Part shown: one piece after another, positions 1-64,000 of the stretch
Numbering within the stretch: the first letter of the stretch is position 1
Layout of the letters: each line of letters starts with the position of its first letter
Source of the DNA: Camelus dromedarius
Lineage: Eukaryota
Direction: 5' to 3'
Assembly (NCBI RefSeq): GCF_036321535.1
Contig: NC_087436.1
Coordinates: forward strand, 45,696,001-45,760,000
Length of the DNA: 64,000 nt
Made by a program: the position numbers and the translations under genes
Notes under the pieces: model-generated
Told to the model about the DNA's origin: nothing
Seen by the model: only the letters and a program-made list of their open reading frames with translations
The model's database searches: none

Positions 1-155
1 ATATAGCACAGGGAACTACATTCAACATCTTGTAATAAACTATAACGGAACAGAATTTTAAAAGAATATATACATATATATGTTTAACTGAATCACTCTG
101 CTGTACAGCTGAAACTAACACAATATTGTAAATCAACTATACTTCAATGAAAAAC
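1..155 (+). mobile_element. L1 3' end (cetartiodactyl type)
   Basis: GAATCACTCTGCTGTACAGCTGAAACTAACACAATATTGTAAATCAACTATACTTCAAT tail motif. Confidence 0.8.
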
Positions 156-459
156 AACATACAGCCTTCTAATCTTTCAAGATTTCTCTTTCCTCTTGTC
201 TAAATCTAGGAATGACCTATCACTTGAACTCATCTTATGATTTTTCTAAATAAAATTCATAAGCCATGCAATCCAAACATCAGCCTCTCTCAGGAAACAA
301 TGTAGATTTCAAAACAAAGTAGGTAGGGTAATGGGCTTATGTCTCATTGGTTACTGAATTACAGCTCCTTCTTTTCAAAAAGATTTTCAAAAACTTGATT
401 TTACTTAAAATGAAAGGATAGCTAAACAATAAAATTTTAAATCAAGAATTGAAAGTCAA

Positions 460-514
460 TTTGACACAACATTGTAAAATGACTAACTCAATAAAAAAAG
501 TTTAAATAAAAAAA
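460..514 (+). mobile_element. Very short 5'-truncated L1 tail
   Basis: GACACAACATTGTAAAATGACTAACTCAATAAA; TSD AAGAATTGAAA(G/A)TCAA at 444-459 and 515-530. Confidence 0.75.
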
Positions 515-722
515 AAGAATTGAAAATCAAAAGACATTAAAAGGATGAGGAAGGCATGCCAGCCATACCATTTCTGCACATTTGAACAAATCTCATGTAT
601 TTTCTTGGTTTCTGATTCCACTGACCACCTGAGGTCTTAACGACAAATTTTGTACATTAGCACAGCAAACATGAACTGTCACGTGACGTCTGCAGAAAGG
701 TCTTTATTTTCACAAATACTTA

Positions 723-857
<135 letters not shown>

Positions 858-1544
858 TTACATCAACTTTACTTTTTAAACAAAAATACTCCTTTCCCCT
901 CTTACTTACTGAAAAGCAATGACAGACATTCTAAACTACCCCAATTGCACGTGTGCATGTGCACACACACATTCTCACACACGTCAGAACGTGCCCACAA
1001 ATTCTATTTTTTTTTTTAACACAGTGTTTTAATTAGTTTCCCAATATTTATCCCCAGCAATTAAAATACACAGTGAAAGGATAAAGTAAGAAGGGGACTG
1101 TGTCAGTGGGCCGGCAGGGATAAAGCCAGAAGTGTAAATACCACCATTCCTTTCTCTTCACAACCTCCCAGCTCCTGCTGAAACCAGTAAAAGCCAGAGG
1201 AATCTCAGCCTCTTGGCCACAGACCATGGGGAGGAGAGAGAGTAGACCTGTAAGGGTCACAAAGACAGTCAGCACAAGGACAGTAGGGGGACAGTTATAT
1301 TGACTTTTAATTTTCTTCCATGTGATTCTAAGACAAATGGGAGTACTGAAATATTTGCTGCTCTTTACATTAAAAAAAAATGTAATAACCCTTTAGAATC
1401 TGGAAGGGAAGAAAACTCTTGTTTTCTAATTTTTCCATGTATTTGTCAAACAAATCTGTATTATCATATAAACATTTACTAAGTACCTATTGTGTGCCAG
1501 GGATTGGCCTAAGCACTGGAGACACAACAGTAAACAAAGATCAG

Positions 1545-1630
1545 CAGGAGAGCAAGAGGGAGGGACAGGAAGGGGAGGGGAGGGAGGGAGGGAGGAAGGC
1601 AAGAGGGGAGGGAAGAGAGGGAGAGGGAAT
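1545..1630. repeat. Polypurine (GGGA/GA-rich) tract
   Basis: GAGGGAGGGACAGGAAGGGGAGGGAGGGAGGGAGG... Confidence 0.85.
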
Positions 1631-3809
1631 TACAAAACAGAAGATAAAGATTGCAACTGGCAGATTCCGAGCAGGCTGGCAGGTGGCTTGCTGAAGTGCA
1701 CTGTGAGCTCTCCTGGGCTTCCAGCCCCAGCAGCTTTCTGAAGCAGGCAGGGCCATAAGCAGAGGGGATTAAAAGAACCTCTCTTCTCCACCACATGCAG
1801 CCTGCTCCCCTGTTCCCCGCTTGCAAACTAGAAACTACAACTATCTTTAATTTATTCAACAAATATCTGGAAAGGCCTATCCCTTGTTCTTGTAAGCAAT
1901 GTGTACAAGCAACAGGCCTGCCCCGAAACACAGGGCAGGACAATTCCCTCTCCCCTGTCCTGCAAAACACTAAGGAGATCCCCAGGGTGTCTATTCAAAT
2001 GCCCCTTCTAGCCAGTGGTGGGGAATCGGCTTGATCTCCTCTTCCTCATGGGCCATATGCAGGAGGGAGGTAAAAGGTAAAACTGGCTCAGAACCTGGGC
2101 TGGGTCAAGTACGCTTTGCAAACTACCAGCTCAGGGCAGTGGATAATTTGAAACCATTTATATACTCCAGTGCCACTTTTTAAAAGATAATTTGAGTGGT
2201 CACCAGAAGGGTACTGCTGGGTGGAAGGTACTTTTGAACTCTATGAGTCAAATTCACTAAGTCACAACTGTCACCGTGACTGCTCCCTTGGTGGAGGGAA
2301 GGAATTCTGAGACCACTTGCTGGTGACCAGGGGAGATAAAACTGTCAGTTCTGATCTCATTGCTACATCATCTCCAAATTCTTACTGTTTTGAGGAGTGA
2401 GGTGATGAGAACTGAGACCGACACAAGCTCCTGACTCGAGCTCTCTCAGGCAGGACTAATGGAATTTCCTCTCAAAGCTCCCCACGGGGTCACCCAATAA
2501 CACACTTCTATTTGATTCAGCCGAAAAGCACATCTCAAACTCCAGTGTTGGTCATGAGAAAGCAAAGACAAGGACGGACATGCGGGTTCACATGAGTTGA
2601 AGCAGAGTCCTTAATCTAGTGGAGCGTCTTGCTCTTTCTATTCATTATCTACTTGGTCTCAACGCCACTGGGATTCTCTAAATCCATCCTGTACCAGGGC
2701 AAGAGTTGTCCATCCAACAACCATAGAAGAGTGATTTTTACCTCATGGTAATTTTTGTTACCTCAAAAGGATGAGCACACAGCTATCTTACATTGTTTCC
2801 CTCTTGATTCTCTTCACTAGGCATTTGACTTTAGGAATCATGATTTCTTAATGCTAAACAAAAGCATTGCCAGTGGAATTGTCAATTTGCTTCCTTCCTA
2901 CAGTTAGATGTTCATTTGAATCTGTCTTTTCCTAAGCCAATATAAACTGTAAGCATCCATTCTGGTTCTTTTACTTGGTTAAAAGTTACCATATAATCTA
3001 ATATCACAAGCTTGGAATCCCAGTTATTTAAATCCAATTGCTAGCTAATATCAAGGTTTTCCAACTATAAACCTCTCATTTCCAGACAAATTAAAGGTTT
3101 TCTCTTAGCAGCTGCCTTTGGAGGGAAGAGAACTTGAGAAGGGCTTGTTATTACTCAAGTCAATGAACTAGAGAATCTGAGGTCTGATCCTACAGGATAC
3201 GATGATGCCGGTCTATCTCCCGAAGGCATTGCTTCGGCAGTAGGTACTATGGTGCTATTAATTAAACACTTAAAATTAGAGGTGCCATGCGAACGTGGGA
3301 AATATGAGGAGACCAGCATCCTTAGAGGGGCTGAAAGCGGCTGACATCTGCTGTCCCAATCAACGTTTCTGAAAACAGTCGTGTACAAACTCTGTTATTA
3401 TGCACAGCTAACATTTTAAATGTCTTTTTAAGTAGGTTCAACACAGAGAAGGCTGTTTTTATGATTTTTATCACTATTACAACTAAAGTTATATGAAGTT
3501 ATATTTTCATTTGTTATATGACTCTGGGTTAAGCATATTTATCAACTCCAGTTGTTGGAGGCAATACATACCTATGATTATTAAAAACATAAGCTTTAGA
3601 AATGGTCATCCTTCCATTTGAAATCCAGATCCAGTACTTGCTGGCTGCTTTACCTTGGGGAAGTTATTTCACCTCTTTGATTCTCAATTTTTTATCTTTT
3701 AGTTGGGGATATGAAAACTTACCTTCTGGGGAGTCAGTATGGATATAAAGCTCTTAGTGCACTATCTGGTACATCTCAATTATTGAACAAGTGAATAAAT
3801 ACCCAAAGG

Positions 3810-3836
3810 AATGAATGAATGAATGAATGAATGAAA
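3810..3836. repeat. (GAAT)n microsatellite, typical of an L2/MIR tail
   Basis: GAATGAATGAATGAATGAATGAATGAA. Confidence 0.9.
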
Positions 3837-5108
3837 ATGTACTCACTCTGGATACAGATATGCCATAGTATTGATAACTGTGTATCACAGCATACATCTG
3901 GCTCATTTTTAAAAGCCCATTTGTTTCCCATGGGTTATCCAGATCAAAAGAGATTTTCTGGTACATAGAAGGCCCACCCCTAAGCATATAAAGCCAATCC
4001 CTAAGACTTCTTCCTCTATGTTGACAACATTTGATTTCAGAGGCAAAACCCCAGTGACTTCCCCTTCTTTTACTTTAACATAGTTGCACAGGTGCCAGAT
4101 GTTCAGGTTTGCTACCATGTCACTCCACAGCTTTAAGTTACTCTGTAAAAGTAACCCAGAGCATGGAACCTCTAATCCTCTCCTGTGAGGTACTCTGTGG
4201 TTAGCTCCTCCTTACTCAGAAGCAAAGAAGTGGGCTCTCCTCTCACTAGCACACAGAAGGGATGCAGCCACTTCCCTCCCCACTCCTCCTCCCACCTGCA
4301 GCATTCCTAGGGTTCACAGGCCACACACACACACCCCCCACCCCCAGGTACAGCAGTGCTTCTTGCAGTCCCAAGAGCAGTGTGCCCAGAGGACAGACAC
4401 AGTACAACTTCTCTCTGGTTCTGTTATTTTCCATCAAAGGGAAAGCAGACCATCTTCCCTACCTCATGAGGACTTTCCTCACAATTCCAATGTGAAGCTC
4501 TCACTCCCTCCTTCATGCTCACTTAACCAAGAGCCAATATGCAGGTTCTAGTCAAGACTTGTCACTTGGATGTTGTGCAACCTCAAATAAATCACTTAGC
4601 CTTTCTGAGCCTTAGTTTCCTCATATGTAAAATGAGGAGGTTGGGCAGGCTGATCACGGAAGCCCCTCCCAGAGCTCCCTGTGAGAGTGTCTACCCTTCA
4701 TATGGCAGTTATTTATGTATGGCCTTATGACACTCCTTGTACTGAGATTTAGATCAAGCAGTTGTAGTAGTTTCTCCTAGGTATGTTGTTGCCTTACTTC
4801 TGCAGCTAAACTGTGAGTTGACTGGAAACATGGACCAGTCCTCGTGCTCCTTTGTATCTCCCACGCTACCTCGCACAGAGCCTGATCCACAGCAGATGCT
4901 CAGAGGATGCTTCTTGATTGTATCCATACAGTTTCTCTGATTACAACAGCCTGAAGTGCAAAAACACACGCTACTCTCTTGCTCCTCAGAATCTGCCCAT
5001 GGATACAGACCTTGAAAGATACAATCTTGATGAAAGGAGGGCTGCCCTGCTTGGTGGTGGGGAGAGGGTGGAGGGACTGTGGACAGCACTGGGGGCATCT
5101 TTCCTTTA

Positions 5109-5378
<270 letters not shown>

Positions 5379-6309
5379 CTACAAAAGAGAACATAGGCAT
5401 TTCTGTCTGATTTGTTTTAAAAATTAATATAAAATATATAAAACAGGGTTAGTAAATCTTTATATCATACAGTGTAATCATTAAGATCTTGGCTTTGGAG
5501 ATAGACACAGAGGTGGAGAACTGAACTCCACCTCTGCTGCTTCCCAGGTATGTGTAAACTCAAACAAGTTACTCACTGTTTCAGAGGCTCAGTTTCCTCA
5601 CTGGTAAAATGGGGATAATACTACCAAGCATATTAGCTGTCTAAATGTTTAACTCCTTAGCCCTGTGCCTGGCACATATTTCTGTTGCTACAGGTAATTT
5701 GTCCATCTTTGATCATTGGTCAAAAACAAAGCCATTGTACTTGAACGCTGATGGCTTCTAGAGCCTGAAAGGGAGCAAAGATGAACAGTTTAATGAGGGC
5801 TGCAACCTGGGCTTTATCTTCTGCTCAATCCACAGGGCTCCACGACAAGTCAGGAGACACAGCTTGCTCTCCTAGTTTTGGCACTTATTTGTTTGATGGC
5901 CTTGGTTAAGTCATTTAATCTCAATTTTCTCAGCCATAAAAATGAAGTTAGCTTAGGTATTTGCTAAAGTTCCTTTCATCTCTAACCATACATAATTTTA
6001 TTTTAATTAATCCATCTTATCCAATAGGACATACCTTGCAGGATCAAAGTTCTTTTTCAGCCTAGTATGCAGACTATCAAACAGGGACAAGACTAAAAAG
6101 TACTATGGGTCAGCTGACAACTTAATGATAGCATTTGTGGAATAATAACTGTGAGTACATATATGTATATAAACCTATCATCAATAATGAGAGTATTTAC
6201 AAAACAGTAATTCATTAAATAATGAGTTATTTTTCTGGATAAAATAGAAAAAGTTCTATTTCATAATATAAAAATGGACACTTCTCACATTAAAAAACAC
6301 TCCTCTAGT

Positions 6310-6475
6310 GCTCTGTTTCTCAAACTCAAATGTGCATACAAAACACCTGGTAATCTTGTTAAAATGCAGATTCTGAATCAGTGGTTGAGGTGGAGCCTGA
6401 GAACCTGCAGTTCTAACAAGCTCCAGCTGATGATGTTAGTGCTGTTGGTCCCAGGACCACAGTTTAAGCAGCAAG
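6310..6475. mobile_element. MER5-family hAT-Charlie element
   Basis: CACCTGGTAATCTTGTTAAAATGCAGATTCTG...TTCTAACAAGCTCC motif. Confidence 0.75.
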
Positions 6476-7610
6476 AAAATGAGAACACTGAGCAGAGAAA
6501 TGCAAAACCATGAATAAGTCACAAGACTAGAAGTTCCTTCTAGGTCTCCTTATTCACCTAAGCTGTAAAAAAAATATTGACTGTGCGAAAAAGCTAATGT
6601 GGTAATAAATGAATCTTGAATTGTTTCTATTAATTTTTTCTGTTAATATAATTATTCTATAGAGTCACATAGATTCAGCTCTTTAAGAAAGAAGAATTGT
6701 TTGCTAGTAGTGTTTAATTATAAAACTTCTATTTGCAAAAATAATTATATTTGGCTATGAATCCATACCAATTAAACACAGAATCAATTTGCTTCACTCT
6801 GTCTATTTTGGCCATTTACCAGGTATTTACCAGAATGCGTCAAAGACAAGAAGAAACGAAAACACAAAGTTTGAAATTCTAGGAATTAATGTAGTATTTA
6901 GTAATAACTAAATAATTATGGAGATTAATAACTGTAAATTTATAATTATTGGGTGATTAATCTCCAGAAGACACAGTACATATCATTTCAAGCACATTCT
7001 AACCTAGTGCAAATATAACTAAGAAATTAAAGACCAAATGGTCAGCTGACTGGGTTGATAACAGAAATTCTAATGTTCAAAAAAAAATTCATGTAAAATT
7101 ACTATGTAAATAACGTTGTGTTAGACTGCCATTCATCCATGAGCCACACAACTTAGGGACATTTCTTGATTTTCATGGTTAGGAGGTCACTGAATTCCCT
7201 CCCTTGATGACATGTACTAAATGCAAATTACTTCCTACGCTGCACCCCAACCTCCCACTTGCCCCACTAACAGCAAATAGATAAAAATCGATTTATGGAG
7301 CTCCTCCTACGTGTATGGCACTGTGCTAGCTTTCCACTGTCACCTCTAAAGAGGAAACTAAACTTCAGATCCTGCTCAGTCATCCCCTATAAAATGGCTG
7401 AATCACATCAAGGACCAAGGCTGGGTTATGGTAAGAGAAACATCCTCAAAGTTTTCTGAAATGATGTTTCATTATCTATATTAAATTTTTTCTTTTCCTA
7501 ATCATTCTGAGCTTAGCAGAGGCTTCTCAAGTAGCCCGGGTCATCTGTTAGGATAAAATCCTCTATTCTGTCCTTAAAGCACAAGCACATCTATCCAAGC
7601 AGCAAAATCA

Positions 7611-7763
<153 letters not shown>

Positions 7764-8829
7764 TCAAATATGGCTGCATTTAACATATGCCTTGGAATCC
7801 GAAAAGCACTTCTGACTCTTCTCATTCATTGCACCCTCTTCCTTAATTTCTAGTGGACTTGTTTTCTTAATTTCCCACCAGTGTGGTGGAGGTTAAGATA
7901 AGCAAGAAGACCTTCTTTTCTATGAGGTAAAATATGGCCAGAATTTCATCACTGGTTTCCACCTTGTCTAGGTGCCCGCTTTTAAAATGCAAACTACTTA
8001 CAGAAAGAACCAGTATTAAATAACAAACATCTTAGCTAAATGATGCAAGTCTTAGTGCTGTAATCTCTTTGATTCAGAGATACTAAGACATTAATATTAG
8101 CAGATAGTATTAATTCATGTCCAAATAAATACCTTTCTCTGGCCTGGGCACTTCTGAAATGGAAGTATGATTATGTGAGTTAATAACAAGAACCCTGATA
8201 ATTTTCAGAGCTCGAATTATGCTACATTCACTAAGGCTCTGAGAAGTTAAGAGTACTGGGGTCTGAGTAAGGCAAGTTCTGCAGGCTCATCATTATGTTA
8301 TCCCAGATTACAGGTGTAATGAAATCCAGGGGAGATTAAATTAACTTTGTATAGATCTCAGATTTCCAAGGCTACTGAAGGACACAAGAGATGTAGTATC
8401 ACAAGATGAAAAAAATAGTTGAGGCACACAATTCATATTGAATTTTGTCATGAAAAGGACCGAACTTGTCAAAGTATTATGATTATTATTATATTCACTG
8501 GACATGAAAATCAAATCAATCAACAAATGCCTCAATTATAACATGTTTTAAGACTATTCCGGTTATGACTTTCATATACACATTAATGTCATATTTGATG
8601 TTGTACCAAATTTTTGCTCAATGCTAATTAACTTCAAAATATTCCTCAATTATTATTTATATGATAATAATTTATTATTTATATTTACAATGTATTTTGT
8701 TTTCCATTTCCAAAAGTAAAAGATCAGACTTTATATGCAGAAGCCAAAAGTAATTTAATACTCTTTCTAAATAAAACATTTTCACATAATCTTTTTGCAG
8801 AGATGCACTTTCAAACGTTCACAGCACTA

Positions 8830-8970
<141 letters not shown>

Positions 8971-9858
8971 TTACTTGATAATGATGGTATGTCATGCAAA
9001 ACTGTATCAATTTTTCATCAAAAGACTGAAGTGAACCTAATATATGTTGATTTCTAAAACCATTTCCACAATCATTCATACTGCTGCAATCAAGTTTATT
9101 TGTCAGAGATTAGGAGGAAAATGTCACTATACTCTAACCTCCCTATAACCTGACATTTTTTTTCTCTTCATTTAAACTGACATCTTGAATGTTAACCCTT
9201 CATATCCCAATGGCCCTTGTCTTCCTGCTCTATCTTTGAGTTTGTGAACAAGTATACTGGCACCTGGCTGGAATAAGAAATGCATTTGATGAGTCTGGCA
9301 GCTGGTCTAACTTTTCCTAGTGATTAGCATATTTTTTTTCTCTCAGATATTTGGTCTCTTGACTTCTTTTGCTTTTTTTATGAAAAAGAAACAAAAAGTC
9401 ACATATAACTCTTCCACTAATTCTGAGTTACAACCTTCCCTCTATATGCTTAAGTGTCTATGAAGATAAAAGTAGAGAGGTATTTACAAGTGCAAGGAAC
9501 AGGCTAAGCATCCCAAATCCACTATCTTGTTTAATACTGGCCCCAAGTCCAGGAGGCAGGTATCATTAACCTCTACTGACAAGGAAATAGACCAAAAGAG
9601 GGCAAGTAACTAGTCCAAAACAACACTGCCAGTAACTGGTGATGCTACCTCAGGGCTGTCCAGCTTTGAAGTTCTTGCTCATTATCACTATACTACTTAA
9701 AAATTAACAAACAAACAAACAAAAAACCCCAAAATCCTATTTAAATCAATATGTTAATACTTTAGGCAAGTATCTTTCAACACGTAATGTTGGAAAATCT
9801 ATTCTCCTTTATCAGTAGATGCAATTTTTAGGTGTCACTTAGAAAATGAGTGTTTTCA

Positions 9859-10011
<153 letters not shown>

Positions 10012-11853
10012 TTAATGAAAAATAAGGTCAAGATTAGTGTTAAATCAGATATGTGGAAATTTAGTAAAATCAATTGCTAATTTCAAAAATAATATCCTGA
10101 AGTGAGTAAGTTAAATAAAGATCAAACATTTATGAATTGCTGTGGCAGTGGAGATAAAAAAAATAAAGAAAAAAATTTCAAATCTAAAAAAATTAAAGAT
10201 TTCTAATTCTGGAAAATGACTCTAGTTTTCTCAAAGCTTCTTTTCTGTCAAACAATACTTTTAAAGTTATTATCATCAAAATTCCAAAATATTTTAAATG
10301 GAACTTGGGAAAATGATTCTCAAGTTCCTCTGGAAAACAAATTGTATGTGTAAGAAAACTAAAAACATTGTATGACTGTGGTTAGGTGTAGAAAGAGAAT
10401 GAGCGGCTCTAAACAAATATTAAAATGTATTATGAAGGTCAAAGAACTACAACAGTGGGTAATGAGTGCAGGAATAGGCCAAGAGGATAATAGAACTATA
10501 CAGAAACCTTGTTTTAGAAAAGACTCAAGCACATGTAAGAATACAGCATATGATAAAGGCATTTTAAATAATTGTGAATGTGAAAGATCATCCCGTAAAT
10601 GGTAGAGAAATAACTGAGTAATGATTTGAGGTAAAATTTAAATCCCTACCCTACACCATACATCAAAATAAATTCCAAATAAAATATATACCACAGAAGT
10701 TCTTGAAGTTTTGACAGTCAAGTGAAATTATGTGTGTCCTGCCTGGCACATGGTGGACTCTGTAACGCATTAACATCAAGCACTTGAGTGTACCTGCCCA
10801 TTGGTAAACCACATTGTATTAGATGAAGGGAAAGTTCCATAGACAGTCACAAAGGTAGTGGGCAATTTCCAAGAAATTCATTACCAGCCATCACATTTTT
10901 CTGTTCCTTGTTTCCCAAGCACAAATGACCCAGACAAACCCATTCCCCATCATCTCTGAATCAGTGATAGACAATATACATGATTTTAAACATTTATTTC
11001 TACTTAGCTATGTTGGTACAATCAATAAGAAATCTATAAGAAAGTATCTGAATATGTAATCCTAAATTTGAATTGAGAATGTCCATATGAACACATAATG
11101 TATTTCTCTTTTTTAAAAGTGTATTCCTAGTTCTGATGCCCCAAAAGGCCCAGAAACAAAGACTAACTTTGTAGCAAATTACGTTATCTAAATACAATTT
11201 CTCAACAAAAGGAAGCAGTGGCCTTGAGAGATTGTTGGTTCTAGGTCTAGATTACAGAATGTACAAGAGGAGCCTGGAATATATGTCCTACCAGGTAAGA
11301 GGAAACTATCAAAGACTACTGGCATCAGGAACCCATTTGAAGAGGCTCCACCAGCCAAAGAGGAGACAATTTGCTCATCAGTAAGAATAACAACTGCAGT
11401 GGATTGAAACATATTAAAAATGTTTTTAAAAATCTAGGCGTTCATAATAATACTTAAAAAAAAAAAACTGGCCACCCTAAGAAGGTGTTAAGGAACAAAC
11501 CCATTATTCTAAATATAAGTAAACAAAGAAAAAAAAATTCAACATTCAGCCTGCCTTAACTGTAAAAATTGTATGTTGGGGTAATCAAACAGTTCATGAG
11601 AAAAGATCTCTTCATAAAGGTATTACAATTAATAATTTAAAAGAAATATTAGAACTATATATCACCATTCGAAACTCTTGATTAAATAATGGATCTAGAA
11701 AACGAGTGTTATGGCTGCTACAACCATCCCCTGAAAGACCATTGGGCTGTTTCTCGCTCCCAGCTGTCTTGGCACCTGCTCTTGGTTGAGGCGGGTCCCA
11801 CATCTAAGACAGAAAAATTGCGGAAGAAAAAAAGACAAAAAAAGCCCCTGGAA

Positions 11854-11977
11854 GGGGGAGGGTATAGCTCAAGTGGTAGAGGGCATGCTTAGCATGCACG
11901 AGGGCCTGGGTTCAATCCCCAACACCTCCTCCAAATATAAATAAAAAATAAACTTAATTACCTCCCCCTCATAAAAC
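11854..11977 (+). mobile_element. tRNA-derived SINE (camelid Vic-1-like) inside the RPL30 pseudogene
   Basis: GGGGAGGGTATAGCTCAAGTGGTAGA A-box, GGTTCAATCCCC B-box, A-rich tail; TSD AAAAAAAG(C/T)CCCTGGAA at 11837-11853 and 11978-11994. Confidence 0.9.
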
Positions 11978-12213
11978 AAAAAAAGTCCCTGGAATCATCA
12001 ACTCTAAGTTCCGACTCCTTATAAAAAGTGGAAAGTAAGTATTGTGGGTACAGGAAAATGTTCAGACAAGGCAAAGGGAAACTGTCCATCCTTGCCAAAA
12101 AATGCCCAGCCTTGAGGGAATCTGAAACAGAGTACTACACCATGCCGCCCATCCTTGCAGTGGCAATAATACTGAATTTGGCACAGCATGTGGAAAATAC
12201 TACAGGGTATGCA

Positions 12214-12712
12214 AGTCACCGGCCCTGCCCACTGGGGTCCTCGGGAAAAGACAGAATTTACGTGATAAGGCCCAACCTCTTCTTTGGGCTTAGTCTCGGT
12301 TCACTTGCCTGTGGCGAGTGCCGTGTGCAAAGGTCTTCCGCCTAAGACATCGGATTGGAGGCGGCAGAGACACCTCACGTCGGGACCGGGCGCGGAGCAG
12401 CTGTGCACACCTCCAACCAAGATGGCGGCACCAGGCGTTTGCGGAGACGCTCTGCCTGCGCTGTGATCTGGAGCTGAGAGGCGCAGCTGCGCCTGGTCTC
12501 GCGAGAACTCCGCACCCTCCCGAGCTGAGGAGATCCGTATAAGGCAGCCCTGTTGGCGCCTTTCGGAGAGAGCATGTGCTGGCGCTTCTTTATTCCTAAA
12601 TCAAAAAATATCTTCCCTTTGCCTCTGCACAGAACTTGGTCTCCTTCTATTGGCCCGACGGACGCCGGGCAGGAGGACCCTTGCTGGGATGGATGCAGGA
12701 CGGTCGGTAACA
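12214..12712 (+). mobile_element. CpG-rich solo LTR (ERV1-like) inside the RPL30 pseudogene
   Basis: 499-bp insert splitting RPL30 at TGCA|TGCA (4-bp TSD at 12210-12213 and 12713-12716); imperfect terminal inverted repeats AGTCACCGGCC / GGTCGGTAACA; TATAAGG at 12538; its 3' end (ATTGGC...GGACC...CGGTAACA) resembles that of the LTR at 33949-34462. Confidence 0.75.
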
Positions 12713-13608
12713 TGCACGCTGGCTATTACTGACCCAGGTGATTCTAATATCGTTAGAAGAATGCCAGAAAGGACTGGTGAAAAGTAAATCATGCGTATTT
12801 TTTCCTCAGTAAAACTGTCTTGAAAAAGAAGGACCATTGGGAACTTTATAACGGATGACAGAAAGAGAAACCACCAGATGTTATGTGTCTCCTGATGGAA
12901 GAATAAACACACCTATTAAGTATTATTGACAAAATTTCAAAGCTGAATCTGATCAAGGCTTTAGATCTAACTACAAGTTTGCAGAAGGACAGGGACATTT
13001 AGGTGTGTTAAATCCAGAGTGTGAGAAACTGCAGGAAAAATATGGTTTCTTCTGTAAAAGTTGCAAGGGGAAAAAAAGAGGAGAGTAAATCCATAGGATA
13101 AAAGAGAGAGGTATCAAGCTAATACAACACATGGAGCTTGTTTGGATACTTAGCCAAACATATCAACCGTTAAATATTCTTTTAATAATTCGAATACTGA
13201 CTAGTGTTTGCTGTTACTAGGAATACTGTTAACTTTTTAAGTTCTGATAATGGTATTGTGGTTATACCTGAAAACTGGCTGGGTATTACATGGTACTAGG
13301 GAATTACAGCTAGTTTTTTAGATATAATAATGTATCACGGTTGTGTTTCTTACGTGCTTATCTTTCAGAGATATATAATGAAATATAATAAAATATGGAT
13401 AAACAAACAGTAAAATATATAAATGCATGCTTATTTCCTAACCTTGGAGGTTTTGATTTAACAGATCTAGGGTAGAGCCCAGTCATTCATGTTTTAAAAA
13501 GCAAAATAAAATAAAACCCTGAGGTAATTTTGATGCATACTGTTGATCAAAGACCACCAACCCAGACTGTGGCCACCTTAGAAACATCAGTGAAAATGAA
13601 GGAAATCA

Positions 13609-13815
<207 letters not shown>

Positions 13816-14676
13816 TCAGTAATAAATCAGCAAAAATTAGGGCACCTCACACTTGTATCTGCTGTAACTGACTGGCAAGGCTGTTTTTGTTACTCTAACA
13901 ATGGGTGAAAGAGGTCAGTTCAATTATCATGAAAACCTCGGTTTACACTGTCACTGTTTATACTTTCAAATACAGATTTTCATATTAGAATTACCCTTGG
14001 GATAAAAAAGTACTAATTCCCCCGAAAAGATACAGCCATTTAAGCCAAGGACTCTAGGAAGTTCTTGACAGGAATGGGACATCCCCTGCTCTGCTCTTCA
14101 GCCTTCTCAGTGCTGACAGGGGCCCTTCACCTGAGTGTGGGGACATTCCCCAGTAGTTTTACTTTCACTAAACCCCAGCCTTCCAGGTCACTGTTCTAAG
14201 CTATGGCTCTCGCCCACTAGTCCCATGTAAGCAGGGACTACAATGAACAGGCAGATGCCAGGTTTACCTGAAATCTTGCTCCAACTAGTTCCACTGAATG
14301 TATGCTGCAGCCATTAGGTTCATGAGTAACTCACTGGACCTCCCAGGAGAAAGGACACGGCATTTCTCCTTGGGTCATTACATTGGGCCTGGAGTCTCCA
14401 AATAGGAGGACCCCAAGATAACCAGCCCTGGTGCAGTTTCTTAAGATTCCTACCAGATGGTTATGCAGTGAGATGCAGGAGTCACACACTCTTTGAGGAT
14501 CTTATGAGAGCTATGGAACTACTCCCCTAAAAAATTTGAAAATACTGACATTCTGCACACAGTCAAACCCACAGAGGTCCATGGAGTCCACTCAGGGAAT
14601 TCCTTCCTTATATCAATCCCTGAGCAGCCTTAGAAAGTACATGATCTAGGAACACAAGATACAAAGGAGACCTGAA

Positions 14677-14724
14677 TACAACATTATAAATCGACTATAC
14701 TTCAATAAAACATAAAATTTAATA
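14677..14724 (+). mobile_element. Very short 5'-truncated L1 tail
   Basis: Perfect TSD AAAGGAGACCTGAA at 14663-14676 and 14725-14738. Confidence 0.8.
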
Positions 14725-14821
14725 AAAGGAGACCTGAAAGTATTACAAAGGCTTTAAAATTGGGGAAAAATAAAATTGCCTTTCTGGGGGAACCAAAGGG
14801 AGAAACTTGACATTGGCTTTA

Positions 14822-15097
<276 letters not shown>

Positions 15098-15487
15098 TCA
15101 TAATTCTTAAGAACTCTAATCTCCCTGTGACATCCACAGGTGTGTTGTCTCACGGTGGTGGCACTGCTCTAGGGTCAAACATTAGCCCAGCTTACTCAGC
15201 TTTCTGAAGCCCATTTATTTCTCTAATTGTATTTCTCCTACAATATCTTTCAGGATAGGACATCCTAATTAGCCAGAAACACCATTCCTTGGGTATGGCA
15301 TTAGTATCCTACAAATACTAAGCACAACTTACTAGCTTTTTCTTTTTGATCTAGTTTTATTAAAAGTATGTATGTATGTATGTGTGTGTATTTATTTAAA
15401 GAATAGATAAGACACATAAACAAATGCTGAAAATGAAATATCTATTTAAGAAGCAAAATAAAAAAGCTGCAAAACTAGGAACATCTT

Positions 15488-15537
15488 TTAAGTATAATAT
15501 TTTAGGTCAGAATTAAGTATAATATTTTAGGTCAGAA
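15488..15537. repeat. Perfect 25-bp tandem duplication
   Basis: TTAAGTATAATATTTTAGGTCAGAA x2. Confidence 0.95.
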
Positions 15538-16931
15538 CTGTATCTGTTTTTAGGGTCTTATGTAAAGAACAAATATCCTTCAGACAATATATAACATTGC
15601 CATAGGTCTTATCCCCAGATTTCTGAGTTTATTGCTGCCAGCATTCCATGTTTTCCAGGGTGAAGAGTAAGATCTGCTCGGTAAGGTACGTGCTGAGGTT
15701 AAATTAGCCAAATACATTGAACAACAAATGGCCAACTTGGTACCTTTGATTTTCAGAGCCAGAGTCAAGGGCTAAACCAGTAGTACGTATATCCCTGTTC
15801 AAATTTTGCTCCTTCTTATTTTTTGCCAATTTTAACAATGACGTTGTAAAATGCTCTGGGAAATAGAGATAAGCATGAGTCTGAGGGCAGATCTCAAGAT
15901 GCATGGAGATGCAGGCCAGGGTTCCGGTAATGGGTGATAGCAAGGGAAGAAGTCTGGGGTCTAGGACCCAGAGCCCTGGCAGAGCTGAGATCAGTGAGAG
16001 CCTGTGAGTATCATGGGAAGAGCCACAGTCCTAGGAGAAGGACTGCTGAAATACGGCCGAGCTGTGAAAGGCACAAGAAACAAGCCAGCAAGAGCCTGAG
16101 CACAGCAGTGCAAGAGGCTGAGACCATTCTCCATGTAGGTTCCTTTCTCTGGTCTCTGTTTATCTCCCCACTCTGACTCTACCCGTTTCCTTCTATTTCA
16201 AGTCATTAAACTCTTTTCTTGACCAATAACAGCATCACACAGTAGAAACATATTCTTACACCCTTGAAAATATTCCTCCTAATATACATCGAGACCACCT
16301 GGGGGACATTTTACCCTCTAGAGATTCTGATTTGATAAATCAAGGGAAAGGCTCATTTTTTACCAGAATCTGGAATGATTCTGATACTGGGAATCTTCCC
16401 ACCACACTTGGAGAAATATCGGCCTAAGGTACTAAAGGAACAGCCCACTTACATCTCAGTTACGAATACCTCCTTTTCGCTAGTCTGTATTAGTTCCTTA
16501 GTTATTTTAAACTTGTTTATTCAGATCTCTTGACAGAATTAATGCACAGTCAATCTTGCCAATTATTTAATACCATCACAGTATTACCTGCTAACTCAGT
16601 TAAGATTTGCACTGGATAATTTTTGGATATTGATTCCAAAAGTTTTGTTTCTTGTCCACAGTTTTTATGCCAATTGCACATGTTTAGTTACATTGTTTCT
16701 CATGTTCCTACATGCTTCACATATCAAAATTTTATAATTAAGAAAATTAAAAGTGAGATGACCTTAAATATTTAAAGTAAGTATCTAAAGGTAGGAACTT
16801 GAAAATGTATTGGAGACAAAATGCACTTACTGCAAACTTCTAACAAAAGAGCATATAATCGTTTTAACTGTCATTTTTATAATGTTTTCAAATGAACAAC
16901 AAAAATTCAGAAACGTCTGATTTGGTCTTTT

Positions 16932-17045
16932 TTTTAATTGAAGTATTGTCAGTTTACAATGTTGTGTCAATTGCTAGTGTACTGCATAATGCTTCAGTCA
17001 CACATGAACATACATATATTCATTTTCATATTCTTTTTTACCATA
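16932..17045 (-). mobile_element. 5'-truncated L1 tail
   Basis: Reverse L1 tail motif; TSD TGATTTGGTCTTTT at 16918-16931 and 17046-17059. Confidence 0.8.
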
Positions 17046-18674
17046 TGATTTGGTCTTTTAATAGCACCAAAGTGCTACCACTTTCTTGAGGTAACCCAAA
17101 AATTGAGGGATTATGCTTGCTGTAAGTATCCCTTTTAAAAATCTTTCCAAACCCAGAATGATAGATGACTGACCACTGCATTAAAAATTGGGAAACTGAG
17201 CTCTGTCTTGAGTCTGCCTTTTACATGAAATCACTTTATCTCTTTGACCTCAGTTTTCATGAAATAAAAGGGTCGAAGTAGATATTCTCTGAGATCCCTC
17301 ACATCAAAAATAATAATGATGATGATGATGATGGTTCTATACAGAATCAGATGTTTGGTAAATTCCTCTAAGTTCATACCTCTAAAGATTTTTGAACCTG
17401 AATTAATGGAGATTCAAACTGACTCATGAAGACAGCAAGTAGTGTCTAGGGTACAGGAATTGCTCTGCTCTTCACCTAGATGCAGTATTACTTATCTCTC
17501 CCTCTCTTTTTTTTTTTTTTTTGTATTTTTCTACTACCTCGTACCTGTTCTTTTGTGTGTTCTTATCATCACCATCACCATCATCATCACAATTAGATAT
17601 ATATGCATCTCTTTTTCACTAGTCAATAAGCTTTTGAGAATAAGGCCTGTATCCCATTCACACTTTTAGTCCCAATAGCACCAGACATTGTGCCTTTTAC
17701 AACACAGGTGTGCTACAAACATCTGGAATACACACACAAAGACCTGTCATCATGAAACCTGCTATTTAACACCTTTATTTGGTTTCTCCTTGAAAATCCA
17801 GTCAACCTCAGAGTTAGGACTCAAACAGTTGGTCAGTCCTCTTTCCACTATACCACACTGCTGATGGTTTTAATAATACTCATTAACAACATACATTACT
17901 GTTCAATGATGAACATAGGCAAGAAAGCAATCACTATTCTCTGAGTGGTTATGCTGATAATGTGACCTGAATTCAAACACTAAACACTTAAAAGGTCATT
18001 TTAGGAAGTGGTGAAACAGAGGATTGAGGGCTATATTTTCGTTTAATCCCCTTAATCTTCTGCTGTTCTTTAGCTTCAAATTAGGCTAAAGCCAGCACTC
18101 AGAATGCTGCTGCTGACCTCAGATAACACCCCTTCCCAGAGCCCAGCAGTGGGGCTTAATTACCTTTGAGGTCAAATTAAAGCTCCTAATCATGGAGTTT
18201 AATGTCCACCACCAACTGTGCCCTCAATAACTGCCCAATACACAAGCTCTCATGAGCTCTGCTACAGCCAAGCAAACTATAGATTTTACCCCAGCCCAGT
18301 TCCGAAACAATGCACATGGGATTCCCTAGCCTGCTTCTTTCCAAGGATCATACCTTTTTTCCTACCTCAAATTCAGGGTAAGACTCACCTCATCATCAAA
18401 GCCTTTCTCACCTCTTCCATTTGAACTCATTCACTTTAATCATTCTTGTAACTAAATATTTAGCACTCCTGATAGTTAAACAATTTGAATAACATTTTAT
18501 AAAGCACTTACGTTATTGCATGTAATTTTCATAACAAGCCCTTGAGCTATGCAGAGTAATTATTGTCTTCCATTTTACAGATTAGGAAGTAGTATCTTAA
18601 GGATTCAAATTTAGGTAATAAGGGGTAGGACTGGGACTCAAGCTCAAGTCTTCAATGATAGACCCCCATCTCTT

Positions 18675-18830
18675 TAATATATATATGTAAATATGTGTGT
18701 ATGTGTTCGTGTATATATGTATACTTACATATATATAACTATGGGTTTTTATAGAAAATATATATTTTATTATACATGATATATATATAACTGTATCTAT
18801 ATATAAAATTGTGTATAAATATATGACATA
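18675..18830. repeat. AT-rich (TA)n-like low-complexity tract
   Basis: Degenerate TATA/TGTA repeats. Confidence 0.8.
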
Positions 18831-19539
18831 TTTTTTGTAAATGCCCTTAATTTTTGTTTTATTTATTGCCTTTTTCAATTAGTGAGTTCCCTGAAGTTTT
18901 TGAGGGAGGTGATTCCCTCAAAAAACTTCCCAAACTGTATAATATAGAAGCTTATTCTTCATTAATAGAAAATAAGAAGGAAGAAACTACAAGAATGGTT
19001 ATTTTGTGCTATTGGAATTCCTAATTAAAGTAAAAACAAATTACTTGGCCAGAATTCAGCTACTTGGTATCCTCATCCATCTAAACCTCCCTAAGAATCA
19101 GAAAGGAAACAGATTGACAGCTTCTGAGCAGTTAAAATAAATGCTTTTCACTCTCAGAAGAGCCCCTCAGGCCCACTCAGTCTTTCCTTATTTCACACCC
19201 ATTTCTTACTTCGTGCCCACAGCACAAAGATGGAAACCCAAGGCCTCCATTCCCATTGTCAGCATCCCCATCCCCACTGCATTCCCTGATAGCAGGAGAG
19301 GCTACATGAGTCCAGTGTTCTTTCCTGCTGGGCCCAGACAAAGCCTTAGCCCAGGATTCCAAACCACCAAAGGGCTAGTTACTGTTCATCTTTCCCACAA
19401 AGACTAGAAGCCTTACATCAGGGCCTCTCCTGGAGAAAGACAGCAAAATTTGAGTGTGAAAATGATAGTAACTGCAATGAATAAAAACATCAAATATTTT
19501 TACATCTTTGAATTTATAAAGATTTTCTTTTAAAGGTCA

Positions 19540-20130
19540 CCTTTGGAGAATACACTAACCCTTTATTCTGAAAACAGATAAATTGAGGGAGAGATTAGAT
19601 TAAGCACTTAGTCTATCTTTCCTATAAAAGATCCTTCTTAGGGAAATCACATAGCTGATGTGGAAAAGTTCTTCAGCTAATGAAGGCATAAGCAATGATA
19701 GACTTAGATTGTCATGACTTTGAACCTCTAATGAAAAAACAGCTCTAGGCAAGGATAATTAATCGCTTATAAAGCCATTATGTGAAAGGCTGATAGGAAC
19801 CTCAACAATAGATGGACCAGGCTGGCAACATCTGAACCACTGATGAATCTTGACCACCACAAAGAAAGCGGAGAACCAGCCACTACACGCCCTCTGGTGT
19901 GGTTACTAGGAAGCATATCGTACTACCTGCAGTACCATCTGCAAAGCACTCTTGCAAAAAAATCTGAATCTTACCAGGCTTCCAGGCCAAAACAACCAGT
20001 TTATAGGAAACACAGAATCATGTTAAATGAAATCATAGGGACAGAATCTGCAAAATCCAGAATGTGGAAAATTCTAAGGGACAAACAATCTGGATTTCTC
20101 AACAAACAAATGGCAGGGAAAAGCCTCAGA
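19540..20130 (+). mobile_element. Old L1MC-like 3' fragment
   Basis: AAATCCAGAATGTGGAAAATTCTA...GGATTTCTCAACAAACAAATGGCA motifs; boundaries approximate. Confidence 0.55.
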
Positions 20131-20623
20131 AAACAAACAGAAGCTACAGCCAGGTATATGGAAACCAGCAAGAAGCGAGAGACGACAGCAAGAAAGATAG
20201 AAAAATGACAAAGAGCCATTCCAAGTATTTAAAAGTATTTAAATGGGCAGCTTTAACTACACGAGTCACTTCCATGAGCAGGTACATTGTTAGGTGGAGC
20301 CAATTTTCCCTCAGGAACTCTCAGAATTAAAGAAATTCAGCAATATTTTTGTGCATGAAATGAATGCAATGTATTTTAAATGGTGTTGATGATAAATGTC
20401 CTTCACTTTCCAAAGAATATACTTTTGAAAGTCTCTTACAAGCTTAAAATCAGAATCTACATTTTAAAGAATTACAGAAGAAAGCAAATTATTTGCACCT
20501 TTTACAAAAGAACATCTGTGTGAGCAGTTAAACTCGTTGCAAAATCCCCAGAAGTTGAGCTTGAAATAATGTCATTAATATTGTATGCAGAGAAGTTCCC
20601 TCTCTGGCTGTGAGATTCATATA

Positions 20624-20936
20624 CAGTCTGCCTTTTGTATCCATGAGTTCCACATCTACAGATTCAACCAACCATGGATGGAAAATATGCTTTAAAAAAA
20701 AATACCCAGGAAGTTCCAAGAAGCAAAATTTGAATTTACCTTGTGTCAGCAACTATTTACTTAGTATTTACATTGTGTTAGGTATTAAAGCAATACAGAG
20801 ACAATTTAAAGTATAAAGGACAATGTTAGGTAATATTCAAATACTATACTAGTTTATATAAGGGACTTGAGCATCCTCAGATTTTAGCTGGGCAAGAGTC
20901 CTAGAATATATCCCCACAGATACTGAAGGACGACAG
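20624..20936. mobile_element. MER2 (TcMar-Tigger) element
   Basis: TA target sites on both sides; CAGATTCAACCAACCATGGATGGAAAATAT and TATAAGGGACTTGAGCATCC motifs. Confidence 0.8.
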
Positions 20937-22260
20937 TAATAGTATGGGTGTCAGGGCAGCCAGGAGAGCACTGCTGCCTAATAAGTTTAATCCTGCCAAC
21001 AAAAACGTGAGATCAAGTCTGTGTCTCTTTTCAGGTAGCCAGGGGAGGAACGTGGGGGGGTGGCCGGGGCGGGGGCCGGAGGTGGGGGGAGAGGGAAAAG
21101 TTGATTTTCTGAGTTCCTGAAATGAAAAACATTTTTTAGAAGAGAGTGAAATAAAGTTTTGGCCCCATGACCTGTGCAAACTGAAGCTTTTAATCACCAG
21201 GAGGCCATGCATAGACAAGAAGATGCCAAATTACAAGTTTTTCCAAAGCAATTAAGGCAAATCTAAGATATGAAATGATAGACAATAGTGAGAATGTAGC
21301 TGGGAGGCAGCAAGGTGTCAGTCTGCCTGGGTTCACATCCCAAGTCTGCCCCAGTGTGACCTTGAACAAGCAATTGTGACATCTCTGAACCTCAGCTTTT
21401 TAATCTATAAAATGGTACTAATAACCACACTTAATTTGTAGGGTTGTTATGAAGATCAAATGAGACAATGTAGGAAAAGCCCAGAGCATTACTATTCTTT
21501 CTAAGAGAAATACAACCTGGGCTATTTTCCTATTTTACTGCAGCACATGCAGCAGCCCATGTCTCTGCCAAATCTATTACTTCTAGCCCAGACCTTTTTC
21601 CTGAAACCTAGACCAGTTAATTGAAAGAAATAAGAAAAAGGCTCTGGAGCGTAGTGAGAGTTAAGCTGCAAAGACCTGCTGCAGAGAAAATTGATTTAAA
21701 ACATTGGGATGTACTCATAATACACAAAAGGGAGCATTTTGGCCAAGCGCAAGGGTAGGGCTCATAACATGTAAGGAAGGCAACGTGTACTCAGATACTA
21801 AATATCCTTAGAAATTTTTCCTCATGGTATTACTTAGGGGAGAGGGTGCCAAAGTGTGTTTTTTAATTCTTTTTTTTTCCAACTATTGTTTATTAAATGT
21901 TCCCCCGGACTGGGACTACAATGGAGAGTTATATTCTCTGTCCTCATAGGACTACGGAAGTTTAGGAAGACACAATTACGGCAAGGTATGGTAAGTGCCC
22001 TGTGACAGAGGAAGTCTGCTGTTCTCTGAGAACAGCTACTGAGGCTCAGCATAGGGAGGTCAGGGTAGGTATTCCTGAAAGAGGTGACATCAGAGCCGTT
22101 TATAAGAGGATGAAAAGAGCAAGTCAGTGCAGAGAAGGAGAAAGAATGTTCCTGAGCATGCCAAGAGGCTGGGGGAGAGAGCAAGTGTGCCTCTTTGGAG
22201 GAAATCAAAGCTTTGAGGATGGCTGCAGCTCATACTGTGAAGCAGAAAGTGAGGAGAGAG

Positions 22261-22349
22261 GTGTGAGGGTACAGCTCAGTGGTAGAGTGTGAACTTAGCA
22301 TGCATGAGGTCCTGGGTTCAATCCCCAGTACCACCATTTTTAAAAAAAG
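22261..22349 (+). mobile_element. Vic-1-like tRNA-derived SINE (short form)
   Basis: GAGGGTACAGCTCAGTGGTAGAG...GGTTCAATCCCCAGTACC plus A tail. Confidence 0.85.
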
Positions 22350-22431
22350 AAGAGGAAAGACAATGGTGAGGGAGGAGGCTGAGAAATGAAAAGGGGGCCC
22401 TGTGAACTGATTAAATGAAGAGACTGGACTG

Positions 22432-22598
22432 TTTTTTTGAAGTATAGTTGGTTTACACTGTTGTGTTAGTTTCTGGTGTACAGCAAAATGATTCAGTTAT
22501 ACATATATATACACACATATATTCCTTTCCATCTTCTTTTCCATTATGGTATATTACAAGATATTGAATAATTGAATATTGTTCCCTGTGCTACACAA
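22432..22598 (-). mobile_element. L1 3' end fragment
   Basis: GAAGTATAGTTGGTTTACACTGTTGTGTTAGTTTCTGGTGTACAGC motif. Confidence 0.8.
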
Positions 22599-23532
22599 TA
22601 AGATAAGGCCCATGAAAATACTTTGGAAACTATGAGGATAGATATAAATGTAAGAGACGATGATGATGATGATGATATCTATAACTATTATGAATGAGAC
22701 TCAATAATCTTTATTCACAGTAGTTGTTGGTTCTGATTTTGTTGTGAGTCATCACCACTTGCACAATGAGTTGTATTTGAGCTTGAGTCAAAATTTCTCC
22801 TGGAAGGTATCTGGCAGTATATCAGCTTCACTGCCTTTATGTGTGGAATATGGTCACCATCTATTTTATAGTCTTGCCATGAAGTTGTTGCTCTTTAATG
22901 TGCTGCAAGCCACAACTGAATTGTTTCCCACAGTTCTTGCTTTATAAATTCAAATAAGTTAATTTTTAAAAAACAACTTATCTGAACAAATGCTTCACCT
23001 CTTGGAATTTATTTTATTCTTGGCAGTTTCTCATTTCTTGCATTGAAAGTAGGCACTACACAAGTTAAAATATAGTTTCTATCTAAGTTTTTAAAGAAAT
23101 CAGGTAAAAAGCATTTATACTATTAGTTAATTGCCTGAGGATATAAGAAATAACAATACCAATTGCCCCTAGATTCTAACCTCGCTTTGACAATCTCAAG
23201 CCAGTTCTCCTGTTTGGTCTCCACAGCTCTTGTCAGGAGTGACATGCAAACGCATTTATATACTAATTGTGGGAGGGACTCATAGTCCCCATCATGTCCC
23301 ACACTATTACCAAAACCTAGTGGCATCTAACAATGAGGAAGAAAAGAGAACAAACAATTTCATCTTTGCTTTGGAAACTCACAAGTCTAGTTGCAGATAA
23401 AATTAAATATGTCTTAAAGCCTTCTTAAAATAAAATGTTTATATAAAGGCAGATGTTACTGTGACATCATTTATGTGGGATATAAGCCATATGGAAGCAG
23501 CCTACCTAAAAAAAATTACACGCAAAGGAATT

Positions 23533-24001
23533 TGTATGGCTGTTCACATAACGGACACCATCTTGGGCCCTGACAGTTTCTCCTGTCCTTCCACTGACCC
23601 TCCTCAGTACTGTGCTGTACAGTGAATCACTTCTCTGTCATCAGGGGCTTTCTAGTTAACAATCATGAGGACCAGGTAGCCTCTATGCTTGTTAGTTCCC
23701 AATGATGAAAATCTTCCCTAACATTCCCAGCACCCAAGGCCAGTTACCCACTGATAAATCCTGTTTCTACCCCCTACCCCTATACCCTCGGTTAACTACA
23801 AAGTGGTCCCAATGGCCCCTCGGCAGTGTGGAGTACAGCTGTGAGTGCTTCCGAATCACTGTCTGCCCGATCCCGCCCTGTGAGTAGGTTATCCTGTAAT
23901 AAACTGATCCATTGATTATGTGGGGCCACCTGCCTCATTTTTCCATCTTACAATGCCTCCTCAGTTCAGTGGGTACTTTTTGGTTCCTCCATCCTCCAAC
24001 A
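23533..24001 (+). mobile_element. Solo LTR (5-bp TSD, ERVL-type) in intron 5
   Basis: TGTATGG...CCAACA termini, TSD GAATT on both sides, AATAAA about 100 nt before the 3' end. Confidence 0.85.
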
Positions 24002-24149
24002 GAATTCAGAGAAGACTACATTTGAAAGTAGAAATTTAGGACCATGACTAGATTCATTTAATCCATTCATTTTACTAATGTTATCTAAAGTTCTTTATAA
24101 ATAAATCATAACCACTGAATAGAGGGTGGTTTAAATCATCATTCACTCA

Positions 24150-25118
<969 letters not shown>

Positions 25119-25169
25119 TTATTAAAGTTTCACTTCATATCAATTTATTGTCTGAATTTTAATCACCTG

Positions 25170-25283
25170 CCTTTTTTTTCTTTTTCTTTTTCTTTTTTTT
25201 TTTCAATGGAGGTACTGGGGAGTGAACTCAGGCCCTCGTGCATGCTAAGCAAGCAGTCCACTACTGAGCTAGTAACCTTCCCC
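25170..25283 (-). mobile_element. Vic-1-like tRNA-derived SINE
   Basis: Reverse complement of the same SINE body with a T-rich tail. Confidence 0.8.
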
Positions 25284-25740
25284 TTAATCACCTACCTTTT
25301 CAACTGATTCTTATTTGGGGTTAGAAACAGATATTAAGTTTAAATTTTTATTTATATAGCCACAATCTGAATTAATAGGATATAATTTTCTAGCTCCAGA
25401 TCCATTGCCTCATTCTTTTGCTACTCAGCACATACTTGTGATGAAAATAAAATAGGGAAGAAAATAAGAACAGGATAAGAGTAGACTTCTGGTTTTGTCA
25501 ATTTAATATGCCTAATTTCTGCCTCTTGCCAGTCTACAGTCAGTTGCTGGCAAGACAGCAAATCAAATGAAAGACAGACACTTCACAAAACATATGATAT
25601 AATAAATCCAAAAAGAATAACTATAACCAGCATGTGAAAATTTTATTATATGCCAAATATTCTGTTAATTATTTTTATTGGCATTTCTTTACTAAATCTT
25701 CACAATAACCCCAAGAAGTAGGTACTATTATTATCCCCAT

Positions 25741-26229
25741 TGTATGGCTGTTGGCTTAACTGAAGCCATCTTGGGCCCGTTCAGTTCCTGCTGTCTTTCT
25801 ACTGAGCCTACCTGGGACTATACTGTGTGGTAAATCACTTCTCAATCGTCAAAGGCTTTGTAGTAAATAGATATTATTTAACAATCATTAGGATATGGTG
25901 ACCTCTGTGCTCAGTAGTCCCCAAACAATAATGTAAACCTTCGCTGAAGTATTTCCAGCACCCATAAGACTAGTTACCCATTCACAAAATCTAGACTGAG
26001 GAATGCACTTACCCCCATACCCTCGGTTAACGGTAAAATTGTCCCAGTGACCCCTCGGCTATGCTGAGTGCAGCTGCGAGTTCTTCCAGATCATTGTCTG
26101 CCTGATCTCACCCTATAAGTTACCCTGTAATAAACTGATCCATTGATTATGTGGAGCCGCCTACCTTGTTTTTCCATCTCAAGATACCTCAGTTCGGTGG
26201 GCACTTTTCGTTCCCCCAACCTTCCAACA
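25741..26229 (+). mobile_element. Solo LTR of the same family as 23533-24001, in intron 4, inserted into a MIR
   Basis: TGTATGG...CCAACA termini; long shared blocks with 23533-24001 (CCATCTTGGGCCC, ATACCCTCGGTTAAC, CTGTAATAAACTGATCCATTGATTATGTGG); degenerate TSD CCCAT/TCCAC; MIR halves on both sides. Confidence 0.85.
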
Positions 26230-26442
26230 TCCACATTAAAGGAAACTGAGGATGAGAGAAGTCAGGTACCCTGCCCAAGTCACTCATCTAATAAACAATA
26301 AATATGGGACTTGAACTCAAGTCCTTTGGACTCCAGAATCTGTGCTAAACCACTACACCAGTTTAGACGACAAAAGTAAAATTAATTTATCCCACAAACT
26401 TCAAATAGCAATTGTTTTATTTTACACCAAAAGCAAAACTTA

Positions 26443-26778
<336 letters not shown>

Positions 26779-27085
26779 CTATTTTGAATGAAAATTCAAT
26801 TCAACAAACATTTATTGCCCTGTTACGGCAATTTCATGTGATTTCAAGTTAGAAGGAGAATTACGCTTTTATAGCAGGAAACCATGGTAGTTAAGAGTGC
26901 TATTGTTAGGGGGAACATGCCTGAGTTCAAATCCAGGCAACCACCCTATTGAAAACGGTGTTGTGTACCACAAATAAGGGCCTTGGTCTCAATGAGGAGG
27001 TCCTCTTGAGTTCAAAATGTTACGATTCCATGAATTTTCATCAGGTTTTGAAATATATGTCGATGTCCAAAACCAGCAGAATTTA

Positions 27086-27283
<198 letters not shown>

Positions 27284-27959
27284 TTAAAATTATTATTAAT
27301 ATTTTCCTATTCACAACAAAATTGTTTTTATTGTTATGTCTCAAGTTCTATTCTTTTAAGTACTTGTCATTTTTGTGCATTCCCAAAATTATTTAAATGA
27401 TAAACTCCTCACAGATACAGTGCTATTGTTTGGACGCAGCAGTGCTCACCCTCCCATGTGAATACTTCTGGGCATGTATTTATATCACAGCTTTGAAATG
27501 AAAATTTATTCTATACTTATTGAAATTAAGCAATCAGCCATAATATATTAGTAGTTTCAATAATAGTAACAGTGGAATGTTAATGGTAACTTAAAGGCAG
27601 TTTTTTCAATTCCATTTACTAAAGGAATTTTCAAGATTCTTATCTGAACCCAGTTCCAAGCTTTGCCAAATTCTGGCAAGACTCCCTTCGAGTTTGTGCA
27701 TTGGGGCCTGAAGCAGATTGATTTCTCTCTAGGGACCCCACTTTTCTCTGGCTCCGCCCCCTCCAGCCCCACCCCCACTTTCTACAAGTCCTCAGTGTCC
27801 TCAGGCTATGACCCTGTGGTTCCAATAGCAGGACTGTTTTTTATGCCTCCTGAGCAGTGTTTACAATTGAACCAAACCTTAGTTATCTCCTAACTCCGAA
27901 GTGTACAGATACACCGGTCCTCTCGGTGGGCGGGGGGGGGGGGGGGGGTGAGATGAGGG

Positions 27960-28110
27960 GAAGCCCCGATCTGCATCGTGGCAGATTTCCGTGATGGAAG
28001 TACTCCCACAATCACGGGTTTTCAGCGACCAGCCTGACATCATCGAATGTGGAGCTGGGCAGAGCTCGAACAGTCTCAGGACTCTGTGCTATCCTGCACC
28101 GCACAGGACG
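27960..28110. mobile_element. MER63-like hAT-Blackjack fragment
   Basis: GATTTCCGTGATGGAAGTACTCCCACAATC...GAATGTGGAGCTGGGCAGAG resembles the recalled MER63 consensus. Confidence 0.5.
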
Positions 28111-28792
28111 TGATCTAACCAGTCCATTTAACCCTTCGCTAATGTATCAGTTCACCCAGGTAAACTGCCTTTTAAGGGTTGTCCTTCATAGCGATGTTGT
28201 AACCCAAAGGAGGGACTAACACCAGTGGATTTTAGACTTCAGGCCAATTCTTCCCTAATGACTTGCCATAAATTCACAGCTATTTAATGTTTTTTTTCCT
28301 ATTCCCTGACAGGAAACCCTCCAGATTCTTCAACTCAAGATTTCAAAACTGTTCTACAGACGGCTGGAGAGGAATGAGTAGCCATCTTTGTTAAAAGTGA
28401 AATTAGCCAAGTATTAGCGCCTAATTGAAGGCTTTAAGAATAACTGGAGGGAGAAGGCTTTGTTTAAAAAAAACAAAACAAGACAAAAAACAAACAGTGG
28501 GCACTCTGTGTTGAGAATAAATGCTTAAGGTTTCTCTCGTCACCTGCTCTCTGTAATCCATCTCCCTGGAATAGAGAGAACATTTTTGCTGGGACTCATT
28601 TAAGGGTTCTACTGATTAGAAAGAGAGATTAGAGATCTTTTGAATGTGCTTTGAAGCAAAGTATTTTGTATCTATCATCTGCTTTACTAGTCCTTTCCAG
28701 AGTGCAAATACCTTGAGAAGAAAAAGAAAAGTTTTTTTTTTCTTCCTAAATATCAGGTACGAAAACCCATGAGAGATTTGAAACAGATAAAA

Positions 28793-29021
28793 CAGGGTTT
28801 CTCAATCTCTGCATGATTGACCTTTTGGGCCAGATAATTCCTTGTTGTGAGGGACTGTCTTACAATTTGTAGGATGTTTAACAGCATCCCTGGCCTCTGC
28901 CCACTAGACGCTAGTAGCACATCCTCTGTTCTCCCCAATCTAGTTGTGACAACCAAAAATGTTCCTGGACATTGCCAAGTGCCCCCTGAGGGACAAAACT
29001 GCCCCCAGCTGAGAACCACAG
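28793..29021. mobile_element. MER20 hAT-Charlie DNA transposon
   Basis: CAGGGTTTCTCAA...GAGAACCACAG terminal inverted repeats; CAGCATCCCTGGCCTCTGCCCACTAGA core. Confidence 0.85.
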
Positions 29022-29301
29022 GAGTAGAAAATAATCATGTAAGTAATCTGTTTTAACCATAACGTGGTGATCTCACTTATTTATTAATAAACTTGCATAT
29101 TTTCAAAATTACATTGACATCCTGACTTTCTCCTTTTGGAGGCTTCTGAATATCAATGCCATATTCAAGAGCTGGTTCAGTAACATGACACCACAGGTGC
29201 AAATTAAATAAATACTTCTATGTGCCAGACACACATTGGAATTGTAATTTTCATTTACTGTATGTCATGAATTTGCTATATCATATTTGACAGCCTGTTC
29301 A

Positions 29302-29571
<270 letters not shown>

Positions 29572-29842
29572 TCAGTGATGTTTTATCTGATTTAGACAAA
29601 ACACTTCCCTATGACAAACAGCACAAGCAGAATTAATTTTTAAGTCTTGCTTTTACATTTTAAATAAATAACATTGTGTAGAGAATAAAGAGTTCCTGTA
29701 GAGGTTCACAATTAATTTTGTAAATCATTTTCTCCACAAATTGATTGTAGGAGATGAACAATGCCAGATTATGAAAAAATAACTATTTGAAGAGAAAGAC
29801 ACTTTCTAGCTTATCTATAAAGTGTTATTTCATGTTCAAAAA

Positions 29843-30119
29843 GAAAACAAACTTATGGTTACCGAGGGAAAACGGGACAGGGAGGAATAAATTGGGAGAT
29901 CGAGATTTGCAGATACTAACTACTATATATAGAATAGATAAACAGCAAGGTTCTACTGTATAGCATAGAGAACTATATTCAATACCTTGTAATGGTGTAT
30001 AATGAAAAAGAATATGAAAGGGATGTATATACGTATATATAAATGAATCACTGTGCTGTACACCAGAAATTAACACAACATTGTAAACCGACTATAATTC
30101 AATTTAAAAAAAAAAAAAA
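29843..30119 (+). mobile_element. L1 3' end fragment
   Basis: ACAAACTTATGGTTACC...ACACAACATTGTAAACCGACTATAATTCAAT plus poly(A). Confidence 0.85.
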
Positions 30120-33100
30120 GAAACCACCTACTGTATCCTATTGCAGAGAGAGACTGTATGAATGTAAAATTTAACTATGTAAATCAGAAGTAAAATTACA
30201 GATATTATCATTTTGGAAATGGATTTCCACCTCCCCTAGTCTTACCTTATGAACAGAGCCTCCAGCATAGTGACAGAAGATGGTGAAAACTAGAGGTCTT
30301 AAGTAGAAGCAGGAAAAATCGAAATGCTGTCCACAAAAGCGCTGAAATATTTTGTCCCTGTTTGCATTGCCACGTAAAATATAGGACTCCTGATTAAATC
30401 TGAATTGCATATGTATTGCATGGGACATCCTTACACTAAAATATTGTTCACTGTTTACCTGAAATTCAAAATTCAAGTAGTCAAGTGCCCTGTATTTTTA
30501 TTTGCCAAATCTGAGTGGCGGACCTCACTGAATTTCTTGATTCCTGCAGGGCCTTGCCCTGTATCCTAACCCTATACCTGGGGTCCTGTCCTGTTCCAGG
30601 TGATGGCCACCTACCCACTCTGACTCCCAAGTACTCAACACCTGCTTGGGAACCTGATATCTCTCTTTGGAAACCTCAGCACAGGCCAGCTCCACACACA
30701 GCTTGCCTTTGATGTTCTAAGATGATCGATATCAGTGGACAGTTTCATCCCTGCAGCCAGGTTAGTTTCCTTGGTCTTTACTGACTGAGGGTGAGGAGGC
30801 CTCTGCCACTGTGCCTTTCGATAACTGTTCCAGTTAACCACTGGGATGAGTGGGGGGTCGGAGAAGTCCTACATATTCTCACTGCCCTGTTGGGCTTACT
30901 CCATTCTGTTTTAACATTAAACTTTAATATTTTAATGTGACACACTGAATGTGTTTACTCTTCTAAGGATTTAAAAAGACGATGGACTAATATCCTCTTA
31001 CTCAGGGATTATGTTCTAGAGTCAGAAAACATTAGCTCCACTTCAGAGGATCTACTGGAATAGAGATGGAAGAGGAAGGGGGAAATGTAAGACTGTGAGA
31101 GTATGAAATAGGCACCAGCATAAATGTAGAAGAGAATTAGCTCAAATCTCTCTTCCGGTGTCTTTTCCACAACCCAAGACCCCCTGCACAGGCATGTAGG
31201 ACAGCCCATTCTCCATTGCCATTCTAACTGTAGAATCAGGGGTGTCATAGAAGAAATGGAAGAGGCATTAAACAGAGAGCCAGGAGGCTTGGTTTCCGGT
31301 CTTGGCTCCACTAGTTTCTTGGACATCTCACAGGACCTCCCCAGCCCGTATCAGAGCACTATTGGGGAAAGAAAATGAAATTAGAGGTATGGAAGTACTT
31401 TGTGAGGCACAACACAAATAAAATTTACCATTGCTTATTCCCACAACCAAGGTCTCACTGTGTGGGGTTGTGCCAACGTTCAGATTTGAACCCATGGACT
31501 AGAGTGTTGCTATAACTCATTTCTCCTATAGCAGTGTACCAGGGAGAAAAGGAAGGCAGAGGAACAGACACCCTAAACAGGTAGCTACTAACTTGTGGGC
31601 TACAGATTGCTGCTGGCCTGTGGATTTATTGCCAGGAGACCTTTCTTTGAAATGGGTATCATACATTCTATAGAAATTGAATATATGTGCTCAACACATA
31701 TTTAATTTTCTAATGCACTGATACATTGATGAAACCAATAAAATATTTGATTCATTCCAAATCATTACTAAATGGGAAGTTTCCAGGTTAAAAAAGGGAA
31801 AAGGAAAGGCACTCTAAACATTTCAGACAGTACACAACATATTGCTTTGTACATGATGAGTACCCCAAATATTTTATTAATTAATAAATGAAGGAAGAAA
31901 TCACTGTATTTTGCTTATTCACCTGGGCTCTTTACCAATAAGAACAAAGCCACAGACACTAGCAGATCTATCAAATTCTAAAATCAGAATCTATCCTATG
32001 GCAGTTATTTTACTAAACAACAACAACAACAATAATAATAACAGCAAACTTTCACATCCTGATCTCATTTATCCTTAATATAATACCATGGGCTAGATAG
32101 GCCAGATATTATAGTCAATGAATCAAAGAGAAGAGAAATTTGAAAAATACTTAGATCCATAAAACACAAACCATAGCATTAACTTCAATAGATTTTCAAA
32201 AAAACCAAATATTTATAGAAATATTAAGTATGAATCACTAATACATTTTATCTTCAGATTTTCTCACTCACTCATGTTGTAGCATCCAGAGTTTCATCAT
32301 AGCCTCTTAAAACTGGAATACCCTAGTCATTACCTAGTTCAGTTTTTCCCAAAATCGTTGGTTCAAAAGAATCACACAGGGTGCTGTGTGTTTGTGCATC
32401 TTTTACAGATCCCTTCCCTGGAGATTCCAATTCAGTAAGGCTGGGCTGAGGACTATGAATCTGTTTTTTGACTAGACAATCCAGGTGATTCTTATATCTT
32501 GGTGGATTTGGAAATAATAGCTCTAGTTCAGATGAGGAAATTCAGTGATGCTTCCCAAAGTCCCACCGAGAGTTGGTGGTAGAGTTGGAATTCGAACCCA
32601 GATACTCTCCTCCCAGTTCACTACTCTTTTCTCCCTTGGTCTGGGTTGTTATGTGTCAAGACCTTACAATCTTCATTTTACTTCTATAACTGATTTTAAC
32701 TCCACTTCCATCAAAACATTGTTCCTACAATGTCAGCATCACTTTGTGTAAACCAGGGCTGGGCTAAGTATATGTGAAAATGAACAATAATATGATATAA
32801 AAGAAAATGAAAGACTGAGAATTAAGCCTGGTGAAAGTCATTAGTCTGTACTACCGCTAGAAATGGTAAGTACGTTAGTGTTTTTTCAGACCTGTCAAAG
32901 ACTACACACACCAGTGTGTGGTACAATCAGTGGATTTGAATGTCAGCAGGGTGTGCATGTTTGAACAGCTAGACTTTCCTATGTCAAAACCTACAGCATT
33001 TGTTTTGGGTGCAGTTCGGTGAGAGGGACGTGCCCAGAAAATCAAACCACTTCTAAGGAGTACGGACCCAAAGACAGCAAGCAAGTCAAGCAAATCAACT

Positions 33101-33948
33101 GGAACCTCTGACTTCTCAACCTGGGGATTCGCAGGGGATCTTGAGGAATTAGAAAGGAGCCCAGAATGTTTGGAGCACATTGAAGGTTCCTATTAGTGAC
33201 TGCAAAGAACCCAGGCCTCTGTGGCACAGAGGGCAATTATGAAAAGCAGGCTTTGACTGAAGCGGCAGGTGGGGTGGCAGAAACAGAATATTTCACAACC
33301 AGCATCTCCTCATCTGCTCTGAGTCTGGGAGAGTGACCCCCACACAGGTAAGTGAGAAGAAAAATTGTCTTCTTCAGGCCTTGGGGGCAAAAGCTCTTGG
33401 GATCTAGTTACCACATAAACGATACTGGCAACCAGATTAACAAGACATCTTAGTCTTCTCTCAGGCCTTCACTACCACCTGCCCTCACCACCCCGGGTTC
33501 CCTGCTCTGAATCTGGAGACAGACTGAAGAAGGCTCACAGGGCAAAGAGAGAGAAAACGGAGCTCTGGACCCTCTGAATTCAGGATACCATGAGAAAGGA
33601 ATATAGACTCAAACTGATGGGCCCAGTACAGGAAAGCCTGACACCTCCGCACCTGCTCCTACCGCAGGCCCCTGATAGGGGCCACCTATTCCTGCCTCCC
33701 AAGGGGGATGACTTGAATGGTATCTGGATTTTATTACATGCAGAAAGTTTTATTTTGCTCTAAAAGACTATCCTCATCTCCTTTTTTCAATGACAGGACT
33801 TAAAAAGCCAACACATTTACCTTCTGGGCAATTCCAGCTTTCTTCTCAGTTGACTCACTAGTGTAAAATTCAGGGTAGGTGAGAGAGAAGCCAGGTGATT
33901 CAGAAATAATACATCCAGAAAGATGAGCCAGGAGATAGGAACTTAAAT

Positions 33949-34462
33949 TGTTACTGAACCAAACTTTGGTCCACTCACCCACTTGCAGTAAAGCCAATCT
34001 ACTAACACTGGGTTGTGGTGAAGGAAAGTGCAGCATTTATCATAGGGCTCCACACAAGGACTCTGGGACAGCTAGTGCTCAAAAGCCCGAACTCCCAGAT
34101 GGGTTTCAGCAAAGCATTTTTTAAAGGAAGTTGAGGGAAGGATGTCCCTGGGTCTGTGATCAGCTCATGCACAATTCTCTGGTTGATGGTGAGGTAACAG
34201 GGCAGTGTCACAGGGGTTAACATGATCAATTCTTAGGTGCCAGTAGGTCTGGGGGCTTCGTGCTCATGGTCACCAAGTAGTTAACTTCTTCCATTTGGTG
34301 GGAGTTTTAGGAACTGTGAAACAACTCAGGAAATGTGCATCAGATACTGCTATCTACCTCCTTCAGAGAGGAGCTAAAGCAGAGGATATGGGGGAGGGGT
34401 CTTTTCCCCCTACCCCCCTACCCTCAACCCTGGGAGGTCCCGTGGGGTCCTGCTTGGTTACA
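33949..34462 (-). mobile_element. Solo LTR (ERV1-like, 4-bp TSD) in intron 1
   Basis: TGTTAC...GGTTACA termini, TSD AAAT on both sides; orientation inferred from U5-like end and poly(A)-signal position on the minus strand. Confidence 0.85.
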
Positions 34463-35249
34463 AAATCTTAATCTGTAGGGAAAGCTCTGGGGCTCAGTGT
34501 TGCTTCCTGAAAAATGTGAATGAGAGTTGCCACCCTAGTCCCTGAGTGGTGGTAGACATGTGTCATCCAGAGCAGAAAATAGCCCCTTCCTGACCCTCAA
34601 CCACGTTCTCCTTAGCAAGCTAAAGAGGATCTATTACCAGGTCCTCAGGACAGTAATTGATGCTGGCGAGTTCTACAAAATTAAACTTGTTCTTTTCATC
34701 AGAAGGGCTCAAAATCTTTGACATGCTATTATGCATTTTGATTCTCCAAGAAGGTAGGTGGTGAATATCTTCAGAATAGTAACAGTCAACATCTTGAGTG
34801 TTTTCTGGAATAGCACATTAAATGCATTATTTCATTCAACTGGGTAACATTAGGAGGTAGGTGCTCTGGCATCTTCATTTTACAGAAGAAGAAACTGAAG
34901 TTTAGAGCTATTAACTTGCCACAAGTCACATGCCCAATAATTAACCAGGTGGGGATTTCAAGCCATATCTTTCTGATCACAGATACTAGCTTTTAAGCAT
35001 CATGCTTACTCCGAAATGAATTTACCAGGAACTCTTATTGTTTAGCATCTTGTAGTTCAGCTCTGTCAAGGAACCCACTTCAAGAAACATTGTTTTAGGC
35101 ATCTCACCGAAAGGCTGGATTCTCTGCATCTGTCCATGTTCCAGGAACTAATTAGGAAGTGGGTCTCTTTCAATGGATTCCTATAATTCCATCACCTGGA
35201 TAATTTATATGTAATTCTATAATACATTGCATCCTATATAATGTACTCC

Positions 35250-35523
35250 TGCATTCCTTGACTCATGGCCCCTTTCTCCATCTTCGAGGCCAGCAGTGTA
35301 TCATCTTCAAAAGTCTCACTGCTTCCATAGGCTTCTTCCTCCTTAGAAATTCTGGCCTCCCTCTCATAAGGATGCTTGTGATTACATTTAGGATCCACCT
35401 GGATAATTCAGGCTAATCACCTCACCTCAAGATCACATTTGTGAATTCCCTTTTGCCAAGTAAGTCACAAGTTCCAGGAATTAAGATTTAGATATATTGG
35501 GGGGCCATATTCAGCCTAAAACA
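35250..35523 (-). mobile_element. MLT1 (ERVL-MaLR) LTR fragment
   Basis: GCATTCCTTGACTCATGGCCCC...GGGGGCCATATTCAGCCTAAAACA resembles the MLT1 5' end in reverse. Confidence 0.7.
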
Positions 35524-35524
35524 G

Positions 35525-36165
35525 TTAATAATGTTGAATATCTTTTCATGGACTTATTTATCATCCTTATAACCTTTCATGGACTTATTTATCAACCTTA
35601 TATCTGTTTAAGTCTTTTGCTCATTTTTAAAGTAGGTTATTTATCTTCTTATTGTTGCATTTGAAAGGTTTTGAAAAAAATATATGTTCAATACAAGTCC
35701 TTTGTCAGACATGTGCTTTGCAAATGTTTTCTTCCAGCAAGCAGCATGTCTTTTCATCCTCTTGACAGTGCCTTTGGTAGAGAAAAGTTTTAATTTTGAT
35801 GAGGTACAATTTATCAATTTTTTTCTTTTGTTTATCTTGCTTTTGGTACCATTTCTTAAGAACTCTTAACCCCAGGACACAAAGATTTCTATGTTTTCTT
35901 CTGAAAGTTTTAGACTTTTACACCTTAAATTTAGTCTATGATCATTTTGAGTTAATCTTTTTGTATAAGGTGTGTGGTTTAGGTTGAGTTTCATTATTTT
36001 ATTCGTAGATGTCTAATTGATTCAATGTCATTTGTTGAAAAGACTATCCTTTCTCTATTGAATTGCTTTGTCAAAGATCAAATGACCACATTTATGTAAC
36101 TCTATTTCTGGACTTTCTAGTCTGTTTCATTAATTTATGTGTCTATTGCTTGGCTAATACCACAG
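35525..36165 (-). mobile_element. Old L1M fragment (antisense)
   Basis: T-rich L1 antisense motifs such as TTTGTTGAAAAGACTATCCTTTCTCTATTGAATTG. Confidence 0.7.
35544..35604. repeat. 31-bp tandem duplication within an old L1
   Basis: TTTCATGGACTTATTTATCA(T/A)CCTTATA x2. Confidence 0.9.
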
Positions 36166-36780
36166 CTCAGTATAACTTTAAAAAAAAAACCTCATAATAA
36201 TGCAGTTTTGCAGAACAGTGAATGCTGTTGGAAGGTTCCTGTGCTGTAGATAATCTTTCATCTTAAATAAGCATGTTTAAATATCCCTCAGCTTTCAGCA
36301 TAAATTACACTCAATTTTATTTAAAGACTAATGTTACCAGACTAAAATGCATTCCCCAACACTAAAGCATCAGAAAAGTTTTTCCAGATGTTTCACACAC
36401 ACGGCAAGACTCAGAAATCACTATCTTGACCTGTTCTCCGAGTTTTGTCCCTATATTCTCCACTCTCTGCTGGGCATTTCCAGTTGCAGATGTCCCAAGC
36501 CCCAAAAGTCCCTCTGCATGTTAAAAATTAGTTTACACAACACCTTCTGATTCATTTGCATTTATTGAGAAGATTGAATTTGATATAGGAATTTAAAAAT
36601 TTGGTCTAAAATTCAATATGTTTTAATATTTAGTCTTTGATAACCATTACAGACCAAAAAAAAAAAAAGATAATTCACAATTATATCTATATCAAATACA
36701 AGAAATACTTCATTGGCTATATTTGCAAAATCACAACTAGTTTTTCAACTAGCCTAGCAAATTTCTGCCTTCTTGTATTT

Positions 36781-36849
36781 AAAAAAAATTTTATTCAAGT
36801 ATAGTCAGCTTACAATGTTGCATCAATTTCTGTGGCACAGCATAATGTT
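36781..36849 (-). mobile_element. Short L1 tail
   Basis: TSD CCTTCTTGTATTT at 36768-36780 and 36850-36862. Confidence 0.75.
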
Positions 36850-39311
36850 CCTTCTTGTATTTTAATCAATAAATGCAAACTAACCAGAAGGTGTTGCATT
36901 TTATATTTTCAGCAAATGGAACTGAAGAGACAAAAATTCTTTCTTTAGAATTTTTAAAAAATAGTTTGAAAAATTCTATTTATAGGAATTTTTTAAGAAC
37001 GTAGACATGAGAGTTTTTAATAAGTAATACATTGACATTGACTCAACAACCAAATCACATAGCAATAGAAACATTACCATCATCAGTTTTCAAACTGCTC
37101 TCTCCATCATAAATTTTCTACCACCAGCAAGTCACTTTCTCACTCATTATTAGAATATCACCTTTAACTGGGAGGGATAAAATTCTGTTGTTTTAGTTAT
37201 TTTTTGAGTAGTATACCAGTGACATCTATTTATCATCACAGAAAAGATCAAAGAATCTGAAACACTTGTCCCTTTTTAAAAAGAAAAAATATGTAGCATT
37301 TGATTGTTCTCATAAGATACTCTGCAGGAAGCAGGTGTGACAAATATGTTCATGGTTACTCTTCATTCAATACAAAGTATTACAAGGAATCTAGTTTAGT
37401 CTTGTAATAAAAACAAGGAGAGATGACACCAGTGACATCCCACAGCACTTTGTGCAATATCAGTTTCAGCGTCTTTTCCCTGAGAGACTGTGGTGAGCTG
37501 TATTATAGGGCCCTCTGTCATCTCACCCAAGAATCCTTTTTGTTGATGGTCCAGGAAATATAGTGGCTCCACTGCCACTGAGTACATGTATACTTTTTTT
37601 CATGATAGATTTGTTAATATAGAAAGAAGCCATGAACTATTAAGAAAATGTCTTCTCTGGTGTATTTTTCCTTTACTGGCTACCGAAAAAGTATCTCAGT
37701 TCCTTGTGCATTTCATTGTTGAAATAGAGAGGCAAATATAAGAGTGGCTAGGATCACTGGCACTGAAGACAGAACATCCATGTTGACTCTTTATTGGCTC
37801 CACCATTAATTAGCTGTCTGACCTTCAGCTCATTACTCAACCTCTCTGTGCATAGGTGTCTTCATCTTGGAAATGGAGATGATAATAGGACTTAACTTAA
37901 TAGAATTATTATGAAGACTAAATAAATTAATTCATGCCAAGGCCCTAGACTTTTCTCTGACATATACTGAGTTCTCAGTAAATGTTCACTATTAGTTTCT
38001 CAGAAATACCATAAGATGAGATATATCAGAAACACCTTCTACTCTCACTCAAACTGTATAATTTTTCTAATACTTATTTCTTTAAAATTTTAGTAATGCT
38101 TTCTGTGAAGTTTTCAGTAGTGTTTGCTGAAAAAAAGAACACAATTAATCTGTGGTCACGTGGTTTTCTGTGTATTATTTTAGCATGTTTCACCATGGCA
38201 GGGGAGTAGGATGCTATGATGTCAAAAATCTCAAGGGAGCCTTCTAACTTTTTATCAGTAAGCTTAGTAAATGTAGTCTGAAACATCATAACTTTGAACA
38301 CAACTGTGAAAATCATAAAAAGTTATTTTCACATTCTGGATATTCATTCTTAAATATATTGCTTGTTCTGATGGCTTCATGTTACCATTAGCTATCGTTT
38401 TGAGGCAAATCTTATACTTGTTGCAAGCTTATCACTAATAATAAGCATAAATCCATTTTTTAGGATATCTTCTTGTTAATTTCTTTTTTGCCTTGTTTTT
38501 TTGTCAAATCTAAATGTTTTTATCCTTTATTCAGCCAACAAAGAACTTATTCTAGTAATAAAGGGTCAGTTCCCTCATTATCCTCTTGAGGTTGCATTAT
38601 TAGCATTGTTTGCCATCTTTACTTTCTTTGCAGAGGGTTTTGAAGCCACTTGTTAAATTGTGTAGGAGTTAGTTTTGATAAAATCAACTAATATGGTCCA
38701 TATGTCATCAGGTAAACTGCACACCTCACCCTCTAAGCTGGGAACCTCCCTGTCCCCTCAGGATACCCTAGGTGATTGGACCCACCCATCATCACTCTCA
38801 GTCTAAACACGTAAATGATGTTGAATAAATATTTGTTGAATTGATCTGAATTAATTCATTGGTGTCATTGGTGCCTTAATAAAAGAAAATCTTAGTCCTA
38901 CATTCAAAGTGCTTCCAACATAGAGAGCTAGTAGGAGACTTTCCCTAAACCAACTTAACATTATTAATACTTTTCAATAGAAAGAAGTAATGAAATATTA
39001 CATCGGTAGGCTTTCAACAAACAATCGTGGCAGGAAGCATACACTTGGTAAGTTTTGTAGAATAGGAGTTGAGGGTCCCGAGTTCTAGTTCTGTTAGAAT
39101 CCTGATGAGTCACTTCATCTCTCTGGATTTCAGCCTCTCATCAGTAACATGAGGCAGTTGGCTAGATGATTTTGAAGGTCCTTTCTAATCTAACATTTAT
39201 CAGCTCAATTCCTAACCTGCCTGTCTTACACAATTCAGTAGTTTCCTTGTTTGCAGCATTTTTGTATAGAAGCCTAAGCTTGTGATAAATCCATAAACAG
39301 ATCTTATTCAT

Positions 39312-39432
39312 TTTGGGGGGGCTGGGAGGTAATTAGGTTTGTTATTTATTTTTAGAGGAGGTACCTGGAATTGAACCCAGGACCTCGTGCATGCGAGGCA
39401 TGTACTCTACCACTTGAGCTATCCCCTCCCCC
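39312..39432 (-). mobile_element. Vic-1-like tRNA-derived SINE
   Basis: SINE body in reverse; perfect TSD CAGATCTTATTCAT at 39298-39311 and 39433-39446. Confidence 0.9.
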
Positions 39433-41207
39433 CAGATCTTATTCATCTCAACCCCGATTTTCTGTGAAATGTTTCTTTCTCCCTGCTTCTCTAAACTTCA
39501 AATACCAAATCAATACTATGTCATTATAAGCTCTGCTACAGAAATAAAACAGTAACCTAAAACAAACAACCTCCCCCAAATGACATCAAAAGCTCAACTC
39601 TCTGAAAGAAGTCTACAAAATTAATCACTTGATTAAACCTGTAAAAATGTATTAATGGTACAAAATTTGGTGTTGGTCTCATTTATAACTAACACAATTA
39701 TCTTCTCCTTTTACTACTTTACAAGAATGTTCCTCAAATTGCAATTTTGTTATTAAACAAATAAATATTTGCCTATAGATACCTCATTCTGAGTGTTTTA
39801 GACAAACAGACACAAAAGTAAATGAAGTACTGGAATTCAGGTTTTTCCTGAGTCCAATTCTGTTGTTCTTATTAATCCCACTCTGACCAATGCTAATTTC
39901 TGGGCCTTAGCTCTGTCTATTGCTATACAAATACAGAGGAAAAAAATACTTCATATAATTTCCTTGGAATGTTAAAGGCATATGTGACAAGCCATAAGAA
40001 TAATTACTTACAAAAGATAATTAATTGGGGATTCTGTGCCATACATTATCACCCAAAATAGAAACAAATCACAGAGAATACCCTGGGTGAGATGATTGCT
40101 AGGACTTGGCTCATGCCAAAAAACCAACTTCAGATTTCTCTAATTGTTGAAAATTTGAAGAAATAGGTATTAGAAAAATTGCACTAAGCAAAGGTGTTTC
40201 TAATACACCTCAGGCTATGGTATTTGGTAGAGTAACAGCTAATATTGACAGGGAACTCACTATGTACCAGGCAAGATCCTAAGCACCTTATAAGAATTTA
40301 GTCTTTGTAACAATCCTGTGAGGTAAGTACTAGCAACCCATTTCAGCTACAGAATTGGACCTTATCAATTTCAAAAGCTGAGGCTTAACAGTACCTGCTG
40401 GGTACGGAGCACTGACTAGGAGTGAGAGAGTGCCTTTGTGCAAGGCAAGGCCACAAGCAAGCGGGACACTGGAACCACACCTGTCCCAAACCGTGCCAGT
40501 TTTTCCTGTGATGAGATCAGTCCACTTGTGTAAAGCACCAATCACAATTCGCTCTGTCTAAAATGTATTCTTTGTTTGAAAAACGGCATGTTATCCTGTC
40601 TATGGAAAGTAATAAAACCCGGTCATTTCTTATGCGTTAACACAGCCTACATCAAAGAGGGATATCCATGCAGAGGGTGTGTCAGTTCAGTTTTCTGTTC
40701 CAGAAGAGAATACATTAATATTGAAAGACAAGCTCCTACTGTCCTCTCAGAGGCATTGCTGGGTACTTTTTAAAGGCGTTGAGATTCACAACGGAAATTT
40801 TTCTTCACATACCTTATTTTTTCCCTTTTATGTGAAATGTTTGCCATGATCCATTAGAATAGCCAAAAACAGAGAAGATTCAGAAATTCTTTCAAATATG
40901 TTTTTCAAAATAGTAAGATTTTTGATCCCCTTAGAGCTTTTAAAATTCTCAACAATGTTGCTTCAATCTAAAAGATACACATTTCCACACACTGGGTAAA
41001 TCAACATTAATGATAATAACCTTCACAATTTCTCTGCAAACCAGGGAAAGATGAAATTCCTTTGCGTTGAAACTCCAGTGGTAAACAGAATAATCGTGTC
41101 CTTCAGAGGGAAGGAGAAAAACACCAGAAGATCCCTGGTAGCTTCTGCCTCTGGGTATGTTTTTAAACCTCATAAGGGAAGGACTCAAAATGCAGAGAAT
41201 TCAAAAT

Positions 41208-41369
41208 GGGGAGGGTATAGTTCAAGTGATGGAGTGCATGCTTAGCATGCACAAAGTCCTGGGTTCAATTCCCAGTACCTCCTCTAAAAAAATACTAAAT
41301 CTAATTACCTCTCCCCTCCCCCACCAAAAAAAAAGAGTGCCAGCTATAAAACTAAACTTGGATTTTTAA
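41208..41369 (+). mobile_element. Vic-1-like SINE with extra 3' sequence
   Basis: SINE body 41208-41334; TSD AAAATGCAGAG(A/G)ATTCA at 41187-41203 and 41370-41386. Confidence 0.85.
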
Positions 41370-43554
41370 AAAATGCAGAGGATTCATGTCAGCGGCCATG
41401 TACTATGAGTGCTGAGCTGGATGTATCTCTCACCTTTTGACCTGTTTATACAAGGATAGTCTATGGAAGAAGAAAGATGCTTCAAGCTTCTGAAATTTTA
41501 ACCAGAAAAGTATTGACATGAACAAAATAAAATACTATTTCTCAACCAACACACCATAGGCTAAAGAACAAGACAGCTGCCATGAAGTTGTTAGGACTGT
41601 CTGTATCCTAGCAACCAACCACCCACAAAAAGAACCACCTCCTGAATGAAATCCACTTACTACCCACAAAGCTGGTCCATAGCACCCTGAGAGGTGGTGC
41701 TGAATGGAGGAAGAAGATAGTGCTTTTCTCTGAAAGGCCTCTTCTATCCTATCACTAGGAGGGGGGTTGCAAATAAATCAGTGCACACCATGAATCACTG
41801 TCATACTCACACAAACTCCAGTGTACTAAGTATCCTGGGAAATACATGGGAAACCCAGACTGAGAGACATTAGCATGGTTGACGAGGCTTGGGAGAATCC
41901 GAAAATCAAGGTCGTAAGTGAAAACAGATGCACACACCAATTCAAACTCCAGGCTTAGAAAGAAGGTCAAGAGGTTATGAGAGCAGAAGTTCCCACCTAG
42001 TATTTGGCTAAAATGACTGAAGTTTCTATACATAACTAAATTCTAGCATCAAAGGAAAGTTTTGAACGACAATGTTAAGGAAAAGAACTCCACAAGAAAG
42101 ACATATTTACACGCATTATTCCACAACTGTCCTCAGAGGTTAGTAACACTGGCTGTGTAAAAATAAAATTAAAATAAAATAAAATGTTTTCAGATATATC
42201 AAACTCTCTCAAGAAGTACAAAGGTCCCTTCTGTTTAATGTAATTTTTTCTTCTTTGGCACTTGACAAAAACATCACTCATCCTTCCAAGCCCAGATCTC
42301 AGTCATCTGCTTGTTGTGGGTCTCAGTAAATGGGACAGCTGGGGATGTAACTGGAATGATGGTATGCAAAGCCATTATTTATTAACATTATTGTTAAGGA
42401 AGAATCTCTACCAAACAAGTCTGAATTCCTGGTTCACCTAATATTACCACTCCCTTCATGGTGAGTAGTATTAGCATTCTGGATGAAAGTACTGACCTGT
42501 AGGCAAGAAGTAAATAGACAGTGGGGACAATTGGGCTCCAATGGTCAAAGTTTTTGTTGCTGCTGCTATTGTTTTTATTCCTGGTAAAGAACCAGGAGTT
42601 CTTTAAAGTTAATTCCAATTCTAACATTAGAAATATATAACTTAATGCAACTAACATTATGTTCCCTAGCTCTAAGATTGCTCAAGTTTCGAGTTACTAC
42701 TAAAGCTTAATTAAACATTAAACTGCTTTATGGAATTCGAGAGTTTCTTGAAAAATATTTAAGAATTCGTTGAAAGAAAGTACAGTTGTTTAAAACTGAC
42801 CTGCACATTCTGAAAAAGCTCTCTAGCTATTGAGGCTAATTACTGAGCCTTTCAATTTTTTGTCCGGAACAAGTTTACAAAACTACCTTCTTAAAATAAC
42901 TGCTGAAATATCTCAGATCAGGCATTGTACACATATTAGTAAGTTACTAGTTTCTGTCCCTATTCTTCCCCACCATAATCAAAGTGACTAGAAGGTTAGG
43001 AATGTTGAACAGATTTTAGACGACATTTTCCAGGTAAAGAATTTTTGTTATCCTTTCATCTTCAGTCAATGTTTGATTTTTTAACCCTGTCTGGATTAAG
43101 AGACAACATATAAATTAATCTAAATAAATTAGTACAAGAAAATCTACAGTCAATAACAAAAATAAGAGAGGAGACATAGTAATTGCTTCATAATCCAAAT
43201 TATTTGACCCTCCTAACTTTAGACCACCAACTCGGGAACATTCTGCCTCCCTCATCTTCACGCATTGGTGGCTGTCATCTTTCCTCCTCCCACCCTGGCC
43301 ATACCACGATGAAGTCACGGTGCTTGTGGAAGACGTCCCTCCAACCTGCCACTCACTGTACCACTTCACCAGAAAAAGCAGGACTGGCCTTTTTCACATT
43401 TTCCTCAGCACAGGTGAGATCAATCTCTTAACTTTTAACAAGACCTTCTTTACAGACTATTAGTAACAGAAGAGAAAAACAACCCACAGAATACCTTACA
43501 ATCACTGGCAAAGACCAGACCTGCTAAGGTCTCTTCTCAAACCGGTGCCCTGCC

Positions 43555-43663
43555 GGGGGAAGAGATAGCTCAGCGGTAGTTTCAATCCCCAGTACCTCCA
43601 CTTAAGAAATAAGTAGACAAATAAACCTAGTCACCTCTTCCCCTAAAAAAAATTTTTAAAAAA
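43555..43663 (+). mobile_element. Vic-1-like SINE with internal deletion
   Basis: A-box joined almost directly to B-box (GGTAG|TTTCAATCCCC); typical tail. Confidence 0.75.
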
Positions 43664-45949
43664 AGCAGCCAATCAAACCCTGCCTCACTTCTGACCTGTG
43701 ACCACCAGGCCGAAAGGGCACCCCCAGCCCTGGAATTTCGCAGCCCCTTCGTAGCCTGATGGTTCAAGAAAAGTCTCTTCAGGTAGTCACCACCTGGGAC
43801 CTACCCCCAAGGTCTTCTTTTCGATCTCAAACTTAACATTCTCGCACTGTGGAGGGGAAAACAAAGCAGAAAGATTGGTTTAACCTGTTGGCAGAATTTC
43901 TTTTCTGAGAACTGTTTTGTTTACTAAGACACTTCAGTGTACTATTTAGTAATTTTTTTAAAGTTTTTTTTTTTTTTTTTAATTTACAATGAGAAGCCTA
44001 GGATATGATCAAGAAAACAGAACTGGAGGAGGAAGCAATCTACACTGTTCTATGTAAGGATGTGTCTGAAGGAGACCAAGGAAACAGAATCAGGTGTCGA
44101 TCAACGTAACCGAGAGGAGGCGGGAGGCTGGCGCTCGAGGGAGAGACGGCGGGTCTTTTCCACCGAGAACAGTTAATTAACCTTTAAGCACAAGAATGAA
44201 AAATGTTTTGTTCTAGTTGCTTGATGTGTGGGATCAGGATGTGAATGTGACTAGGGTTTTTTCCCCCCGCAAGCCTTCAGTTAAAATTGGTACCGTTACA
44301 GCCCAAGCACTGGCTCTTTTGAGAAGTAAAACAAGGTGGCGTGGATGTGAGGTGGCCGAGTGCGGGGACGTGAGGTGACGGGGTGTGGGGAAGGGACAAC
44401 GCGAGAGGGACGCGAGGCACAGAGGAGTGGAAGGACCGGAGTGGACACAGCCTTTCCTTCCAGTCTCTGTCCTCATGTCCAGCCATCCTCCAGGATGTAG
44501 GAGGGAAACACTGGGTTCCCCCGGAACATGAGGTGGAGGCACAGCCCATTTAGATTTAAAAACCCTAAGCTACTGTGACCACAGCAGGCCATACAGCTTT
44601 AGAATTTTTGCCCAGCCCCCAACCCATTTTTAGGGATGTGGTCTGTTTTTCTGACCATTATGGAAGTATTTCAGCGCAACCCAGCTTCAGGAGGGATCCT
44701 AGGGTGCTAAGTTAGCCAACTGGGGAGGTCAATTTTTATTTCCACCATTACACATTATGAGAAAAGTCATTCACTATAAATAACTATGCTTTACTGGGGA
44801 AAAAAAATAGCAATCCTTTTGCATTTCTCTTCATACTTTAGTGAAAAGAGCTGAGCTAATAAGGAAGAAGGATATAGCATTTATTCCATCATCTTACTAC
44901 TTCTCTGAAACAGTTTCTCCCAAGTAGGATGTATATCACTTAGAGACTGTAAGATGGTTCATTACTGTGTGAAAAGAAAATGTTAGAAGTGTTACCTGTT
45001 GTAAATGTTCTCAATATTAGTTTATATATAGTATGTAGGTAACTGATAAATGCGTACTGGGAGCATATGCCCACATTTTAGCTTTTTTACAGATGGAAGG
45101 GAATTGGGAGACTACTGATATTAAAAAAAAAAACCAACTACTCATACTGCACAAGGAATTATTTCAAATGGATTTTCATGAAGGCAAATTTATAGATGAT
45201 AAAGTAAGATTTTGAATTTATTTGAGCCAAATTATTAGTCCATTTACTTTTGATGGGAAATAATCAATTACTTGCTCTACTCTGAAATAAGTGAATAAGT
45301 CCCACCTTCCAACTTCTAAATTGAATGTCAAATAAAATGGACAAATCTCCAACTAGCTCCAAACTGTAAATTTATTTAAAGAACTGATTTATCATTCCCT
45401 TATATGACCTCAACAGCTTTAAAAACCTTAAAGAAATTGTTTCCAAACATAAGGAAAAATACACAAGATATTTAAATAATCATTTTCAAGTGGCTTATTT
45501 TTGCTGTTCTTAAAAATATTACTGGTAAGAAATCTAACAAGGAGACTCACTTTGCACTCAGTGGAATTTTTTATCAGTTGATGTCACAGAAAGACAAATA
45601 TTGGAGCTGCAGTTCCACAAGGGCACTCACTCAAATCGGCTTGATATGATTTTGTATGTTTAATAAACATTTCTTCTAAGCACAAAAATACAAGTTATGA
45701 TGTGTAAAAGAAATTCAATTATTATTGAAGAAACCAAGCCATATTTAGAAAATACCACCTCTGTTACTACCAATAAAATGATTTAACCACAATAAAAAGA
45801 TTAGTAGCAGCTGAGATTAGCGAGTGCTTATTATAGACCAAGTTCTGTCTTATGCACTTTACATGTATTAGCTGAGTGGTGCTAAACCCAGGCTGCCTAT
45901 TATGCTTGTTAGAATCACCAAGGGAGAGTAACAGAAAATGATGCTCAGA

Positions 45950-46058
45950 TTTATACATATATATAAACTGGATCACTATGCTGTACACCAGAAGCTAACA
46001 CAACATTATAAATCAGCTATACTTGAATTAAAAAATTAAAATGCCAAAAAAAAAATAA
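45950..46058 (+). mobile_element. L1 3' end fragment
   Basis: GGATCACTATGCTGTACACCAGAAGCTAACACAACATTATAAATCAGC plus A tail. Confidence 0.75.
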
Positions 46059-49042
46059 AATTTAAGTTCTTTACCACTAGTTCTACTACCCCTCAAAGAC
46101 CAACAACCACTGAGTACTTAGGGGATGGTTTTATTCACGTGGTATGCATGAAAGATCATTCCTGTAATTTTTTACAGATAGATTAAAAAAAAAAAAGCTT
46201 TTGCATAACTCTGGCTGAAAAAACAAACAGGATTTTGACCATGGAATTACGCTGGTTTGCACATGACTGGGAAGCTGACCAAGCCTTGGCTGGTGCTGAA
46301 ATCAGTGATTTCACTGTTGACTGCTAAAAGTGATCTCCCCAGTTGGCTAACTAGTGCCCCAGGAGCCATCCTGCAGCCAGCTCTCTGAGGCTTGGCCTGT
46401 ACTTCTTCCTCACTCTATTTACCAGGAAAGTTCATATAAATAATGCAGGTAGAGACATCAAACAGGAACAGTTCTTTTTCAACTGCTATTTCTCCTCCAG
46501 GGCAAATAGACTTGAAAGTTCAGAAGCCACTTGCTGGCAGTTTTCCTCCTTGCTCTCCGCATTCCCTGTAGCTCAAACAGAAGCTAACTGAATACTCAGT
46601 TGATTAAAAAAAAGAAGAGGCAGCAGGAGGAGGAGGTGTGGGAGAGGGGGAAAATGAGCAGAAAACCCAATTCTGAGTTGCTATCACTTGGTTTATCTGG
46701 CTCAGCAGTCACATGCAAGACAACCCTGCATAAAGTTACCTGAATCGGACCACAAAGCACTCTTCCTGCTGGATCAGGTCTCAATGCCAAGGGCAAGGAA
46801 TAAAGCAAGTAGAATTTTATTAGGGGGAAAAATAGATGATGGCACCGTATCTATTTAGAGATGAGGAATGCTATCCTCTGAAATGCAGGGAGCATAGGGT
46901 GTGACCCAGGCAGTTATCAGCTAACATGAGACATGGAGTGAAAAGTAGAGGGTTTAAACCTGCGACTTGCAAGGAACAAGGCAGCAAGAGGCAGAGAGTC
47001 ACAGAGTGGCATCCAGACATTCCACCCTCCATGAGGTCTGTGCCACGTCACTGCAGTGCTCAAATAAGGCATCTTGTGATACCATTTGATCAAAGAGATT
47101 TAGCCAAGACATGGAGCCAAGAGGACATTTATTAAGCACAATCCACTAGCCTCTGTGGTAGGTGCATTGCCCATGTTAACCCCTTTGTGATTCCCCACAA
47201 CAATCCTGAGAGGGGGCCATTATTATTTTTCAGCAATATTCCACTATAATTTAAGTGGTCGTGTGGATTTGAAATGAGGTGTGTTGCTTCTAAAACCTCT
47301 GTTCCTTCCACTCTGTGACTCTATCTCGTTGTCTCTACCCTAGGCTTCAGGTTTCTTTCTTTCTTCCATCATTTATTTATTTCTTCAGCCAGCCTCAGTA
47401 AAGGCACTTTTGGGCCACAGGCAGTGTGGCAAGAAGTACGAGGCACAGGCTCGCTCACTAGCAGGAATCTCCTGGCTCCCTGGGACTCTAAAGCCACATG
47501 TAAAAGTTCACTTCCATATTATTTTTGCTCTCTCAGGCTCTGCTTCTCCACTGGCTCCCACCATCTCCCCTCATGCCAGGCAGAGGGCAGTGCCTGATTC
47601 TGGTCACTTGCCAACTACTCTGGGGAAGATGCTCCCACCCCAGAGAGGCTCCAGTGCACTCGACAGAACTGTGTTCAGAAGCTTCTGCCTCCCAACAGCT
47701 GAGTCACAGGTTCATGGGGTCATTTTTGTCTTTTGTTATTTCCTTTTTGTTGCTCTTCTTTAGGACTTTGTGATCAGCCAATCAGGGAAAGACTTCTTTT
47801 TCATTCAGCGAGAATTTACTGAGTATATACTATGAAAGCAGAGATGCTCTAGGTGCTGGGGACACAGAGGTAATTAGAATTCAGTCCTTCCTTCCAGTAC
47901 CCTAGGGTTCTGCCCACTTGTTCCTCTGAGTGCTGCCTGGTGACAGAGTCCCGAGATTCTGAGCAAGAGCACCTGATTTCCTTATCGGTAATTTCCTTTA
48001 TGGGAGAGCCTGACAGGAGCCCAGCATCAGCAGTTTGGCTCAGAACTGTTCCCTTTATTCCCACTAGTTTGTGCTCTCTTCCGGAGATTTCTCTTCTGGA
48101 AATATTACTGTGTTTCACTCAATCTGCCTCTTTTTTGGAAGCCAGATCCCTTCTCAAAAGGGCAAAACGATAAGAAAGAAATATCAGGGCAGTTCATGCC
48201 CTGTGTTGGATGGAAATGGCTGTCTTGTTTGAGCAGCAGGTTGGAGACCCACCCAAATAAGGATTAAATAAAATGAATTAAATAAAATGAGTCAATAGTC
48301 AGACAGAGAAAGGTGCTTTTCAGGCAAAAACTCAGGATTGCTATTTTGCATTCAGTAGAATTCCTACTTCCTCTCAATTAAAAACCCATTTAACATGGCA
48401 GGGATTGTGGTATATTATCATTTCTTGGCAGTTCTCAAAGTTACAATGCACCTGTTACTGAAAAACTGGAGCTGCCTCAGAGCTTCAGAAGCAGCGGGAG
48501 GGGGAGAATGGGGAGGACATTTAACTTGAAACTTGGCTTAATTTTCACAATGATAGAATCACATTTGTTCCCAACTCCCTTCCTATTTTTCACTGATTTT
48601 TAGCAACCTCTGAGTTCTTATACAAAATTATCTGAAGGATGATTTTTTTCCTTTATGGTTTAAATAGGGATAGTTTCACCAAAAAAAAAAAAAAAAAAAA
48701 AGTGCCATCTGTTTCCCCAGTTTCCCACATAAAGCTAATCAGCTAAGTATTTTGTCTCTCATGTCAGAATAAAGGCGGAGGCTTATGTGAAGTGTTCAGC
48801 TAGTTTAAAATGAGACCTATTCACTCACACACAGAACCGTTTGAGAGCTGTGAATTTTTATAGTTGGTAGCAGTTTAGCTCTAACAGCCGGTAAGGAAAT
48901 ATGCATGCATTAGAAAACAAAAACGAAGCAAATACACACGCCCAAAGACAAATCAGAAAAAAATGCCCAAGTACACAAGACGGAATGAACAGGTATCTGA
49001 GGGCAGTTTTGGGGAAGAGGAGAACCCCTTTTTATGGGATTA

Positions 49043-49627
<585 letters not shown>

Positions 49628-49700
49628 GAAAAATAGAATGACTCGCCTTTCCTTTTTAAAGCCTTTGTGGCTCCACCCTTCTCCTTTAGTGACACTTGAG
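49628..49700 (-). promoter_or_regulatory. EGF core promoter with atypical TATA box (TTTAAAAAGG, 49660-49651)
   Basis: TTTAAA element about 30 nt upstream of the inferred TSS, consistent with the atypical TTTAAA box recalled for EGF promoters; AP-1-like TGACTC near 49639-49644. Confidence 0.7.
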
Positions 49701-52700
49701 TGAGCCTCTGTTTGCAAAGGCAAATGTGGGCAATTCCAGGTTACAGGGAAGCAGGGACGCCTGCCAAGGAGGAGATAGCTGGCTGTTCACCATAAACATT
49801 CCGGACAGAACCGGGGAGAGAGCAATGAGGGGGCTGTGGAGTTGCTCCTGGTGTCTTGGAGGTACCTGTTGAATATTGGCTATGTGTTAATATATGGAAG
49901 GATGGAGACAAGGTTAAACCACGTCATATACATCAATGGTGAACAGCACTGCTGATAATTCAGACTTAGAGCAATTGATCATTCACCTGAGTGAAACTAA
50001 AGAAAATTCACCCCCAGCTCATTATTTGAACAAAATGTCAACACCAGTACACATTCCTGGAGCTTAATCTATCTTTCTCCCCCCTGTATAGTTTATAGCG
50101 GAATTTGAAAGATTATTCTTTCCAAATCAAAGGGAAATCCCTGACACCAGACGAAGAGCTGCAGTATGCACAGATACCTTTTCTTTCAGCAGAACCATAA
50201 TTAAATATCGGAGGGGCCAGGAGTGCAGGGAAAGGAAGGGATTGTTATCATAGAGCCTGTTGGAAAAAATACGCTAATAGCACAAAATCTGAGAAGCATT
50301 GGGAATCTGGCATAACTGCACACTGATCCTTCTCTGACAATTTAGGCTATCTTTTCACGTATCAGTGAGAGAAAATAAAAGCTTGAAATGTGGATTTGCT
50401 GTCTCCTCATCCATATTTTACTTGGAGAAACAGCAGTCATTTCTTCAGAAGTGCACCAAGGACCCAGAACCCAGAAATATCCAGCTCAGGCAAACCATTT
50501 ATACCAGATTTGATGAACAGTGGAAATTTCTGCCAATTTACTTCATCCTGGAAAACAAGTTTTCATTTAAGTTGCCCAGAGGTAGCATTCCAAGTGCTAG
50601 TCAAAATGTTGATAAAGCAAAGTAGTCACAAAAATAACAGTCACACTAGTGAACACCCCTTATGGAGAACAGGAATTACTCCAAGCCTTTTGCTCATATT
50701 TAATTATGTCCTCATCATTCCTCAAATACTGGGTCACTTTACTGAAACAGCCAAAGTCAGGATTCCTCTGATTTCAGCTGGCCTCTGCCAGACAGCTCTG
50801 ACCCCTTATAGGAGAAACAGAGCCTAGGGGGCAGCAGAAGTCATGTGGGGGGGATACATGGAATATTCCATTGCTTTCTGGACTCACTCAGACTCAAGCC
50901 TCAGAATGAATGTCCTACAAATAACCTGCACTGAGCTACTAACTTTGTTAATGAGCTTCCCCTCCAGCAAAAACACACAGCTGGGTCCCAGGTGACAGCA
51001 GTAGAAGGAACTTAGAGGACAGTCAAGCATCCAGCTGTGTTAGAGAAAAGAGACGAGAATGATATGGACACAAATATGAAATAATCAACAGCTATATTTT
51101 ATTTGAATTTTGAATCTCTCATATCACTTTTGGTTGTAAAAAGGCTTGCTTTCTGAATTACATGTCACCTGGGCTAATATTATCATTAAGGTTGAGTATA
51201 AGCCCCTTAGGAGACGATGGAGTCAACACAGGTATGGTCGATGCTGAACAATCATGGTAAACATCAATCCCACCTAATTCACAGACAGCCTAGTGTTGCC
51301 CAAATGGCAAAAACACAGGACAGGGCTACCCACCTAGAAAGGACATCCAGAGATATTTAGTAAATCCATATTCTTAATTCTAAATAAAATTGAACCTCTC
51401 CTGGACAAATGAACATCCTCCTTATTTGAAAGTTGCCCAGAAATCTACTGTAGCTTTATAGGTTTGAGCTGCCTGATAAATTTTAGCTTCTGGAATTGAG
51501 TCAAATTAATGAACTCATTGACTAATTAGAGAGTTATATGTGATAGGGCCCTGCATGGATTACAGGCAACAGAAGGCAGGGTCCCTAAGCTCAAGGGCTT
51601 GCTGAGGTTGACTGACCACCACCACAAAGAAGGGTTTATGAGTTCGAGCAAATGAATGGCCAGGAACCAAGTATTCTGGGGGTGTCAGGAAAGAAGGGGA
51701 ACTATGACAAACTCTGTGGACCAGAGCATACAGCAAAGCTTCCTGGAGTAGTTAGGAAGCCTCAGATGGGCATGGAAAAGAAGGCCATGCTGACCGTAGG
51801 TGGAACAGGACAAAGCAAATAATTGCTTATTTATTAGATCCTTAAGTCCTGAGGTAATACAGCTGGGTGGGAGGAGACCTGTTGGCAGGTCCGTAAGAGA
51901 GTTAGATGCTCATGGCAAGGAGACAGCTCTGAATGCTTTTGAATATGAGTGGACAGCAATAGGAGAAGGGAGGCAGTTGGAAGACATGTTTATGTGTGCT
52001 GGTCATCATTCTAACTCTTCATATAAAATTTCCTTACTGAAGCACAAAGCATTTAATTCACCTGGCGTATAGGTTTGCTATATTACATATATAGCAGACA
52101 TATAATACATATTATAACACACAACTGTTACTAATCATCACCACCACCACACCATCCACAGACTACTTCCTGTGTGCCAGGCATATAGGAAGTACAGATG
52201 CTTTATTCACAAGGCTTCCAATCCTTAACACCTCCTTGCAAGGTGCATGTTATTGCCCCATTTCACAAATGAGGACATTGACAACCAGAAAGGCTGAGAA
52301 ATTTACCCAATGTCACACACATTAATGGAGAACATAAACTCTGAAGTCATTCTTTGCTCCTCATTAGATGGTGGTTGTTGATCAGAATAAACGGACCAGA
52401 GCATTGTCAAAAGAAAGAGCAAAACTTACACTACACATGTGGATATGATTGCGGGGACCAGGAGTGGCAAGGCAGTGCATTTTGGTAGGAGTAATTATTA
52501 AATGTCCACCCCACAGAAAAGAGTACACAGGCCATTTCATGGTCCACCTCTATCAATAAATGTCAACTATATCAGGACAGTTCCTACAAAATTTGAAAAT
52601 ATTTTCTTAATTTTCAGAAAGTTTTTGACATATGTCTGACATTCTTAGTGATTCATACGTGGCAGAAATTGAAATAGTATTAAGGAAATGAAATTAAGAT

Positions 52701-52789
52701 CACAGGCATAGGAATTAGCTATGAAGGCAAATTATAGTTTATCAAGATATGAATACCAGGTATAAGAACTATATTGAAAAAGAAGGGCA

Positions 52790-53470
52790 ATTGTGCTCCT
52801 TTGTTTATCAAAATGAGCTGAAAACTTATGTCCACTAAATACCCTACACATGAATATTTACTGCAGTTTATTCATAACTTCAAAAAGTTGGAAGATGTCC
52901 TTCAGTAGATGAATGGATACACAAACTGTGGTACATCCATACAATGGAATTTCATTCAGAAATAAAATGAAATGAACCATCAAGCCACTAAAGACATGAG
53001 GGAATCATAAATGCATATTGCTAAGTGCCAAGAAGCCGATTTGAAAGGCTACATACTGTATGAATTCAATATACAGGCATTCTGAAAAAGGGAAACTATG
53101 GAAACAGTAAAAAGATCAGTGATTGTCAGGGGTTGCGATGGATGAAAGATGAGCAGGGGGAGCACAAAGGGTTTCTAGGGCAGTGAAACTATTCTGCATG
53201 ATATGATGGTGGATATACGCCATTATACATTTATCACCACCCACAGAATGTACAACAATAAGAGTGGACCCCAATGTAAACTATGAACTTTGGTTGATAA
53301 TAATGCAGCAGTATTGGCTCATCAGTTGTAGAAAATGGACCACATTAGTGCCAGATATAATCATAAGGGAAACTGGAGGGAGGGGAAGAAATGATATGTG
53401 GGAACTCTCCATACTTGCACAATTTTTCTGTAAACCCAAAATTGCTTTTAAGAAAAACTTATAATTTAAA
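52790..53470 (+). mobile_element. L1MC/L1MB 3' end
   Basis: AAACTGTGGTACATCCATACAATGGAAT, GTGAAACTATTCTGCATGAT and AATGTAAACTATGAACTTTGGTTGATAAT motifs. Confidence 0.8.
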
Positions 53471-53864
53471 AAGAAAAGGGGAGAGGAGTCACTAGCCAAT
53501 TAAGTAATACTATGCCTAATGCACAGATTAAGTAACGCCACGCCTCTACCAAATGAAATCAGATTTTTAAAAGCCCTTGGTAAACAACAAGTAAAAGAGG
53601 AATCCTAACCACGCTCCATCTTTCTGCTAAATCCACCCCAGTCACCTGGAAAGGTTCCCCTGACCAAGAGGAAGAAACAAGCCTCCAGAAACTGGGTGTG
53701 TATTTTAAAAAGAGCATAACAATCCATCATATATAATCCCCAATTCTGTGAAGCAGCAACAAAGTTTAACTTTTTTTTTTTAAAAAAAAGGCTCATTCTA
53801 GACTGCATTGCATTTATTTACATAGTCTCAGCATACTTACTGGTTTACAATCTCAGGAGTTCCC

Positions 53865-54246
53865 TGGGTGAAATTCTAAACTGGCCCCTGTACCCTGGAA
53901 GGCAGGAAGAGACCAAAGAAAGAGGCAGACCACGTCCAGTTGGAAGGCGGCAGGTTTAATAAGCAAGCGAACTTACTTATGAGGCTTGTCTTGGACATCT
54001 GCAAAATGAGTACATCTCCACACCCACCCCGCAGAATCTTAAACTTTTATGTAGAGGCCCTGATTGGGTTCAGTCACATATACCGTCCAGGTGGTCTCAG
54101 CAATACATCGTTCTCTCAAGGCTGTGTCCTTGAAATGGCTCCAGTTATGAGAACAGTGGGCAGAACATACATTCCAAGGGCAGGGAAGCCGGTGAGGACC
54201 CTCGGGTCAACCGGTGGTCACGTCCTCTTGATGACCTCCTCCAACC
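53865..54246 (-). mobile_element. Solo LTR (ERVL-like) about 4.2 kb upstream of the EGF TSS
   Basis: Degenerate TG...CA ends, near-TSD TTCCC/ATCCC; TACATAAAAG and ATTAAA on the minus strand. Confidence 0.65.
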
Positions 54247-54336
54247 ATCCCTCCTTCATTGTTCTCTCAGGTATTTTAACTTCTAAAAATGTCAAAGTTA
54301 ATGGAAAGAACTCTGATTTTTCTATTGTCCAAGATT

Positions 54337-54637
54337 CTGTCGTCCCTTGATATTTGCTGGGGATTGCTTCCAGGAACCCCCTCAGACACCCAATTCCCTT
54401 ATATAAAATGGACGTTTTATTTGCGTGTAGCCTACACACATGCTCCCCTAAACTTTAAAGCATATCTAGATTACTTATAATATGTAATACAACGTAAATG
54501 CTATGTAAATGGTAGCCATCATGTGGCAAGTTCAAGTTTGGCTTTTTGAAACTTTCTGAATTTTTTTTCCAAATATTTTCCATGCACAGTTGGTTGAATA
54601 TGCAGACGTGAAACCCACAGATGTGGAGGTCTGACTG
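54337..54637. mobile_element. MER2 (TcMar-Tigger) element, opposite orientation to the 20624 copy
   Basis: CTGTCGTCCCTTGATA...GACTGTA ends; CCCTTATATAAAATGG motif. Confidence 0.75.
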
Positions 54638-55024
54638 TACAATCTTTCCCCTCACCTTCAATTCTGCTGCATCTGTAGGAAGCATAGTTCCATTAGGTAT
54701 AGAGCATCTGAAAGCTTGACAAGAGTACTGGAGATGCTATAACTTCATAGAATTAAAACTATTGCTGGAAATTAATGAAAATGTAGGCTCTAGTTTGCAG
54801 CTCTTCCTTTGCTCTTATTATATTTATTAAACTGTGAAGTAGTATCTTCTTTCCCTCTTCTACTTTCAGATAGAAATTATTTGACTGGAAAGCTGTACAA
54901 AATAGATGATGGAGAGAAAACATTTGAGTAAATGGTATATTTTTAAATTTTCAAATAATAGAGACACAAAGTTGCTTTCACGTGGTTTTTCTCAGCCTGA
55001 CTTCCAATTGAGATGCAGTCACTT

Positions 55025-56515
55025 TGTATTTTTATTCAAGTTCAATTTATATAAAGTGAACAGATCTTCAGTGTAAAATCTGATGAGTTTTGGTAAAAAT
55101 ATATACACATTAAACTAATACCTCAAGCAGATATGAAATGTTTCCATTACTGCCAAAATTTCCCTTGTGCTCCTCTGCAGTCAGTCCCACCCACGTCCAC
55201 AGGCAACCATTGTTCTGATTTCCATCATCATAGGTTAGTTTTATCTGTTCTTGAGCTTTATAGAAACGTAGTCCTGCGGTAGGTTTGCTTTTGTGTCTGA
55301 CCTCTTTTGTTCACCATAATGTTTTTGCTGTTCACCCATGTTGTGTGTATCAGTACTACATTTTTTTTTTAATTGCTGGGAAGTATTCTTCTGTATGAAT
55401 AGATCAAAATTTGTTTGTCCATTCTCCTGTTGATGGACATTTGGATTGTTTCCAGGTTTGGCTCAATGACTGTTTTCATTTCTCTTCAGTTAATACCTAA
55501 TTGCTGGTTCACAGGGTAGGTACATGTTTAACTCCATAATAAGCTGCCAAACATTTTTCCAAAGTGAGTGCTCCATTTTATACTCTCACAGGCAATGCAT
55601 GGGAGTTCCAGGTGTTCCACATCCTCACTGGCATTTGGTATTGTCAGTCTTTTTTAATTTTAAATATTTTAGTAGGTGTAACAGAATATTACGTTGCAAT
55701 TTTAATTTGCCTTTCCCTGATGAATAATGGTGATGACCATCTTTTCATATGTTGATTGATCATTCATGTATCTTCTTTTGTGAGATGTCTATTCAAATCT
55801 TTTGCCTGTTTCTTCATTGTGTTTTTAATTTTTTTAATTGATTTATAGATCTTTACATATATTTTGGATATAAATCTGATCTATGTATTATAAATATGTA
55901 AATACATATGTCAGATCTACGTATAAGAAATATTTTCTCCCAGTCCATGCTTATCTATTCATTTTCTTCATACTGTCTTTTCATGAGCAAAACATTTTAG
56001 GTTGGATTAAGTCCAATTTATCAATGTTTTTCTTTATGGATATGCTTTTTGTCTGTGTTAACTCTAATAAATTGTTACCTGTTTTAATCTCTCAATATAT
56101 TCTCCTATTTTTTTTCTAGGCACATTTAGAGTTTTAGCTTTTATGTTGGTGTTTGTGATTCATCTTTATTAATGTTTATATATATTATGTGAGATTGAAG
56201 TTTATTTTTCTCCACACATATATTCACTGAATATACAGTTCAGTTTGGGAAGAACTGATATTCTTAAAATATTAAGCCTCCTAATCTATGATTATATACT
56301 TCTCCATTTATTTAGGTCTTCTTTAATTCTCTCATCAATGTTTTTGACTTCCCAGTGTAGAGCTTTACATATCTTTTGTTAAGTTTATTTGTATTTTATG
56401 TTTTTTGAATGCTCTTACAAATGAATAATTCTTCAATTTTATTTTCTAGTTGTTTGTTGCTCTTTTACAGAAATAAAACTGAGTTTTATACGTGGACTTT
56501 GTATCCTGCAACCTT
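55025..56515 (-). mobile_element. Old L1M fragment(s) (antisense)
   Basis: CCATTCTCCTGTTGATGGACATTTGGATTGTTTCCAG and CTTTGTATCCTGCAACCTT motifs; boundaries approximate. Confidence 0.75.
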
Positions 56516-59500
56516 ATTATATGAGTTTTTTCACTGAGTCCAAAGCCTAATATTTTGCCCACAATACCAGAGGTAAAATTAAAAATAAGATACAAAATCA
56601 TGTTTTTTCCTCAAACATCAGCTATCTTTACTTGCCATCAGTCAGGAGCCACCATCAGGAAAAAGATGAGAAAGAAAAGCTTCCATCACGTCCTTATGAA
56701 AAGTAGACATGACTCCATTTTATGGAAGGTAAATTTGGGGTTAGAGAAGTTAAGGACCTTGCCCAAAATCTCAGAGCTATTAAGTGAAGATCTCCTTCAG
56801 ACAAAAACTCCATGTCTGTCTGTCTCTAGAGCGTGAGCCTAAACCACTACTCTCTAGGGCTTCTTTTATGTTACTAATAATGCTAAGATGAGTGCCCATC
56901 CCTCAAGCTGGTCCTGAGACCAGGACACCGACAGGAGCATAAGGGTTATCACAGCCATTCTTCTCTTCTCTTTTGCCAACTTCTTTGGTGTCTATGTTTA
57001 AAATTCCACTTGGTGAGATCTCTTTGGCTGCTGGTGAATGCCATAATTTGTGTTGGAAAATGAAGTAGCCTTTTTCAGTGATCCATAAAGGTATGCCTGG
57101 AGATAATATGAAAGAGAGGCAGTCATTAAATTAAGTAACTAGATGTTCTGATCTTCAAGGAAGTTAAAATCAGTGCTCAAGACAGAGAAGTCAAATGTGA
57201 GTGTAGGAAAACAACCTCAAGAATGAATGCAAGTGAGTATCTTGTTTGTGCAATAAGCAATAAATGGTGTTATTCCAAATTTTACACAAAGACTTTAAGT
57301 ATATTGGAGAAAAAAAAGAGGAAGGAATTTAGCTGTTTTTGCTGAGACCAAGACATTCCTGGGGCAATTAAAACACTGAATCTCAGATCCTGTGATAGCT
57401 CACTTGAATTAAGTTTGTGTCAAGGGAAGGATCCGTTCTCATAGGTCACCTGTGGCTCCAATTTCCCTGGGTGCATTCACGTGTTCACTTTAGCCCTTTC
57501 ATGAAATGTGCCTGCTAAACCAAGAATAACAGAATTATGTAACTCTGGCATTGTGCAGATGAAACCTCTGAAGTGCAACGTTTTTAAACTATACATCAGA
57601 ATCTGCCTTTTTTTTTTTTAATTAAATGGAACATTACATTGTTTCCACAGAGTAAAGGAGAGAGCTGTAATCTTCATAATTCCCTCAGAGGAGATTACCA
57701 GGTGTATATACAAGTAGAATCACAGCCTCAGACTTCCCATGTGTGCTGGGGCAAGAATAGCTGAAATTATCATACCTGGGTCTGAGGCCACAGCTTGTCC
57801 AAAATGTAACTTCCAGAAGAAAGAATCTATTTATAATTATGACCAAAATGAACAGGACTGAGGTTTTTGACTGCCTGGCCTATTCACAATATGACAGACT
57901 TTGGCAGATTCCTGGATTATATTCTTATTCTATATGTTGAGAAATGATACGTTTTGTTTCCCCCCAGTTGGTAAACGGTTAGTTTAATATTACACATACG
58001 TTCATCTCATATCAAAATAAGTCTGACCTTTGAAGCCAGCATGCATTTGGTGCAACCCTTTTAGCAAGCAATTTGGCAACACATTTCAGAGCCATAAAAA
58101 TATTCATAGGCGTTGACCATGTAATCTCACTCCTGGCAATTTCTCCCTAAAGGAATAATCTCTCCACTAAAAAAAGAAGTTATAATCATACAAATAGGTA
58201 TTGTAATGTTATTCATGGTAGCAAAAATTAGAAATAGCTTTCATTTACAACAAAAATAGTTAAATTATTATGAGAATATGATAGTCATTAAAAAGGAAAT
58301 GTTTACCACAATATTAACAGAAAAACACACTATCTCTTATCTATCCTACAATTACAGTATTTATTATTTCATATAACAGATAAGAAACACAGAAAAATTG
58401 AAAATAGCTTATTTGACCAGCAGTGAGAGTATGGGTTTCCCCCCTTTTTAATTTAAGATTGTGTTGTTTAAAGTTGTAATTTTAAAGGTGACTTAGTAAA
58501 TTCACTGACCTTCAGATAAAGAGCATTAAGTTCACTTCTCTTATAACCTAAAAACCCCTCAGGTCTGCTGCCTCTGATCATGCTTACCTTCTGACTACCT
58601 TATTTATTAAAAGGAAGATCACACTGGGAGTGTAATTCCCTTAGGATGTTTCCTTGCCTCCAGCAAAGCCACACTTAAACTATTCAAAATTCTATCTGGA
58701 ATTCAAGACCTCCTAGGTAAGGATCCTCTATTGAGTCTCACTAGATTGTGTCATGAACGTTTGGGAGTCCAAAACATACATTCTGCTTAAAAATTGAGAT
58801 GTAAATTAAGATAAAATAATTCTCAAAAAAAGCTTGGTTTAAAATTTCAAATCTCTGTATTGCCCATTGTTATCAAATTAATTTTAATCCATCATATTAC
58901 ATATTTCCAGCTTCGGAAGAGAAACACAAAGCCTCAACACTACGGATTTTCCCTGACAATTACTAATAAAGTAGATGTTTACTTGACATAATTATTGAAG
59001 CTAGGCATGTGTGGGTAGAAACATGAGCTTAATTAGTACTGTTTTATATGATAATTTCATATTTCTACCTTACTAAACTAGGAAGTTTCCCTTCAGTCTA
59101 TTTTTTTTTTTTTTGATGTATATGTAGGGATTTACTAAAGCATTTCCTTCAAAATTCCTTTTAAGGGTTGGCCCACCATTGTGTCTCTTCAAGATGAGAT
59201 TTTCCATTACTTCTTATCAAGCTTGTCTGTTTAATAGTATTAAATGTTTCTCTTTTCTTCAAATGAGGGTTAAAGTAATAATGTAATGTGATTATGAATT
59301 TTTAAAACAAGTTTCCATGGGGAGTGTTTCATGTGTAGCAAGTATTAGATATGTAATAGTCTTGATCCACATCTGAGTCTTCAAGAACACTTGGTCTCAT
59401 GACTCACCATTCTTTGAGAAAAAAGCAAATGCTTAGAAAAGGAAGCATAGCCCCCAGGAGGGTAGTCAAATATGGATTATATTGGCCTAGGGATTAAAAG

Positions 59501-60134
59501 ACAAATGCAGGGCTTTGGGCTGCAAATTGAAGATTTTTTCATTTATGGGGGAAAGCATATTTTTTTATTTCCATATTTACTGAGAAAAGTACAAAAAACA
59601 TAGAATCAAATAAAAAATTGGAAATCATTTTTAATGTATCAATGATAATTCATATATGAAAGTTTACAGGATTGTCTGGATTTAAAAAGTATTTATAATA
59701 GGCTTGGAATTTATCTGAAGGAATTGGTGGTGTTTGACCCTTTCTTGCAGCACTACAGGAATCAGTTTCTACTTCCTAACTCAAAGAACTCCTTTACTCT
59801 GAGGAAAATGTCAACTACGTTAATTAACTCATGATCACATAACCAAGAAAGCTTGAGCTGGGAATAGTACCTGGATATTATAAATTTCCCATTTCCTTTT
59901 ATGACTCTAAAGTTATTACTGCTTGGTGACTGGCTTGTTTTTATTCAAAGTTATCTCAGAGGGAGCTACTCCAAGTCTCTTACCAGATTCCTAAGTCCTA
60001 TGACCAGCCATACATCTTGTCAATACAGAGATAGTGCCTGGCATAGAGCAGACACTCAGTATATCTTTGTCAAGTAAAGAAATGAATGACTAGTAGGTTA
60101 AAAGTAAAAGGAATAGGAAACATCTTGTAGTGCC

Positions 60135-60161
60135 TGTGTGTGTGTGTGTGTGTGTGTGTGT
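60135..60161. repeat. (TG)13 microsatellite
   Basis: Perfect TG run. Confidence 0.95.
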
Positions 60162-63100
60162 ACACATAAGTATAAAGACTATCAAAAATCTACCCACAGG
60201 CAAATAGTTTCCAAAAACTCAATAATGGCAAAATCCTCCACGTGCCTGATAGTTTTGTCTTACCCTCATGGAAGTCTTTCCTAACATACAGCATCAATCC
60301 AAGGTAAAAACCTGCCTGATTCATTTGGAAAATTCTGAGGAATCCCTAAGAGGAATGGAGATGTATCACTTCTACCCTAGAAGGAAATGAGGCCAATGTA
60401 CCCATGTGAGAAGCCCTGTGACCCCACACAACCTCCCAGCTGCCCAGGGAGAAAAGCCAACGTGTGGATGTCAACCTCGAATGCCAAGATGAGAGAGAGA
60501 ATCTGGCGTGTGGCATCTGAGTCCCATAGCCAGAGACACACCCTGTTTTCTATCACAGCTGTCCGTGCTGTTCTTGGATGGGGACAAGGAGTAGGCTGAC
60601 AGAGAGCAAAGTTGGAGGGCACAGGAGTGACTTTGGTGCCTGGGCTCACTTCAAATTTGAACAAATTGATTTTTGCTAGAATTAGTCCACTTTAAACTGG
60701 AACTTCATTTGATGGCTCTGTTCCTATTTTTTCCAGCAGGCCACACTGCTTGGAGCCATTCACACTGATTGACCCTGTACTTGACATTCACCTGGAAGTT
60801 ACTGATAAAAACAATAAACAAATCAAGAGTTAGAGAACACTGCGGTCACCAAAACCCAATAATAGGCCTTTTACTTAGTTTGCTGTAAACATGCTATTTA
60901 TTCTGAAGTGAATAAAGGAAAATATTCAACACCTAGCAATCTATTTCATGCTTTTTTAATGTTACTAACACCAAGTTAATCACATTCCGAAGAAGGGTGA
61001 CATTTCTGGGACACAGAAAGAATAGCATTCATGGCTGTTTCCCCAGTGAGATTTACTGCCTGCAGCCAAGAACATCCAGTTGACTGCTTGAAAGAATGTA
61101 TCTCACCTGAATCCCCTTGCATTGCATAAATTTGTTTTACACTGATTATGTTGAGCCAAATTCTATTGGACATTTAGTCAGCAACTCTTAACCAAATTCT
61201 GTTCTCTTAGTTTAATAGCTGGCTTCAGATAATTCACCGGCACGAGAGGAAGGAAACCTGGAGACCAAAAGTGGCTCTGACCTTGAACAAAACATTTACC
61301 TTTCTTTCTGGGTGTTAGTTTCCTTTTCTGTAAATTAAGAGGGTTGTACCAGATGACTTCTATGGTGTCTTTAGCTCAAAGATAGTATATGCTATGATTG
61401 TCAGTGTAAGGGACTTCCAGTTACAGTTCATCGTTCATCCACTGAAAGGAAGAGAGGACAGCATTTCATAAGGAATCATGGAGAGCCAACCTCAACATTC
61501 TCTGTTACCAAAATAAGGAAAATGATGCTCACAGAACAAAGGTGCCCCAGCTAGATAGTGGCAGAACAGGCTGAGACCCAAAACTCTGAGGTATTGTCAG
61601 GTACTTCTACACTGTGCTGCCAAGCACAGTTGTCAGATCTCCTGCTGAAAATGGAAGTGTGACATTAGCTAAGGAGTGGAGGAGTCAAATGTCCTCCGTT
61701 CTCTCTGCTCTCATTGCTCTTTGCTAATATGTCTCCTAGCATTGACCACATTGCATTGTAATTACCTGGGTGCTTCTTTGAACAACAGACACACACATAC
61801 TCCCCCGACAGGCACTTATGCACACTTTAGATTGCGAATTCTTTGCAGACTTTGTCCACTGCAAAGAGTTTTACACGTGGTAGGCACCCCATAAACGTTT
61901 GCTGGATATCACTGAGTGAAACGCTTCTATGAGAATGTATGCGAGGCTGGGGGTACCAATATTTACCTCTCCTCTGCTCCTTGTTCTATTCCCCTTCCAG
62001 ATTTTGCTCCAAAAGCCCATAAACACAAACCACTGACACCTACATGGAGATCATGGTGACAGTCTTATTATTGGAGGTGCAGTAAATCTCAGCATACAAG
62101 ATGCCCACGTGAAGGTTGATTAACAAACAATGACTGGATTCAAGACAAAAAGAGGCTTCATGCTTCCTTCTATACTTGGGAGACACCCAAACAAAGAACT
62201 AGATCCACAAAGAGATTGAGTTTGCGGGAGACCACAAGCTGCCTCGGTAGTCATCCACACAGCCACAGAACAGACAAGTAAACCTGTCCTCTGTCCCAGC
62301 CGGGGTGTGCACATCACACGAGACCAGATGCCACAGAAAACATCTGGTCCCAACCAATTCACGAGGTGGGCAGTGGGGGAGGGCGGGTCTCCGGTTTGTG
62401 AGGACGCTACCTGGGACCAGGGCCAATTGATGCCTGACTTTCACCAGTCACATTAGTAGCTCCTCTTTCTTTGAAGAAAAGGCTTGAAGAAGGGGAGAGG
62501 AAAAAATAGAAAAAAACAAACACAAACAAACACCAAAAGGGTTCACCATAATACCTCCTTGCATTAAAATATCAAGATGGGAAAATAGACTCCCCCTCTT
62601 GAGAAGGATACAATGATTTAAATTGTGAAGAATTTAAATCAAATAAAATGTTTAAAATAAAATCCTTTTAACAGATTGCTACTGTTGTATTGGCTTTACA
62701 ACTTGAAAGTTATTAAGAATATTTAGCTAATTTATATGAGCCCATTATTAATTTTTACTTTAGTATACATTAATTTTCCTTTATAGAAGTAATACAAAAT
62801 TATGCCAGAAAATTTGGGAAATTGAAAAAACAAAACAAAACAGCAAGAGGGAAAAAATTATTGCCCAAAGTCCCTACCATCTGAAGGCAACAACTTATAA
62901 TGAATGCATTCTTCCTACTTTTTTTATAGGGCTGTGGTCATATAAATGGTAAATTTTAACTTAAAAAATAACACGTGTGTTTTCTGATGATAAAAGTAAT
63001 GTGTATTCATTGTAAAAAAAATTCTTGACAAATACGGAAAATAAAAATCACTCTAAAATCCACAATTAGTACACTATTACTTTATAGAAAGGAAAATGAA

Positions 63101-63547
63101 AAATGGCCACACCTGTGCTAAAGTTTTGCTTTACAAAGCTCTTAAAAAAGTCTCTGATTTTGAGTCTGCAAAGAAATCATAGTAGAAAGTTAAACTTCTA
63201 ACATAAGCTTCTATAGTTATACCTCTAAGATAAATTTACAACTTCTAAGGTAAATTCCCTCCCTTGTGGGAAATTATTCTGAAAACTTTTTAGCACATCA
63301 CTTTCTCAAATTTCTTAAACCCATTGTTTACACAATAGACCTAGAAGGAAGTGAAGATTATATTCAACCCAATGCCAAGTCCTAGTGGCTTCTCTGGGCT
63401 GTAATCTGAATTGATTATATAATCTAAACTGATTATAGCCCAGAGATGGGAAGGCTTTAAAACCAAAATTTAGAGACAACTTTATTTGAATCATGGCTAA
63501 GCTTTTAGCAAATCATATCAGTGAGGCATCATTAAAAGGCTGTAAGA

Positions 63548-63707
63548 CAGTGGTCTCATCCTCAGCTGTGCATTATGTAATCACCTGGGGAGCTTTTAAA
63601 ATCCCAGACAGGTAGGCCCAGACCAGTGAAATCAAAATCTCTGGGGGCTGGCATCAGCATATTTAAAAGCAGGTGATTCCAATGTACACTCAAGGTTGAG
63701 AATTCTG
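63548..63707. mobile_element. MER5A1-like hAT-Charlie element
   Basis: CAGTGGTCTC...AATCACCTGGGGAGCTTTTAAAA...CAGGTGATTCCAATGT...GGTTGAGAATTCTG. Confidence 0.75.
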
Positions 63708-64000
63708 CTCTAGGGAAAAATCATCGCACTCCCACCCCCAATAATACTCAGAATGTATAGAATGTCTTTCACCTAAATGGCCAACACATCTGTCATACAC
63801 TTGTCCCATGGTGTAGATTTGCAATAACCAGAGACAAAGTACATTTTTTGTCTTCCAATTGTATAATTTTTTCCAATTCTTAGTATAAATGTATTATATT
63901 TCAAACATATATAGTCTTATCCTTTTATTGTAAAGTTCCAAGAAATATTTTTAAATTCTCAAAAAATAATTATTATTCTAATAATTAATAATAAATAATT

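What the first reader, a model, noticed from the sequence alone, without database searches (positions are those of the whole stretch)
12214..12712. CpG-island-like solo LTR carrying YY1, BANP and TATA motifs, pointing antisense into EGF
Seen: about 35 CpGs by hand count in 499 bp within otherwise CpG-depleted intron 7. In order it carries an inverted CCAAT (ATTGG 12354-12358), a CRE-like TCACGTC, a perfect YY1 site CAAGATGGCGGC (12418-12429), a perfect 16-bp palindrome AGGCGCAGCTGCGCCT (12479-12494), the palindrome TCTCGCGAGA (12497-12506) and TATAAGG (12538-12544). No intact AATAAA follows inside the LTR. Known: TCTCGCGAGA is the methylation-sensitive BANP (CGCG element) motif of CpG-island promoters, and YY1 is a common LTR/core-promoter factor. 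Inference: this is a young or methylation-protected LTR promoter that could fire on the + strand through the RPL30 pseudogene 3' end toward EGF exons 7 and 6. That would give a lineage-specific antisense RNA or a methylation-switchable enhancer in EGF.
Basis: partly seen in the sequence, partly recalled or inferred. Interest (0 to 1): 0.7.

Follow-up and report, generated by a model that had tools for sequence, protein, structure and literature searches.

The report
Solo retroviral LTR inside camel EGF
A 499-base leftover of a retrovirus-like element sits in an intron of the camel EGF gene and still looks like a promoter, which is normal for a fairly young element of this kind, and nothing yet shows that it affects EGF.

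Summary
12214-12712 has 35 CpG (o/e 0.80, against 0.20 for the window), and every motif is at the stated place. The insert has a 4-bp target-site duplication, a CA right end and 8/12 inverted termini. It splits a decayed RPL30 retrocopy at residue 92, in intron 7 of camelid EGF (minus strand), and is probably a solo class I (ERV1-type) LTR. I could not name the family or find copies.

The regulatory reading is unsupported. Young LTRs are typically CpG-rich, pass CpG-island criteria and tend to be methylated; YY1 sites and antisense orientation are also normal. Under recalled decay rates, 35 CpG survive 4-11 Myr of methylation. A + strand transcript would meet poly(A)-type hexamers about 240 and 330 nt on, more than 700 nt short of exon 7. 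I obtained no expression, methylation or read-level data. The one unusual feature is a perfect BANP/CGCG element 31 nt before a TATA box in an LTR, which I did not see in my literature searches. Verdict: most likely an ordinary passenger LTR; low interest.

The parts
12214..12712 (+). probable solo LTR (class I/ERV1-type by TSD length; family not identified), 35 CpG, o/e 0.80
12210..12213 (.). left copy of the 4-bp target-site duplication
   Evidence: eL30 residue 92 appears on both sides of the insert
12713..12716 (.). right copy of the 4-bp target-site duplication
12354..12358 (-). inverted CCAAT; chance-level
   Evidence: 10339 of 20000 shuffles hold one
12375..12381 (+). TCACGTC, weak CRE/E-box-like word; on the minus strand it overlaps a donor-like GT at 12378 (6 of 9 consensus)
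12418..12429 (+).
   Evidence: 2 of 20000 shuffles
12479..12494 (.). 16-bp perfect palindrome, third copy of a loose 15-nt GC-rich repeat (12392, 12441, 12478)
12497..12506 (.). CGCG element / BANP motif, perfect
   Evidence: 18 of 20000 shuffles; motif identity from PMC6192621 and PMC10206803
12538..12544 (+). TATA-like box, 31 nt after the CGCG element; predicted start about 12563-12572 (inferred)
   Evidence: TATA-to-start spacing from PMC6192621
12589..12594 (-). AATAAA on the EGF sense strand; one of 2 in intron 7, not enriched
11747..12827 (+). decayed RPL30 (eL30) processed pseudogene that hosts the LTR and a SINE, between 14-bp direct repeats (13/14) at 11733-11746 and 12828-12841
   Evidence: (E 4e-7, 7.5e-8, 5.9e-10)
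11854..11975 (+). tRNA-Ala-derived SINE inside the pseudogene, between 19-bp direct repeats (18/19); CpG o/e 0.16
12808..12813 (+). AGTAAA followed by a short A-run: the pseudogene's poly(A) signal and tail remnant (inferred); first likely end point of a + strand transcript
12902..12907 (+). first canonical AATAAA downstream of the LTR, about 720 nt short of exon 7
13630..13755 (-). EGF exon 7 (calcium-binding EGF domain)
14906..15031 (-). EGF exon 6
9883..10011 (-). EGF exon 8

Best explanation
An LTR retroelement integrated into an already dead RPL30 retrocopy in intron 7 of EGF in the camel lineage (shown: site, TSD, nesting). It later collapsed to one LTR by recombination (inferred). Its CpGs, YY1 site, CGCG element and TATA box are the promoter kit of the parent element, kept because the copy is fairly young (inferred). 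It probably sits methylated and silent in most tissues (inferred from the literature). It was tolerated because it points antisense to EGF. If it fires when unmethylated, the + strand RNA is probably short and ends near 12820-12930, without reaching EGF exons (inferred). It is a passenger.
For: 4-bp TSD, CA right end, 8 of 12 inverted terminal bases. eL30 residues 71-92 left and 92-115 right of the insert. No poly(A) tail or long TSD, unlike the neighbouring retrocopy and SINE. Little decay signature: CpG 35 against 43.9 expected, TpG+CpA 64 against 60.3. Older repeats in the same gene have lost CpG: five SINE copies, 76-83% alike, o/e 0-0.36; a 73%-identical repeat pair, o/e 0.25 and 0.41. 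From 44 CpG, 35 remain after 3.8-11.4 Myr at assumed rates of 6-2e-8 per CpG per year (rates recalled, not from a call). [quoted passage not shown] Intronic LTRs are biased antisense (PMC1794541). YY1 binds, activates or silences many LTRs (PMC10968565). Hexamers at 12808 and 12902 precede exon 7.
Against: No family copies were obtained, so youth is inferred from CpG content itself, which is partly circular. The left end is not canonical and no poly(A) hexamer follows the TATA box inside the element. If both are post-insertion changes, two in about 20 diagnostic bases would point to an older age than the CpGs suggest, which favours protection from methylation. PMC8605555 (section 14) reports low LTR activity in dromedary and Bactrian camel over 25 Myr, with bursts only in C. 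ferus (0.5-2.5 Mya) and alpaca (1.5-4 Mya). The CGCG element and YY1 site, holding 3 CpG between them, are perfect.
Confidence: 0.65

Rival explanations
1. The LTR escapes methylation (germline, placenta or more widely) and acts as an orphan CpG-island promoter. BANP at the CGCG element with YY1 and TBP drives a short + strand RNA through the pseudogene 3' end, plus divergent minus-strand RNA, with at most a local effect on EGF.
For: Perfect CGCG element 31 nt before a TATA box. In PRDX1 this pair gives a directional start 25-26 nt after TATA plus divergent starts, and CGCG activity is lost on methylation (PMC6192621). Low CpG decay next to a non-canonical left end and a missing poly(A) hexamer.
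Against: CGCG elements outside CpG islands are more methylated, and CpG-rich young ERVs tend to be methylated. Orphan CpG islands rarely contain TEs (PMC12582260). Youth explains the CpGs without protection.
Confidence: 0.2
2. One reading: a + strand antisense RNA reads through to EGF exons 7 and 6, or the LTR is a methylation-switched enhancer, and this regulates EGF in camelids.
For: Orientation and promoter motifs. A donor-like site at 12738 (8 of 9 consensus) could help read-through.
Against: Four poly(A)-type hexamers (12808, 12902, 13387, 13505) lie in the 1086 nt between TATA and exon 7. Antisense is the default orientation for surviving intronic LTRs. The isolated BANP BEN domain binds methylated and unmethylated CGCG almost equally (PMC10206803), although BANP is listed as methylation-sensitive in cells (PMC9729108), so the switch is not settled. 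No EGF antisense RNA of this kind appeared in the listing (2 papers).
Confidence: 0.05
3. The element works on the EGF sense strand as an intronic poly(A) site (AATAAA 12594-12589) giving a truncated pro-EGF RNA, or as an internal promoter spliced to exon 8.
For: Canonical hexamer on the minus strand. Divergent transcription is a property of CGCG elements. Donor-like GTs at 12378 and 12261 (6 and 7 of 9).
Against: No acceptor-like site on the minus strand of the element. The hexamer is 1 of 2 in intron 7, against 72 in the window. An RNA joined to exon 8 lacks the signal-peptide exon; the first in-frame Met is residue 496 of pro-EGF.
Confidence: 0.05
4. Not an LTR but a captured piece of a housekeeping CpG-island promoter (YY1 plus CGCG are typical of these), inserted by repair.
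For: [quoted passage not shown]
Against: Exact 4-bp duplication, CA end and 8 of 12 inverted termini. The length and TATA position fit an LTR. The collections searched are not camelid genomes, so the misses carry no weight.
Confidence: 0.05

Closest known systems
Solitary LTRs of class I (ERV1-type) endogenous retroviruses in introns; camelid ERV1 LTR elements of PMC8605555
   Same: About 0.5 kb, short TSD, CA end, inverted termini, TATA box, antisense to the host gene, no coding sequence. That class I elements make 4-bp TSDs is recalled.
   Different: No poly(A) hexamer inside and a non-canonical first base. No sequence match to a named family was tested.
Young CpG-rich LTR promoters silenced by methylation, e.g. 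mouse IAPLTR1/1a driven by methylation-sensitive CREB1 (PMC9729108, passages)
   Same: CpG-rich LTR with a CpG-containing motif for a ubiquitous activator; logic of 'on when unmethylated'.
   Different: Here the candidate motif is BANP/CGCG; there is no full CRE (6 of 8); IAP is class II; no activity data here.
CGCG-element plus TATA promoter of human PRDX1 (PMC6192621, passages)
   Same: One CGCG element next to a TATA box in CpG-rich DNA; predicted directional start after TATA plus divergent starts.
   Different: PRDX1 is a host CpG-island promoter; this is a transposon insert in an intron, with methylation state unknown.
YY1-bound LTRs (HERV-K LTR5Hs, MLV, IAP; review PMC10968565, passages)
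   Same: YY1-type site in the U3-like part.
   Different: YY1 can activate or recruit TRIM28 silencing, so the site does not predict activity.

Membership tests
solo LTR of an LTR retroelement | short (4-6 bp) target-site duplication | tested here: met
   4 bp at 12210-13 and 12713-16; eL30 residue 92 on both sides
solo LTR of an LTR retroelement | CA 3' end and short inverted terminal repeats | tested here: met
   ends in CA at 12712; 8 of 12 terminal bases match
solo LTR of an LTR retroelement | TG 5' end | tested here: inconclusive
   With the TSD the first base is non-canonical; the duplicated 4-mer itself begins TG, so 12210-12712 reads TG...CA with no TSD. The inverted-repeat register favours 12214.
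solo LTR of an LTR retroelement | TATA box in the 3' half, no gag/pol/env | tested here: met
   TATA-like box at 12538; the 499 bp are bounded directly by pseudogene sequence
intact, functional LTR | poly(A) signal after the TATA box | tested here: not met
   0 of 18 hexamer variants on the + strand between 12541 and 12712
named camelid ERV1 LTR family (Dfam/Repbase) | sequence similarity to the family and dispersed copies | not testable with these tools
   no genome held; no second copy in the window; 0 of 1 viral and 0 of 9 metagenome loci extend beyond the 18-21 base seed
CpG island | length, GC and CpG o/e thresholds | tested here: met
   436 windows of 200 bp pass GC 0.5/oe 0.6 and 324 windows of 500 bp pass 0.55/0.65, among starts from 11901; young LTRs pass these trivially
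CpG island | unmethylated in the germline, open chromatin | not testable with these tools
   no methylation or chromatin data
BANP/CGCG-element promoter | perfect TCTCGCGAGA within about 50 bp of a start site | tested here: inconclusive
   motif present at 12497-12506; the start site is only predicted, about 57-66 nt downstream
BANP/CGCG-element promoter | BANP binding and transcription in vivo | not testable with these tools
   no ChIP, CAGE or read-level data
L1-mediated insertion (retrocopy or SINE) | poly(A) tail and TSD of about 7-20 bp | tested here: not met
   4-bp TSD and no tail, against 14- and 19-bp repeats for the neighbours

The most novel reading that the evidence does not exclude
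A camel-lineage LTR family uses the BANP/CGCG element with YY1 and a TATA box as its core promoter, i.e. a retroelement that took over the housekeeping CpG-island activator. This copy has escaped germline methylation and works as a newly born, bidirectional orphan CpG-island promoter inside EGF, making a short antisense RNA and a sense RNA that change EGF output in camel kidney, glands or placenta.
Probability: 0.08. Interest if true: 0.6.

Novelty: new member of a known kind. Interest (0 to 1): 0.22.

Why it matters
As it stands it is one of many intronic solo LTRs, useful at most as a presence/absence marker among camelids and as a neat nested insertion (retrocopy, then SINE and LTR). It would matter if the CGCG element is family-wide and BANP-bound: that would add BANP to the methylation-restricted activators that drive LTRs, and would spread ready-made CpG-island-type promoters across camelid genomes. 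It would also matter if this copy is unmethylated and alters EGF, a growth factor of kidney and exocrine glands (recalled).

Tried and rejected
Family copies: no genome is held for this window. Blastn of the LTR against the window gave only itself and matches of 12-17 bases. An 18-base LTR motif gave 1 viral and 9 metagenome loci; 0 of 10 match beyond 18-21 bases, so all are chance. No supplement of PMC8605555 could be read; a repeat library there might name the family.

Expression: one search listed 4 RNA runs with shares 0.44, 0.44, 0.20 and 0.14, two runs of uncertain kind at 0.98, and one raw single-cell run. None was laid on the sequence, so they are no evidence for or against transcription. 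The four RNA shares roughly track each run's size relative to the DNA runs (847, 937, 242, 178 against about 2000 million letters), as background would.

Earlier findings of the scan: 5 look-ups, nothing. Pfam found nothing for one pseudogene frame, so PDB sequence search was used. The Atlas named exon 4 only as an LDL-receptor class B repeat; EGF was named. No paper came up for a CpG decay rate (0 hits), so the rates are recalled.

Rejected: the CCAAT and 'CRE' words as evidence (chance-level or weak); the 52-aa and 32-aa ORFs starting in the LTR as genes (no support); an L1-type origin.

Full report
Observation. The stretch 12214-12712 has 35 CpG, 59.3% GC and CpG o/e 0.80, against 0.20 for the window. 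No other 499-bp stretch has more than 22 CpG, the median is 3, and the intron 7 flanks have o/e 0.15 and 0.22. All six motifs are at the stated coordinates and no + strand AATAAA lies inside. In 20000 dinucleotide shuffles of the element the YY1 12-mer occurred 2 times, the BANP 10-mer 18, TATAA on the + strand 785, TCACGTC 811 and CCAAT 10339; a palindrome of 16 bp or more occurred in 33 of 4000. Only the YY1 and CGCG words are clearly rare, and since they were chosen after the fact from many known motifs these counts overstate their significance.

Setting. Exon 4 matches pro-EGF of Camelus ferus at 100% and of alpaca at 99% over 75 residues. Tblastn with alpaca pro-EGF places 12 exons on the minus strand; the element lies between the seventh (about 13755-13630) and eighth (10011-9883). 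Mismatch counts are slightly lower to the C. ferus protein in exons 4-7, so the window is probably from the genus Camelus. The element sits inside a decayed RPL30 retrocopy: eL30 residues 30-65 and 71-92 match on the left and 92-115 on the right. The retrocopy has 14-bp direct repeats (13/14) and also holds a tRNA-Ala SINE with 19-bp repeats (18/19).

What it is. A 4-bp duplication flanks 12214-12712, which is why residue 92 appears on both sides. The right end is CA and 8 of 12 terminal bases form an inverted repeat. The first base is non-canonical in that register. The alternative reading 12210-12712 gives TG...CA but no duplication. There is no poly(A) tail and no long TSD, so an L1-type insertion is rejected. 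A TATA-like box lies 175 nt from the right end; none of 18 poly(A) hexamer variants follows it inside the element. I call it a probable solo LTR. The class I (ERV1) label rests on recalled knowledge of TSD length and of such LTR ends, not on a match. No copy was found: no genome is held, the window has none, and 0 of 10 loci from motif scans of viral and metagenome collections extend beyond the seed. These collections are not camelid genomes, so the miss says nothing. In one search, 14 of 24 listed runs (organism A; 13 flagged as a possible source of the window) hold all sampled words of 11990-13400, and 2 runs labelled organism B hold 0.98. The insert is therefore real and probably present under a second, very close label. 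The list shows best holders only and says nothing on fixation or on Lamini.

Young or protected. CpG is 35 against 43.9 expected and TpG+CpA 64 against 60.3, so decay is slight. Older repeats nearby have lost their CpG: five SINE copies 76-83% alike have o/e 0-0.36, and a 73%-identical repeat pair has 0.25 and 0.41. With recalled loss rates of 2-6e-8 per CpG per year (a paper search for a rate found nothing), 44 CpG fall to 35 in 3.8-11.4 Myr, and to 17-32 in 16 Myr. Youth is therefore enough. [quoted passage not shown] Against this: the age is inferred from the CpGs themselves. The odd first base and the missing poly(A) hexamer, if both arose after insertion, suggest more non-CpG change than a few million years would give. 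PMC8605555 (passages and section 14; supplements not readable) finds recent LTR bursts in C. ferus and alpaca but low activity in dromedary and Bactrian camel. A second CpG-rich insert in intron 1 (21 CpG in 500 bp, o/e 0.68) shows that CpG-rich patches occur in this gene without promoter motifs having been noted there.

How it would work if active. The CGCG element ends 31 nt before the TATA box. In PRDX1 this pairing gives a main start 25-26 nt after TATA and divergent starts on the other strand; methylation abolishes CGCG reporter activity, and CGCG elements outside CpG islands are more methylated (PMC6192621, passages). A + strand RNA from about 12568 would meet AGTAAA with an A-run at 12808 (240 nt) and AATAAA at 12902 (334 nt), then 13387 and 13505, before exon 7, which is 1086 nt from the TATA box. 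A short RNA is the likelier product, though a donor-like site at 12738 (8 of 9) could aid read-through. YY1 sites are common in LTRs and can activate or silence (PMC10968565, passages). Antisense is the favoured orientation of fixed intronic LTRs (PMC1794541, passages), so it is no sign of function. BANP is called methylation-sensitive in cells (PMC9729108, passages), but its isolated BEN domain bound methylated DNA nearly as well (PMC10206803, passages). On the EGF sense strand, AATAAA at 12594-12589 is 1 of 2 in intron 7 and has no acceptor-like site upstream in the element. A divergent RNA spliced to exon 8 would lack the signal-peptide exon. No read-level, methylation or chromatin data were obtained, so activity is open in both directions.

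Comparison and novelty. It works like a young CpG-rich LTR promoter under methylation control, closest in logic to IAPLTR1 with CREB1, and in layout to the PRDX1 CGCG-TATA promoter. It fails the test for an intact LTR (no poly(A) signal) and was not tested against named families. I saw no description of this locus or of a BANP motif in an LTR in the listings (5 papers; 5; 14 of 16; 15 of 233; 2). I read passages of only eight papers, and the library lacks most subscription journals and Repbase/Dfam, where the family is probably already entered. Earlier findings of the scan gave nothing.

Verdict. Observation confirmed, interpretation partly supported. Best reading: a fairly young passenger solo LTR whose CpGs and motifs come from its parent (0.65). 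An unmethylated, locally active promoter is the main rival (0.2). Regulation of EGF by antisense RNA over its exons is unlikely on present evidence (0.05). New member of a known kind; interest 0.22.

Noticed in passing
window 23532-24001 and 25740-26229: Two same-strand copies of a 470-490 bp repeat, 72.7% identical, flank EGF exon 5; CpG o/e 0.25 and 0.41. Probably older LTR-like or MER elements; not classified.
   Followed up: partly
window 43960-44500: Second CpG-rich patch in EGF intron 1 (21 CpG in 500 bp, o/e 0.68), next to a long T-run, like the 3' end of a minus-strand retrocopy; parent not identified, no convincing TSD found.
   Followed up: partly
window 12689-12787: An ATG in the right end of the LTR, in a good Kozak context, is in frame with the C-terminal remnant of RPL30 (32 aa); an upstream 52-aa ORF starts at 12574. 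Probably chance.
   Followed up: no
window 11733-12841: Nested insertions: RPL30 retrocopy (14-bp repeats) holding a tRNA-Ala SINE (19-bp repeats) and the LTR (4-bp repeats); possible presence/absence markers for camelid phylogeny.
   Followed up: partly
window 11858-11933, 39355-39429, 41211-41284: ARAGORN calls three tRNA-Ala genes; these are SINE heads, 81-83% alike.
   Followed up: yes
window 14906-15031: The alpaca isoform X2 model (P0001) has no match to exon 6, i.e. a predicted exon-skipped pro-EGF; the C. ferus model (P0003) is a fused prediction that uses 42549-42496 as an exon.
   Followed up: no
window 36538-36896: Inverted repeats of 31 nt (90%) about 300 nt apart, like the ends of a small DNA transposon, with a LINE-tail-like repeat between them.
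   Followed up: no
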